NCBI GenBank assembly: GCA_045614425.1
Contig: JAZLCX010000033.1
Span: 1 to 43,034, forward strand
Length of the DNA stretch: 43,034 nucleotides
Reading direction: 5' to 3'
Source: Eubacteriales bacterium
GTDB taxonomy: Bacteria; Bacillota; Clostridia; Oscillospirales; CAG-272
In this document: piece after piece, positions 1 through 43,034 of the stretch
How the letters are laid out: each line of letters begins with the position of its first letter
How positions within the stretch are numbered: position 1 is the first letter of the stretch
Made by a program: the position numbers and the translations under genes
Notes under the pieces: generated by a model
What the model saw: the letters and a program-made list of their open reading frames with translations, nothing else
Database searches by the model: none
Told to the model about the DNA's origin: nothing

Positions 1-15
1 AAAAGATGCCATATT

Positions 16-441
16 TTATTGGGGCTCAATATGTTGTTCTAACTTTGAAATTTTATCAATTCGAGATAATTTTATATGTTTGATGATAGAAACGATCTCA
101 AGCACAACAAGCGCCAAACCATACAAAAACAGAAGGCATAATGCATTGCCCACAACGCCACGTAGCAAAAGCCACGTCATAGGAATAATGCCAACTATCG
201 CCACCACCACTATGCTATTGAAAACGGGGTGGATCTTCTTGAATACCTTTATCACGGAAAGAACAGCATCAACGAAATAGAAAAACAAGCTGCAGATTGC
301 TGGCAAAGAGCCGAGCAGCCACAACGCAAGGCCTAAGCCTCGGTCTGCTTGTCCTAAGAAAATAGGTGTCCAAAGACTAAACGTAAGAATGGTCATAAGC
401 ATAGCAATCATACCGGGTATTTTAACGTAGACCTTCTTCAT
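16..441 (-). CDS. Hypothetical integral membrane protein (~4 TM helices)
   Basis: 141-aa ORF with four hydrophobic stretches, GGGGAAG RBS before ATG, and a TTGAAA-17-TATAAT promoter on the minus strand (~472-500). Confidence 0.75.
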   Translation of the reverse strand: MKKVYVKIPGMIAMLMTILTFSLWTPIFLGQADRGLGLALWLLGSLPAICSLFFYFVDAVLSVIKVFKKIHPVFNSIVVVAIVGIIPMTWLLLRGVVGNALCLLFLYGLALVVLEIVSIIKHIKLSRIDKISKLEQHIEPQ

Positions 442-687
442 AACTTCCCCGCCTTTCGTGTTCTTGGGTTAATTATACCACAAAACCTCTTACTTTTCAA
501 CCTTTATAATAAAACTGCTTTTCGCCCAAGCGAAAAGCTACCTTACCTCTTCACTATTCACTATTACTTATTACTTCCAAAAAAATCCGTGCGCGCGTAA
601 TTAGTGAAAAGTGAAGATGTGAACAGCATTTACAAGTAAATGCGGAAAAAGTAAAAAAATCCGCACACTCGCGTGTACGGAATTTTT

Positions 688-1039
688 TGGAGGCGCCACC
701 CAGGTATTCGCCCATGGCGAAGATACCCACACTCTGCGTCTGGAGAGCAAGCCCCCCGAACTTCGAGTGGGGTATGTGAACTGGTGCGCTTGCACGCACC
801 GAATTAAAATCGGATGACGGTCCAAAGAAAAAAGCATCCCGAAAGGAGTGCTTGCCACCCAGGTATTCGCCTATGGCGAAGATATCCTCGCTCTGCGCCT
901 TGAAAGCAAGCTTTCAGAACTTCGAGCGGGATATGTGAACTGGTTCTCTTGCGCTTTGCGCGGCGAGAACCTAGTTCAAAGCGCGAGTAACGCATCCAAA
1001 GGAAAGAAAAAAGCACCCCGAATGGAGTGCTTTTTTCTT
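688..1039 (-). repeat. Two tandem tRNA-linked repeat units, each ending in a copy of the tRNA-Cys 3' end and followed by a terminator-like hairpin
   Basis: TGGAGGCGCCACCCAG at 688-703 is identical to tRNA positions 1040-1055; partial copy GCCACCCAG at 854-862. Units ~695-785 and ~854-944 are clearly homologous. Confidence 0.85.
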
Positions 1040-1114
1040 TGGAGGCGCCACCCAGATTTGAACTGGGGGATAAGGGTTTTGCAGACCCGTGCCTTACCAC
1101 TTGGCTATGGCGCC
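1040..1114 (-). tRNA. tRNA-Cys (GCA)
   Basis: Reverse complement GGCGCCATAGCCAAGTGGTAAGGCACGGGTCTGCAAAACCCTTATCCCCCAGTTCAAATCTGGGTGGCGCCTCCA: cloverleaf, anticodon GCA, TTCAAAT T-loop, encoded CCA. Confidence 0.97.
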
Positions 1115-1133
1115 GTCTTATGAATGCTATAAT

Positions 1134-1162
1134 ATTATAGCAGAGAGGTAATGATTTGTCAA
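1134..1162 (-). promoter_or_regulatory. Sigma-A promoter of tRNA-Cys
   Basis: TTGACA (1157-1162) - 17 nt - TATAAT (1134-1139) on the minus strand, with TG extension. Confidence 0.85.
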
Positions 1163-1269
1163 GGGGGTTTTTACATTTCCTGAAAAAGTTTTATTTTTGG
1201 GGTTTACTTACTTCATTATACGCATAATATTAAGTAAATGCTAATTTTGAAAATTAAAGGGATGTATTT

Positions 1270-1443
1270 ATGGAAAGCGTTGAATATATTGTTGTCAAGA
1301 TAGAGGGAGAATATGCCTATCTTTTGAGAACGGATGCAGTGGAGGGAAAAGAGATTTTTATCTCTCTTGACCTTTTGCCCGCGAGCGTACGCGTTGGTGA
1401 CAAGGTTCGGTACAAGGACCTAAAGTTTCTCTCGTGCATATAA
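1270..1443 (+). CDS. Small 57-aa protein, DUF3006-like (below ORF-track cutoff)
   Basis: MESVEYIVVKIEGEYAYLLRTDAVEGKEIFISLDLLPASVRVGDKVRYKDLKFLSCI; AAAGGGA RBS upstream, terminator immediately downstream. IEGEYA...LP...GD pattern resembles DUF3006. Confidence 0.75.
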   Translation: MESVEYIVVKIEGEYAYLLRTDAVEGKEIFISLDLLPASVRVGDKVRYKDLKFLSCI

Positions 1444-1485
1444 AAAGAGAGGTCGGCTCGTAACAGAACCGACCTCTTTATTTTT
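1444..1485. terminator. Bidirectional intrinsic terminator
   Basis: AGAGGTCGG...CCGACCTCT stem flanked by A and T runs between convergent genes. Confidence 0.75.
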
Positions 1486-1495
1486 CCATATTGGG

Positions 1496-2236
1496 TTATA
1501 CGTGCACCGGAACTTTTTCGGTGGATTCTTCTTTGCCGTCTATTTCCATCTGTCCGAGCTGGTTGCAACGGTCGCAAAGCTGCTTTGCGATTTCCTCGCG
1601 GGAGACTCCGTCAACGAAAATTTCCGAGAGCATTACAGGGCGGTCGATAATATATCTCTTCTCGTTCTTTCTGTAATACGCAACGGTAATCGGCATATCC
1701 TTTCCTTTTTTGAGGAGAATGCTGCCGAGGACGGTGAAGCCCTGGTGGAATCCCTCAAGCACGTCGAGGTAGCCCTTATCCGATATTTCGGGGAATATAA
1801 CAACACTTTTTCCGCTGTCGAGAGCCTCTATACTCTCGGAAACTGTCTTCTTAAATCTTATGTCGTGGAATGTCGGAATAAGATTTATTCCCTTGTAGAA
1901 CATATATGTAAGAGGAGATGCAATTAAGCAGAAAAGGCGCGCAAGGTGAAGATTCCAGTGCTTTTTCTCATGATAGTAAATCCGCGTCTGATACTTGTAA
2001 AGAGTTATAAGACCGGCGTTCATTTCGTATGCGCCCCAGAATCTGAAGGGCAGATTTCCGTAAAGCTCCCAAGCGAGCGGAGCCGACGTTCCGACGTGGT
2101 TTGAAAGAACGATTGTGGGCTCGCTTATTTTTTCGCCGAGATATACGAACTCGGTGGGCTTGATGAACCACCGCATTATTTTTTTGATAACTCTGAACCA
2201 AGGTTTTCTTATATCCTTGTATCCGTTTTTTGCCAT
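1496..2236 (-). CDS. Phospholipid/glycerol acyltransferase (PlsC-like superfamily)
   Basis: IVLSNH block I and VVIFPE block III motifs; ATG at 2236 preceded by GGAGGT. Confidence 0.75.
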   Translation of the reverse strand: MAKNGYKDIRKPWFRVIKKIMRWFIKPTEFVYLGEKISEPTIVLSNHVGTSAPLAWELYGNLPFRFWGAYEMNAGLITLYKYQTRIYYHEKKHWNLHLARLFCLIASPLTYMFYKGINLIPTFHDIRFKKTVSESIEALDSGKSVVIFPEISDKGYLDVLEGFHQGFTVLGSILLKKGKDMPITVAYYRKNEKRYIIDRPVMLSEIFVDGVSREEIAKQLCDRCNQLGQMEIDGKEESTEKVPVHV

Positions 2237-2342
2237 AGCAACCTCCAAGTTAATCTAATACGTGTAATAATATACATCATTAAAATAAACTCAAAGTAAA
2301 CTATTAAGGCAAAAAATATTTTTTATACGGTTTTTTTACAAG

Positions 2343-3602
2343 TCAGCGCTGACGGGCGCTCTTTCTTCCCTCGGGGATGATGTCACCTGCTTTTGTGAGG
2401 GCGATTTTGGTGAGCGTAGGACCTACAATCTCGTAAATAAGAACCGCAAAGAGAGTAATGCTTGCCACGATATGTCCCGTAGGACCGAGCTCTTCCGCCT
2501 TAAGTGCCATACCGAGAGCTACGCCCGCCTGCGGAAGCAGCGTAATGCCAAGGTATTTAACAATGTTGCTGCTGCATTTCACCGACTTTGCGCTGATGTA
2601 TGCACCGCTGCATTTTCCGATTGAGCGCGAAACAATATACACGATACCGATGATAACTACCGCAAAGCTCTTGAATACCGAGAGGTCAAGCTCTGCGCCG
2701 CTTATTACGAAGAAGAGGACGAAAAGCGGAGCGGTCCACCTGTCAACTCGGTCCATAAGCTCTTCGGAGAAGTCGCATATATTGCAGAAAACCGCACCGA
2801 GCATCATACAAACGAGAAGTGAAGAGAAGGCTACGTGAATGCCGCCGATTTCAAATTTGAGCATCGAGAGTGCAACGGTCATGAGAACAAAGGTGACCGA
2901 CATTGCAAGTCTCTTTGAACGGGAATGGAAGAACTGCTCACAGAAGGTGAAGAGAAGTCCCATAACAAGACCGAGAAGAAGCGAGAGCACAACCTCAAGG
3001 ATAGGCTCGACAATAACCGAAAGAAGATTGACTGAGCCGATTGAAAGCGCTCTTGCAACGCCGAAGGAAACGGCAAATACCACAAGACCGACGGCGTCGT
3101 CAAGTGCAACGACGGGAAGGAGAATGTTGGTAAGCTCTCCCTTTGCCTTGTATTGCCTTACGACCATCAGTGTTGCGGCGGGGGCGGTTGCGGTTGCTAT
3201 TGCACCGAGCAGTATTGCAGCCTCAAGTGAGAGATAGTTCGGAATTATAAAGTGAAGAGCAATAAGGAAGGCATCTACGACGACGGTCGTTACAATCGCT
3301 TGGAAGATTCCTATCACAGTCGCCTGCTTTCCTATTTTTTTAAGCTGAGGAAGTCGGAATTCGTTTCCGATTGAGAAGGCTATAAAGCCGAGGGCGACGT
3401 CGGCGAGAAGCGAGTAGCTCTCAACGTCGGCAAGGCTTATAAATCCAAGTCCGCGGACACCGAACGCGCCGAGAACATAAGGGCCGATAAGTATTCCTGC
3501 AACGAGATAAGCTGTTACCGCGGGAAGATTAAAAATCTTCGCCAGTCGTGAAAGCATGAGACCTGCTAGAATAGAGGTCGAGATCGCTAAAAGTGCGTAC
3601 AT
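2343..3602 (-). CDS. Cation:proton antiporter (Na+/H+ exchanger family)
   Basis: ~12 TM helices with ATATAPAAT, VALDDA and LLPQAGVALG motifs; start set at MYALL (GAGGA RBS). Confidence 0.9.
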   Translation of the reverse strand: MYALLAISTSILAGLMLSRLAKIFNLPAVTAYLVAGILIGPYVLGAFGVRGLGFISLADVESYSLLADVALGFIAFSIGNEFRLPQLKKIGKQATVIGIFQAIVTTVVVDAFLIALHFIIPNYLSLEAAILLGAIATATAPAATLMVVRQYKAKGELTNILLPVVALDDAVGLVVFAVSFGVARALSIGSVNLLSVIVEPILEVVLSLLLGLVMGLLFTFCEQFFHSRSKRLAMSVTFVLMTVALSMLKFEIGGIHVAFSSLLVCMMLGAVFCNICDFSEELMDRVDRWTAPLFVLFFVISGAELDLSVFKSFAVVIIGIVYIVSRSIGKCSGAYISAKSVKCSSNIVKYLGITLLPQAGVALGMALKAEELGPTGHIVASITLFAVLIYEIVGPTLTKIALTKAGDIIPEGRKSARQR

Positions 3603-3732
3603 GATAAAATCCTCACGTCTTTTTGAAATAACGAATGCCCTGGAAAAATCCAAGGCATTTTTGTCTTGCGGCTACAATTATACTACTTTGCATATTGTTT
3701 GTCAACGGTTTTGAATAAAATAACGAATATAT

Positions 3733-4443
3733 TTACGCGCGCCTAAGTGCTATATCCTTTATGACCTCGCCCGCCATTATAAGACCGACTGCCGACGGAA
3801 CAAATGCAAGGCTTCCGGGAGCGTGTCTTTTCGTGGTTTCGTCATTTGCCACGGCAGGTATCGGCTCTTCCTTCGAGAAAACGACCTTGAGCGATTTTAT
3901 TCCTCGGCGTCTAAGCTCGCTCCGCATAATTCGTGCAAGCGGACAAACCGAGGTTTTGTAGATGTCCGCGACCTCAAATGCCGTGGGGTCGAGCTTGTTT
4001 CCGGCACCCATCGCGGATATTATTTTGACACCCCCCGCCTTTGCCCGACATATAAGCTCAAGCTTTGATGAAACGGTATCGATTGCATCAATTATATAAT
4101 CGTACTCTGAAAGCGGGAACCCATCAGCGGATTCAGCCGAATAAAATTCCTTGTATACCCGTACCTCACACGCGGGATTTATGTCTGAAATCCTCTCACG
4201 CATAACGTCGACCTTGTATTTTCCGACGGTGCTGAGGAGCGCAACAGCCTGACGGTTTATATTTGATTTTGACACGGTATCGGGGTCGATAAGGTCGATT
4301 TTTCCGACACCGGTGCGTGCCAGAGCTTCGGCAGCGTGACCGCCGACACCTCCGATTCCGAAGACAGCCACTCGGGCCATAGCCAATTTTTCTAACCCGT
4401 CAGCGCCTAAAAGCAGCTCGCTTCTTGAAAAAACATCGTTCAT
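3733..4443 (-). CDS. tcdA: tRNA threonylcarbamoyladenosine dehydratase (ThiF/E1-like)
   Basis: VFGIGGVG, SNINRQ, IIDAID, SAMGAGNKLDP, CPLAR and GSLAFVP motifs. Confidence 0.9.
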   Translation of the reverse strand: MNDVFSRSELLLGADGLEKLAMARVAVFGIGGVGGHAAEALARTGVGKIDLIDPDTVSKSNINRQAVALLSTVGKYKVDVMRERISDINPACEVRVYKEFYSAESADGFPLSEYDYIIDAIDTVSSKLELICRAKAGGVKIISAMGAGNKLDPTAFEVADIYKTSVCPLARIMRSELRRRGIKSLKVVFSKEEPIPAVANDETTKRHAPGSLAFVPSAVGLIMAGEVIKDIALRRA

Positions 4444-4462
4444 TTTTCCGTAGTCCTGTCTG

Positions 4463-5518
4463 TTAAAATTCGCCTCGGGCAATTGCCTTTACGAGATTGA
4501 AGTCTTTGTCGACTATTATGAAATCCGCATCGTAGCCGACCTCTATTTTGCCCTTATTCAGTCCCATAAGACGTGCGGGATTTTCGCTTGCCATTTTAAC
4601 TGCGTCATGCTCGGGGATTCCGAATTTTACGGCATTCTTCACACAGTCGAAGAGGGTAGAGACCGAGCCTGCAAGATTTTTGGTGTCGGTCATCGCGACC
4701 GAGTTTTCGACCGTCACCCGCTGTCCGCCAAAGCTGTACTCACCGTCGCCAAGTCCCGTGGCACGCATCGAGTCGCTTATGAGTATAACACGCTCTGTGC
4801 CGAAGAGCTTGACTAAAAGTCGAACTGCCGATGGGTGCACGTGAATTCCGTCGCATATAAGCTCGGCAAAAGCCTTCTCCGTATCTGCTCCGGCAGCTAT
4901 AAGGCCGGGCTCTCTGTGATGTATTCCCTTCATAGCGTTAAAGGTGTGCGTTATGCTCGTTGCGCCGGCGGAAAATGCCGCGCATGCCGTTTCGTAGTCG
5001 GTATCCGTGTGACCGAGGGAAACCTGAATATCGCATCTCTTAATAAAATCAATTGCCGACGGTACTTCCGGTGCTACCGTTATGCGCTTGACGTTTTTCA
5101 TGGATTTCAAAAAATCAAGAGAGGGCGGTATTATGTATTTTTCATTCATAGCGCCCTTGTATTTTTTGCTTATAAACGGGCCCTCCAGGTGAAAGCCGGG
5201 AATAATCGCACCGTGTCCGAAATCAATATCGGCACTAGTCGCGCGTGACACGTCCCCCTCGCTCATTGACATAGTGGTGGGATACCAGGTTGTAGTTCCC
5301 TTGGAAAGAAGCCAATCGGACATCTCGGGAAGTCCGCTCTCCATAGTATCGTATCCTATGCATCCGTGGACGTGTATATCTATGAGACCGGGATATATTT
5401 TATTGCCTGAAAAATCGACACCGGGACGGTCTGTTTTTCCTATTTCGATAATTTTGCCGTTCTCGACGGATATATCGGTAACAACGCCCCAAAGGTTTAC
5501 GTTTTTAAGTGTTTTCAT
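4463..5518 (-). CDS. nagA: N-acetylglucosamine-6-phosphate deacetylase
   Basis: PGLIDIHVHG, HLEGPF, GHTD, THTFNAM, DGIHVHP, ISDSM and LAGS motifs. Confidence 0.95.
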   Translation of the reverse strand: MKTLKNVNLWGVVTDISVENGKIIEIGKTDRPGVDFSGNKIYPGLIDIHVHGCIGYDTMESGLPEMSDWLLSKGTTTWYPTTMSMSEGDVSRATSADIDFGHGAIIPGFHLEGPFISKKYKGAMNEKYIIPPSLDFLKSMKNVKRITVAPEVPSAIDFIKRCDIQVSLGHTDTDYETACAAFSAGATSITHTFNAMKGIHHREPGLIAAGADTEKAFAELICDGIHVHPSAVRLLVKLFGTERVILISDSMRATGLGDGEYSFGGQRVTVENSVAMTDTKNLAGSVSTLFDCVKNAVKFGIPEHDAVKMASENPARLMGLNKGKIEVGYDADFIIVDKDFNLVKAIARGEF

Positions 5519-5636
5519 AGTCAATAACCTCCACAGTTAAATAATAGCACAATTGAAGCGGAAAGTCAATAAAGCACTTGATTTATCGGGATATATAGTG
5601 TATAATTGACTTATAAATGACCTTAGGAGAAAAAGG

Positions 5637-7181
5637 ATGCTTTCGAGAATTTATTCATCGGGTATAGTTGGAGTAGAAGGCTTTGAGGTGGTCGTGGAAT
5701 GCAGCGCTTGGGACAGAATCCCGCGCTTTGACCTTGTCGGATTGCCCGACGCCTCCGTAAAGGAAGCCAAAAACCGAGTTCAGTCTGCCTGTGAGAACAC
5801 GGGATTAAAGTTTCCCGCACTTGATATAATGGTGAACCTTGCTCCCGCAGATATCAAGAAGGAGGGCTCGGCATTTGATCTTGCCATAATGGCGGCAATA
5901 CTTCAATGCGACGGAATAATACCGCACGCCTACGACTTTTCGGATAAATGCCTTATCGGTGAGCTGTCTCTTTCGGGTGAGGTGCGCGCTGTCGGAGGAG
6001 TTCTTCCCATGACGGTTTCTGCGCGGGATATGGGCAGAAAAGAAATATTCGTTCCCTATGAAAATGCTCCCGAGGCGGCAGTCGTTGACGGAATAACCGT
6101 TTACGGCGTCAAAAATTTAAGAGAGCTCGTTGATCACATAAAGGGGGTCAAGGAGATAACCCCCGAGATATATGACCGCACGGGCTTTAAGCGCGAGAGC
6201 TTTGTTGCCGGAATGGATTTTTCCGAGGTAAGAGGACAGTATAAGGCAAAGAGAGCGCTTGAGGTAGCCGCAGCCGGCGGACACAACGTGCTTATGATAG
6301 GCCCGCCCGGTGCAGGAAAATCAATGCTCGCGAAAAGACTTCCGTCAATACTGCCGGATATGTCCTTTGACGAGGCTGTTGAAACCACGAAGATACACTC
6401 TGTTGCCGGAACACTTAAAGGAAATCTCATAACCGAGCGTCCCTTCCGCTCGCCTCATCATACGGTCAGCCGAATAGGTATAGTGGGCGGCGGCACGTCG
6501 CCAAAGCCGGGCGAGATATCAATGGCGCATAACGGAGTTCTTTTCCTCGACGAGCTTCCCGAATTTCCGAAATCGGTCAGCGAATCGCTCCGTCAGCCGC
6601 TTGAGGACGGAGTTGTAACCGTTACCCGCGCGGTAGCGACCGTAAAATTCCCATCGTCGTTTATGCTCGTTTGCGCAATGAATCCCTGCAAGTGCGGTTA
6701 TTTCGGCGATCCCAATAAGCAGTGTACCTGTACCCCTACCGCAACCAAGAAATATCTTGAGCGCGTGAGCGGTCCGCTTCTTGACAGAATAGATATAGAA
6801 ATAGAGCTTCCCTCGGTTTCGTACGATGAAATATCCGGAAAAACCGAGCCCGGTGAATCCTCAGCAAAAATAAGAGAGCGCGTGAACCGCGCAAGAGCCT
6901 TTGCCGACAAGCGACTTGAAAGCGGCGGTGACAAGCGCGGCACACTTAACGCAAATATGACGGTTGACCTTCTCCATAAGTATTGCATACCGAACGAGGA
7001 GGCGTCCGAGCTTATGCGTCAGGCATTTGACAGTCTCGGACTTTCTGCCCGCGGACACGACAGAGTGCTTCGCGTTGCGAGGACCATTGCCGACCTCGAC
7101 GAGTCCCCTGAAATACGCGCCGAGCATATAGCGGAGGCCATAATGTACCGCTCGCTTGACAGAAAATATTGGAAGCGGTAA
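5637..7181 (+). CDS. comM: YifB/ComM family Mg-chelatase-like AAA+ ATPase
   Basis: VGLPD..VKEA, NLAPAD.KKEG, GPPGAGKS, RPFRSPHH, LFLDELPEF, AMNPCKCG, SGPLLDRID, LSARG. Confidence 0.93.
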   Translation: MLSRIYSSGIVGVEGFEVVVECSAWDRIPRFDLVGLPDASVKEAKNRVQSACENTGLKFPALDIMVNLAPADIKKEGSAFDLAIMAAILQCDGIIPHAYDFSDKCLIGELSLSGEVRAVGGVLPMTVSARDMGRKEIFVPYENAPEAAVVDGITVYGVKNLRELVDHIKGVKEITPEIYDRTGFKRESFVAGMDFSEVRGQYKAKRALEVAAAGGHNVLMIGPPGAGKSMLAKRLPSILPDMSFDEAVETTKIHSVAGTLKGNLITERPFRSPHHTVSRIGIVGGGTSPKPGEISMAHNGVLFLDELPEFPKSVSESLRQPLEDGVVTVTRAVATVKFPSSFMLVCAMNPCKCGYFGDPNKQCTCTPTATKKYLERVSGPLLDRIDIEIELPSVSYDEISGKTEPGESSAKIRERVNRARAFADKRLESGGDKRGTLNANMTVDLLHKYCIPNEEASELMRQAFDSLGLSARGHDRVLRVARTIADLDESPEIRAEHIAEAIMYRSLDRKYWKR

Positions 7182-7189
7182 AAAAACAC

Positions 7190-7218
7190 TTGACAAAATA
7201 AAAATATAGTAGTATAAT
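7190..7218 (+). promoter_or_regulatory. Sigma-A promoter of the T-box/trpB transcript
   Basis: TTGACA 7190-7195, 17 nt, TATAAT 7213-7218. Confidence 0.85.
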
Positions 7219-7227
7219 CCTTACATA

Positions 7228-7487
7228 ACCTTTGAGAAAGAGTAGTAGCTTGACTATGACGGTCACAAGAGAGCCGCTGACGGTGGGAATGCGGTGTCCG
7301 TGTGTTTTGTGAATGGACTTTCGAGGGCGGACCGAAGGCATTTTTGCTGTGTAGGCTTCGACGGAGGACGACCGTTACCGCGTCAGTGTATAATAGGTAC
7401 ATAAGGAAGCGTAAGCTTCGAAATCGGGTGGCACCGCGATAGTTATTATTCGCCCCGAACGCACGTATTTGCGTTCGGGGATTTTTT
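7228..7487 (+). promoter_or_regulatory. T-box riboswitch, Trp specifier, transcriptional
   Basis: Stem I with AGAGAG and GGTGGGAA motifs, specifier loop GAA-TGG (7314-7316), T-box GGGTGGCACCGCG (7426-7438), terminator CCCCGAACGCA/TGCGTTCGGGG + T run (7453-7487). Confidence 0.93.
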
Positions 7488-7622
7488 GTTTATTTAAGAC
7501 AAAAAGTTGCACGGGTGCTGCTTTGACGATAGAATGGAGAGAAAAAATGAAAAATCTGCGATGGCGACTTTGGTAAAATGTAAACAAAAAGTGTCAAAAT
7601 AAGATGAAATGAGGACTGAATA

Positions 7623-8855
7623 ATGAATAAGTATAAAGAATTTGAAAACTATATGAAGGAATTTCCCTCAAAGGACGGATACTTCGGTGAGTACGGCGGA
7701 GCATATCTTCCGCCCGAGCTTGTACCCGCCTTTCGTGAGGCTGACGACGCATACGAGGCTATATGCCACTCGGCACAGTTTATAAACGAGCTTCGCAGAA
7801 TACGTAAGGAGTTTCAGGGAAGACCTACTCCCGTATACCACTGCGAGCGTCTTTCAAAGCTTTTCGGCAACTGTCAGATATACCTTAAGCGCGAGGATTT
7901 GAATCATACCGGTGCTCACAAGCTTAATCATTGCATGGGTGAGGGACTTCTCGCAAAATATATGGGCAAAAAGAAGCTCATCGCCGAGACGGGAGCCGGA
8001 CAGCACGGTGTTGCGCTTGCTACCGCGGCGGCATACTTCGGACTTGAATGTGATATTTATATGGGCGAGGTCGATATTGCGAAGCAGCATCCCAACGTAA
8101 TAAGAATGAAGATGCTCGGCGCAAACGTAATTCCTGTTACGCATGGCCTCAAAACGCTGAAGGAGGCGGTTGACGCCGCTTTTGACGCATACCTTAAGGA
8201 ATACGATACAGCTATTTACTGTATCGGCTCGGCACTTGGCCCGCACCCCTTTCCTAAGATGGTAAGAGACTTTCAGGCGGTTATTGGATACGAGGCGCGC
8301 GATCAGTTCATGGAGATGACGGGAATGCATCCCGATGCGGTCTGTGCGTGTGTCGGCGGAGGCTCTAATTCCATCGGTATGTTCACTCCGTTTTTGCAGG
8401 ATCCCGTCGAGATATACGGCATAGAGCCGCTCGGACGCGGATGTGCGGTCGGTGACCACGCCGCAACCATGAAGTTCGGCACGAAGGGAAGACTTCACGG
8501 CTTTGACAGCTATCTTCTTCAGGACGAGAGCGGAGAACCGCTTCCCGTTTATTCGATTGCAAGCGGCCTTGATTATCCCGGCGTCGGCCCCGAGCATGCT
8601 TATCTTCGTGACAGGGGTAGAGTCAATTACGAGACTGTCGGTGACGAGGAGGCTATGGAGGCGTTCTTCTATCTTTCAAGATACGAGGGAATAATTCCCG
8701 CAATAGAAAGCTCTCATGCCGTCGCATTTGCTATGCGCTATGCAAAGGAAAACAAGTCGGGCTCAATTCTCGTTTCGCTCTCGGGCAGAGGTGACAAGGA
8801 TATCGACTACGTTTATGAAAAATACGGCTGCGGCGAGCAGTTCTTCAAGAAGTAA
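7623..8855 (+). CDS. trpB: Tryptophan synthase beta subunit (stand-alone)
   Basis: [20 protein letters not shown] (PLP Lys), [33 protein letters not shown]. Confidence 0.97.
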
Positions 8856-8926
8856 ACATACGAAAATACCTCAAAGTGCGGTAGGCGTTACAGCAAAACC
8901 CGGCTCTGAGGTATTTTTTTCTTGAC

Positions 8927-8955
8927 TTGACATATACTCACCTGAGATATATAAT
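8927..8955 (+). promoter_or_regulatory. copA promoter with CsoR-like pseudo-palindrome in the spacer
   Basis: TTGACA 8927-8932, 17 nt, TATAAT 8950-8955; TATACTCA-CC-TGAGATATA imperfect inverted repeat in the spacer. Confidence 0.6.
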
Positions 8956-9000
8956 AAATGTACAAGGAAAGAATTTTGTCAGTAAAAAAGAGAAAATAAA

Positions 9001-11481
9001 ATGAAAAAATATTATGTCAGCGGTATGAGCTGCGCCGCTTGCTCGGCAAGAGTGGAAAAAGCAGTTTCGGGTGTTGAGGGTGTCAGGTATTGCGCGGTGA
9101 ATCTGCTCTCTGCCACTATGAGCGTCGAGGGCGGAGACGAGGAGAAAATCATCTCTGCCGTAAAAGCGGCGGGTTACGGAGCAGCACTTATAAAAGGCGG
9201 TGCATCATCGCCGACTTATGATGCGGAAGAAGAGTCGAAAAGGGCACGGCGAAAACTTATACAAAGACTCATATTCTCGGTTATAACGCTCCTTCCGCTT
9301 TCCTATATTTCGATGGGATATTTGATGTGGGACTTTCCGTTGCCGAAATTTTTATCCTCAAATCCTACAGCAATAGCATTTACCGAGCTTATTTTATCGC
9401 TTGTATGTATAGTTATTAATTTTCGTTTTTTCACAAGCGGAGTGAAAAGTGCGATTCACGGAAGCGCAAATATGGATACACTCGTATCACTCGGGGCAGG
9501 CGTGTCGTTTATTTGGAGCGTTTACCTGACGTTTAGAATGCTGGTTGAAGAGGGACACGCTGAGCATTATTTACACAGCCTTTACTTTGAGGCTGCGGCA
9601 ATGATACTTACGCTGATAACCCTCGGTAAGCTCCTTGAGGCGTACGCAAAGGAAAAAACCACAACCAAAATCAAAGCGCTTGTGGAGCTGACGCCTAAGG
9701 TTGCAACTGTTATCCGCGATGGCCGTGAGATTTTAATTCCCACCGCCGAGGTAGAGAGGGGTGACGTATTTTTGGTCCGCCCGGGCGAGAGCGTTGCGGT
9801 TGACGGAATTGTTATCGAAGGCGAGAGTGCAATAGATGAATCAGCACTTACAGGTGAGAGCATTCCGGCTGAAAAGTCACACGGGTCCGGGGTGTACGCC
9901 GCCACCGTCAATACCTCGGGATTCCTTAAGTGTGAGGCCACGAGGGTTGGCGAGGACACGGCGATGGCAAGGGTCGTGCAGCTCGTTTCGGATGCCGCGG
10001 CAAGCAAAGCACCGATATCAAAGCTCGCTGACCGTGTTGCAGCTTTTTTCGTTCCAACAGTCTTAATTATTGCCGCGATAACGGCTATAATATGGTTTTT
10101 TGTAAACAATAGTTTAAGTTTTGCGCTCCGCCGAGCGGTTTCGGTGCTTGTTATAAGCTGTCCTTGTGCAATGGGACTTGCAACTCCGGTCGCGATAATG
10201 GTTGCCTCCGGCATAGGTGCTTCGGGCGGAGTGCTCTTCAAGAGTGCTTCTGCTCTTGAGGCGCTTGGAAAAATGAAGAACGTAGCCCTCGATAAGACCG
10301 GAACGGTCACCACGGGCGTGGCTGAAGTAGTCGAGGTTATTCCCCTTTCTTTTGCCTTGAATGAGCTGCTTCAGGTAGCGGCGGCACTAGAGGAGGGAAG
10401 CGAGCACCCCTTGGGAAAGGCGATAATGCGCTATATAGAAGAAAAGAAAATAAATATTCCCAACTACTCCTCGTTTTCTTCGATAGCGGGCGGCGGTGTT
10501 TCTGCCGTAATCGACGGAGAATCTGCTTATGGCGGAAGCCTTAGATTTATTAAGGAAAGAATAGAGATATCCGCCGCGGCAGAAGAGCATTACGAAAGAA
10601 TATCCGACCTTGGCAGAACTCCTGTATTTTTTGCAAAGGGTGGCGAGCTTATCGGAATAATAGCGGTAAGAGATGCTGTCAGAGAGGACAGTAAGGCTGC
10701 TGTTTCGGATTTGAGACGGCTCGGCATAAATACCGTTATAATTACCGGTGACAACGCGCGCACCGCAAGGGCTGTCGCCGACGAGGTCGGCGTTTCCGAG
10801 GTGATATCCGAGGTAATGCCGGACGGCAAGGAAAAAGAAATAAGACGGCTTTCTTCGCTCGGCGGAGTCGCGATGGTGGGCGACGGAATAAACGATGCCC
10901 CCGCAATTGTTGCTGCGGACGTTGGAATTGCAATCGGCAGAGGAACCGAAATTGCAATAGACTCGGCTGACGTAGTTCTCGTGCGCTCCTCGCTTTCCGA
11001 CGTCGTGTCGGCAATAAAACTAAGCCGAGCGACGCTTAAGATAATTCGCGAGAATCTTTTCTTTGCTTTTGTTTATAATGTCATCGGAATTCCGCTTGCG
11101 GCAGGAGTGTTTGTAAGCGCCTTCGGACTTGACCTTGACCCTATGTTCGGTGCGCTTGCAATGAGTCTGTCAAGCTTCTCCGTAGTTATGAATGCGCTTA
11201 GGCTGAATTTGAAGAAAATCTTTACAAAATGTGATAAAACAAACAATTATACCGTAAAGGAAGGTGCAAAAATGGTAAAAACTTTGAAAGTTGAGGGAAT
11301 GATGTGTCCGCACTGCGAGGCGAGAGTCAAGGAGATTCTCCTCGGAATTGACGGAGTAGTTTCTGCCGATGTAAGCCACAAGGAGGGACGTGCCGTGGTG
11401 ACGTCGGAATCCGAAATAGATACCGAGGTATTGATTTCTGCCGTGACAGGCGCGGGCTACAAGGCGGCACTGTCGGAGTGA
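9001..11481 (+). CDS. copA: Copper-translocating P1B-type ATPase with N- and C-terminal HMA domains
   Basis: GMSCAAC, LTGES, CPC, DKTGT, SEHP, MVGDGIND, YN and MSLSS motifs; C-terminal GMMCPHC domain. Confidence 0.95.
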   Translation: MKKYYVSGMSCAACSARVEKAVSGVEGVRYCAVNLLSATMSVEGGDEEKIISAVKAAGYGAALIKGGASSPTYDAEEESKRARRKLIQRLIFSVITLLPLSYISMGYLMWDFPLPKFLSSNPTAIAFTELILSLVCIVINFRFFTSGVKSAIHGSANMDTLVSLGAGVSFIWSVYLTFRMLVEEGHAEHYLHSLYFEAAAMILTLITLGKLLEAYAKEKTTTKIKALVELTPKVATVIRDGREILIPTAEVERGDVFLVRPGESVAVDGIVIEGESAIDESALTGESIPAEKSHGSGVYAATVNTSGFLKCEATRVGEDTAMARVVQLVSDAAASKAPISKLADRVAAFFVPTVLIIAAITAIIWFFVNNSLSFALRRAVSVLVISCPCAMGLATPVAIMVASGIGASGGVLFKSASALEALGKMKNVALDKTGTVTTGVAEVVEVIPLSFALNELLQVAAALEEGSEHPLGKAIMRYIEEKKINIPNYSSFSSIAGGGVSAVIDGESAYGGSLRFIKERIEISAAAEEHYERISDLGRTPVFFAKGGELIGIIAVRDAVREDSKAAVSDLRRLGINTVIITGDNARTARAVADEVGVSEVISEVMPDGKEKEIRRLSSLGGVAMVGDGINDAPAIVAADVGIAIGRGTEIAIDSADVVLVRSSLSDVVSAIKLSRATLKIIRENLFFAFVYNVIGIPLAAGVFVSAFGLDLDPMFGALAMSLSSFSVVMNALRLNLKKIFTKCDKTNNYTVKEGAKMVKTLKVEGMMCPHCEARVKEILLGIDGVVSADVSHKEGRAVVTSESEIDTEVLISAVTGAGYKAALSE

Positions 11482-11500
11482 ATTTTCATTAAAGGACTTT

Positions 11501-11531
11501 AGGGACGGGTTTCTCCGTCCCTTTTCTTTTT
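11501..11531 (+). terminator. Intrinsic terminator after copA
   Basis: AGGGACGG/CCGTCCCT stem followed by T-rich tract. Confidence 0.75.
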
Positions 11532-11583
11532 ACCTTACTATATATTGTTTAGTAAAAAGTACAATCTTTTTATTTATATATCA

Positions 11584-11632
11584 TTGACAAAAGGAAGAGT
11601 ACAGTATATAATAAAATCACAATTGTATACAA
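11584..11632 (+). promoter_or_regulatory. Promoter of citrate operon with GntR/FadR-type operator
   Basis: TTGACA 11584-11589, 17 nt, TATAAT 11607-11612; perfect palindrome TTGTATACAA at 11623-11632 just downstream of the predicted start. Confidence 0.75.
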
Positions 11633-11662
11633 GAATACATTTAGGAAAAGGAGTATTGAAAA

Positions 11663-13048
11663 ATGATTTTCAGAAACCCCCATTCCAACCTTATAGAGCA
11701 GTCTCAGTATAAGTATTCGCTTCAGGACGTAGACGAGCCTAATCTCTACCGCGATATTTATCCCTACGACGAGATACCTAAGGTTGCATTCAACCACCGC
11801 CACGTGCCTATCGATATGCCGAAGAATATTTGGATAACCGATACGTCCTTCCGCGACGGACAGCAGTCCCGCTCGCCCTACACCGTAAATCAGATAGTTG
11901 ACCTTTTTAAAATGCTTCACCGCCTCGGCGGACCGAAGGGAATAGTTCGTCAGTCTGAGTTTTTCGTATATACGAAGAAGGATAAGGAAGCACTTTTGAA
12001 ATGTATGGACCTCGGATACGAGTTCCCCGAAATCACAACCTGGATAAGAGCAAAGAAGGAAGACTTCAATCTCGTCAGCGACCTTGGAATAAAGGAAACG
12101 GGAATTTTGGTCTCCTGCTCGGATTACCACATATTCAAAAAGCTCGGTCTTTCAAGAAAGCAGGCACTTGACCACTACCTCGGAGTAGTTAAGAACGCCT
12201 TCAGCGCAGGCATCCGCCCCCGCTGTCACCTTGAGGACATAACCCGCGCCGATTTCTACGGCTTTGTCGTTCCCTTTGTAAACGAGCTTAACGAGCTTTC
12301 AAACGAAGCACGCATCCCCGTAAAAATCCGTATGTGCGACACTATGGGATATGGCGTATCCTATCCCGGCGTTGCTTTGCCGAGAAGCGTTCCCGGTATC
12401 GTTTACGGACTTCACCACTACGCAAACGTTCCCTCGGATATGCTTGAGTGGCACGGTCACAACGACTTCTACAAGGGCGTAAACAATGCCGTGTCGGCTT
12501 GGCTCTACGGCGCATCGGGCGTAAACTGCTCCTTGCTCGGTATAGGCGAGAGAACGGGTAACGTGCCGCTTGAGGCAATGGTTATGGAGTACGCCTCCAT
12601 CACGGGAAGCTTTGACGGTATGGATCCCACGGTTATAACCGAAATCGCTGAGTACTTCAAGCGTGAGCTTGGGTATGCAATACCCCCGATGACTCCCTTC
12701 GTCGGCGATAATTTTAACGTAACCCGTGCAGGCGTTCATGCCGACGGACTGATGAAGGATCAGGAAATATACAATATATTCAATACTGAAAAGATACTTA
12801 ACCGTCCCGCCGAGGTTGCTATATCCAATACGTCAGGACTTGCGGGTGTCGCATATTGGATAAACAAGCACTACTCACTTTCGGGTGATGCAATGTTTAC
12901 CAAGAAGGATGCGCTTGTAATTAAGGTTAAGGAAGCAATAGACCTCGAGTATGCCGACGGAAGAACTACGCTTATGAGTGACGACGAGCTTATTGCCATA
13001 ATAAGCGCAGTGGCTAAAGAAACCGGCGACACGGGGAGGCTCTTATGA
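11663..13048 (+). CDS. Re-citrate synthase (DRE-TIM, LeuA/homocitrate synthase-related)
   Basis: ITDTSFRDGQQ, HLEDITRAD, EWHGHND, GIGERTGN; no LeuA regulatory domain; co-located with aconitase and IDH as expected for clostridial Re-citrate synthase. Confidence 0.85.
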   Translation: MIFRNPHSNLIEQSQYKYSLQDVDEPNLYRDIYPYDEIPKVAFNHRHVPIDMPKNIWITDTSFRDGQQSRSPYTVNQIVDLFKMLHRLGGPKGIVRQSEFFVYTKKDKEALLKCMDLGYEFPEITTWIRAKKEDFNLVSDLGIKETGILVSCSDYHIFKKLGLSRKQALDHYLGVVKNAFSAGIRPRCHLEDITRADFYGFVVPFVNELNELSNEARIPVKIRMCDTMGYGVSYPGVALPRSVPGIVYGLHHYANVPSDMLEWHGHNDFYKGVNNAVSAWLYGASGVNCSLLGIGERTGNVPLEAMVMEYASITGSFDGMDPTVITEIAEYFKRELGYAIPPMTPFVGDNFNVTRAGVHADGLMKDQEIYNIFNTEKILNRPAEVAISNTSGLAGVAYWINKHYSLSGDAMFTKKDALVIKVKEAIDLEYADGRTTLMSDDELIAIISAVAKETGDTGRLL

Positions 13049-13695
13049 TAGTTGACACAAAATCAACTTCCCTTGAGGAAATGGTGTATGCGCAGCTTGA
13101 GGAGGAGATTCTTTCCGGCGAGCTTGCACGCGGAACCGCTCTTGGCGAAATCGCAATTTCGAATAGGCTCGGCGTCAGCAGAACCCCTGTAAGAGGCGCG
13201 CTTCACAAGCTCTCCGAGGAGGGTCTTGCGGAGATAGTACCCAATAAGGGTGCGACGGTAATCGGCATTAATGCCGAGGACCTTATCGATATATATAAGA
13301 TAAGGGAAAGGCTTGAGGGACTCGCTTCGGCACTTGCGGCAAAGCGCATAACCGAGGGGGAGCTTGCAAAGCTTACCGAAACTGTTGAGCTTGCTGAGTT
13401 TTATATCACGAAGAACGATACCGAGCACATGAAGGAGCTTGATACCGAGTTCCACAGCATAATATATAAGGCATCGGGCTCGCGCTTTTTGTGGAGAACT
13501 CTTTCCGAGCTTCACAGAAAGATAAAGTCATACAGAAAAAGATCTCTTTCCGTACCCGGAAGACTCGAAAAGACGGTGGGAGAGCATAGAGAAATACTCG
13601 AAGCGATAAGGGGCGGCGACGCCGACAAGGCGGATCTTTTAACCTCACTTCACGTAAGACGGGCACTTGAAAATACGCTCGTTGCAATAGAATGA
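13045..13695 (+). CDS. GntR family (FadR/FCD) transcriptional regulator
   Basis: wHTH LGVSRTPVR; FCD domain DTEFH...EHREILEAI...H. Confidence 0.93.
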   Translation: MIVDTKSTSLEEMVYAQLEEEILSGELARGTALGEIAISNRLGVSRTPVRGALHKLSEEGLAEIVPNKGATVIGINAEDLIDIYKIRERLEGLASALAAKRITEGELAKLTETVELAEFYITKNDTEHMKELDTEFHSIIYKASGSRFLWRTLSELHRKIKSYRKRSLSVPGRLEKTVGEHREILEAIRGGDADKADLLTSLHVRRALENTLVAIE

Positions 13696-13711
13696 AAACG
13701 GAGAAAATAAA

Positions 13712-15646
13712 ATGGGTTACACAATAGCACAAAAAATAATAAAAAATCACCTCGTCAGCGGTGAAATGAAGGTTGGAAGCGAAATCGGACTTCGCATTGA
13801 CCAGACCTTGACGCAGGATGCGACGGGTACTATGGCGTATCTTCAGCTTGAGGCCATGGGTTGCGAGAGAGTTAAAACCGAGCTTTCGGTAGCATACATA
13901 GACCACAACACTCTTCAGGCCGGATTTGAAAATGCCGATGACCACAGATACATTCAGACGGTTGCAAAGAAGCACGGAATACGCTTCTCCCGTCCCGGTA
14001 ACGGAATCTGTCACCAGGTTCACCTCGAGCGCTTCGGAATTCCCGGCAAAACTCTTATCGGCTCGGACAGCCACACCCCCACTGCAGGCGGTATAGGCAT
14101 GCTCGGCATGGGTGCCGGCGGACTTGACGTAGCTGTTGCTATGGGCGGCGGCACGTACTATATCACAATGCCTAAAATAATTCATATAAACCTTGTCGGA
14201 CGTCTTCCCGACTACGTAGGTGCAAAGGACGTAATTCTTGAGGTTCTCCGTCTTCTCGGAGTAAAGGGCGGCGTCGGTGCGATAGTAGAGTACGGCGGCG
14301 AGGGAATAAAATCTCTTTCAGTACCTCAGCGTGCAACCATTACCAACATGGGTGCCGAGCTTGGTGCTACAAGCTCAATATTCCCCTCGGATGAGGTAAC
14401 CCGTGCGTTCTTAAAGGCAGAGGGCAGAGAAGAGGTATACACCCCCCTTCTTCCCGATGAGGATGCAAAATACGATGCCGAATACACTATTGACCTCTCG
14501 GCACTCGCACCCCTTGCAGCTTGCCCCCACAGCCCCGATAACGTGAAGCCCGTGTCAAGTCTTTCGGGCATGAAGATCAACCAGGTTTGCATAGGCTCGT
14601 GCACAAACTCCTCTATGCTTGATATGCTTACGGTAGCGGCAATGCTCAAGGGCAAAACCGTTCACCCCGACGTAAGCCTTTCAATCTCTCCCGGCTCGAA
14701 GCAGGTTTATACAATGCTTGCAGAGTGCGGCGCTCTTGCCGACCTCATAGCAGCAGGCGCGAGAATTCTCGAGTGCGCATGCGGTCCCTGTATCGGTATG
14801 GGCTTCTCCCCGAAATCTGCCGGTGTGAGCCTTCGTACCTTTAACCGTAACTTCCTTGCCAGAAGCGGCACTGCAGACGCAGAGGTGTACCTCGTGTCAC
14901 CGGAAACGGCTGCCGCATCGGCAATAGCAGGTGTTTTCACCGACCCGACCGAGCTTGGAAAAGCACCCGAAATCACGATTCCCGAAGTATTCACTATAAA
15001 CGACAATCTCATCGAGATGCCCGCATCACCCGAGGAGGCTGGAAAAATCGAGGTCGAGCGCGGACCTAACATTAAGCCCATTCCTCAGGGCAAAGCTCCC
15101 GCAGAGGACCTCTCGGCAAAGCTTATACTTAAGGTTGGCGATAACATCACGACCGACCATATAATGCCTGCCGGAACTAAGGTTTTGCCTTACCGTTCAA
15201 ACGTACCGAAGCTCTCGGAGTTCTGCTTTACCGTATGCGACAAGGATTTCCCCGAGCGCGCAAAGTCACTCGGCGGCGGAATTATCCTCGGCGGACAGAA
15301 CTACGGTCAGGGCTCGTCGCGTGAGCACGCGGCACTTGTTCCGCTTTATCTCGGAATCAAGGCTGTTATTGCAAAGAGCTTTGCGAGAATTCATATCGCA
15401 AACCTTATAAACTTCGGTATTGTTCCGATGACTCTTAAAAATGAAGCTGATTACGACTTACTCTCCGAGGGGGACGATCTTCGTATCGAGGGCTTCCGCG
15501 CGGCAATTGCAGGCGAGGATAAGGCATACCTTGTAAACGAGAAAAACGGTGCACGGGTAGAGCTTAATCTTAACTTTACGGCGCGTCAGCGCGAAATTCT
15601 GCTTGCAGGCGGAACACTTAATTACACAAAACAAAATAACAAGTAA
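13712..15646 (+). CDS. Aconitate hydratase
   Basis: QDATG, DHN, GICHQ, DSHT, IGSCTN, CGPCIG, RTFNRNF, ITTDHI, YGQGSSRE. Confidence 0.93.
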   Translation: MGYTIAQKIIKNHLVSGEMKVGSEIGLRIDQTLTQDATGTMAYLQLEAMGCERVKTELSVAYIDHNTLQAGFENADDHRYIQTVAKKHGIRFSRPGNGICHQVHLERFGIPGKTLIGSDSHTPTAGGIGMLGMGAGGLDVAVAMGGGTYYITMPKIIHINLVGRLPDYVGAKDVILEVLRLLGVKGGVGAIVEYGGEGIKSLSVPQRATITNMGAELGATSSIFPSDEVTRAFLKAEGREEVYTPLLPDEDAKYDAEYTIDLSALAPLAACPHSPDNVKPVSSLSGMKINQVCIGSCTNSSMLDMLTVAAMLKGKTVHPDVSLSISPGSKQVYTMLAECGALADLIAAGARILECACGPCIGMGFSPKSAGVSLRTFNRNFLARSGTADAEVYLVSPETAAASAIAGVFTDPTELGKAPEITIPEVFTINDNLIEMPASPEEAGKIEVERGPNIKPIPQGKAPAEDLSAKLILKVGDNITTDHIMPAGTKVLPYRSNVPKLSEFCFTVCDKDFPERAKSLGGGIILGGQNYGQGSSREHAALVPLYLGIKAVIAKSFARIHIANLINFGIVPMTLKNEADYDLLSEGDDLRIEGFRAAIAGEDKAYLVNEKNGARVELNLNFTARQREILLAGGTLNYTKQNNK

Positions 15647-15659
15647 TGAGGGAAATAAA

Positions 15660-16829
15660 ATGAGTTGTTACGAAAAAAATCTTGACGCGGCATGCGCAAA
15701 ATTCAGAAAAATTCTTGAGGACCAGCTTGTCCGTGTCGAAAACATGAAATCTCAGGGCGACTTTACCGATTACTCCGCAATCGAAACCATTAAGATAGGT
15801 GTCTGCGGCGGCGACGGTATCGGCCCCACTATCACAAAGGAAGCAAGACGGGTTCTCGAATTTATACTTTCCGACCTCGTTGAAAGCGGTAAGGTTTCAT
15901 TCACAACGATTGACGGTCTTACCATCGAAAACAGAATAGCACACGGCAAAGCTATCCCCGACGACGTAATGGCACAGCTTAAGGCGTGTGACATTATTCT
16001 TAAGGGCCCGACAACGACTCCTCAGAAGGGCGACGGTATGCCGAACATCGAGTCCGCAAACGTTGCAATGCGTAAGGCTCTTGACCTCTTTGCAAATATC
16101 CGTCCCGTAAAGGTTCCCGAGGAGGGCATTAACTGGACTATTTTCCGTGAGAACACCGAGGGCGGCTATGCCGTAGGCTCGTCGGGATTTAACGTTACCG
16201 AGGACCTCGCTGTTGACTTTACCATAACCACAAAGCAGGGCTCGGACAGAATTGCAAGACTTGCTTACGACTATGCGAGAAAGAACGGCCTTGACAGAGT
16301 ATCTCTCGTAACCAAGGCTAACGTAATAAAGACGACCGACGGTAACTTCCTTGAGGATTGCCACAAGGTTGCCGATCTTTATCCCGAAATTACGACTGAC
16401 GAGTGGTATGCCGATATCATGACGGCAAAGCTCGTTGACAAAAAGCGCCGCCGCGACTTCAAGGTGCTCCTTCTTCCCAACCTCTACGGTGACATAATCT
16501 CCGACGAGGCGGCTGAGTTCCAGGGCGGTGTAGGTACAGCCGGATGTGCAAACATCGGTAAAAAATACGCTATGTTCGAGGCAATTCACGGCTCCGCACC
16601 GAGAATGGTAAGAGAAGGCAGAGCAATATACGCTGACCCCTGCTCTATGCTCCGCGCCGCAGTAATGCTGCTTTCGCACATAGGCTATCAGGACAGAGCC
16701 GACAAGCTTGAAAGAGCGCTTGATATCTGCTCCTTTGAGGAAAAGAAGCTCACGATAACCGGCCGTCCCGGAGGTGCTACCTGCGAGGAGTTCGGCGATT
16801 ACGTAATGGAAACCTTGAAGAACCTTTAA
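15660..16829 (+). CDS. Isocitrate dehydrogenase (isocitrate/isopropylmalate dehydrogenase family)
   Basis: GDGIGP, LKGPTTTP, SANVAMR, FRENTEG, NLYGDIISD, FEAIHGSAP; operon context after aconitase. Confidence 0.85.
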   Translation: MSCYEKNLDAACAKFRKILEDQLVRVENMKSQGDFTDYSAIETIKIGVCGGDGIGPTITKEARRVLEFILSDLVESGKVSFTTIDGLTIENRIAHGKAIPDDVMAQLKACDIILKGPTTTPQKGDGMPNIESANVAMRKALDLFANIRPVKVPEEGINWTIFRENTEGGYAVGSSGFNVTEDLAVDFTITTKQGSDRIARLAYDYARKNGLDRVSLVTKANVIKTTDGNFLEDCHKVADLYPEITTDEWYADIMTAKLVDKKRRRDFKVLLLPNLYGDIISDEAAEFQGGVGTAGCANIGKKYAMFEAIHGSAPRMVREGRAIYADPCSMLRAAVMLLSHIGYQDRADKLERALDICSFEEKKLTITGRPGGATCEEFGDYVMETLKNL

Positions 16830-16838
16830 TTTTAACAG

Positions 16839-16872
16839 AAAAAGACGGAGATTGATGAAACTCCGTCTTTTT
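16839..16872 (+). terminator. Intrinsic terminator after citrate operon
   Basis: AAAAAGACGGAG/CTCCGTCTTTTT inverted repeat. Confidence 0.8.
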
Positions 16873-16968
16873 GCTTCCCAAAACGATTTCAATTATTAAT
16901 ATATTTTTTCTATATCTATTGACAAACCTATTTTATATGTGTTAAAATGAAATGTCCATAAGGATAAA

Positions 16969-17185
16969 GATAGAGGCGCACTGCACGAAGATTACCGTAC
17001 CTTGTTTGGCTGCCAAAGCCGTACGGGAAAGGCGTGGGTGCCGAAGTGAGTACCGTGGCGGGTGCTTGGCTGGCAGTTCGGAGAATATCCGCCCTGTTGT
17101 CGTGTAATGCGGAGTGCTATCAAAAATAAACTGTACGTGTGCGTATGCTTTTTTTGAGATGGCTTTTCGTGTGGCTGTCTCTTTT
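16969..17185 (+). promoter_or_regulatory. Lysine riboswitch (aptamer 16969-17121) with terminator (17156-17185)
   Basis: P1 GATAG/CTATC, conserved AGAGGCGC, GAAAGG, GCCGAA and GGAGTGCT; GAGATGGC/GCTGTCTC-TTTT hairpin; upstream of dapA-dapB-ddh-lysA. Confidence 0.9.
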
Positions 17186-17221
17186 GTTTTTGTAATAAAA
17201 TTTTTACGTGAGGTATATATT

Positions 17222-18106
17222 ATGAAAAAAACGGTATTTAAGGGCGCTGCTACTGCTATCGTAACGCCGCTTACCAAGGACGGAATCAACTACGAGGAGT
17301 TCGGCCGTCTTATCGAATGGCAGATTTCCGAGGGCATCGATGCGATAGTTGCAGTCGGAACTACGGGCGAGGGCTCGACCCTTACCGATGCCGAGCATAA
17401 GGAAGCTATAAAATTCTGCGTTGAAAAGGTTGCAGGCAGAGTTCCCGTTATAGCGGGAACAGGCTCAAACGATACCGCATACGCCATCGATCTTACAAAG
17501 TATGCATGTGAGGTCGGAGCTGACGCTATGCTCCTCGTTACCCCCTATTACAATAAAGCTACCCAGCGCGGTATGATAGAATCCTTTAAGGCGGTTGCCG
17601 ACATATCGACAAAGCCCTGTATTCTTTACAACGTTCCCGGACGTACCGGCTGCAATCTTTCTCCCGCAAGCGTTGCCGAGCTTGCCGAGCATCCCAATAT
17701 CGTAGGTATCAAGGAAGCATCGGGAAATATATCGCAGATTGCCGAAATCTGCCGCTTGGTAGAGGGCAAGATGGACGTTTACTCGGGCAACGACGACCAG
17801 ATAGTACCGGTTCTCTCGCTTGGCGGTGTCGGTGTTATTTCGGTTCTCTCGAACATAATGCCGAAGGCAACCTCAGACATGTGCAAGAAGTTTTTTGAGG
17901 GTGACGTTATAGGTTCAAGAAAGCTTCAGCTTGACCTTCTTCCTCTCGTTGACGCCCTCTTCTGTGAGGTTAACCCCATTCCCGTAAAGGCGGCGGTTGC
18001 AGCTATGGGATATTGCGAAAATTATCTCAGACTTCCTCTTACTCCCATGGAGAAGGCAAATGAGGAAAAGCTCCTTAAGCTCATGAAGGAACAGAACCTT
18101 ATTTAA
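17222..18106 (+). CDS. dapA: 4-hydroxy-tetrahydrodipicolinate synthase
   Basis: GTTGE, VTPYYNK, LYNVPGRT, GIKEASG, NPIPVK; start MKKTVF with GAGGT RBS. Confidence 0.96.
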   Translation: MKKTVFKGAATAIVTPLTKDGINYEEFGRLIEWQISEGIDAIVAVGTTGEGSTLTDAEHKEAIKFCVEKVAGRVPVIAGTGSNDTAYAIDLTKYACEVGADAMLLVTPYYNKATQRGMIESFKAVADISTKPCILYNVPGRTGCNLSPASVAELAEHPNIVGIKEASGNISQIAEICRLVEGKMDVYSGNDDQIVPVLSLGGVGVISVLSNIMPKATSDMCKKFFEGDVIGSRKLQLDLLPLVDALFCEVNPIPVKAAVAAMGYCENYLRLPLTPMEKANEEKLLKLMKEQNLI

Positions 18107-18127
18107 CACGGGGCAAGGGTGACTTAT

Positions 18128-18913
18128 ATGAATATACTTATTAACGGAATATGCGGTTTTATGGGCAAGGAGGTCGCAAAGCTCGCTGCGGCGGGATACA
18201 GAGGCGCATCGCTTGCCGTTGGAGTTGACCCATCCTCAAACGGTGACGAAGCACCGGTTTCTGTAAAAAGCTTTAAGGAAATAATCTCGATAAGCGACGT
18301 TGACTGTATTGTGGATTTTTCGCATCACAGCTGCGTGTCCGAGCTTCTTGACTTTGCGGTGAAGAATAATCTCCCAACGGTCGTTGCCACAACCGGTCAC
18401 ACCGCGGAGGAGATAGAGAAGATTCATGAGGCAGCGAGAAGAATTCCCGTATTTTTCTCGGCAAATATGTCGCTCGGCGTGGCTCTTCTTGTTGAGCTTG
18501 CAAAGACTGCGGCACTTGCAATGCCCGATGCAGAAATCGAAATTATTGAAAAGCATCACGACAGAAAAATAGACGCTCCGAGCGGCACGGCTCTTATGAT
18601 AGCAAACGCAATTACCGAGGTACGCCCCGAGGCATATGCAAATCCCGGCAGATCGGGACAGGGCAAGAGAACACCCGAGGAAATAGGAATCCATGCTATA
18701 AGAATGGGTAACATAGTGGGCGAGCACGAGGTAATAATCGGAACGCAGAATCAGACCATTACCCTGAAGCACGAGGCTCATAGCAGAGCTCTCTTTGCAG
18801 AGGGCGCACTTGCTGCGGCGGCTTTCCTCACGGGATGCGAAATCGGTCTTTATGATATGAAGAGTATTGTCGGCGGAAAGGCAAAGACAGATGCCGCAAT
18901 GTCGGTAAAGTAA
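18128..18913 (+). CDS. dapB: 4-hydroxy-tetrahydrodipicolinate reductase
   Basis: GICGFMG, VDFS, ATTG, SANMSLG, EKHHDRKIDAPSGTA. Confidence 0.95.
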   Translation: MNILINGICGFMGKEVAKLAAAGYRGASLAVGVDPSSNGDEAPVSVKSFKEIISISDVDCIVDFSHHSCVSELLDFAVKNNLPTVVATTGHTAEEIEKIHEAARRIPVFFSANMSLGVALLVELAKTAALAMPDAEIEIIEKHHDRKIDAPSGTALMIANAITEVRPEAYANPGRSGQGKRTPEEIGIHAIRMGNIVGEHEVIIGTQNQTITLKHEAHSRALFAEGALAAAAFLTGCEIGLYDMKSIVGGKAKTDAAMSVK

Positions 18914-18934
18914 AATCAAACTGGAGAAAAAATA

Positions 18935-19912
18935 ATGAAAATAGCTATATACGGCTACGGAAATCTCGGCCGCGGAGTTGAATGTGCGACCAAATATCAC
19001 ACCGACGCCGAGCTTGTTGCAATATTCACAAGACGTCCGCCCGAGAGCGTTAAAACCGTCCTCGGCACTCCGGTATACTCGGCTGAGAGAATACTTGAAT
19101 TTAAAGATAAAATCGACGTTCTTATCCTTTGCGGCGGAAGCGCTACCGACCTTCCCGAGATGACGCCGGCACTTGCTGGGCATTTTAACGTGGTCGACAG
19201 CTTCGATACACACGCAAAAATTCCTGAGCATTTTTCTGCCGTTGACAAGGCTGCGGCAGAGTCGGGACATACGGCACTCATATCTGCGGGTTGGGATCCC
19301 GGTCTCTTTTCTGTTGCACGGGTGTACGCTTCGAGCGTTTTGCCAAGCGGCTCTGACTATACCTTCTGGGGAAGGGGAATAAGCCAGGGGCACTCCGATG
19401 CAATAAGAAGAATCGACGGAGTGCTTGATGCACGTCAGTATACCGTTCCCGTATCCGAGGCTCTTTCTTCTGTGCGTTCGGGTGAGTGCCCGACGCTCTG
19501 TGCAAGACAGAAGCACCTTCGCGAATGCTACGTTGTGGCAAAGGACGGAGCTGACACGGAAAAAATCGCAGAAACGATAAAAAATATGCCCAACTACTTT
19601 GCCGATTACGACACCACCGTTACATTTGTAACTCTTGACGAGCTTCGCGAAAAGCACGGCGGTATGCCTCACGGCGGCTCGGTTATAAGAAACGGCAGAA
19701 CAGGCTTCGACGGCGAAAACACTCACACCGTTGAGTTCAGTCTCAGGCTTGATTCAAACCCCGAGTTTACCGCGAGCGTTCTTGTCGCTTACGCAAGGGC
19801 TGTGGCAAGACTCGCAAAAAGAGGTGTGTCAGGCGCTAAAACCGTCTTCGATATCGCTCCTGCCGACCTTTCGGAATACTCGGCTGACGAGCTTCGGGCA
19901 AAAATGCTTTAA
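18935..19912 (+). CDS. ddh: meso-diaminopimelate D-dehydrogenase
   Basis: GYGNLG, GGSATDL, DSFDTH, GWDPG, TFWG.G.SQGHSDA, SNPEFT. Confidence 0.95.
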   Translation: MKIAIYGYGNLGRGVECATKYHTDAELVAIFTRRPPESVKTVLGTPVYSAERILEFKDKIDVLILCGGSATDLPEMTPALAGHFNVVDSFDTHAKIPEHFSAVDKAAAESGHTALISAGWDPGLFSVARVYASSVLPSGSDYTFWGRGISQGHSDAIRRIDGVLDARQYTVPVSEALSSVRSGECPTLCARQKHLRECYVVAKDGADTEKIAETIKNMPNYFADYDTTVTFVTLDELREKHGGMPHGGSVIRNGRTGFDGENTHTVEFSLRLDSNPEFTASVLVAYARAVARLAKRGVSGAKTVFDIAPADLSEYSADELRAKML

Positions 19913-19921
19913 GGTATTGAT

Positions 19922-21238
19922 ATGATGCTGACTAAAGAAAAATTTATATGTGAAAATATATCGCGCAATGAAAGCGGCGAGCTTTGTCTTGCGGGCGTTT
20001 CAGCTGCGGCGATGGCTAAAAAATACGGCACGCCCCTCTATCTCTATGACGAGGAGCGCATACGTGAGCGTTGCAGAACCTATCTTAACGCCGTATCCGC
20101 GGCACTCGGTGCGAGCGCCAAGGTTCTCTATGCCTCAAAGGCGGCTTCCTTCCGACGTATATATGAAATAATGAAGGAAGAGGGAATGGGCATAGACGTC
20201 GTTTCCTCTGGTGAGATATATACGGCAAAATCGGCGGGCTTTCCCCTTGAGCGCGCATATTTTCATTCGAACAATAAAACCGATGCCGATATAGATTATG
20301 CAATTACCACCGGCGTCGGCTGCTTCGTTGTAGATAACGCCGAGGAGCTTTACGCCATTGACCGTATAGCAAGGTCTCACGGCAAGGTCGAAAATGTTCT
20401 CCTCAGAATTACTCCCGGCATAGATCCCCATACCTACGCGGCTGTCGCAACCGGCAAGGTGGATTCGAAGTTTGGCTCTGCCATTGAAACGGGTCAGGCA
20501 GAGGAAATAACCCGAACAGCTCTTTCGCTTTCTCATATATCGCTTCGCGGATTTCACTGTCACGTAGGCTCGCAGGTCTTTGATTCCGACGTATATCTCC
20601 GTACCGCCGACGTAATGCTCACGTTTGTCGCGGATATCTATAAGAAGCTCGGTTTTCTTGCCGAGGAGCTCGATATCGGCGGCGGATTCGGTGTTCGATA
20701 TATCGACGAGCACCCCGAAATAGATATTGCAAAAAATATTTCAGAGGTCGGTGCGTTTATTTTAAGCCGCACAGCAGAGCTTGGTATAGCTCTTCCCAAA
20801 ATCGGATTTGAGCCGGGCAGAAGCATCGTTGCAGACGCAGGTATGACGGTTTACACAGTTGGAACAGTAAAAAGAATTCCCGGATACAAGACCTACGTAT
20901 CGGTTGACGGCGGTATGACCGACAATCCGAGGTTTGCGCTTTACGGCTCACCTTACACGCTGCTTACCGTTAAAGAGCCCGAGGGCGAAGAGGAGCTCGC
21001 GTCGGTTGTCGGACGTTGCTGCGAGAGCGGAGACATAATTCAGGAGAACGTTTCTGTTCCCGTTAATATTTCGCGCGGCGATTTCATAGCTTGCCTTACC
21101 ACAGGGGCGTACAACTACTCAATGGCATCAAACTATAACCGAATTCCAAGACCTCCCGTTGTAATGCTGAGAGGCGGCGAGGATTATGTTGCCGTAAGAA
21201 GAGAAATGCCCGAGGATTTGGCAGCGCTCGACGTATAA
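19922..21238 (+). CDS. lysA: Diaminopimelate decarboxylase
   Basis: YGTPLY, YASKA, SKFG, HCHVGSQ, DIGGG, EPGRS, CESGD, GAYNYSMASNYN. Confidence 0.96.
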   Translation: MMLTKEKFICENISRNESGELCLAGVSAAAMAKKYGTPLYLYDEERIRERCRTYLNAVSAALGASAKVLYASKAASFRRIYEIMKEEGMGIDVVSSGEIYTAKSAGFPLERAYFHSNNKTDADIDYAITTGVGCFVVDNAEELYAIDRIARSHGKVENVLLRITPGIDPHTYAAVATGKVDSKFGSAIETGQAEEITRTALSLSHISLRGFHCHVGSQVFDSDVYLRTADVMLTFVADIYKKLGFLAEELDIGGGFGVRYIDEHPEIDIAKNISEVGAFILSRTAELGIALPKIGFEPGRSIVADAGMTVYTVGTVKRIPGYKTYVSVDGGMTDNPRFALYGSPYTLLTVKEPEGEEELASVVGRCCESGDIIQENVSVPVNISRGDFIACLTTGAYNYSMASNYNRIPRPPVVMLRGGEDYVAVRREMPEDLAALDV

Positions 21239-21359
21239 AAGCTCTTTAATTTAATAAAATGAGGAAAATTGAGGCTTGCCGATGATTTTCCTCTTTTTTT
21301 GTTCTGAATTTTTATCTCTTGAAATAAATTCTTATATATAAGGAAGAAAAAGCGAAAAC

Positions 21360-21430
21360 TAGAATAATTCTAAAAAAACTGAAATAATTCTAAAAAAACT
21401 ATTGACAAACCGGAAAAAGTGTTGTATAAT
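21360..21430 (+). promoter_or_regulatory. perR-rbr promoter with Per/Fur-box-like site
   Basis: TAGAAT-A-ATTCTA palindrome (21360-21372); 18-nt direct repeat AATAATTCTAAAAAAACT (21363-21380, 21383-21400); TTGACA 21402-21407, 17 nt, TATAAT 21425-21430. Confidence 0.65.
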
Positions 21431-21471
21431 GAAATAGCAAGAGAGAAAACTTGCAGGAAACGGAGATAAAG

Positions 21472-21834
21472 ATGACAAAACAAAGAGCTGTGATACTTGA
21501 CGTGTTGCGCTCGGATAAGTGTCATCACACAGCCGAGGAGATTTTCGAGCTTTCGAAGAAAATACTTCCTTCTATATCTCGCGCAACTGTGTATAACAAC
21601 CTGCATTCACTTGAACAGGAGCAGATAATCCGCAAAATAAGCGGTGACGGCGGCCCCGATAGGTATGACAATTCATTTATTCCACACGGCCATTTGATTT
21701 GCACCAAATGCGGCAGGCTATCGGATATTGACTTGCCGGGTATTGAGGCTTTGTTATGCGAGTGTATCGGTTCTATGGCTGATTCGTATGAATTAAAGGT
21801 AAGAGGACGCTGTGCCGAGTGTAAGGGCTTGTGA
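21472..21834 (+). CDS. perR: Fur family regulator, PerR-like
   Basis: TKQR, H.TAEE, SRATVYNNL, HGHLICTKCG, C-terminal CAEC; directly upstream of rubrerythrin. Confidence 0.8.
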   Translation: MTKQRAVILDVLRSDKCHHTAEEIFELSKKILPSISRATVYNNLHSLEQEQIIRKISGDGGPDRYDNSFIPHGHLICTKCGRLSDIDLPGIEALLCECIGSMADSYELKVRGRCAECKGL

Positions 21835-21905
21835 ATAAAATGGCACTCCGAGACAAATAATTTGGACAAAACAAAATTTAATATATAACGAGGAGAAAAT
21901 CTAAA

Positions 21906-22439
21906 ATGGAACTTAAGGGAACTAAAACAGAACAGAATCTTATGACTGCGTTTGCAGGCGAATCTCAGGCAAGAAACAAGTACACCTACTTTGCATCGGT
22001 TGCAAAGAAGGAGGGCTACGAGCAGATAGCTGCTATTTTCCAGCAGACTGCAGATAACGAAAAGGAGCACGCAAAGCTCTGGTTCAAGGCTCTCGGCGGA
22101 CTTGGCGATACCGCAGCAAACCTTCTTGCAGCAGCAGAGGGCGAAAACTACGAGTGGACCGATATGTACGATACCTTTGCAAAGGAAGCAGAGGAGGAGG
22201 GCTTTAAGGCTCTTGCATTCCAGTTCAGAGCTGTTGCAGCAGTTGAGAAGGCTCACGAGGAAAGATACAGAAAGCTTCTTTCCAACGTAGAGATGCAGCA
22301 GGTATTTGAGAAGGGTGAAATGACTATGTGGGAGTGCCGCAACTGCGGACATCTCGTAATGGGACTTAAGGCACCCGCTGTATGCCCCGTATGCGCTCAT
22401 CCTCAGAGCTACTTTGAAGTAAGAAAAGAGAACTACTAA
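21906..22439 (+). CDS. rbr: Rubrerythrin
   Basis: [22 protein letters not shown] di-iron motifs and C-terminal CRNCG...CPVC. Confidence 0.95.
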
Positions 22440-22449
22440 TTAAAACTAT

Positions 22450-22483
22450 AGAACTGCCCGAAAAATCGGGCAGTTCTTTTTTT
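22450..22483 (+). terminator. Intrinsic terminator after rbr
   Basis: AGAACTGCCCGA/TCGGGCAGTTCT + T run. Confidence 0.85.
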
Positions 22484-22541
22484 CTTCTTGAAAAAAGGAG
22501 CGCTTCGTGATATACTGTATAAAAAGAGAAGGGAGAACTCT

Positions 22542-23450
22542 ATGCTAAGCTTCTGTGAGATAACGAAAGAAAATAAAGATGCTCTTTTTGAGTCCTTTTC
22601 AAAGGAGCTTTGCGACGGTGGCAAGGAAGTTCTCAATGAAATTTTATCCGGTCTTGACCTCGACTCATTTGACACGGGCTACGCCGTTACCTGCTTTTCG
22701 GGGTGCGCTTTAATACGGGTTTTTGATATGGGCAGATATCTTTTTATCTTCCCGTACGAAATAGAAGAGCCGTGTGACGTGGGCGCTGCGATTCGTGCTA
22801 TATCCGAATACGCTATGCGCGAGGAAATCCCGCTTACCTTCTGTGACGTTCCGAGCGAGTGTATCTCTGCCTTTTCGGGATTTCGCCATATAGAGCTTGA
22901 CGCCGAGGACGAGACGGCTGAAAGCTACCGTGTAAGGATAAAGAGCGAATGCGAGCTTGCAGATGAAATTCCCTCTGTAAGTCATGGGCGTGTAGAGTTA
23001 AACGCACTTTCCGGTGATGATATCAGGCTCTATGCCGAGCTTTGCAAGGATAAAATGGTTAATCGGTACTGGGGATACGATTATACGTCTGACGTGGAAA
23101 ATCCTGCCGATTCTTACTTTTACGAGAACGCGGTGCGTGAGTTTTCCTTCGGCACGTCGGTCACAATGGCGGTGCGTTGTCAGGGTGAATTTATCGGTGA
23201 AGCGGTAATATACGCGTTTGACAGGCAGGGGGGTGCAGAGTTTTCAATTCGCTTACTCCCTAAGTTTCAAGGTAAGGGCTTGGGTACAGATGCTCTTCTT
23301 GCAGCCGTTACGGCAGCAAAAAAACTTGGACTTATAAAGCTTACCGCTGCAGTAATGAATGAAAACCTTCCGTCAGTTGCAATGTTCAAAAAAATCGCAG
23401 ACGACTTTTCGGTAAGCGACGGAAAAACCGAGTTTTTCATCTCCGTATGA
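22542..23450 (+). CDS. GNAT (RimJ/RimL-like) acetyltransferase with extra N-terminal domain
   Basis: FQGKGLG acetyl-CoA motif and ENLPS in the C-terminal half; start MLSF with GGGAGA RBS. Confidence 0.8.
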   Translation: MLSFCEITKENKDALFESFSKELCDGGKEVLNEILSGLDLDSFDTGYAVTCFSGCALIRVFDMGRYLFIFPYEIEEPCDVGAAIRAISEYAMREEIPLTFCDVPSECISAFSGFRHIELDAEDETAESYRVRIKSECELADEIPSVSHGRVELNALSGDDIRLYAELCKDKMVNRYWGYDYTSDVENPADSYFYENAVREFSFGTSVTMAVRCQGEFIGEAVIYAFDRQGGAEFSIRLLPKFQGKGLGTDALLAAVTAAKKLGLIKLTAAVMNENLPSVAMFKKIADDFSVSDGKTEFFISV

Positions 23451-23569
23451 GCAAATATATAATATAAAAAATAAATTGGAAAAAGGTATTGCATTTTCGA
23501 AAAATATATGCTAAAATATTTCTATAATTTACGATGCGCTATTGTGCGCTGAATTTTGGAGGAAAACTA

Positions 23570-23872
23570 ATGTTTGAATATATACTTCTTTCATTGCTTC
23601 TCGTTGCCGCTGTATTCCTTGTAGTATCGGTTACGATTCAGAAAACCAGCGACGAGGGACTTTCGGGAACTATTGCAGGAGGCTCGGATACCTACTACGG
23701 AAGAGACAAGTCCCGTCAGTCAGGCCGTCTTCTTAACAAGTGGACGCTTATTGTTGCGGCGGTGTTTGTGCTCATCGTAATAGTAGTTTACGTAATTCAG
23801 CCCGACTACACCAGCAATATCGGCGACCCTGAAGGCTGGAAGGACCTCATTGATTACCCCATTTTCGATTAA
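23570..23872 (+). CDS. secG: Preprotein translocase subunit SecG
   Basis: Two TM helices flanking Q...GLSGTIAGG loop; GGAGG RBS; upstream of rnr. Confidence 0.9.
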   Translation: MFEYILLSLLLVAAVFLVVSVTIQKTSDEGLSGTIAGGSDTYYGRDKSRQSGRLLNKWTLIVAAVFVLIVIVVYVIQPDYTSNIGDPEGWKDLIDYPIFD

Positions 23873-23891
23873 TAAGTAAAAGAATAGTAGC

Positions 23892-23940
23892 GTAGGGGCG
23901 TACCTACGTGCGCCAACGGCACACGTAGAGACGCCCTTTA
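23892..23940. repeat. Inverted pair of GTAG-type REP-like palindromes (also terminator-like)
   Basis: GTAGGGGCGTACCTACGTGCGCC followed by near reverse complement GGCACACGTAGAGACGCCCTTTA. Confidence 0.5.
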
Positions 23941-24022
23941 TTTATAAGAAAAGGATAACTGCTAAAACTAGTTTAACGGGGAGAATTCTCCCCTAAGATT
24001 TTTATTGAGAATGGTACGTACA

Positions 24023-26152
24023 ATGAAAAAGAAAATAACGAAAAAGACCCTTTCGACTGTTTCTCAAAGAAATAGGCATAAGAGAAAATCGAAGGCAAGA
24101 GCCGAAGCGGAGCTAATGCGCGCCGTTATGGAAACGGGTGTCGGTGTTGATGCCCTTAAAATCACCTCGAAAAGTGACAGAGGTCGGCGCGGTCAGGTAA
24201 GCGCCAAAATGCGCTCTGACGAGACGGTTTCGCGGGGCATATTTTCTTCATCAAAGAGCGGCTTTGGATTTGTCGCTTTGGAGGACGGTAGCTGTGACCG
24301 TGATATTTTCATCCCCGAGGACAAGACTGCGGGAGCTATTGACGGAGACCTTGTAGAAATAATCTATCACAGATATACTACTCGCTTCGGTGAGGAAAAA
24401 ACCGAGGGACGTGTTAAGAAAATAGTCGAATACGGCAGAAAAACCGTAATCGGAACGGTTGAGCTCGAGCGCTTTGCATTGCGTTCAAGACGCTACGCAC
24501 GGGAAAGGCTTATTCTCGTGCCCGACGACAGTAAAATCAATTTGCGTCCCATAATAGCCGACGCCGCCGGGGCTGTACCCGGTGATAAGGTAGAGGTGCT
24601 CTTAGACCGAAGAAGCGGCTATCCCCTTGAATCGAATGTGGTTCGTAATTTCGGCGATGCATATTCGAAGTCTGCAAATTACGAGGCAATTCTTGCAGAC
24701 TGTGAAATTCCCGTAGATTTCACCCGCGAGGAGCTTTTAGAGGCTGATTTTTTTGCCTCTCTGCCGCTTTCCGACGAGGGCCGCGTAAGGCGTGACGGTG
24801 AAATTATACTGACTATCGACGGTGAGGGGGCAAAGGACCTTGATGACGCTGTTTCGCTGAAAAAGATAAAGGGCGGCTGGCAGCTCGGAGTTCATATAGC
24901 CGACGTTTCACACTACGTGAAGGAGCGCACGCATCTTGATCGCGCGGTAATGGCTCGCGGCACGAGTGTATATTTTACGGATAAGGTAGTGCCTATGCTT
25001 CCGCCGTCACTTTCAAACGGCGCTTGCTCTCTGAATGCCGGTGAGGATAAATACACTCTCAGCGCAATTATAACGCTCACAAAGGACGGAGCTATCCGCG
25101 ACTGTAAAATCGAGCCTTCAATCATAAGAAGTCGCGTCCGTGGCGTATATAGCGAGGTTAACGCGATTTTTGAAGGCCGCGCAACCGACGAAATAACGAA
25201 AAAGTATAAAGAAGTAACCCCGACTCTTCTTAAAATGCGTGAGCTGTATTTCATTTTAAGAGAGAAGAGTAAGGCACGGGGCGCTCTCGAGCTTGACAGC
25301 TCCGAGGCGGAGATAATTTTGGACTCTGATGGATACCCGTGTGATATAATTAAGCGTGAGCGCGGGGATGCCGAAAGGCTTATTGAGCAGTTTATGCTGT
25401 GCGCCAACGAGGCGGTTGCAACTCTCTTGTATGAGAGGAAAATACCCTGTGTTTACCGTATTCACGAGCGGCCGGGTGAGGAGAAGCTCTCGGAGCTTCT
25501 GACCTTTATGAACAACCTCGGCTTTGATACGTCGAAGGTGTCGAGGGAATCGGCTGAGCCCGGCGACCTTGAGCGCCTTCTTGATGAAGCGAGGGAGCGG
25601 GGAATAGCCGCCCCCGTGTCGTACGTAATGCTTCGTTCGATGGCAAAGGCGCGTTATTCTGAGGTTAAAGAAAGACATTTCGGACTTGCAATAGACTCCT
25701 ATTGCCACTTTACCTCGCCTATAAGACGTCTTTCCGACCTTGCAACCCACAGAATTATCCACAAGGTGCTTCTTGAAGAACGCCGCCCCGAGCTTTATTC
25801 GGGATATGCGAAGCGCGCCGCGGCAGCCGCAACCGAAGCGGAGATACGGGCGCTTACGGCAGAGCGGCGTATAGAAAATCTTTATAAAGTTCTCTATATG
25901 GAAAAGTTCTTGGGATGCGAATTTGACGGCAGAATCAGCTCGATTACTTCCTTCGGATTTTTTGTAGAGCTTGAAAATACCTGCGAGGGGCTCGTTCCTA
26001 TCAGCGAGCTTTTCGGAATGTTCTTCTTTGACGAAAAAAATATAACGCTTCGCTCTCGCGACAGAATATATAGGCTTGGCGAAGAGGTGCGTGTAAGGCT
26101 TGAAGAAGCTGATATTATAAAAGGAAAGCTGCGGTTTTCGGTATTAAACTGA
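24023..26152 (+). CDS. rnr: Ribonuclease R
   Basis: GFGFV CSD, TIDGEGAKDLDDA, HIADVSHYV, RGTSVY, LIEQFML.AN, HFTSPIRR, C-terminal S1. Confidence 0.95.
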   Translation: MKKKITKKTLSTVSQRNRHKRKSKARAEAELMRAVMETGVGVDALKITSKSDRGRRGQVSAKMRSDETVSRGIFSSSKSGFGFVALEDGSCDRDIFIPEDKTAGAIDGDLVEIIYHRYTTRFGEEKTEGRVKKIVEYGRKTVIGTVELERFALRSRRYARERLILVPDDSKINLRPIIADAAGAVPGDKVEVLLDRRSGYPLESNVVRNFGDAYSKSANYEAILADCEIPVDFTREELLEADFFASLPLSDEGRVRRDGEIILTIDGEGAKDLDDAVSLKKIKGGWQLGVHIADVSHYVKERTHLDRAVMARGTSVYFTDKVVPMLPPSLSNGACSLNAGEDKYTLSAIITLTKDGAIRDCKIEPSIIRSRVRGVYSEVNAIFEGRATDEITKKYKEVTPTLLKMRELYFILREKSKARGALELDSSEAEIILDSDGYPCDIIKRERGDAERLIEQFMLCANEAVATLLYERKIPCVYRIHERPGEEKLSELLTFMNNLGFDTSKVSRESAEPGDLERLLDEARERGIAAPVSYVMLRSMAKARYSEVKERHFGLAIDSYCHFTSPIRRLSDLATHRIIHKVLLEERRPELYSGYAKRAAAAATEAEIRALTAERRIENLYKVLYMEKFLGCEFDGRISSITSFGFFVELENTCEGLVPISELFGMFFFDEKNITLRSRDRIYRLGEEVRVRLEEADIIKGKLRFSVLN

Positions 26153-26173
26153 TTTTTTCGGGAGGTTGGGAAA

Positions 26174-26980
26174 TTGAAAAGAGCGCTTAGCTACGTTACC
26201 TTTCTTGATATGATTTTCATATCGCTGATTGCGATTTCGGGAATTTTCACCGGCATCTTGAAAGAGCTCTTCTACTACCTTGCCTTTATTCTTCCGGTCG
26301 CCATGGCGTACCCTTTGAAAAAGGATAACAGCGCACATTTTACCCCCCCGAGCTTCAGCCTGTCACGTAGGAGCTTCGGCTTTACGCTTCTTTCCTTGCC
26401 TCTTATTTTGGCTTTGATTTTCGGTGCGTCATTCCTTACCTCTCTCATACTTTCACTGTTTTCGGAAAACCGAGTCACCGACGTGTCGGGAAATATAATA
26501 CTCGTAATTTTCAAAAACGCCTTTCTTGTGGCAGTACTTGAGGAGGCGCTCTTCAGATACCTTCCGATAGCGTTTTTGAAGCCATACACAAAAAAGGGCG
26601 CGATAATATTTTCGGCAGCATTCTTTGCGCTCTCCCACTGCAACCTTTATCAGATACCGTATGCGTTTTTAGCAGGCGTTATCTTCGCCGCAATCGATAT
26701 AGCCGCGGACAGTATATGGCCGTCGGTAATAATTCATTTTTTCAACAACGCGGCATCGGTAATATGGCTGAGGCTGTCCGGTGTGGGGTCATTTGCCGTT
26801 ATTTATATTTCCGTGCTTATCGCTTCGGCTGTCGTATCGGCGGCATTGCTTTTCATTCTTTTGCGCGGACGAAAAGAAAGAATTTACGAGCTTTTTCGCG
26901 ACGGGAAAAGACTCGAGATTTCATACGGACTAGTTCTGTTTTTCGCGATGACTCTTCTTATCGCGACACTTTCGCTTTGA
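26174..26980 (+). CDS. CPBP/CAAX (Abi) intramembrane metalloprotease
   Basis: EEALFR, FALSH and HFFNN motifs in a polytopic membrane protein. Confidence 0.9.
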   Translation: MKRALSYVTFLDMIFISLIAISGIFTGILKELFYYLAFILPVAMAYPLKKDNSAHFTPPSFSLSRRSFGFTLLSLPLILALIFGASFLTSLILSLFSENRVTDVSGNIILVIFKNAFLVAVLEEALFRYLPIAFLKPYTKKGAIIFSAAFFALSHCNLYQIPYAFLAGVIFAAIDIAADSIWPSVIIHFFNNAASVIWLRLSGVGSFAVIYISVLIASAVVSAALLFILLRGRKERIYELFRDGKRLEISYGLVLFFAMTLLIATLSL

Positions 26981-26990
26981 CGGAGGATTT

Positions 26991-27440
26991 ATGAATACTG
27001 ACGAATTCTATATGCGCGAGGCGATAAGACTTGCCCGCGAGGCTGAAAAAATGGACGAAGTACCCGTGGGCGCTGTAATAGTCCGAGACGGAGAAATTAT
27101 AGCCGAGGCTCACAATCTTCGCGAGACTTCAAAATGCGCGACTCATCACGCCGAGCTTCTGGCGATAGAGGCAGCCTGCCGCAAATTAGGAGGTTGGCGT
27201 CTTATCGGAGCAACCCTTTACGTTACTATGGAGCCCTGTGCCATGTGCGCCGGCGCGATTGTAAATGCAAGAATACCGCGAGTGGTTTACGGAACGCGCG
27301 ACATACGCTTCGGAGCGTTCGGCTCGGCGCTTGACCTTTCAAAAATTCCGTTGAATCATACCCCCGAGGTAATAGGCGGAGTGCTTGAGGATGAAACCCG
27401 TACACTTCTCACCGAGTATTTCAAAAAGAAACGCGTGTGA
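26991..27440 (+). CDS. tadA: tRNA adenosine(34) deaminase
   Basis: DEVPVGAV, HAE, TLYVTMEPCAMC. Confidence 0.93.
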   Translation: MNTDEFYMREAIRLAREAEKMDEVPVGAVIVRDGEIIAEAHNLRETSKCATHHAELLAIEAACRKLGGWRLIGATLYVTMEPCAMCAGAIVNARIPRVVYGTRDIRFGAFGSALDLSKIPLNHTPEVIGGVLEDETRTLLTEYFKKKRV

Positions 27441-27493
27441 TTAAATGCGCGCGATAATTGACTTTTAAGAATAAGTGTGGTAAAATACGTAAT

Positions 27494-28003
27494 ATGAAAA
27501 AAGAGTATATTGAATGCGGAAAGGTGTGCTCGGCACACGGAGTACGCGGTGCTATGAAAATTGACCCGTGGTGCGACACGCCCCGTGTCCTTGCCTCGCA
27601 AAAGCGCGTTTTCGTTGCCGATAAAGGCGGCACGTATAAGGAGATAAAGGTGCTCTCGGCATCGGTTGGCGGAAAATTCGTGCTTATGACGCTTGACGGC
27701 ATAGATACGAGGGAGGCTGCACAAGCGGAAAAAAACCGAATACTTTATCTTCACAGAAGCGATATTCCCTTAAAGCCGGGCGCTGTCTTGATTGCCGATA
27801 TGATAGGGCTGCCCGTGATAGACGTTGACACGGGTGACACCCTCGGTGAGCTCGTCGAGGTAAATGACGGAGTACAGGGAAAGCTCTATACGATCAAAAC
27901 CGAAAAGGGAGAGGTAATTTTCCCCGGAATACCCGAATTTGTAAAGGAGATAGATACCGAGCGCGGCGTTTTCATACGCACCATTCCCGGTTTCTTTACC
28001 TGA
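27494..28003 (+). CDS. rimM: Ribosome maturation factor RimM
   Basis: GKVCSAHGVRG N-terminus, PRC barrel; directly before trmD. Confidence 0.92.
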   Translation: MKKEYIECGKVCSAHGVRGAMKIDPWCDTPRVLASQKRVFVADKGGTYKEIKVLSASVGGKFVLMTLDGIDTREAAQAEKNRILYLHRSDIPLKPGAVLIADMIGLPVIDVDTGDTLGELVEVNDGVQGKLYTIKTEKGEVIFPGIPEFVKEIDTERGVFIRTIPGFFT

Positions 28004-28004
28004 G

Positions 28005-28742
28005 ATGACTTTTGATATAATGACGCTCTTTCCCGAAATGGTTATGGGTGTTCTCAACGAGAGCATAATCGGAAGAGCCAAAAATGCGGGAATAATAAGC
28101 GTGAATGCGCATAACATTCGCGACTTTTCCATTGATAAGCACAGAAAAACCGACGATACACCCTTTGGCGGCGGCATGGGAATGGTAATGACCTGCCAGC
28201 CTATTTACGACTGCTTTTTACACATTAAGGAAAGCATACCCGAGGATGCGAAAACACGAGTCGTTTATATGTCACCGAAAGGAAGGATGTTTTCACACTC
28301 GATTGCAAAGGAGCTCTCGGAATACGATAACGTAATTTTGCTTTGCGGTCATTACGAGGGAGTCGACCAGCGCATAATCGACGAGATAGTTGACGAGGAA
28401 ATTTCCATAGGCGACTACGTCGTAACAGGCGGTGAAATTCCTGCCTGCATAGTGGTTGATGCGGTATCCCGACTTAAAGAGGGAGTTCTCGCGTCGAGCG
28501 AATGCTACGAGAACGAATCGGTTGCGTCGGGTATACTTGAATATCCGCAATATACAAAGCCGCGAGTTTTTATGGACAGAGAAGTGCCCGAGATTCTTCT
28601 TTCGGGAGACCATAAAAAAATCGAAAGATGGCGCCTTGAGGAGGCTGTAAAGGTGACACGGGAGCGCCGTCCCGATCTTCTTTCACTTCACCCGGAGTTT
28701 GAAGAAGCGTTAAAGCCCAAGCCTTCCAAAAAGAGAAAGTGA
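28005..28742 (+). CDS. trmD: tRNA (guanine37-N1)-methyltransferase
   Basis: TLFPE, DDTPFGGG.GMVM, CGHYEGVDQR, SIGDYVVTGGE, EYPQYT. Confidence 0.97.
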   Translation: MTFDIMTLFPEMVMGVLNESIIGRAKNAGIISVNAHNIRDFSIDKHRKTDDTPFGGGMGMVMTCQPIYDCFLHIKESIPEDAKTRVVYMSPKGRMFSHSIAKELSEYDNVILLCGHYEGVDQRIIDEIVDEEISIGDYVVTGGEIPACIVVDAVSRLKEGVLASSECYENESVASGILEYPQYTKPRVFMDREVPEILLSGDHKKIERWRLEEAVKVTRERRPDLLSLHPEFEEALKPKPSKKRK

Positions 28743-30517
28743 GAAAGGAGAAAAAGGTGAAAGGGGAATTTTCAAAAACAAATGAAAAGCTGTTTTCCTC
28801 CGTCGAAATAAGCAGTATCGGTACTGTCGGTACATTGAGGCTGCTTCGAGGCGGCGTTGCGAGATTCTTTAGCTTTATCACAAGAAGCCTTGCCTACACC
28901 TCTGTGCGCTCGTACGGATGCTTTTTTCTCTCCTTCGGAATTTTAAGCCTGCTTCTTAACCTCGGTGAATACTACTTTACGGCAGAGCCCGAGGTACCGC
29001 TTTCGGCGCTTGTAATCAGCATGGCGCTTGCATTGCTTTCAGCGCCTCTCATACTGTTCGATTCGCCGATGTCCATAGCCGTGCAGAATTTTTCGCTTAC
29101 GGATAAGCTGTTTTTTGAATTCTTTGCTATCAAGCGAATGAGAAGAAACGTATCATGCGCATCAATCTCTCCCTTGGTTGCCATATTCCTCGGTTTCATA
29201 CCTGCAACAGTGGGTTTTTTCATCCCTCTCGAATGGGTCATTATAATTATAGCAGTTGCAGTGCTTGTCACGGTTTCATTTACCTCGCCGGAGTTTCCGA
29301 TGATACTGACGCTCCTTGTTTTGCCTTACCTTCAGATTATCGAGAGTTCGCTTTTGATTCTCTGTCTGCTTTCGGCGCTTACCTTTATTTCGTATGCTCT
29401 AAAGGTGGTCGTAGGAAAACGTGTTTTCAACCTTGACCTTTACAGCGTCACTATTTTTCTGATTATGGTACTTGCATTCTTTGGCGGGCTTTTCGGACTT
29501 GGCGATGACGCATACCGTCACTCTCTTGTTTTTATTGCGCTTCTTTTTGCATATTTTCCTGCGGCAAATATGATAATAAACCGCCGTCTTGCCGACTGTG
29601 CCATGAGCGCGGTAATAGCTTCGGCAGTACCCGTGTCTGTGATTTCAATCATAGAATTCACAGTTGAGCTCTCAAAAACTCCTTTTACTCCTCCGGTCTA
29701 TTCAACGCCGGGAACATCGGCATTCTTCGTAAGTCCCACAGCGCTTCTTGCCTTTATGCTGGTTTCGGCAACGCTTACACTCGGCTTCGCTCTTCAAAAG
29801 TCAAAGAGGGCGGGAAGGATAGTCTATCTTATGATTTTCTTCCTTGAAACTCTGGTTTGTATTTTGGTTATGCCGCCGTTTGGATGGATTGCAGCCCTCG
29901 CGGGATTTATTGCATACCATATAATAAGGTCGAGAAGAATTCCGGTGGGAATAATAGCTTTTATCGTCGTTTTGGCGCATCTTGTATTTTTGATTCCGGG
30001 CTCGGTGCTTTCGTCAGTTACCGACTATCTCGGAGTATCCTCGATTTCAGCTAAGCTGCCGGGACTGAGAGAGGCGCTTCGGATTTTCTCGGATAACAGC
30101 TTTTTCGGAGTCGGCATAGGGGAGAGCAGTTATATTGCGGCGGGTGCGGATGCACTCGGGGTGTCTAACACGTTGCTTGGCATAGCAGTGGAGCTTGGCG
30201 TTTTCGTGCTTACGCTTTTTCTGATTCTCATACTTGTGAGGCTTCGTCACTTCTCATATTACAGGAAATATGTAAGAACCTCTCCGATGCGTATTGCGGG
30301 CGAATTTACTCTGCTCTCTCTCGTAGTGCTTCTTACGCTCGGTGCGTTTGAAAACATCTTTGCCGACGAGTCAGTCCTTTACCTCTTCTTTGCGATTTTC
30401 GGAATATGTGCGTCGGCTCTGCGGGCGGCAAAGCGGGAATACGACAACCGACTCGCCTACTATGGAGATTCGAGAAGCTCAAAATCCTCAGAGCTTGACG
30501 TCGGTATAAATAATTAA
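28739..30517 (+). CDS. Polytopic membrane protein, O-antigen ligase/Wzy_C-like
   Basis: Many TM helices with FGVGIG...NTLL...ELG segment resembling Wzy_C. Confidence 0.55.
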   Translation: MRKEKKVKGEFSKTNEKLFSSVEISSIGTVGTLRLLRGGVARFFSFITRSLAYTSVRSYGCFFLSFGILSLLLNLGEYYFTAEPEVPLSALVISMALALLSAPLILFDSPMSIAVQNFSLTDKLFFEFFAIKRMRRNVSCASISPLVAIFLGFIPATVGFFIPLEWVIIIIAVAVLVTVSFTSPEFPMILTLLVLPYLQIIESSLLILCLLSALTFISYALKVVVGKRVFNLDLYSVTIFLIMVLAFFGGLFGLGDDAYRHSLVFIALLFAYFPAANMIINRRLADCAMSAVIASAVPVSVISIIEFTVELSKTPFTPPVYSTPGTSAFFVSPTALLAFMLVSATLTLGFALQKSKRAGRIVYLMIFFLETLVCILVMPPFGWIAALAGFIAYHIIRSRRIPVGIIAFIVVLAHLVFLIPGSVLSSVTDYLGVSSISAKLPGLREALRIFSDNSFFGVGIGESSYIAAGADALGVSNTLLGIAVELGVFVLTLFLILILVRLRHFSYYRKYVRTSPMRIAGEFTLLSLVVLLTLGAFENIFADESVLYLFFAIFGICASALRAAKREYDNRLAYYGDSRSSKSSELDVGINN

Positions 30518-30609
30518 AGTCAAAGTTTAAATTTTTTAAAAAAGGTATTGATTTTTACCGAACGATTTGTTATACTTGTAATGATAATGGTCCAAGGAGA
30601 TATATTCTA

Positions 30610-30876
30610 ATGATTTCTCGCAGCGTAACAGTAAAAAACAGCGTAGGATTGCATGCAAGACCTGCGACATTCTTTATACAGAAGGCGAATTCCTTTAAGA
30701 GCTCTATATGGGTTGAGAAGGAGGATTGCAGAGTTAATGCAAAGAGCCTTCTCGGCGTTCTCTCACTCGGTATCGTGGCTGGCACTACCATAACGCTCAT
30801 AGCTGACGGCAGTGACGAGGCGAGCGCAGTAGAGGGACTCATCGCTCTCGTTGACAGCGGATTCGAAGAAAAATGA
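30610..30876 (+). CDS. ptsH: Phosphocarrier protein HPr
   Basis: GLHARPA (His15) and VNAKSLLG (Ser46). Confidence 0.95.
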   Translation: MISRSVTVKNSVGLHARPATFFIQKANSFKSSIWVEKEDCRVNAKSLLGVLSLGIVAGTTITLIADGSDEASAVEGLIALVDSGFEEK

Positions 30877-30977
30877 TATAATTTTGTTATTAGGAGAGCT
30901 GTCTCAAGTTTCGCGACTTGCGGCAGCTTTCTTGTTTATTACGGCCGACGCGTCTTCTGTCGGTGAAAGGAGTGCTT

Positions 30978-32798
30978 ATGACGGTTATTGAACGGCTTCG
31001 TAAGAAGGCGGCGTCGCTGCCGCTCGTGCCCGGAGTTTACGTGATGAAAAATTCATCGGGCGACGTACTGTACGTTGGAAAATCGAAAAAGCTCAAAAAC
31101 CGCGTGACTTCCTATTTCACCGGGCAAAGCCACACTTACAAAACGGCAAAGCTCGTAAGCCTTATCGACGACTTTGACTATATCGTCTGCAACACCGAAA
31201 TAGAAGCGCTGACGCTTGAAAACGTACTTATAAAAAAGCACTCGCCAAAATACAATATAAAGCTTAAGGATGCAAAGTCATACCCGTATATAAAGGTAAC
31301 GGGCGGCGAGTATCCGAAGCTCTTTGTAACAAGGGAAAGACAGAGCGACAAGGCGAAATATTTCGGTCCTTACCGCAGCTCCGAGAGCGCCCACACAGCA
31401 CTTGACGCCGTTATGAGAATATTCACTCTTGCAACGTGTAAGCGCAGCTTTCCAAAGGATATAGGACGTGAGCGTCCCTGCATTTACCGTGACATGGGTC
31501 GGTGCATTGCCCCCTGCACGGGCAAGGTTTCCTCTGACGAATACCGCGCTCTTGTCAAATGCGCGGAATGGGTGCTTGACGGAAACGTAAAGGAAACCAA
31601 AAATATGCTGACCGATGAGATGAGGGCGGCAGCCGAGGCGGAAAACTACGAGAGGGCAGCTGTCATAAGAGACAGTATATTTGCACTCGAGCGGCTTTCC
31701 GAAAAACAAAAGGTCGTGGCGGACGCCAAGGTGAACCGCGACGTTTTCGCAATGTATACCTCGGAGACAGACGGAGTTCTCGCAATGCTTTCGATAAGGT
31801 CGGGAGCACTTGTCAATAAAAACGAATTTATACTTTCGGCAAACGACCTGACAAGTCCCGATGACGTAATATCGCTGATAGCAGATTATTATGATACGTC
31901 AGGCAGCCTGCCGCGCGAGGTAATGCTGGATTTTCCTCTTTCCGCCGAACAGACCGAGCTTCTTTCGGAGTATCTCTCTCTGAACACGAAATACAAGGTT
32001 ACGGTAAGAACACCGGAGCGCGGAGAGGGAAGAGCGCTTTGCGATATGGCGTTTGAGAACGCGCGTGAGGCGGCAAAGCAACGCCGTCTTGAATGGGAGC
32101 GCGAGGACAAAAATCTCACACGCCTCTCGGCTCTTCTCGGACTTTCCGAAATTCCGAAGAGGATTGAGGCCTACGACGTTTCTAACATCGGAGATGAAAA
32201 TATATCCGCCTCTATGGTAGTATATTCCGGGGGCAAAATGAAGAAGAGCGATTACAGAAGCTTTTCAATAAAAACGACACGGGGTGCGGATGACTACGCA
32301 TCAATGCGGGAAGCTCTCGGAAGAAGGCTTTCGCATATAGGTGACGGAACTCTCTCTCTTGGCGAGATGCCTGACCTCATTTTAATTGACGGCGGAGACG
32401 CGCACGTAGGTGTCGTCCGTTCGGTTATGGAAGAGCATGGAATAGACATACCGCTTTTCGGAATGGTAAAGGACGACTACCATAAAACCCGTGCTATAAC
32501 TGACGGCAAAAGAGAGATTTCAATAGCGAAGGAGCAGGGCGTGTACGCTTTTATCTACAATATTCAAGAAGAAGCGCATAGATTTGCCCTCAAAAATTCG
32601 AGCGGAGCCAAGCGCAAAACGCTGACGCGCTCCTCACTTGAAAGAATAAAGGGAATAGGTCCGAAAAAGGCAAAGCTACTGCTTGCCGAAATGCCCCTCG
32701 GAAAAATCAGGGAGGCGAGCGTTAAAGAGCTTTCCGCAATAAAAGGCATATCCTCATCCGATGCGGAAAATATATACGAGCACTACCGAAGGAGATAA
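30978..32798 (+). CDS. uvrC: Excinuclease ABC subunit C
   Basis: PGVY...YVGKSK GIY-YIG, UVR domain, IEAYDVSN, LIDGG, EAHRFA, HhH GIGPKK. Confidence 0.96.
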   Translation: MTVIERLRKKAASLPLVPGVYVMKNSSGDVLYVGKSKKLKNRVTSYFTGQSHTYKTAKLVSLIDDFDYIVCNTEIEALTLENVLIKKHSPKYNIKLKDAKSYPYIKVTGGEYPKLFVTRERQSDKAKYFGPYRSSESAHTALDAVMRIFTLATCKRSFPKDIGRERPCIYRDMGRCIAPCTGKVSSDEYRALVKCAEWVLDGNVKETKNMLTDEMRAAAEAENYERAAVIRDSIFALERLSEKQKVVADAKVNRDVFAMYTSETDGVLAMLSIRSGALVNKNEFILSANDLTSPDDVISLIADYYDTSGSLPREVMLDFPLSAEQTELLSEYLSLNTKYKVTVRTPERGEGRALCDMAFENAREAAKQRRLEWEREDKNLTRLSALLGLSEIPKRIEAYDVSNIGDENISASMVVYSGGKMKKSDYRSFSIKTTRGADDYASMREALGRRLSHIGDGTLSLGEMPDLILIDGGDAHVGVVRSVMEEHGIDIPLFGMVKDDYHKTRAITDGKREISIAKEQGVYAFIYNIQEEAHRFALKNSSGAKRKTLTRSSLERIKGIGPKKAKLLLAEMPLGKIREASVKELSAIKGISSSDAENIYEHYRRR

Positions 32799-32802
32799 TA
32801 CT

Positions 32803-33366
32803 TTGAGAATCATTACCGGAAAAGCAAAGGGAAAGAAAATAGAAACTCTTGAGGGTGAGGCAACCCGTCCCACCTCGGAAAGAATAAAAGAGGCCGTCTT
32901 TTCCTCAATACAGTTTGATATAGAGGGACGGCGAGTTCTTGATTTGTTCGCCGGCTCGGGACAGCTCGGCCTTGAGGCGCTCTCACGAGGAGCTGCATCT
33001 GCAACCTTTGTAGACTCGGCTAGGGAGGCTGTTGATATAGTCAAAAAGAATGCGCGTACAACCGGATTTTTCGATGACTCGCGCTACGCAGTAAGCGACT
33101 GGCGCAATTACATAAGAAAGGCGTCGGGAAGAGATAAATACGACCTCGTTTTTATCGACCCCCCTTACGCTATGGAGTGCTGTAAGGATGCTCTTGTACG
33201 TCTTGTGTCGGCGGAGCTTCTCGCCCCGGGAGCGATAGTGGTTCTCGAATCGGGAACCGAGATTATAAACCCCGAGGAGCTTTCGGGCTTTGAGGTGATG
33301 AAATCCACATCGTACGGAAAGAAGACCGCAGTAAATATTCTCCTTTACAGAGGAAGTGAAGTATGA
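32803..33366 (+). CDS. rsmD: 16S rRNA m2G966 methyltransferase
   Basis: RIITG, TRPTSERIKEA, LDLFAGSG, DPPY; TTG start with AAGGAG RBS. Confidence 0.94.
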   Translation: MRIITGKAKGKKIETLEGEATRPTSERIKEAVFSSIQFDIEGRRVLDLFAGSGQLGLEALSRGAASATFVDSAREAVDIVKKNARTTGFFDDSRYAVSDWRNYIRKASGRDKYDLVFIDPPYAMECCKDALVRLVSAELLAPGAIVVLESGTEIINPEELSGFEVMKSTSYGKKTAVNILLYRGSEV

Positions 33367-33830
33367 AGGTTATTTTACCGGGAAGCTATGACCCCGTGAC
33401 CCTCGGTCACCTTGAAATCATAAAGAGAGCCGCCGCCGTCTATGACGAGGTATATGCCGTGGCATTTGTAAACCCGAAGAAAGAGTATCTCTTCTCACCG
33501 AAGGAGAAGGTGGAAATGCTGGCACTCGCCACTGCGGGACTTCCGAACGTGAAGGTGGGGTACTCGGACGGATACGTAATCGATTATATGCGAAGCGAGG
33601 GAATCGGGAAGATAGTCAAGGGATACCGCAACGATGCTGACCTTGAATATGAGAAAATTCAGGCGGACTACAATTTTAAATCGGGCGGATATCAAACAGA
33701 GCTTTGGCTTGCCGACGATAAATATAAAATGATAAGCTCCACCGAGGCGCGCAGGCTTATTCATTCGGGCGGAGATTTATCCGAGCTTTTACCCGAATCC
33801 GTGATAGAGTACATAAAGAAAAACCATTAA
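33363..33830 (+). CDS. coaD: Pantetheine-phosphate adenylyltransferase
   Basis: PGSYDPVTLGH, NPKK, KGYR, ISST; follows rsmD. Confidence 0.93.
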   Translation: MKVILPGSYDPVTLGHLEIIKRAAAVYDEVYAVAFVNPKKEYLFSPKEKVEMLALATAGLPNVKVGYSDGYVIDYMRSEGIGKIVKGYRNDADLEYEKIQADYNFKSGGYQTELWLADDKYKMISSTEARRLIHSGGDLSELLPESVIEYIKKNH

Positions 33831-33860
33831 AAAACCGACCATTGCAATGGTCGGGTTTTT
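33831..33860. terminator. Bidirectional terminator between coaD and XRE gene
   Basis: CCGACCAT/ATGGTCGG stem with flanking A and T runs. Confidence 0.75.
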
Positions 33861-34113
33861 AGATTAAAAGATCGGAACAATAAAGCTCACATATCGATTT
33901 TTTAAGAACCTTCGAGAGGTAGATTAATTCAATATCGGTGATAAATCGCTGACCGGATTCCATTCTTTGCACGGCGTTTTTGTCGACATCGAGACCGGAA
34001 AGCTGGAGTCTGTCAGCAAGCTCCCTTTGCGATATTTTCATTTCTTTTCTAAATTTTGCAATATTTATACCGCAAGCGTTGTTTTTTCCGGCTTTAGTTT
34101 TGTTAATAAACAC
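33859..34113 (-). CDS. XRE-family HTH transcriptional regulator
   Basis: ISQRELADRL...VQRMESGQR HTH; GTG start with GGAGG RBS. Confidence 0.9.
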   Translation of the reverse strand: MFINKTKAGKNNACGINIAKFRKEMKISQRELADRLQLSGLDVDKNAVQRMESGQRFITDIELIYLSKVLKKSICELYCSDLLI

Positions 34114-34130
34114 AAAAAATCCTCCAAATT

Positions 34131-34202
34131 TGACATTTAGTGCTTGTCATTTTCTAAATTATATGATATAATAGCGTCAGACATGACATTTAGTGAATGT
34201 CA
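34131..34202. promoter_or_regulatory. Two TGACA-N9-TGTCA operators bracketing the TM2 promoter
   Basis: TGACATTTAGTGCTTGTCA (34131-34149) and TGACATTTAGTGAATGTCA (34184-34202); promoter TTGTCA 34144-34149, 17 nt, TATAAT 34167-34172. Confidence 0.75.
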
Positions 34203-34229
34203 AATTCGTTTTTTAAGGAGAGACTGACA

Positions 34230-34565
34230 ATGGATCAGCAAAAGGTAGATTTGTACATTATGTCAAATCAAAAGTATTTCCCGGCGGAAAAAATGATGTA
34301 TTTGAAGGAGAAGCTTTCAAAGATCGACGAGAGTAAGTTTGCACTTCTTTCAAGCATTGAGTTAAAGGACCCGACAACCATTCTTTTGGTTTCACTGCTC
34401 ATAGGAGGATGGGGAGTTGACAGATTTTTACTTGGAGATGTTGCCATGGGAGTGTTGAAGCTTCTTACCGGCGGTCTTTGCGGAATACTTACAATCATAG
34501 ATTGGTTCAGCGCTTCCAAAAAAGCTAAGGAAATCAATTTTAACACCGTAATGACTATGCTTTGA
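34230..34565 (+). CDS. TM2 domain-containing membrane protein
   Basis: KDP...LIGGWGVDRFLLG...KLLTGGLCGILTIID; AAGGAG RBS. Confidence 0.9.
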   Translation: MDQQKVDLYIMSNQKYFPAEKMMYLKEKLSKIDESKFALLSSIELKDPTTILLVSLLIGGWGVDRFLLGDVAMGVLKLLTGGLCGILTIIDWFSASKKAKEINFNTVMTML

Positions 34566-34570
34566 TTGGC

Positions 34571-34900
34571 GTGAGAAAATTTTTAACAAGGTATACCGTA
34601 CCGATAAGCGTTATCGGAGTATTTTTCGTAGCATTCTTCTTTTTTAATTTTACCTGCCCGATATATTTTATTTTCGATGTACCTTGTCCTGCTTGCGGAG
34701 TAACGCGAGCTATGCTCTCTTTGCTTCGTCTTGATTTTTCGGCGTATCTTGAATACAATGCTATGGCAATCCCTCTTGTTATGGCAACGCTGCTTATGCT
34801 TTTGAGAAAGAGAGTAAAGCACCGCCTCTTGCTTCACGGATTTGTAACGATTGTCCTCGTACTTAATTCTGTGTACTACATATTCAGATTGCTGCAATAA
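34571..34900 (+). CDS. DUF2752 family membrane protein
   Basis: CP......PCPACGVTRA...L..DF..Y..YN motif with three TM segments; start uncertain (GTG 34571 or TTG 34562). Confidence 0.85.
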   Translation: MRKFLTRYTVPISVIGVFFVAFFFFNFTCPIYFIFDVPCPACGVTRAMLSLLRLDFSAYLEYNAMAIPLVMATLLMLLRKRVKHRLLLHGFVTIVLVLNSVYYIFRLLQ

Positions 34901-34938
34901 AGTACTGCATATTCAGATTGCCGAATAAATTAATAATG

Positions 34939-34972
34939 AAAGTCCGGCGTACGTTTTGTGCGCCGGACTTTT
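34939..34972 (+). terminator. Intrinsic terminator after DUF2752 gene
   Basis: AAAGTCCGGCG/CGCCGGACTTT stem. Confidence 0.8.
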
Positions 34973-35039
34973 GTACGCTTTGTGATTTAAGCTGTATTTT
35001 ACTCTTGACATAGGTATTCTCCTTTGTTATAATAATATC

Positions 35040-35149
35040 GCCACTTGACTCTTAACGAGTTAGCTACGGTATGTTCGCGTAGCCGGAGAAGAAGCTATGG
35101 CTTTTAGGCGAGACTTCTCACACACCACTCCTTCGGGAGTGGTTTTTTT
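35040..35149 (+). ncRNA. Putative structured small RNA, cassette 1 (type A)
   Basis: TTGACA 35005-35010, 17 nt, TG-n-TATAAT 35028-35033; three hairpins then ACCACTCC-TTCG-GGAGTGGT-T run terminator; no RBS/ORF. Confidence 0.7.
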
Positions 35150-35295
35150 ATTTTCTCCGCTTTCGCCGAGAACGCAGCTGAAAAAGAAAAAAATGCGAAA
35201 AAGTATCTTTCGCATTTAATTACAGAATATACGCTTTGTGATTTAAGCTGTATTTTACACTTGACATTTTCTTTCTCCTATGTTATAATTGTTAA

Positions 35296-35400
35296 GACGA
35301 CTGTAAGCGTCGGGAACCGACTGAGTTGAGGTTTACCTGCGAACTCACAAAAGGCGATAGACGACCGTCTTTTTTTAAATGCTCTTCGGAGCATTTTTTT
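35296..35400 (+). ncRNA. Putative structured small RNA, cassette 2 (type B)
   Basis: TTGACA 35261-35266, 17 nt, TG-n-TATAAT 35284-35289; hairpins GTCGG/CCGAC and TGAGTT/AACTCA; terminator AAATGCTC-TTCG-GAGCATTT-T run. Confidence 0.65.
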
Positions 35401-35544
35401 ATTTTCTCCGCTTTCGCCGAGAACGCAGCTGAAAAGAAAAAATGCGGAAAAGTATCTTTCGCATTTAATTACAGAATATACGCTTTGTGATTTAAACTAT
35501 AATTTACACTTGACATTTAAAAACTCCTATGCTATAATATTTTT

Positions 35545-35648
35545 GCCATTGGCTCTAGGGCTAGCTACGGTATGTTCGCGTAGACAGAGAAGACGTGTTG
35601 GCTTAAAAGCGAGACTTCTCAAAGACCACTCTTCCGAGAGTGGTTTTC
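35545..35648 (+). ncRNA. Putative structured small RNA, cassette 3 (type A homolog)
   Basis: TTGACA 35510-35515, 17 nt, TG-n-TATAAT 35533-35538; homologous to cassette 1 with compensatory changes; terminator ACCACTCT-TCCG-AGAGTGGT-T run. Confidence 0.7.
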
Positions 35649-35764
35649 TTTTTTTATTTTCTCCGCTTTCGTCGGGAACGCAGCTGAAAAAGAAAAAATG
35701 CGAAAAAGTATCTTTCGCACTTAATTATAAAATATACAGAGATGAGATTTTTTGACTGAAAACA

Positions 35765-35793
35765 TTGACAAAACACTATATTTAGTTTATAAT
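35765..35793 (+). promoter_or_regulatory. pheST promoter
   Basis: TTGACA 35765-35770, 17 nt, TATAAT 35788-35793. Confidence 0.8.
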
Positions 35794-35859
35794 AAATAAG
35801 TTATTATTTGACTTTTGCCGCGGCAGGCTTGCCGGCGGCACGGAAAGGACCTTCAAACG

Positions 35860-36882
35860 ATGGAAGAAATGATTTTACAGCTTAAAGCACGTTTTGAAAG
35901 CGAACTTGCTCTTGCATCCGATGCAGCTACTCTTGAGTCGTTAAGAGTTAATTTTCTCGGCAAAAAGGGCGCAGTAGCGGAGCTTATGAAGGGGCTTCGC
36001 GACGCACAGGATAAAAAGGCGGCAGGACAGCTTATCAACACGTTTAAGACTGAGGTTGAAGAGGCAATCAGCAAGGCTGAGGAGACTCTTCGCACAGCGG
36101 CTATCGAGGCTGAAATAAGGGGAGCTAAAAAGTATAACCCCACCCTTGCCTTTGAGCGTGAGCTCGGCTCGTATCACCCCATAACACTCGCAACCCGTGA
36201 GGTTGAGGCAGTTTTTGAAAGCATGGGCTTTACGGTTGAGAATTATTTTGAAATAGTTGACGACTACAAGTGCTTTGAGGCGCTTAATATTCCGAAGCAT
36301 CACCCCGCACGCGATATGCAGGATACCTATTACCTCGATAACGGTCAGCTTCTTAAGACGCATACCTCGGCGGCGCAGAATGCCATAATGAAGAAGTACG
36401 GAGCACCCCTTCGTGCGATATTCCCCGGACGCTGCTTCAGAAACGAATCCACCGATGCGTGTCACGAGAACACCTTCTTCCAGATGGAAGGTATGATGAT
36501 TGACGAAAACATATCCATATCTAACCTTATCTACTTTATGAAGACCATGCTTTCCGAGGTCTTCAAGCGCGACGTTAAGGTAAGACTTCGCCCCGGATTT
36601 TTCCCGTTTGTCGAGCCGGGATTCGAGCTTGATATAAACTGCGAGATTTGCGGCGGCGACGGATGCCCCTCTTGTAAAAACTCGGGCTGGCTTGAGCTTT
36701 GTCCCTGCGGAATGATACACCCCAACGTACTTCGTGAGGGCGGAATCGACACCGAGAAGTATTCGGGCTTTGCGTTCGGTCTCGGTCTCACCCGTCTTGC
36801 GATGATGAGATACGGAGTAAAGGATATCCGCGATTTCAACAGCGGAAACCTCAAGGCTCTTTCGCAGTTTAAGTCTATATAA
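35860..36882 (+). CDS. pheS: Phenylalanine-tRNA ligase alpha subunit
   Basis: HPARDMQDT, LLKTHTS, FFQMEG, FPFVEP, GFAFGLG; ATG 35860 after GGAAAGGA. Confidence 0.97.
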   Translation: MEEMILQLKARFESELALASDAATLESLRVNFLGKKGAVAELMKGLRDAQDKKAAGQLINTFKTEVEEAISKAEETLRTAAIEAEIRGAKKYNPTLAFERELGSYHPITLATREVEAVFESMGFTVENYFEIVDDYKCFEALNIPKHHPARDMQDTYYLDNGQLLKTHTSAAQNAIMKKYGAPLRAIFPGRCFRNESTDACHENTFFQMEGMMIDENISISNLIYFMKTMLSEVFKRDVKVRLRPGFFPFVEPGFELDINCEICGGDGCPSCKNSGWLELCPCGMIHPNVLREGGIDTEKYSGFAFGLGLTRLAMMRYGVKDIRDFNSGNLKALSQFKSI

Positions 36883-36894
36883 GGAGGCAGGAAA

Positions 36895-39258
36895 ATGTTC
36901 TTATCTATGAATTGGATCGGAGATTTCGTTGACCTCTCCGGACTTGATAAAAAGGCGCTTATACACAATTTCACACTCTCAACCGCCGAGGTTGAGGATA
37001 TAATCGTAAAAGGCGAGGACACCTTCGGCGTTGTCGTTGCCAAAATTCTCTCCGTTGAGAATCACCCCACCTCTAAAAAGCTCCATCTTCTTAAGGTGGA
37101 CAAGGGTGATGAGGTCGTTGATATCGTCTGCGGCGCTCCCAACGTAAGAGAGGGAATGAAGGTTGCGCTTGCTACCTCGGGTGGCTCGGTATCGGGACAC
37201 CCCATTGCCCCCGCAACGATTGCCGGCTACACCTCATACGGTATGTGCTGCTCGGAGGCAGAGCTCGGAATCAGCGACGATAACTCGGGAATCTGGGAGA
37301 TTTCTGACGATATTCCGCTCGGCACGGACATCAAATCGGTATACGGCATTGACGATATAATTTTTGAGGTTGACAACAAGTCCCTCACTAACCGTCCCGA
37401 CCTCTGGAGTCACTACGGAATTGCCCGTGAGTTTGCGACGATAACAGGAAGAGAGCTTAAGCCTGTTCCTTCGGTCGACCTCTCTGAGTATGCCAATCTT
37501 CCTTCCGTAGAAATAAATGTAAAGGCTACCGACCTCGCTTATCGCTACTCGGCAATAAAGGTAGAAAATATAACCCGCAAGGTAAGCCCCGTAAATATGC
37601 GCATCCGCCTTTACTACTGCGGCTCGCGCGCTATCAACTTCCTTGCCGACCTTACCAACTACGTAATGATGGAGGTAGGTCAGCCGATGCACGCCTTCGA
37701 CTTGAAGAAGGTTGATAAGATAGAGGTGCAGACCTTTAATTCGGGCCTTAAATTTACCACCCTCGACGGTGTAGAGCGCGATATTGACGAAAATATGCTC
37801 ATGATAACCTCGGGTGATGTTCCCGTAGCAATCGCCGGAGTAATGGGCGGCGACGCCTCTAAAATTGAGGATGACACCGATTCGCTTCTTCTTGAATCGG
37901 CTACCTTCGACGGAGTATCCGTCAGAAAAACGACCACTCGCCTCGGTCTTCGCACCGATGCTTCAATGAGATATGAAAAGATGCTTGACCCACAGCTCTG
38001 CCAAATAGCCACCGAGCGTCTTTTAAAGCTCTTATTCGACTGTGATGGCGGGGCGAGGGTAATCTCTTCCTTCACAGACGCCTACGTAAAGCACTATCCC
38101 ACGATAGTACTCGACTTTGACAAGAAGTACGTTGACCGTTACACCGGTATTGACATTCCCGTTGAAACCATTGTAAAAACTCTCACGGGTCTTGGCTTCG
38201 GTGTTGTTCGCGACGGCGACAGCTTCAAGGTTACCGTTCCCTCGTGGCGCGCTACGAAGGACGTAACGATAAAGGCGGATATCATCGAGGAGATAACAAG
38301 AATTTACGGCTACGACAACTTTGAGATTTTCACCTCAAACAGCCCGCTTCTGCCGGTTCGCGAGGAAATTCTCAAATCCGATGAGGACAGAATCAAGGAC
38401 ATCCTTGTAAAGAGCTACCGTCTGCACGAGGTACATTCTTATATCTGGTCTGACTCGCAGAAGAACCGCGAGCTTGGAATTGAAACTCCCGAGAACGTGA
38501 AGATTATAAACGCGCAGACACCCGACCACAAATATCTCAGAAAATCAATGATACCCACTCTTCTTTCCTTTGTAAAGGAGAATAAGGGCTATCTTGACAC
38601 CTTCGGCATGTTTGAAATCGGACACACCGTCGACGGACTCAGAGAGGACGGAACCTGCAAGGAGGAAAACAAGCTTGGCTGTGTTCTCTTCTCAAAGACC
38701 GAGAGCGAAGAATCTCTCTTCATGCGCGCACGCGACATCGTAAGCGAGCTTGTCGCAGATATTCTTCATAAGAAGGCAACCTTCATTGATGCTGAGCGCG
38801 AGTATGATTTCGAGCACCCCGTAAACAGCTTTAAGATTTCGGTTGGCGACACTGTTATAGGATACATTTCCGTACCTCATCCCGTAGTTAACCGCAATAT
38901 AGACAAGAAATGCGCGGTTGCATTCTTCGAGATTCTCACCGAGAAATTCGCTTCTGTAAAGGCTGAGGTTACTGCATACCGCGAGCCCTCTAAGTTCCCG
39001 GCGATAGATATCGATATAACCTTTAACGCCGACATTTCCGGTATAGTCTTCGACAAGCTCGTGTGTGACGCCAAGTGCGCTGCGGGCGATATACTTTCCG
39101 ACGTTAAGGTAAAGGATATATACACGGCTGACGGAGCGACATCGCTCACTCTCCGTTTCTCCTTCGTATCAAACGAGCGTACCCTCTCAAAGCAGGAGCT
39201 TATGCCCACTATTGAGAAGATAGTTTCGGCGATAGGACTTACTCAGCAAACAACTTAA
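36895..39258 (+). CDS. pheT: Phenylalanine-tRNA ligase beta subunit
   Basis: IVCGAPN, GMCCS..ELG, NRPDL, GQPMHAFD, DIIEEITRIYGYD, C-terminal SKFPAID.DI domain. Confidence 0.96.
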   Translation: MFLSMNWIGDFVDLSGLDKKALIHNFTLSTAEVEDIIVKGEDTFGVVVAKILSVENHPTSKKLHLLKVDKGDEVVDIVCGAPNVREGMKVALATSGGSVSGHPIAPATIAGYTSYGMCCSEAELGISDDNSGIWEISDDIPLGTDIKSVYGIDDIIFEVDNKSLTNRPDLWSHYGIAREFATITGRELKPVPSVDLSEYANLPSVEINVKATDLAYRYSAIKVENITRKVSPVNMRIRLYYCGSRAINFLADLTNYVMMEVGQPMHAFDLKKVDKIEVQTFNSGLKFTTLDGVERDIDENMLMITSGDVPVAIAGVMGGDASKIEDDTDSLLLESATFDGVSVRKTTTRLGLRTDASMRYEKMLDPQLCQIATERLLKLLFDCDGGARVISSFTDAYVKHYPTIVLDFDKKYVDRYTGIDIPVETIVKTLTGLGFGVVRDGDSFKVTVPSWRATKDVTIKADIIEEITRIYGYDNFEIFTSNSPLLPVREEILKSDEDRIKDILVKSYRLHEVHSYIWSDSQKNRELGIETPENVKIINAQTPDHKYLRKSMIPTLLSFVKENKGYLDTFGMFEIGHTVDGLREDGTCKEENKLGCVLFSKTESEESLFMRARDIVSELVADILHKKATFIDAEREYDFEHPVNSFKISVGDTVIGYISVPHPVVNRNIDKKCAVAFFEILTEKFASVKAEVTAYREPSKFPAIDIDITFNADISGIVFDKLVCDAKCAAGDILSDVKVKDIYTADGATSLTLRFSFVSNERTLSKQELMPTIEKIVSAIGLTQQTT

Positions 39259-39264
39259 CGAAAC

Positions 39265-39303
39265 AAAAAAGTGGTGAGAACAAAAATGTTCTCGCCACTT
39301 TTT
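39265..39303. terminator. Bidirectional terminator after pheT
   Basis: AAAAAGTGGTGAGAAC/GTTCTCGCCACTTTTT. Confidence 0.8.
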
Positions 39304-39324
39304 ATATAAAAAATATAACACGGG

Positions 39325-40899
39325 TTACGGAATTATTCCGTCGGGTATCATTCCCGATTCCATATACTCGAGGTATGCATCGTAGTAAGAGAAAATGATA
39401 TTCGAAGCTTCGCGGTCACCGATTTCGCTGATATCGCTGAAATTATCCGCAACATATTTCGCCATGCCGTCCACTATTTCTTCGTCAAGAGAAATATCGT
39501 TGTTCTTTAAGACTGTATCAAGAGCCGATGAAATCTCCTCTACGTATTCTTCCTCGGTCTCGTAGTCGGATTTTTCTATTGAAAGAACGTCGGAATTTAT
39601 AGCATTTTTTATGTTTTCGTAGGTGTCGGCGGCGTCCTCGCTTATACCCGACTTGTCAGCCATCACGGTCACGGAAATTTTTGCAAGTATGGATTTTAAA
39701 GGTGCTGTACGCTCGTTTGCATCTATTACCGAAATGACTTTAGATACGGCAGTGCTTCCGTCGTCATCGCGGCTCGTAAGTGCTGAAAGCATAGCGTCCG
39801 AACCCTTATCGAAGGATTCTAAAACACCCTCGTCGGAGAGAATGAAGAGAACGTCTCTCATAGTTTTTATATCGTTACATATATTCGCCTCGTTTGAGGT
39901 CGTGAAAATCGATATTGCCGCCTCAGCGAAGGGGAAGAGCGGCTCTCCGATTGGAAGATCGATTTTTCCGTCCTCATAGGAATCGGCGACGGATTTAACC
40001 GTTGCGGCAGCTAAATTACGGTAATAAGGATTGTTTTCAAGTACAGCGATTATTTCATTTATTGCCGCCTTGTCGTCTTCGGTCAGTAAATCAAAATCAG
40101 CGCCTTTTATACGGGCGAGATTTACAAGAAGAGAAGCGCCGTCATCAATTATATTTTTTGTAGGAAGCTCTTTTCCGTCTATGCCGGGATTTGAAATTCC
40201 GCGGTATATCGCATCGATGCCGAATTTCTCAAGCGACGTTATTGCCGAGTTTTCGGTAACGCTTTTCAAATAAGTGTCATAGGCGTTGTTTACGCGGACT
40301 GTAATGCTTTCTCCGGGGGCTTTTTCGTTAACTGCACGTACTGCATCTCTTGCCAGTGAGGATACACCGACAATCGGCGTAAGAATAACCGCCGACACGA
40401 AGAGAGCCTGTATTACACCGAGGAATGCTCCGAGAACACGCATAACCAAAGTGTTTCTGTGTGAACGGAATCCGCAAATCGCGCAAACTATTTTGTGCGC
40501 AATAATGAGAAGAGAAGAGAAAAAGATAAACGTTACAACGAAAATACAGGGTATTACGAAGAAGGTAGAGGGAAACTCGAGCAGAAGCGCCGTGACATCC
40601 GTGCCGAATAATGATAAGAGGTCGGAAACCCGTGTGAAAATTCCGAGTCTTACAAGAAGAGCGCCGAGAGTTGAAGCGCCTCTTGTGCATAAAACGGCGT
40701 CGATGTATCCGTATGCCGCCAAAACCAAGGTATAGCTTAAAAGAAGGGAGAGGATTACCGTGGTGAATCTGACTGTCTGACGAAGAAATCCGCGCCAGAG
40801 TCCCACTATCGCGCCAAATAGCGCAAGTACTGCGATAAAGGCGTAAATCAGCGGCGAAAGATTAAGCACTCCAACTGCAAGGTGCGTACCAAGGCTCAT
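39325..40899 (-). CDS. Membrane protein with CvpA-like N-terminus and acidic helical C-terminal region
   Basis: GAIVGLWRGF and RVLGAFLG motifs; GGAGGG RBS and upstream minus-strand promoter. Confidence 0.7.
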   Translation of the reverse strand: MSLGTHLAVGVLNLSPLIYAFIAVLALFGAIVGLWRGFLRQTVRFTTVILSLLLSYTLVLAAYGYIDAVLCTRGASTLGALLVRLGIFTRVSDLLSLFGTDVTALLLEFPSTFFVIPCIFVVTFIFFSSLLIIAHKIVCAICGFRSHRNTLVMRVLGAFLGVIQALFVSAVILTPIVGVSSLARDAVRAVNEKAPGESITVRVNNAYDTYLKSVTENSAITSLEKFGIDAIYRGISNPGIDGKELPTKNIIDDGASLLVNLARIKGADFDLLTEDDKAAINEIIAVLENNPYYRNLAAATVKSVADSYEDGKIDLPIGEPLFPFAEAAISIFTTSNEANICNDIKTMRDVLFILSDEGVLESFDKGSDAMLSALTSRDDDGSTAVSKVISVIDANERTAPLKSILAKISVTVMADKSGISEDAADTYENIKNAINSDVLSIEKSDYETEEEYVEEISSALDTVLKNNDISLDEEIVDGMAKYVADNFSDISEIGDREASNIIFSYYDAYLEYMESGMIPDGIIP

Positions 40900-41011
40900 A
40901 TAGTCCCTCCTTTTGCGTAAATTAAATATCTAGATATATAATAGCAGAAAATAAACGGTTTGTCAATTAAGTACGGATATAAAATAAACGAAAATTAAGC
41001 GAAAATGACAA

Positions 41012-41575
41012 TTAAAGTTTGCATTTTGCGGAGTTATTTTTCTTTATTTCCCAAACCTTGAGCACTGTAATCTGGGTTTTTGCGTCGGCAATTTCACCGC
41101 GCATTACCATTTCGTAAAGTTCATCAAGCCCGACTGCCTCGATTTCAAGGAATTCGTCCTCGTCAAGCTCGGTTTCGGTGAAGGAAAGCTCTTCGGCGAG
41201 GTACATCTGTATTTTTTCACCGAGTATCGCGGGCGAGGGTATCATCTCGCCGAGATAGGTGTATTTTTCGGCTACCGCACCCGTTTCTTCACGAAGCTCT
41301 CTTTTTGCCGCTTCAAGAGGGTCCTCACCCTTGTAATTCAGCTTTCCCGCCGGTATTTCAAAAAACACTCTTCCGTGGGCGTATCTGAACTGCCGCTCCA
41401 TTATAACTCTTCCGTCAGGCAGAAGGGGGAGAACGCAAACAGCCCCCAAGTGCTGACAAAATTCGCGCGTGGAGGTCTTTCCGTTAGGCAGCAATACCGT
41501 GTCCGAAACAACGTTCAGCACACGTCCCTTGTATATCTCTTTTCTTTCTATTCTTTTTTCTTCAAGGTTTTTCAT
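41012..41575 (-). CDS. nudF: Nudix hydrolase, ADP-ribose pyrophosphatase
   Basis: RQFRY, EIPAGK, Nudix box GEDPLEAAKRELREETG, DEDEFLE, IADAKT. Confidence 0.88.
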   Translation of the reverse strand: MKNLEEKRIERKEIYKGRVLNVVSDTVLLPNGKTSTREFCQHLGAVCVLPLLPDGRVIMERQFRYAHGRVFFEIPAGKLNYKGEDPLEAAKRELREETGAVAEKYTYLGEMIPSPAILGEKIQMYLAEELSFTETELDEDEFLEIEAVGLDELYEMVMRGEIADAKTQITVLKVWEIKKNNSAKCKL

Positions 41576-41947
41576 TTTAATCTCCATTCCGCAGCCAAAG
41601 AGAGCAGCACAAATTTGATGCACGAACGCATAAATTCTATTTTGATATTAGTTTTCGCGCAGTCTCAATAATATTATATTTTGCAAGTTAATATAAAAAA
41701 CTCGGCGCAAGGCCGAGATAACGCTTAAAATTAACTGTTGAAAACACACTACATATATTATTCTATCATACTTTAACCGCTGTGTCAATAAAAATGAAGT
41801 AAAAGCGGTCAATATTTACAGTGTGTACATATTTAACAAAAAAATATCAGAAATTTCAAGAAAACTGTTTACATTTCACAAAAACCGTGCTATAATATAG
41901 GTGCAGACGGAAAAATCCGGCTGAAACAGAGGAAAGGATATACCCTA

Positions 41948-42475
41948 ATGAAAATCACGATTTACGGAAAACAGATGACAGTACGAGAGAGTCTGAAGTC
42001 GCTCGTCGAAAAAAAGCTTCGCAAATTCGACAAATTTTTCGGCGAAGAAACCGAAGCGTTTGTAACCTGTAAGGCTCGAAAGGGAGTAAAGATTATCGAA
42101 ATTACCGTAAATTACGGCGGGGCGACGTTTCGCTCGGAGGAGGAGAGCGAAACCTTTATTACAGCCCTTGACCGAGCTGTAGAAGGACTTGAGAGGCAGA
42201 TAAGAAAGAACAAAACAAGACTTGAGAAGACGGTAAAGCGCGGTGCGTTCGTATCGGTTGACGATGATGACGATGACGAGTACGAGGAGGAAACCGAATT
42301 TGAGATAAGAGTCAAGAGCTTTCCGTTCAAGCCGATGACAGCGGAGGAAGCGATACTTCAGATGAACCTTCTCGGACACGCATTCTTCGCCTTCACCGAT
42401 GCCGAAACCGAGGACGTGTGCGTAGTTTATAAGCGCAAGGACGGAAACTACGGACTTATAGTACCCGCGAAATAA
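41948..42475 (+). CDS. hpf: Ribosome hibernation promoting factor (long HPF/RaiA)
   Basis: LERQIRKNKTRL and C-terminal KPMTAEEAILQMNLLGHAFFAF...VVYKRKDGNYGLI. Confidence 0.95.
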   Translation: MKITIYGKQMTVRESLKSLVEKKLRKFDKFFGEETEAFVTCKARKGVKIIEITVNYGGATFRSEEESETFITALDRAVEGLERQIRKNKTRLEKTVKRGAFVSVDDDDDDEYEEETEFEIRVKSFPFKPMTAEEAILQMNLLGHAFFAFTDAETEDVCVVYKRKDGNYGLIVPAK

Positions 42476-42656
42476 CTTTTCCCGTTTGGGATAGACATAA
42501 AGAGTCGGAAAAGGAGATAAATTATGGAGATACGCCGAAAATAAACTTGACACGGGTGTGAGTGCTTCGGCATTCTCGTCCCGGCCGTATGGCAAAAGGA
42601 AACGAAGCAGGCGGAAAAGCCTGATAAATCTCTTCTTCAGGTATAATTAAAAAACG

Positions 42657-42682
42657 GGGGCGCTGTGTACACACAGCGCCCC
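42657..42682. terminator. Hairpin terminator between convergent hpf and rnc
   Basis: GGGGCGCTGTGT/ACACAGCGCCCC, with an A run on the left (T tract on minus strand). Confidence 0.75.
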
Positions 42683-42705
42683 TATTCATCTGCACAAGTA
42701 AAAAA

Positions 42706-43034
42706 TTAGTTGTTCTCTTCGGCAATGAGAGCCTTGAGGGCTGTCTCCGCAGCCATACCGTCGGCAAGCTTTTGATTTTTTCCGCAGCCTATGCCGTAAA
42801 TTTTGTCACCGATGTAGCAGGCGCGCTCGTAGGTCTTCTTGTGGTCGGGGCCGGATTCGGACAGAGTTTTATACACGGGCGGCTCTCTTCTGTGCTTTTT
42901 GTCAGCGCACCACTCCTGAAGAGCGTTCTTGTAGCTTTGAATCGGGGGTTTGTTTTCAGTAAGATAGTCCTTGACGTCAAGCATCCTCGCAACCGAGCCT
43001 ATAACGGTTTGCATATCTCTGTCGCTATCAATAT
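42706..43034 (-). CDS. rnc: Ribonuclease III, C-terminal dsRBD (5' part outside window)
   Basis: YKNALQE...P.Y....ESGPDHKK...GIGCGKNQK.A...AA..AL dsRBD; frame is open to the window edge. Confidence 0.85.
   Translation of the reverse strand, partial: IDSDRDMQTVIGSVARMLDVKDYLTENKPPIQSYKNALQEWCADKKHRREPPVYKTLSESGPDHKKTYERACYIGDKIYGIGCGKNQKLADGMAAETALKALIAEENN

What the first reader, a model, noticed from the sequence alone, without database searches (positions are those of the whole stretch)
34974..35737. Tandem array of three self-contained small-RNA cassettes with a conserved frame and different payloads (A-B-A')
Seen: three units of 256, 249 and 256 bp (starts 34974, 35230, 35479; similarity ends at TAC 35735-35737). 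Each has a conserved AT-rich lead-in, TTGACA-17-TATAAT with a TG extension, a G exactly 7 nt after the -10, a ~105-110-nt hairpin-rich payload ending in an intrinsic terminator, and a near-identical ~85-nt spacer. The frame is almost invariant while payload 2 is unrelated to payloads 1 and 3, which simple tandem duplication does not explain. No RBS-led ORF, cas gene or integrase is nearby. Inference: a library of independently transcribed ncRNAs placed in a common expression frame. One hypothesis is orphan antitoxin or decoy RNAs (as in type III TA systems) collected away from their cognate proteins. I do not recognise it as a described element.
Basis: partly seen in the sequence, partly recalled or inferred. 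Interest (0 to 1): 0.9.

Follow-up and report, generated by a model that had tools for sequence, protein, structure and literature searches.

The report
Orphan antisense small-RNA gene array
Three small structured RNA genes sit side by side; in other gut bacteria the same RNAs are always paired, on the opposite strand, with a small unknown protein gene of a mobile element, but here only the RNAs and a 12-codon stub of that gene remain.

Summary
Three real small-RNA genes (A-B-A'), each with its own promoter and terminator, lie in a ~2-kb insertion between coaD and pheS. They are not cassettes in a neutral frame.

A and B belong to two RNA families absent from Rfam 15. Each has a covariation-supported fold in which the 5' end pairs with the loop of a 3' hairpin (a pseudoknot).

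In other gut Clostridia genomes and metagenomes, each family is encoded antisense, directly upstream of a ~100-aa basic protein gene. The two protein families are paralogous and unannotated. The RNA's -35 hexamer contains the protein's start codon, and the promoter spacer contains its Shine-Dalgarno.

The full protein was not found in this genome.

In the loci examined the protein never occurs without the RNA. Most RNA copies in this genus are orphans with intact promoters and folds. Mixed arrays of 2-5 units recur elsewhere. Complete modules sit in integrated islands that often carry an HUH-SF3 Rep.

Best reading: orphaned countertranscript or antitoxin-like RNAs of a mobile-element module. 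The function is inferred, not shown. Only the ~85-nt spacer is specific to this array.

The parts
33831..35842 (.). About 2-kb insertion between coaD and pheS that carries the array
   Evidence: In 7 of 11 relatives' pheS loci, the rsmD and coaD homologues end about 40-150 nt before pheS. In the window coaD ends at 33830 and pheS starts at 35863. Relatives' DNA matches to pheS begin only about 20 nt before the ATG.
33859..34113 (-). XRE-type HTH regulator gene inside the insertion
   Evidence: Pfam HTH_3, E 5.3e-8
34197..34565 (+). TM2-domain membrane protein gene inside the insertion
   Evidence: Pfam TM2, E 3.8e-13
34562..34900 (+). DUF2752 protein gene inside the insertion
   Evidence: Pfam DUF2752, E 4.5e-15
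34974..35011 (-). Stub 1: first ~12 codons (MSRVKYSLNHKA) of the A-partner protein gene. Its ATG is the complement of CAT in TTGACAT.
   Evidence: family N-terminus MSSVNYSLKHKG
35005..35033 (+). Promoter 1, which also holds the stub's SD (AGGAG) and ATG on the minus strand
   Evidence: 12/12 match with TG extension
35040..35152 (+). A1 RNA gene (family A), ending in an intrinsic terminator at 35124-35143 plus a U run
   Evidence: Model R1 scores 102.7 bits. 31 of 36 family pairs are kept. Fold z-score -3.0.
35143..35229 (.). Spacer 1, with a minus-strand terminator-like hairpin at 35191-35217
35223..35267 (-). Stub 2: 15-codon ORF MSSVKYSLNHKAYIL
35261..35289 (+). Promoter 2
   Evidence: 12/12 match with TG extension
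35296..35403 (+). B RNA gene (family B), with terminator at 35377-35396
   Evidence: Model R2 scores 121.6 bits. 29 of 32 family pairs are kept.
35394..35478. Spacer 2 (holds the same hairpin sequence at 35440-35466; not listed as a terminator-like site)
35472..35516 (-). Stub 3: 15-codon ORF MSSVNYSLNHKAYIL
35510..35538 (+). Promoter 3
   Evidence: 12/12 match with TG extension
35545..35657 (+). A3 RNA gene (family A), with terminator at 35622-35647
   Evidence: Model R1 scores 91.9 bits. 32 of 36 pairs are kept.
35649..35737 (.). Spacer 3, with a minus-strand terminator-like hairpin at 35696-35722. Similarity ends at 35737.
35765..35793 (+). pheS promoter, 12/12 match, in phase with the array (255 nt after promoter 3) but without the CTCCT/TG signature

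Best explanation
The array holds three orphan copies of two related families of pseudoknotted small RNAs (A, B, A').

In their native state these RNAs are countertranscripts of a mobile-element operon. Each RNA gene fills the intergenic leader in front of a ~100-aa basic protein gene, on the opposite strand. Its strong promoter is interlocked with that gene's ribosome-binding site and start codon.

Inferred mechanism in the native module: constant head-on transcription plus pairing of the RNA with the complementary leader keeps the protein gene, and the genes behind it, silent or low.

In the window the protein genes have been reduced to 12-codon stubs, but the RNA genes keep perfect promoters, terminators and folds. 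They have also been multiplied.

Inferred role of the orphans: they act in trans on incoming or resident elements that carry matching modules, either as immunity or incompatibility factors or as antidotes.

Shown here: the RNA families, their folds, the obligatory antisense linkage to the protein families, the stubs, the insertion, and the excess of orphans. Inferred: repression, trans action, and any toxicity of the protein. The confidence given is for the whole statement; the identity and origin of the units alone I hold at about 0.9.
For: Promoters and terminators.

A fold: 48 sequences, 89.7% of cells paired against 36-45% when the partner is slid. 33 of 36 pairs show compensatory changes, and 0 of 500 shuffles reach the observed values. 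The pseudoknot core helix is 95.8% paired, with GC to AU, CG to UA and CG to AU swaps.

B fold: 12 sequences, 94.4% paired against 27-48% when slid. 16 of 32 pairs show compensatory changes.

Strand: G-U cells outnumber A-C cells 75 to 29 in family A, so the promoter-bearing strand is the one that folds.

Linkage: all 40 of 40 protein-anchored genome loci with upstream DNA carry TTGACA in register with the start codon (38 TTGACAT giving ATG, 2 TTGACAA giving TTG). Model R1 finds an A RNA next to the protein match in these loci. L098 is the exception: it carries a B RNA next to an A-type stub. For family B, 10 of 10 metagenome loci plus G010 and G084 have the B RNA in the same layout.

Protein families: 279 homologues for the A partner and 274 for the B partner. 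The two are paralogous (hhalign probability 94%, E 9.5e-8).

Operon position: the nearest upstream same-strand ORF ends 129-181 nt before the ATG in 25 of 41 loci. Only 6 of 41 loci have a sense promoter of at least 10/12 within 400 nt.

Orphans in the 151-genome genus draw: 12 of 14 A copies and 6 of 8 B copies lack a full-length partner. The window copies keep 31/36, 32/36 and 29/32 pairs, which is within the family range.

Elsewhere: L096 has five A copies with stubs of 5-38 aa. L088 and L081 have an orphan B beside a complete A module. L064 has three complete modules.

Mobile context: Rep_OBD plus an SF3 helicase domain lies upstream in 11 of 37 loci. The window array lies in an insertion.
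Against: There are no expression data for either strand.

The RNA does not cover the SD or AUG; complementarity ends about 20 nt upstream of the SD. Simple occlusion of the ribosome site is therefore unlikely.

A conserved pseudoknot and invariant unpaired nucleotides are more than an antisense RNA needs. They fit a protein- or ligand-binding RNA at least as well.

Trans action needs complementarity to a target. A1 and A3 differ by 24%, and I found no matching element in this genome: no Rep and no full-length protein, in an 85%-complete MAG.

The mobile-element assignment rests on neighbours present in only part of the loci. Only 1 hit (A) and 0 hits (B) turned up in 2.9 million viral contigs.

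I derived the structures by eye from the same sequences on which the pairs were then counted.
Confidence: 0.45

Rival explanations
1. RNA-protein antidote pair, working like a type III toxin-antitoxin system. The pseudoknotted RNA binds and neutralises the small basic protein. Orphan RNAs are anti-addiction antidotes kept after the harmful protein gene was lost.
For: The protein never occurs without the RNA, while the RNA often occurs without the protein. Truncated stubs are common: many clusters of 36-90 aa match only residues 1-35..60. RNA families A and B co-diversify with the two paralogous protein families. The conserved pseudoknot and invariant unpaired bases suggest a binding surface. 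8 of 99 family members weakly match the defence-candidate profile PDC-S15 (best E 7.7e-6).
Against: The gene layout is unlike type III systems: there are no short processed repeats and the RNA is on the opposite strand. The protein matches no known toxin family or fold. Up to three complete modules lie in series in one element (L064). Toxicity and binding are untested.
Confidence: 0.25
2. Domesticated trans-acting sibling sRNAs. The orphan copies now regulate host mRNAs, as with tandem paralogous sRNAs in other Firmicutes, and the mobile-element origin is only history.
For: Each unit has its own strong promoter of the same type as this genome's tRNA promoters. The units are tandemly multiplied, and the folds are intact.
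Against: I identified no seed or target. The RNAs are present in only 10 of 151 (A) and 8 of 151 (B) genus genomes, at non-syntenic sites. That distribution fits mobile cargo better than a host regulon.
Confidence: 0.1
3. Inert relics. The array is the decaying remainder of one or more integrated elements, with no present function.
For: The protein genes are reduced to stubs. The array lies in an insertion. Stubs of varied length occur elsewhere.
Against: All three promoters are perfect 12/12. The terminators are intact and 29-32 of 32-36 helix pairs are kept, while the adjoining coding sequence is gone. The units were duplicated after truncation, since they share the same stub breakpoint. Orphans with intact promoters recur in 8 of the 10 genus genomes that have the A RNA.
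Confidence: 0.12
4. One reading: a cassette platform that collects unrelated ncRNA payloads into a common expression frame.
For: Payload B sits between A and A' within near-identical spacers. So one payload exchange or conversion inside a shared frame did happen. Unit number varies between genomes.
Against: The promoter and lead-in are intrinsic to every A/B gene, including single copies in other genomes. There is no integrase or recombination site. The spacer has no relatives in the loci fetched. A and B are architecturally related partners of paralogous proteins, not arbitrary payloads.
Confidence: 0.03

Closest known systems
Type I toxin-antitoxin pairs with a cis-antisense RNA at the toxin's 5' end (SymE/SymR type; recalled, no call)
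   Same: A small RNA is made from the opposite strand at the 5' end of a ~100-aa non-membrane protein gene. The RNA promoter is interlocked with the gene's translation start. Orphan RNA copies outlive the protein gene.
   Different: Here the RNA starts upstream of the SD, so it does not cover the SD or AUG. It carries a conserved pseudoknot. The protein has no detectable relation to SymE or any toxin. Toxicity is unknown.
Countertranscripts of rolling-circle and other Gram-positive plasmids (pMV158 RNAII, pT181 RNAI/II, pIP501 RNAIII; recalled, no call)
   Same: A short, structured RNA made constitutively from a strong promoter, antisense to the leader of an operon on a Rep-encoding element. 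It ends at an intrinsic terminator and could act in trans as an incompatibility factor.
   Different: The target leader precedes the gene after rep, not rep itself. One element can carry up to three such modules. The elements are integrated in long chromosomal contigs.
Type III toxin-antitoxin systems (ToxIN, CptIN, TenpIN; abstracts seen in the listing: PMC5086642, PMC8860590, PMC4627078)
   Same: Pseudoknotted RNA paired with a protein. The RNA can be present in several tandem copies.
   Different: Type III antitoxins are short repeats on the toxin's strand, under one promoter, and are cut out by the toxin, which is an endoribonuclease. Here each unit is a ~110-nt gene with its own promoter and terminator on the opposite strand. 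The protein matches no ToxN-type family in Pfam or PADLOC.
RNA-based immunity of P4 (CI RNA) and P1/P7 (c4 RNA) (recalled, no call)
   Same: A small RNA of a mobile element silences the element's own operon and protects the host against superinfection in trans.
   Different: Those RNAs are processed from longer transcripts and act on defined sites. No target site or processing is known here.
Tandem sibling sRNA genes such as Listeria LhrC1-4 (recalled, no call)
   Same: Head-to-tail paralogous sRNA genes, each with its own promoter and terminator.
   Different: Those are host regulon members with a known seed. The RNAs here are tied to a mobile-element protein gene and are patchily distributed.

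Membership tests
Any Rfam 15 family | Covariance-model match at the family's gathering score | tested here: not met
   No match in 34800-35900 reaches gathering. The best is BTnc231 at 30 bits against 80.4, on the minus strand.
Type III toxin-antitoxin | The antitoxin is an array of short (about 34-45 nt) direct repeats under one promoter | tested here: not met
   Units are 249-256 bp, each with its own 12/12 promoter and terminator.
Type III toxin-antitoxin | The toxin gene lies downstream on the same strand, after a terminator | tested here: not met
   The native partner gene is on the opposite strand and overlaps the RNA promoter. Downstream in the window is pheS.
Type III toxin-antitoxin | The toxin is a ToxN/AbiQ-type endoribonuclease | tested here: not met
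   No Pfam or PADLOC match for P0001 and no ToxN/AbiQ-type match for any of the four proteins scanned; the only PADLOC hits were RTasSLATT (E 0.04) and PDC-S15 (E 1.8e-5). No PDB fold match with E <= 0.001.
Type III toxin-antitoxin | The RNA pseudoknot binds and inhibits the toxin | not testable with these tools
   The pseudoknot is supported by covariation. Binding was not assessed.
Type I toxin-antitoxin (cis-antisense) | The RNA is encoded antisense to the 5' region of the protein's mRNA | tested here: met
   Met in 40 of 40 genome loci and 10 of 10 metagenome loci with upstream DNA. In the window only stubs of the gene remain.
Type I toxin-antitoxin (cis-antisense) | The protein is toxic (usually a small hydrophobic peptide) | not testable with these tools
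   The protein is ~100 aa, basic and beta-rich (pLDDT 88.7). It has no known family.
Plasmid copy-control countertranscript | The RNA is antisense to the leader of the rep mRNA | tested here: not met
   Where Rep is present (11 of 37 loci), the RNA lies after rep, in front of the next gene.
Plasmid copy-control countertranscript | A short structured RNA with a strong promoter and intrinsic terminator on a Rep-encoding element | tested here: met
Integron-like cassette array | An adjacent site-specific recombinase, with promoterless cassettes bounded by recombination sites | tested here: not met
   No integrase among the neighbours. Every unit has its own promoter.
Sibling trans-acting sRNA array | Tandem paralogous sRNA genes, each with its own promoter and terminator | tested here: met
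Sibling trans-acting sRNA array | A shared seed that pairs with host mRNAs | not tested
   No target search was run.

The most novel reading that the evidence does not exclude
Chromosomal arrays of orphan pseudoknotted RNAs are a heritable, RNA-only immunity or antidote system. They would act against a widespread but undescribed family of integrative elements of gut Clostridia. Each RNA type (A, A', B) would neutralise the module of one paralogous small protein. Arrays would grow by capture and duplication of RNA genes after the protein genes are lost.
Probability: 0.2. Interest if true: 0.85.

Novelty: new variant of a known kind. Interest (0 to 1): 0.62.

Why it matters
The finding uncovers two well-supported structured RNA families and two paralogous small-protein families that have no name in Rfam, Pfam, NCBIfam, PHROGs or the PDB. 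They are locked together by an unusual arrangement. One 29-bp stretch serves as promoter of the RNA on one strand and as ribosome-binding site plus start codon of the protein on the other. This arrangement is kept across proteins that have diverged to 28% identity.

The module is common in uncultured gut Clostridia of humans and livestock. The strong asymmetry (protein never alone, RNA mostly alone, RNA genes multiplied) is the signature expected of an antidote or immunity factor. If confirmed, it would be a new RNA-protein conflict system and a new way for hosts to retain immunity against mobile elements.

Both RNAs are also good candidates for new Rfam families and for structural study of a compact pseudoknot.

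Tried and rejected
Rfam at gathering and at E <= 10 gave nothing relevant.

A conserved minus-strand peptide as the point of the lead-in was rejected for the window. The ORFs stop after 15 codons, or read through a terminator in unit 1.

Phage origin: viral contigs gave 0 loci for B and 1 for A.

Fold and family of the protein: Pfam, PHROGs (best E 0.015), PADLOC, NCBIfam, a PDB sequence profile, Foldseek against PDB and BFVD, and the ESM Atlas gave no usable match. The PDC-S15 match (8 of 99 members) is kept only as a lead. No longer or fused forms were found. One 1259-aa protein with four weak repeats had no informative Pfam domain.

Synteny of the RNA flanks between species: none.

Spacer relatives in the fetched loci: only chance-level short matches.

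Single-strand origin of a rolling-circle element: considered and rejected. The units have ordinary double-strand promoters and terminators, occur up to three per element, and are each tied to a protein start.

Expression: no RNA holder was listed for 34900-35800.

Literature: searches found no description of these RNAs or proteins. I saw only listings and the starts of abstracts.

Complex prediction was not used, because no protein-protein claim is made.

Full report
OBSERVATION. The repeat finder gives three units with start-to-start spacing of 256 and 249 nt. The ~85-nt spacer is 86-94% identical in register, and payloads 1 and 3 are 83% identical over 94 nt. Four perfect TTGACA-17-TATAAT promoters start at 35005, 35261, 35510 and 35765. 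The first three carry the TG extension. The region has 7 promoter-like sites against 2.3 +/- 1.5 in shuffles, and 7 terminator-like sites against 1.7 +/- 1.2. These include + strand terminators closing each payload and minus-strand hairpins with T runs in spacers 1 and 3. The payloads fold better than shuffles (z = -3.0, -2.3, -1.9). By global alignment the spacers are 89-97% identical. Lead-in plus promoter are 77-82% identical, payloads A1/A3 76%, and A versus B about 50%. So only the spacer is 'almost invariant'. No Rfam family reaches its threshold. The array is unique in its genome, a 1.57-Mb MAG of 148 contigs that is 85% complete.

THE LEAD-IN IS A GENE STUB. Read on the minus strand, each promoter is AGGAG-N7-ATG. 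The ATG is the complement of CAT in TTGACAT, and the CTCCT of the promoter spacer is the Shine-Dalgarno. The ORFs read MSSVKYSLNHKAYIL in unit 2 and MSSVNYSLNHKAYIL in unit 3, and then stop. In two species of the same genus the same start opens a full gene of 104 and 101 aa (G019 = L044; G063 = L048). That protein has 279 homologues with E <= 1e-3 among 283 candidates. All are unnamed or 'hypothetical', and all come from gut Clostridia MAGs and metagenomes. Its N-terminus MSSVNYSLKHKG is nearly invariant. Between G019 and G006 the shared first ~27 codons differ largely by synonymous changes (my reading), so the stretch is protein-coding. The own genome has only the stubs (E 0.5 and 4).

OBLIGATORY LINKAGE. 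A scan of one genome per species returned 41 loci encoding this protein. All 40 loci with upstream DNA have TTGACA in register with the start codon: 38 read TTGACAT, giving ATG, and 2 read TTGACAA, giving TTG. Each is followed on the opposite strand by a ~110-nt RNA gene ending in a terminator. Model R1 recovers an A RNA at that place in these loci. The exception is L098, which carries a B RNA next to an A-type stub.

Payload B has its own partner, a 101-aa protein starting MSS[VI]YQPKRKE (G010), with 274 homologues. All 10 metagenome loci, plus G010 and G084, have the B RNA in the same interlocked layout. The two protein families are paralogous (hhalign probability 94%, E 9.5e-8, 28% identity over 95 columns). 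In the window and in G012, B carries an A-type stub. So B was joined to an A-type promoter region by recombination at the shared promoter.

RNA STRUCTURES. I aligned 48 A RNAs and tested a structure read from them. The 5' end pairs with the loop of the GAGAAG...CUUCUC hairpin, forming an H-type pseudoknot. Two hairpins lie in between and a terminator follows. 89.7% of cells are paired, against 36-45% when the partners are slid. 33 of 36 pairs carry compensatory changes, and no shuffle in 500 reaches the observed values. The core of the pseudoknot helix is 95.8% paired, with GC to AU, CG to UA and CG to AU exchanges.

Twelve B RNAs give the same architecture: the 5' end pairs with the loop of a 3' hairpin. 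94.4% of cells are paired against 27-48% when slid, and 16 of 32 pairs show compensatory changes.

G-U cells outnumber A-C cells 75 to 29 in family A, so the strand with the promoter is the one that folds. Cross-model scores are weak, at 10-13.5 bits. A and B are alike in plan rather than in sequence.

Caveat: I derived the structures from these same sequences, and the model E-values are rough.

CONTEXT OF COMPLETE MODULES. In 37 loci the neighbours recur on the protein's strand. A 433-aa protein with Rep_OBD (E 2.8e-7) and an SF3-type helicase domain (E 1.1e-5) lies upstream in 11 loci. Large membrane or secreted proteins lie downstream in 18 and 20 loci. The HUH-plus-SF3 combination is that of plasmid and ssDNA-virus Reps (PMC6668415; abstract only, from the listing).

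The nearest upstream same-strand ORF ends 129-181 nt before the protein's ATG in 25 of 41 loci. Only 6 of 41 loci have a sense promoter of at least 10/12 within 400 nt. So the RNA gene occupies an operon's intergenic leader, head-on. The contigs are long, up to 737 kb, so the elements are integrated. Viral contigs hold almost none: 0 hits for B and 1 for A.

The protein model is confident (pLDDT 88.7, pTM 0.78) but matches nothing in the PDB or BFVD. It also matches nothing usable in Pfam, PHROGs, NCBIfam, PADLOC (P0001), PDB sequences or the ESM Atlas. 8 of 99 members weakly match the defence-candidate profile PDC-S15. The whole superfamily comprises 114 clusters at 50% identity among 1.84 billion representatives. 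Many are short fragments that match only the N-terminus.

ORPHANS AND ARRAYS. In a draw of 151 genomes of the genus, A RNAs occur 14 times in 10 genomes. The full protein occurs only in G019 and G063, so 12 of 14 copies are orphans. B RNAs occur in 8 genomes, with the full protein in G010 and G084, so 6 of 8 are orphans. Six further hits that I inspected have stubs of 6-21 aa, or none, and good promoters.

Elsewhere, L096 holds five A copies with stubs of 5-38 aa. L094 holds three. L088 and L081 have an orphan B beside a complete A module. L111 has an orphan B beside a complete B module. L064 has three complete modules (two A-type and one B-type) in one element. G007 has two A genes abutting each other. 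Mixed multi-unit arrays are therefore a property of the system and not of this window.

The window copies keep 31/36, 32/36 and 29/32 of the family's pairs, within the family range.

THE WINDOW LOCUS. In 7 of 11 relatives' pheS loci, rsmD and coaD lie directly before pheS. In the window, 2032 nt separate coaD from pheS. This stretch holds an XRE regulator, a TM2 protein, a DUF2752 protein and the array. Further out are uvrC and pheT, and there is no integrase or cas gene. RNA flanks are not syntenic between species. All three stubs break at the same codon and share the spacer. So the units arose by duplication after truncation, with one exchange of payload. The spacer has no relatives in the loci fetched.

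INTERPRETATION. Shown: what the units are and where they come from. Inferred: in the native module, head-on transcription and pairing with the leader restrain the protein gene and the genes behind it. The orphans would act in trans as immunity, incompatibility or antidote factors.

The main rival is direct neutralisation of the protein by the folded RNA. It explains the pseudoknot and the asymmetry equally well. It is disfavoured only by the layout and by the lack of any toxin signature.

The promoter signature CTCyT-N-TG-N-TATAAT is also found before tRNA genes of this genome. So it is the organism's strong stable-RNA promoter type, not a special frame.

No expression data could be obtained. 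No RNA holder was listed (recorded under Tried and rejected only).

Noticed in passing
window 35765-35793: The pheS promoter is a fourth perfect TTGACA-17-TATAAT. It lies 255 nt after promoter 3, in phase with the array. The 100 nt before pheS are not homologous to relatives' pheS upstream DNA, so the insertion seems to have supplied pheS with a new promoter. No T-box leader was detected.
   Followed up: partly
window 34873-34929: A 29-bp tandem duplication (2.0 copies, 89% matches) covers the last codons and stop of the DUF2752 gene, just left of the array. It could be a junction scar.
   Followed up: no
window 34117-34279: Repeated and inverted TGACATTTAGTG-type motifs lie between the divergent XRE and TM2 genes. 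They look like operator sites.
   Followed up: no
L011 1100-1230 (+) and L028 about 2100-1990 (-): A further small structured RNA-like gene, with its own TTGACT-17-TATAAT promoter and terminator, lies convergent to the 3' end of the partner protein gene in G019 and next to the B locus in G007. It is similar in the two species.
   Followed up: no
L130 (G014:C2:10747-10889, -): This is a weak R1 hit (36 bits). It has the same promoter/start-codon interlock and a stub reading MSSVFVKQNKEK, but a different RNA body. It may be a third RNA family of the same system.
   Followed up: no
L010 about 640-540 (-), G007:C46: Another short promoter-plus-terminator unit (about 65 nt) lies just upstream of the two abutting A genes.
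   Followed up: no
window 16963-17127 (+) and 1043-1114 (-): A lysine riboswitch (72.3 bits) and a tRNA gene. The tRNA promoter shares the CTCyT-N-TG-N-TATAAT signature with the array's promoters.
   Followed up: partly
L052 3936-4781 (-), G007:C28; also cluster 11 in L058, L060 and L062: A ~281-324-aa protein with several CxxC zinc-finger motifs recurs next to the RNA/protein modules in several genomes. Its function is unknown.
   Followed up: no

Follow-up and report, generated by a model that had tools for sequence, protein, structure and literature searches.

A predicted small RNA family with a covarying pseudoknot, encoded head-to-head with a basic protein gene on Rep-bearing elements of gut Clostridia, and its orphan array ahead of pheS

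What three head-to-tail cassettes represent among the genes of a clostridial chromosome is the question raised by positions 34974-35760 of the window, that is, the whole stretch of 43,034 nt analyzed here. Each cassette, of ~250 nt, is made of a promoter, an RNA body of ~105 nt and an intrinsic terminator, and the promoters, at 35005, 35261 and 35510, all have the form TTGACA-17-TATAAT, with 12/12 consensus matches and a TG preceding the -10 box. The flanking genes are housekeeping genes: rsmD-like, coaD-like, TM2 and DUF2752 genes stand upstream of the array, and pheS/pheT downstream (PheS domains are found in the ORF 35815-36882); in relatives, the TM2 and DUF2752 genes are kept together, but pheS is not within 1.5 kb. 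The original prediction, made on cassettes 1 and 3, was of an RNA motif with covariation and a doubly pseudoknotted fold, as in protein-binding antitoxin RNAs or small ribozymes, and not of an antisense RNA. The RNAs of cassettes 1 and 3 are hereafter called type A, and that of cassette 2 type B; the features of the array are as follows.

35005..35033, plus strand: promoter of cassette 1, 12/12 consensus matches, TG before the -10 box
35040..35150, plus strand: type A sRNA copy 1 (cassette 1), 108.6 bits with model R1
35191..35217, minus strand: terminator-like hairpin in spacer 1, directly after a stub ORF
35261..35289, plus strand: promoter of cassette 2, 12/12 consensus matches
35296..35402, plus strand: type B sRNA (cassette 2), 122.4 bits with model R2
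35510..35538, plus strand: promoter of cassette 3, 12/12 consensus matches
35545..35655, plus strand: type A sRNA copy 2 (cassette 3), 107.4 bits with model R1
35765..35793, plus strand: fourth consensus promoter, outside the cassettes at the right edge of the array, which drives pheS

The primary features attributed to cassettes 1 and 3 are all present in the sequence. Both RNAs start with GCCA, at 35040 and 35545, 7 nt after a 12/12 promoter; the first hairpin reads TTGACTC/GAGTTAG in cassette 1, where cassette 3 has TTGGCT/GGCTAG; positions 35061-35082 and 35562-35583 hold the same 22-nt block; and the 34-nt domains 35086-35119 and 35587-35620, closed by GAGAAG/CTTCTC, have TGGCTT and GCGAGA in common. 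The two bodies are 83% identical over 94 nt, within the ~250-nt repeat units, and the terminators, which had been said to covary, differ in one compensated pair. The minus-strand hairpin of spacer 1 is repeated at 35440-35466 and 35696-35722 and has no homologue in related loci, and a BLAST comparison of the cassette spacers with all related loci gave only short chance matches and one 86-nt match, at 72% identity, in G012.

Several other features were recorded in the window. The last ~20 nt of the DUF2752 gene (34873-34892) are duplicated 29 nt further on, at 34902-34921, with 95% identity, immediately ahead of the cassette array, and this duplication may be the scar of an integration or recombination event. 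The pheS leader (35794-35861) is short, with a single GC-rich hairpin and no Rfam T-box match. A lysine riboswitch aptamer is located at 16963-17127 on the plus strand (72.3 bits), and a tRNA gene at 1043-1114 on the minus strand (64.6 bits).

Folding of the single sequences gives modest MFE z-scores (-3.1 for cassette 1 and -1.7 for cassette 3), and the fold was examined in 53 type A copies, aligned with a 6-nt leader and counted for the pairs of a specified structure. Over the whole fold, 90.2% of the 1471 cells pair, with double changes in 22 of the 28 pairs; none of 500 shuffles equals the observed percentage paired, the double-change pairs and cells, or the covariation score, and sliding the partners along the alignment leaves 33-45% paired. 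The proposal of a covarying RNA motif is therefore borne out in these homologues, since the three hairpins, a helix that extends the third of them inward (P4b) and the first pseudoknot covary: P3 pairs in 100% of cells, P4 in 99.4% and P4b in 98.6%, the latter with double changes in three of its four pairs, and P2 in 73%, with a recurrent A-A mismatch. Both window copies possess every helix of the model, at the positions given below (all on the plus strand).

35040-35043 (GCCA) with 35098-35101 (UGGC): pseudoknot PK1, copy 1
35045-35051 with 35057-35063: P2, copy 1
35064-35068 with 35078-35082: P3, copy 1, with the conserved bulged G at 35077
35086-35091 with 35114-35119: P4, copy 1
35094-35096 with 35107-35109: P4b, copy 1
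A35092 opposite A35111-A35113: conserved internal loop, copy 1
35124-35143, then a T run: terminator, copy 1
35545-35548 with 35599-35602: pseudoknot PK1, copy 2
35549-35554 with 35559-35564: P2, copy 2
35565-35569 with 35579-35583: P3, copy 2
35587-35592 with 35615-35620: P4, copy 2
35594-35596 with 35609-35611: P4b, copy 2
35622-35647: terminator, copy 2

The order of elements is thus 5' pseudoknot strand, P2, P3, P4/P4b and terminator, and the pseudoknot joins the first 4-6 transcribed nucleotides, as predicted from the promoter, to the apical loop of P4. This first pseudoknot, proposed as GCCA pairing with the UGGC of the P4 loop, holds up well among the homologues, where 84.9% of its cells pair and four of its five pairs show double changes. 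In an anchored search, duplexes of at least 4 contiguous pairs were found in 52 of the 53 sequences, 30 of them distinct, and compensated versions include GACCA/UGGUC, GGUCA/UGACC, GUAGCA/UGCUAC, GUGGCA/UGCCAC, UGUGCUCA/UGAGCACA and GGUGC/GCACC; in the window copies the duplex has 4 bp only. The second pseudoknot, TTCGC with GCGAG, does not stand: 35.8% of its cells pair, 143 of 500 shuffles do as well, and the hairpin-2 loop is unconserved. The GCG of GCGAGA pairs instead with bases that had been called variable, just 5' of UGGC, and forms P4b, and the C and G of TTCGC are part of the inner P3 and its conserved bulged G. Of the doubly pseudoknotted fold, one contact is therefore retained and the other is at the level of the shuffles, so the type A fold has one pseudoknot and not two; the comparison of two copies had predicted one tertiary contact correctly and another wrongly.

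The nucleotides that are invariant and unpaired are the A of J2/3, the bulged G in P3, the C of J3/4 and the A/AGA internal loop in P4. In the alignment, G-U cells outnumber A-C cells (93 vs 10), so that the fold is selected on the strand read from the promoter and not on the strand that is sense for the partner protein described below. A Rep nick site in P3 (CTACG) was also considered and ruled out, because the P3 stem covaries freely.

No Rfam 15 family reaches its gathering score in the region 34900-35900, nor is there any match to a family of ribozymes, riboswitches or other RNAs in the array at E up to 10 that could name it, the best plus-strand match at E<=10 being rnk_pseudo, with 22.8 bits vs a gathering score of 55. 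A search of the literature, including structured-RNA surveys, found no description of the type A RNA, and three conserved 11-mers are absent from the eight supplementary files covered of the gut structured-RNA survey PMC8040213 (Genome Biol 2021). Like the candidate structured RNAs of metagenome surveys and Rfam 15, type A is an intergenic gut motif supported by covariation; it differs in being absent from Rfam 15. On these grounds, type A is a previously undescribed family of sRNAs of ~105 nt, predicted to be transcribed independently. A search for RNA sequencing runs in which the locus is present found none and listed DNA contigs only, at word shares of 0.26 or less.

Related cassettes were found by BLAST in 8 of 60 relatives, all of the same genus. 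The covariance model R1, built from eight type A copies, matches 10 of the 151 genomes of the genus, the window's own counted; one of these (G075, 27 bits) proved on inspection to be only a terminator and was rejected, which leaves nine real genomes, and at the level of the order there is a match in one of 150 other genomes. The copies occupy different genomic places, and, given the few matches, the distribution is sporadic. This pattern weighs against the reading of type A as an ordinary chromosomal sRNA that acts in trans, through short-seed pairing to host mRNAs, with the copies on mobile elements being secondary. The window copies, placed among rsmD, coaD, TM2, DUF2752 and pheST, do look expressed and selected, as such an sRNA would; nevertheless, the presence in 9 of 151 genomes of the genus and 1 of 150 others, the different locations, the stubs of a partner gene carried by the copies, and the lack of a long conserved single-stranded seed, since most conserved bases are paired, make this reading improbable.

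The RNA of cassette 2 belongs to a separate sequence family and shares the topology of type A: its 5' end (GACGACUGU) is base-paired to the loop of the hairpin that immediately precedes the terminator. In nine type B homologues, 94.4% of the cells pair, and four of the nine pseudoknot pairs show double changes. Model R2 matches 8 of the 151 genomes of the genus, the window's own counted.

What type A is attached to is seen outside the window. In two genomes of the genus (G019 and G063), the RNA stands head-to-head with an ORF of 101-104 aa starting MSSVNY(S/D)LK, and the two overlap closely: the ATG of the partner is the reverse complement of the CAT in the -35 box TTGACAT of the RNA promoter, the box TTGACA itself corresponds to codons 1-2 of the protein (ATG TCA), and the Shine-Dalgarno sequence of the partner (AGGAG) sits in the spacer of the RNA promoter. 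The partner belongs to a genuine and conserved protein family: a search of a large protein collection gave 279 clusters at E<=0.01, with a nearly invariant N-terminus, and every cluster with a source name is called hypothetical. At 50% identity the family has 118 representatives, many of them short N-terminal fragments; among the representatives P0129-P0237, many are fragments of 37-90 aa that match the N-terminus only. Such fragments fit a frequent truncation of the gene, and contig ends could also produce them. P0188 (2378 aa), also among the hits of the representative search, was set aside as spurious, being a repetitive surface protein of the MBG/YDG kind.

From the alignment of the partner protein, 45 loci were fetched from species-representative genomes, all of them, by their record titles, gut or rumen MAGs of Clostridia type. 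The 44 loci that have upstream DNA all carry a type A RNA gene on the strand opposite to the partner (E<=1.1e-8), a linkage of 44/44 that, measured on loci chosen by the protein, is uninformative on how often the RNA stands alone. The distance from the RNA 5' end to the partner ATG is 27-54 nt in these 44 loci, and in 43 of them the -35 box is at most 12 nt from the ATG. Together with the R1 matches across the genus, this linkage indicates that the resemblance between the cassettes exceeds chance. It also bears on the possibility that type A is a small self-cleaving ribozyme, or else a free-standing RNA that senses a ligand, and stands next to a protein gene only incidentally. The pseudoknotted, junction-rich architecture with few invariant nucleotides would suit such an RNA, as would the association with mobile elements, which is seen for many small ribozymes; against this, neither a ribozyme nor a riboswitch of Rfam is matched, even with E relaxed to 10, the RNA has its own terminator and nothing downstream to control, and a head-to-head linkage in 44 of 44 loci is not incidental, so that this is the least probable of the readings weighed here.

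The partner of type A is a basic, lysine-rich and beta-rich protein of 96-110 aa, with a mostly beta AlphaFold model of pLDDT 84.5. Searches for relatives of known family or fold gave nothing in Pfam at E<=1, nothing by Foldseek of the model against PDB and BFVD at E<=0.001, no usable match in the ESM Atlas, and nothing by tblastn against phage and plasmid collections; there is a weak match to phrog_5875 (E 0.015), a single locus on one contig in IMG/VR, and a best VIA (wide) Z-score of 2.5 for the model. With no recognisable family or fold, nothing indicates toxicity or RNA binding for this protein. The partner of type B, intact in G010, G084 and G175, is a distant paralogue: the N-terminus is MSSVNYSLKHKG... 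for the protein beside type A RNA and MS(N/S)(V/P)YQPK... for the one beside type B. Within the genus, an intact partner was detected in two of the eight type B genomes, with a profile that is weak for the type B paralogue.

The genes next to the pair define the genetic context of the family. In 14 of the 45 loci there is, upstream on the strand of the partner, a gene for a Rep protein with Rep_OBD (PF01719; HUH origin-binding) and SF3 helicase (PF00910) domains, and on contigs of 6.4-9.1 kb the order is rep, sRNA on the opposite strand, basic protein, and genes for membrane or secreted proteins, among them a BspA-type LRR protein and a GDSL lipase. Three modules, two of type A and one of type B, are present on one 6.8-kb contig. 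The type A family belongs to uncharacterised, plasmid-like mobile elements of gut Clostridia that encode Rep. On one 6.4-kb Rep contig (L086), a further small unit at 6000-6113, minus strand, consists of an 11/12 promoter, ~50 nt with a nested hairpin and a terminator, standing before another rightward gene; it may represent a third RNA type of the same system.

The proximity to rep raises the reading of type A as a replication element, for instance one that supplies a primer RNA or marks the lagging-strand origin. The sRNA genes are often just 3' of rep; the protein genes listed for the small Rep-bearing contigs L086 and L087, and for L084 in its 3'-ward part, run one way and the sRNA genes the other, the further small unit of L086 also being in the opposite orientation; and the template strand of the sRNA is the sense strand of the element genes, the one expected to be displaced in rolling-circle replication. 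This reading is nevertheless very improbable, as the promoters are of the ordinary duplex-type consensus and not folded single-strand promoters, the bias of G-U over A-C cells shows that the RNA itself is selected, the elements carry several modules each, and intact orphans lie in the housekeeping region bounded by the DUF2752 gene and pheS, with no rep nearby.

The window copies are such orphans. Beside each cassette only the beginning of a partner gene is left, on the minus strand:

34970..35011, minus strand: partner stub by cassette 1 (MSRVKYSLNHKAY...), tblastn match of residues 1-14 at 35011-34970, included in the ORF 34913..35011
35223..35267, minus strand: partner stub by cassette 2 (MSSVKYSLNHKAYIL, then a stop; 15 codons), tblastn match of residues 1-15
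35472..35516, minus strand: partner stub by cassette 3 (MSSVNYSLNHKAYIL, then a stop), profile match at positions 1-13 and tblastn match

With the partner genes cut to stubs of 14-15 residues, the sRNAs of the window are orphan copies. The source genome (G000) is a 1.57-Mb MAG of 148 contigs, 85% complete, in which the RNA is found at this locus only, and no full-length partner protein is present in that assembly. The orphan state is the majority in the genus: the partner occurs in only two (G019 and G063) of the nine real type A genomes, profile searches of the whole genomes of G007, G028, G129, G152 and G161 (73-95% complete) gave no partner protein, and N-terminal stubs of ~17-37 residues remain in G006, G012 and G161, adjoining the RNA in the first two. 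The window orphans are 11-17% diverged, yet they keep 12/12 promoters and compensated stems, from which it is argued that they are still under selection. Their structure is kept although this 85%-complete genome offers neither a cis target nor a partner, which counts against a role tied to the partner gene; the orphans may have a function of their own. They can be either relics, the protein gene being the first to decay, or domesticated, working in trans on elements that arrive from outside.

Orphans in other genomes show further arrangements. In G007 (contig C46; L013, ~530-640, minus strand), two tandem orphan type A copies follow another short promoter-hairpin-terminator unit of a sequence different from type A, which shows that the window is not alone in having an orphan array. 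In several genomes of the genus, the gene next after an orphan A or B RNA has a promoter of its own:

L024 599-1444, minus strand: gene after orphan RNA
L015 1167-1916, plus strand: gene after orphan RNA
L012 1736-1960, plus strand: gene after orphan RNA
L027 1635-1847, plus strand: gene after orphan RNA

One type of gene in this position encodes a membrane protein of ~70 aa, and another a protein of 250-280 aa that has a Cys-rich motif at the N-terminus and weakly matches, in PHROG, a family of Holliday-junction resolvases (E 3e-5).

Regarding function, the strict pairing with the gene of a small basic protein makes a role as antidote or regulator plausible, and the type A sRNA is proposed here as a negative regulator or antidote of its partner gene, a reading of the gene arrangement to which a probability of about 0.5 may be given. 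The fold, its strand and the invariable head-to-head placement, in which promoter and start codon overlap on a Rep-bearing element, are shown; how the pair works is inferred. The geometry of the genes equally predicts a cis-antisense relation, which the original prediction had excluded. On the protein strand, no sigma-70-like site lies within 400 nt upstream in 25 of the 44 loci, and the recurrent promoter-like sites, in ~11 loci, end 15-20 nt from the ATG, leaving no room for a leader; as no promoter of its own is consistent across the 44 loci within those 400 nt, the partner gene would have to be read from upstream. In that case the sRNA would be a countertranscript: any mRNA entering from upstream, e.g., from rep, would have a leader complementary to it, and the predicted transcripts would overlap with any partner leader longer than ~30 nt. 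Strong leftward transcription would start within the translation-initiation region of the partner, and the strong sRNA promoter would then be an obstacle exactly at the translation start. The sRNA may additionally bind the partner protein, and the pairing of its 5' end probably also shields it from 5'-dependent decay. That the RNA has repeatedly been retained where the protein gene was lost is in keeping with a function akin to an antidote or to immunity.

A pseudoknot and invariant junction nucleotides exceed the need of a plain antisense RNA and speak against that mode of action; judged from the alignment, they suggest either a stabilising and kissing architecture or a protein-binding surface. 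The second possibility leads to the main alternative, in which the RNA binds the basic protein, as a type III-like antitoxin or as the subunit of an RNP, and pairing with the mRNA is irrelevant. The compact fold with its unpaired A/AGA loop, bulged G and junction A and C, the correspondence of two RNA types with two protein paralogues, the confident model of a lysine-rich, beta-rich partner, and the independent and repeated truncation of the protein with the RNA kept, which is the expected decay of a toxin and its antidote, are all consistent with binding. On the other side, there are no tandem short repeats, the gene order is unlike the type III arrangement of an upstream RNA on the same strand, no nuclease or toxin family or fold was found for the partner, and two or three modules on one element are unusual for addiction modules, so protein binding in place of pairing is a tentative explanation, less favored than negative regulation of the partner gene.

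The comparison with known systems shows how these features are combined. In type III systems, the antitoxin RNA consists of tandem repeats of ~30-40 nt (~36 nt in ToxI), cut into units by the toxin, the RNA gene precedes the toxin gene, both on one strand and with a terminator between them, and the partner is an endoribonuclease of the ToxN/AbiQ type. Type A resembles ToxI in being pseudoknotted, through its 5' end and the P4 loop, and tied to one protein gene on mobile DNA, and the frequent loss of the protein gene while the RNA stays was also counted as a likeness; it differs in having, in place of short tandem repeats, ~250-nt cassettes with their own promoter and terminator, in being divergent from its partner, on the opposite strand in 44/44 loci, and in that the partner is not a recognisable ToxN-type RNase. 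In type I systems, the toxin is a small hydrophobic peptide or a protein of the SymE family, and the sRNA is antisense to the toxin mRNA; in the SymR/SymE pair, the sRNA promoter lies inside the 5' end of the gene for a basic protein of ~100 aa and reads in the opposite direction. The position of the type A promoter, embedded at the 5' end of a gene for a basic protein of similar size (~100 aa) and reading oppositely, is the same, whereas the partner, lysine-rich, beta-rich, of 96-110 aa and with no Pfam match, is neither kind of type I toxin and has no match to the SymE/AbrB family (Pfam E<=1) or fold, and the type A RNA, unlike SymR, is strongly structured and belongs to a pair found on a mobile element, with several modules per element.

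Countertranscripts are the other group to be considered. The P22 sar RNA, the pMV158 RNAII and the pT181 RNAI are countertranscripts with the promoter in the start region of the controlled gene, and the ctRNA/RNAI families of rolling-circle plasmids are antisense to the leader of the rep mRNA, 5' of rep. Type A shares with sar, RNAII and RNAI a short, terminator-ended and predicted constitutive transcript, the position opposite the very translation start of a gene of a mobile element, on the other strand, and a strong promoter facing incoming transcription. The differences are that, where rep is present, type A is 3' of it, before another gene, and is not antisense to the rep leader, with no Rfam match; that its predicted 5' end is ~12 nt short of the Shine-Dalgarno sequence; that it has a covarying pseudoknot and invariant junction nucleotides; and that free-standing orphans persist in chromosomes. 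PMC4485353 deals with pMV158 RNAII. In summary, sRNAs tied to a gene of a mobile element are a known kind, and what is new here is the fold, together with the partner protein and the arrays of orphans.

For the biology of these bacteria, type A is a new class of bacterial RNA with unusually clear covariation and a pseudoknot that uses what is predicted to be the very 5' end of the transcript, and it links a protein family with no known fold to small Rep elements of uncultured gut Clostridia that are not contained in phage and plasmid collections. A bolder view, that the head-to-head pair is a new RNA-protein module and that orphan arrays such as A-B-A are a heritable, RNA-based repertoire of immunity or antidotes, is doubtful at present; if true, orphan arrays of differing specificities would silence or neutralise incoming elements of matching type without CRISPR. 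The overlap of the -35 box with the start codon, together with an RNA that outlives its protein gene, provides a directly testable hypothesis of an antidote or immunity function.
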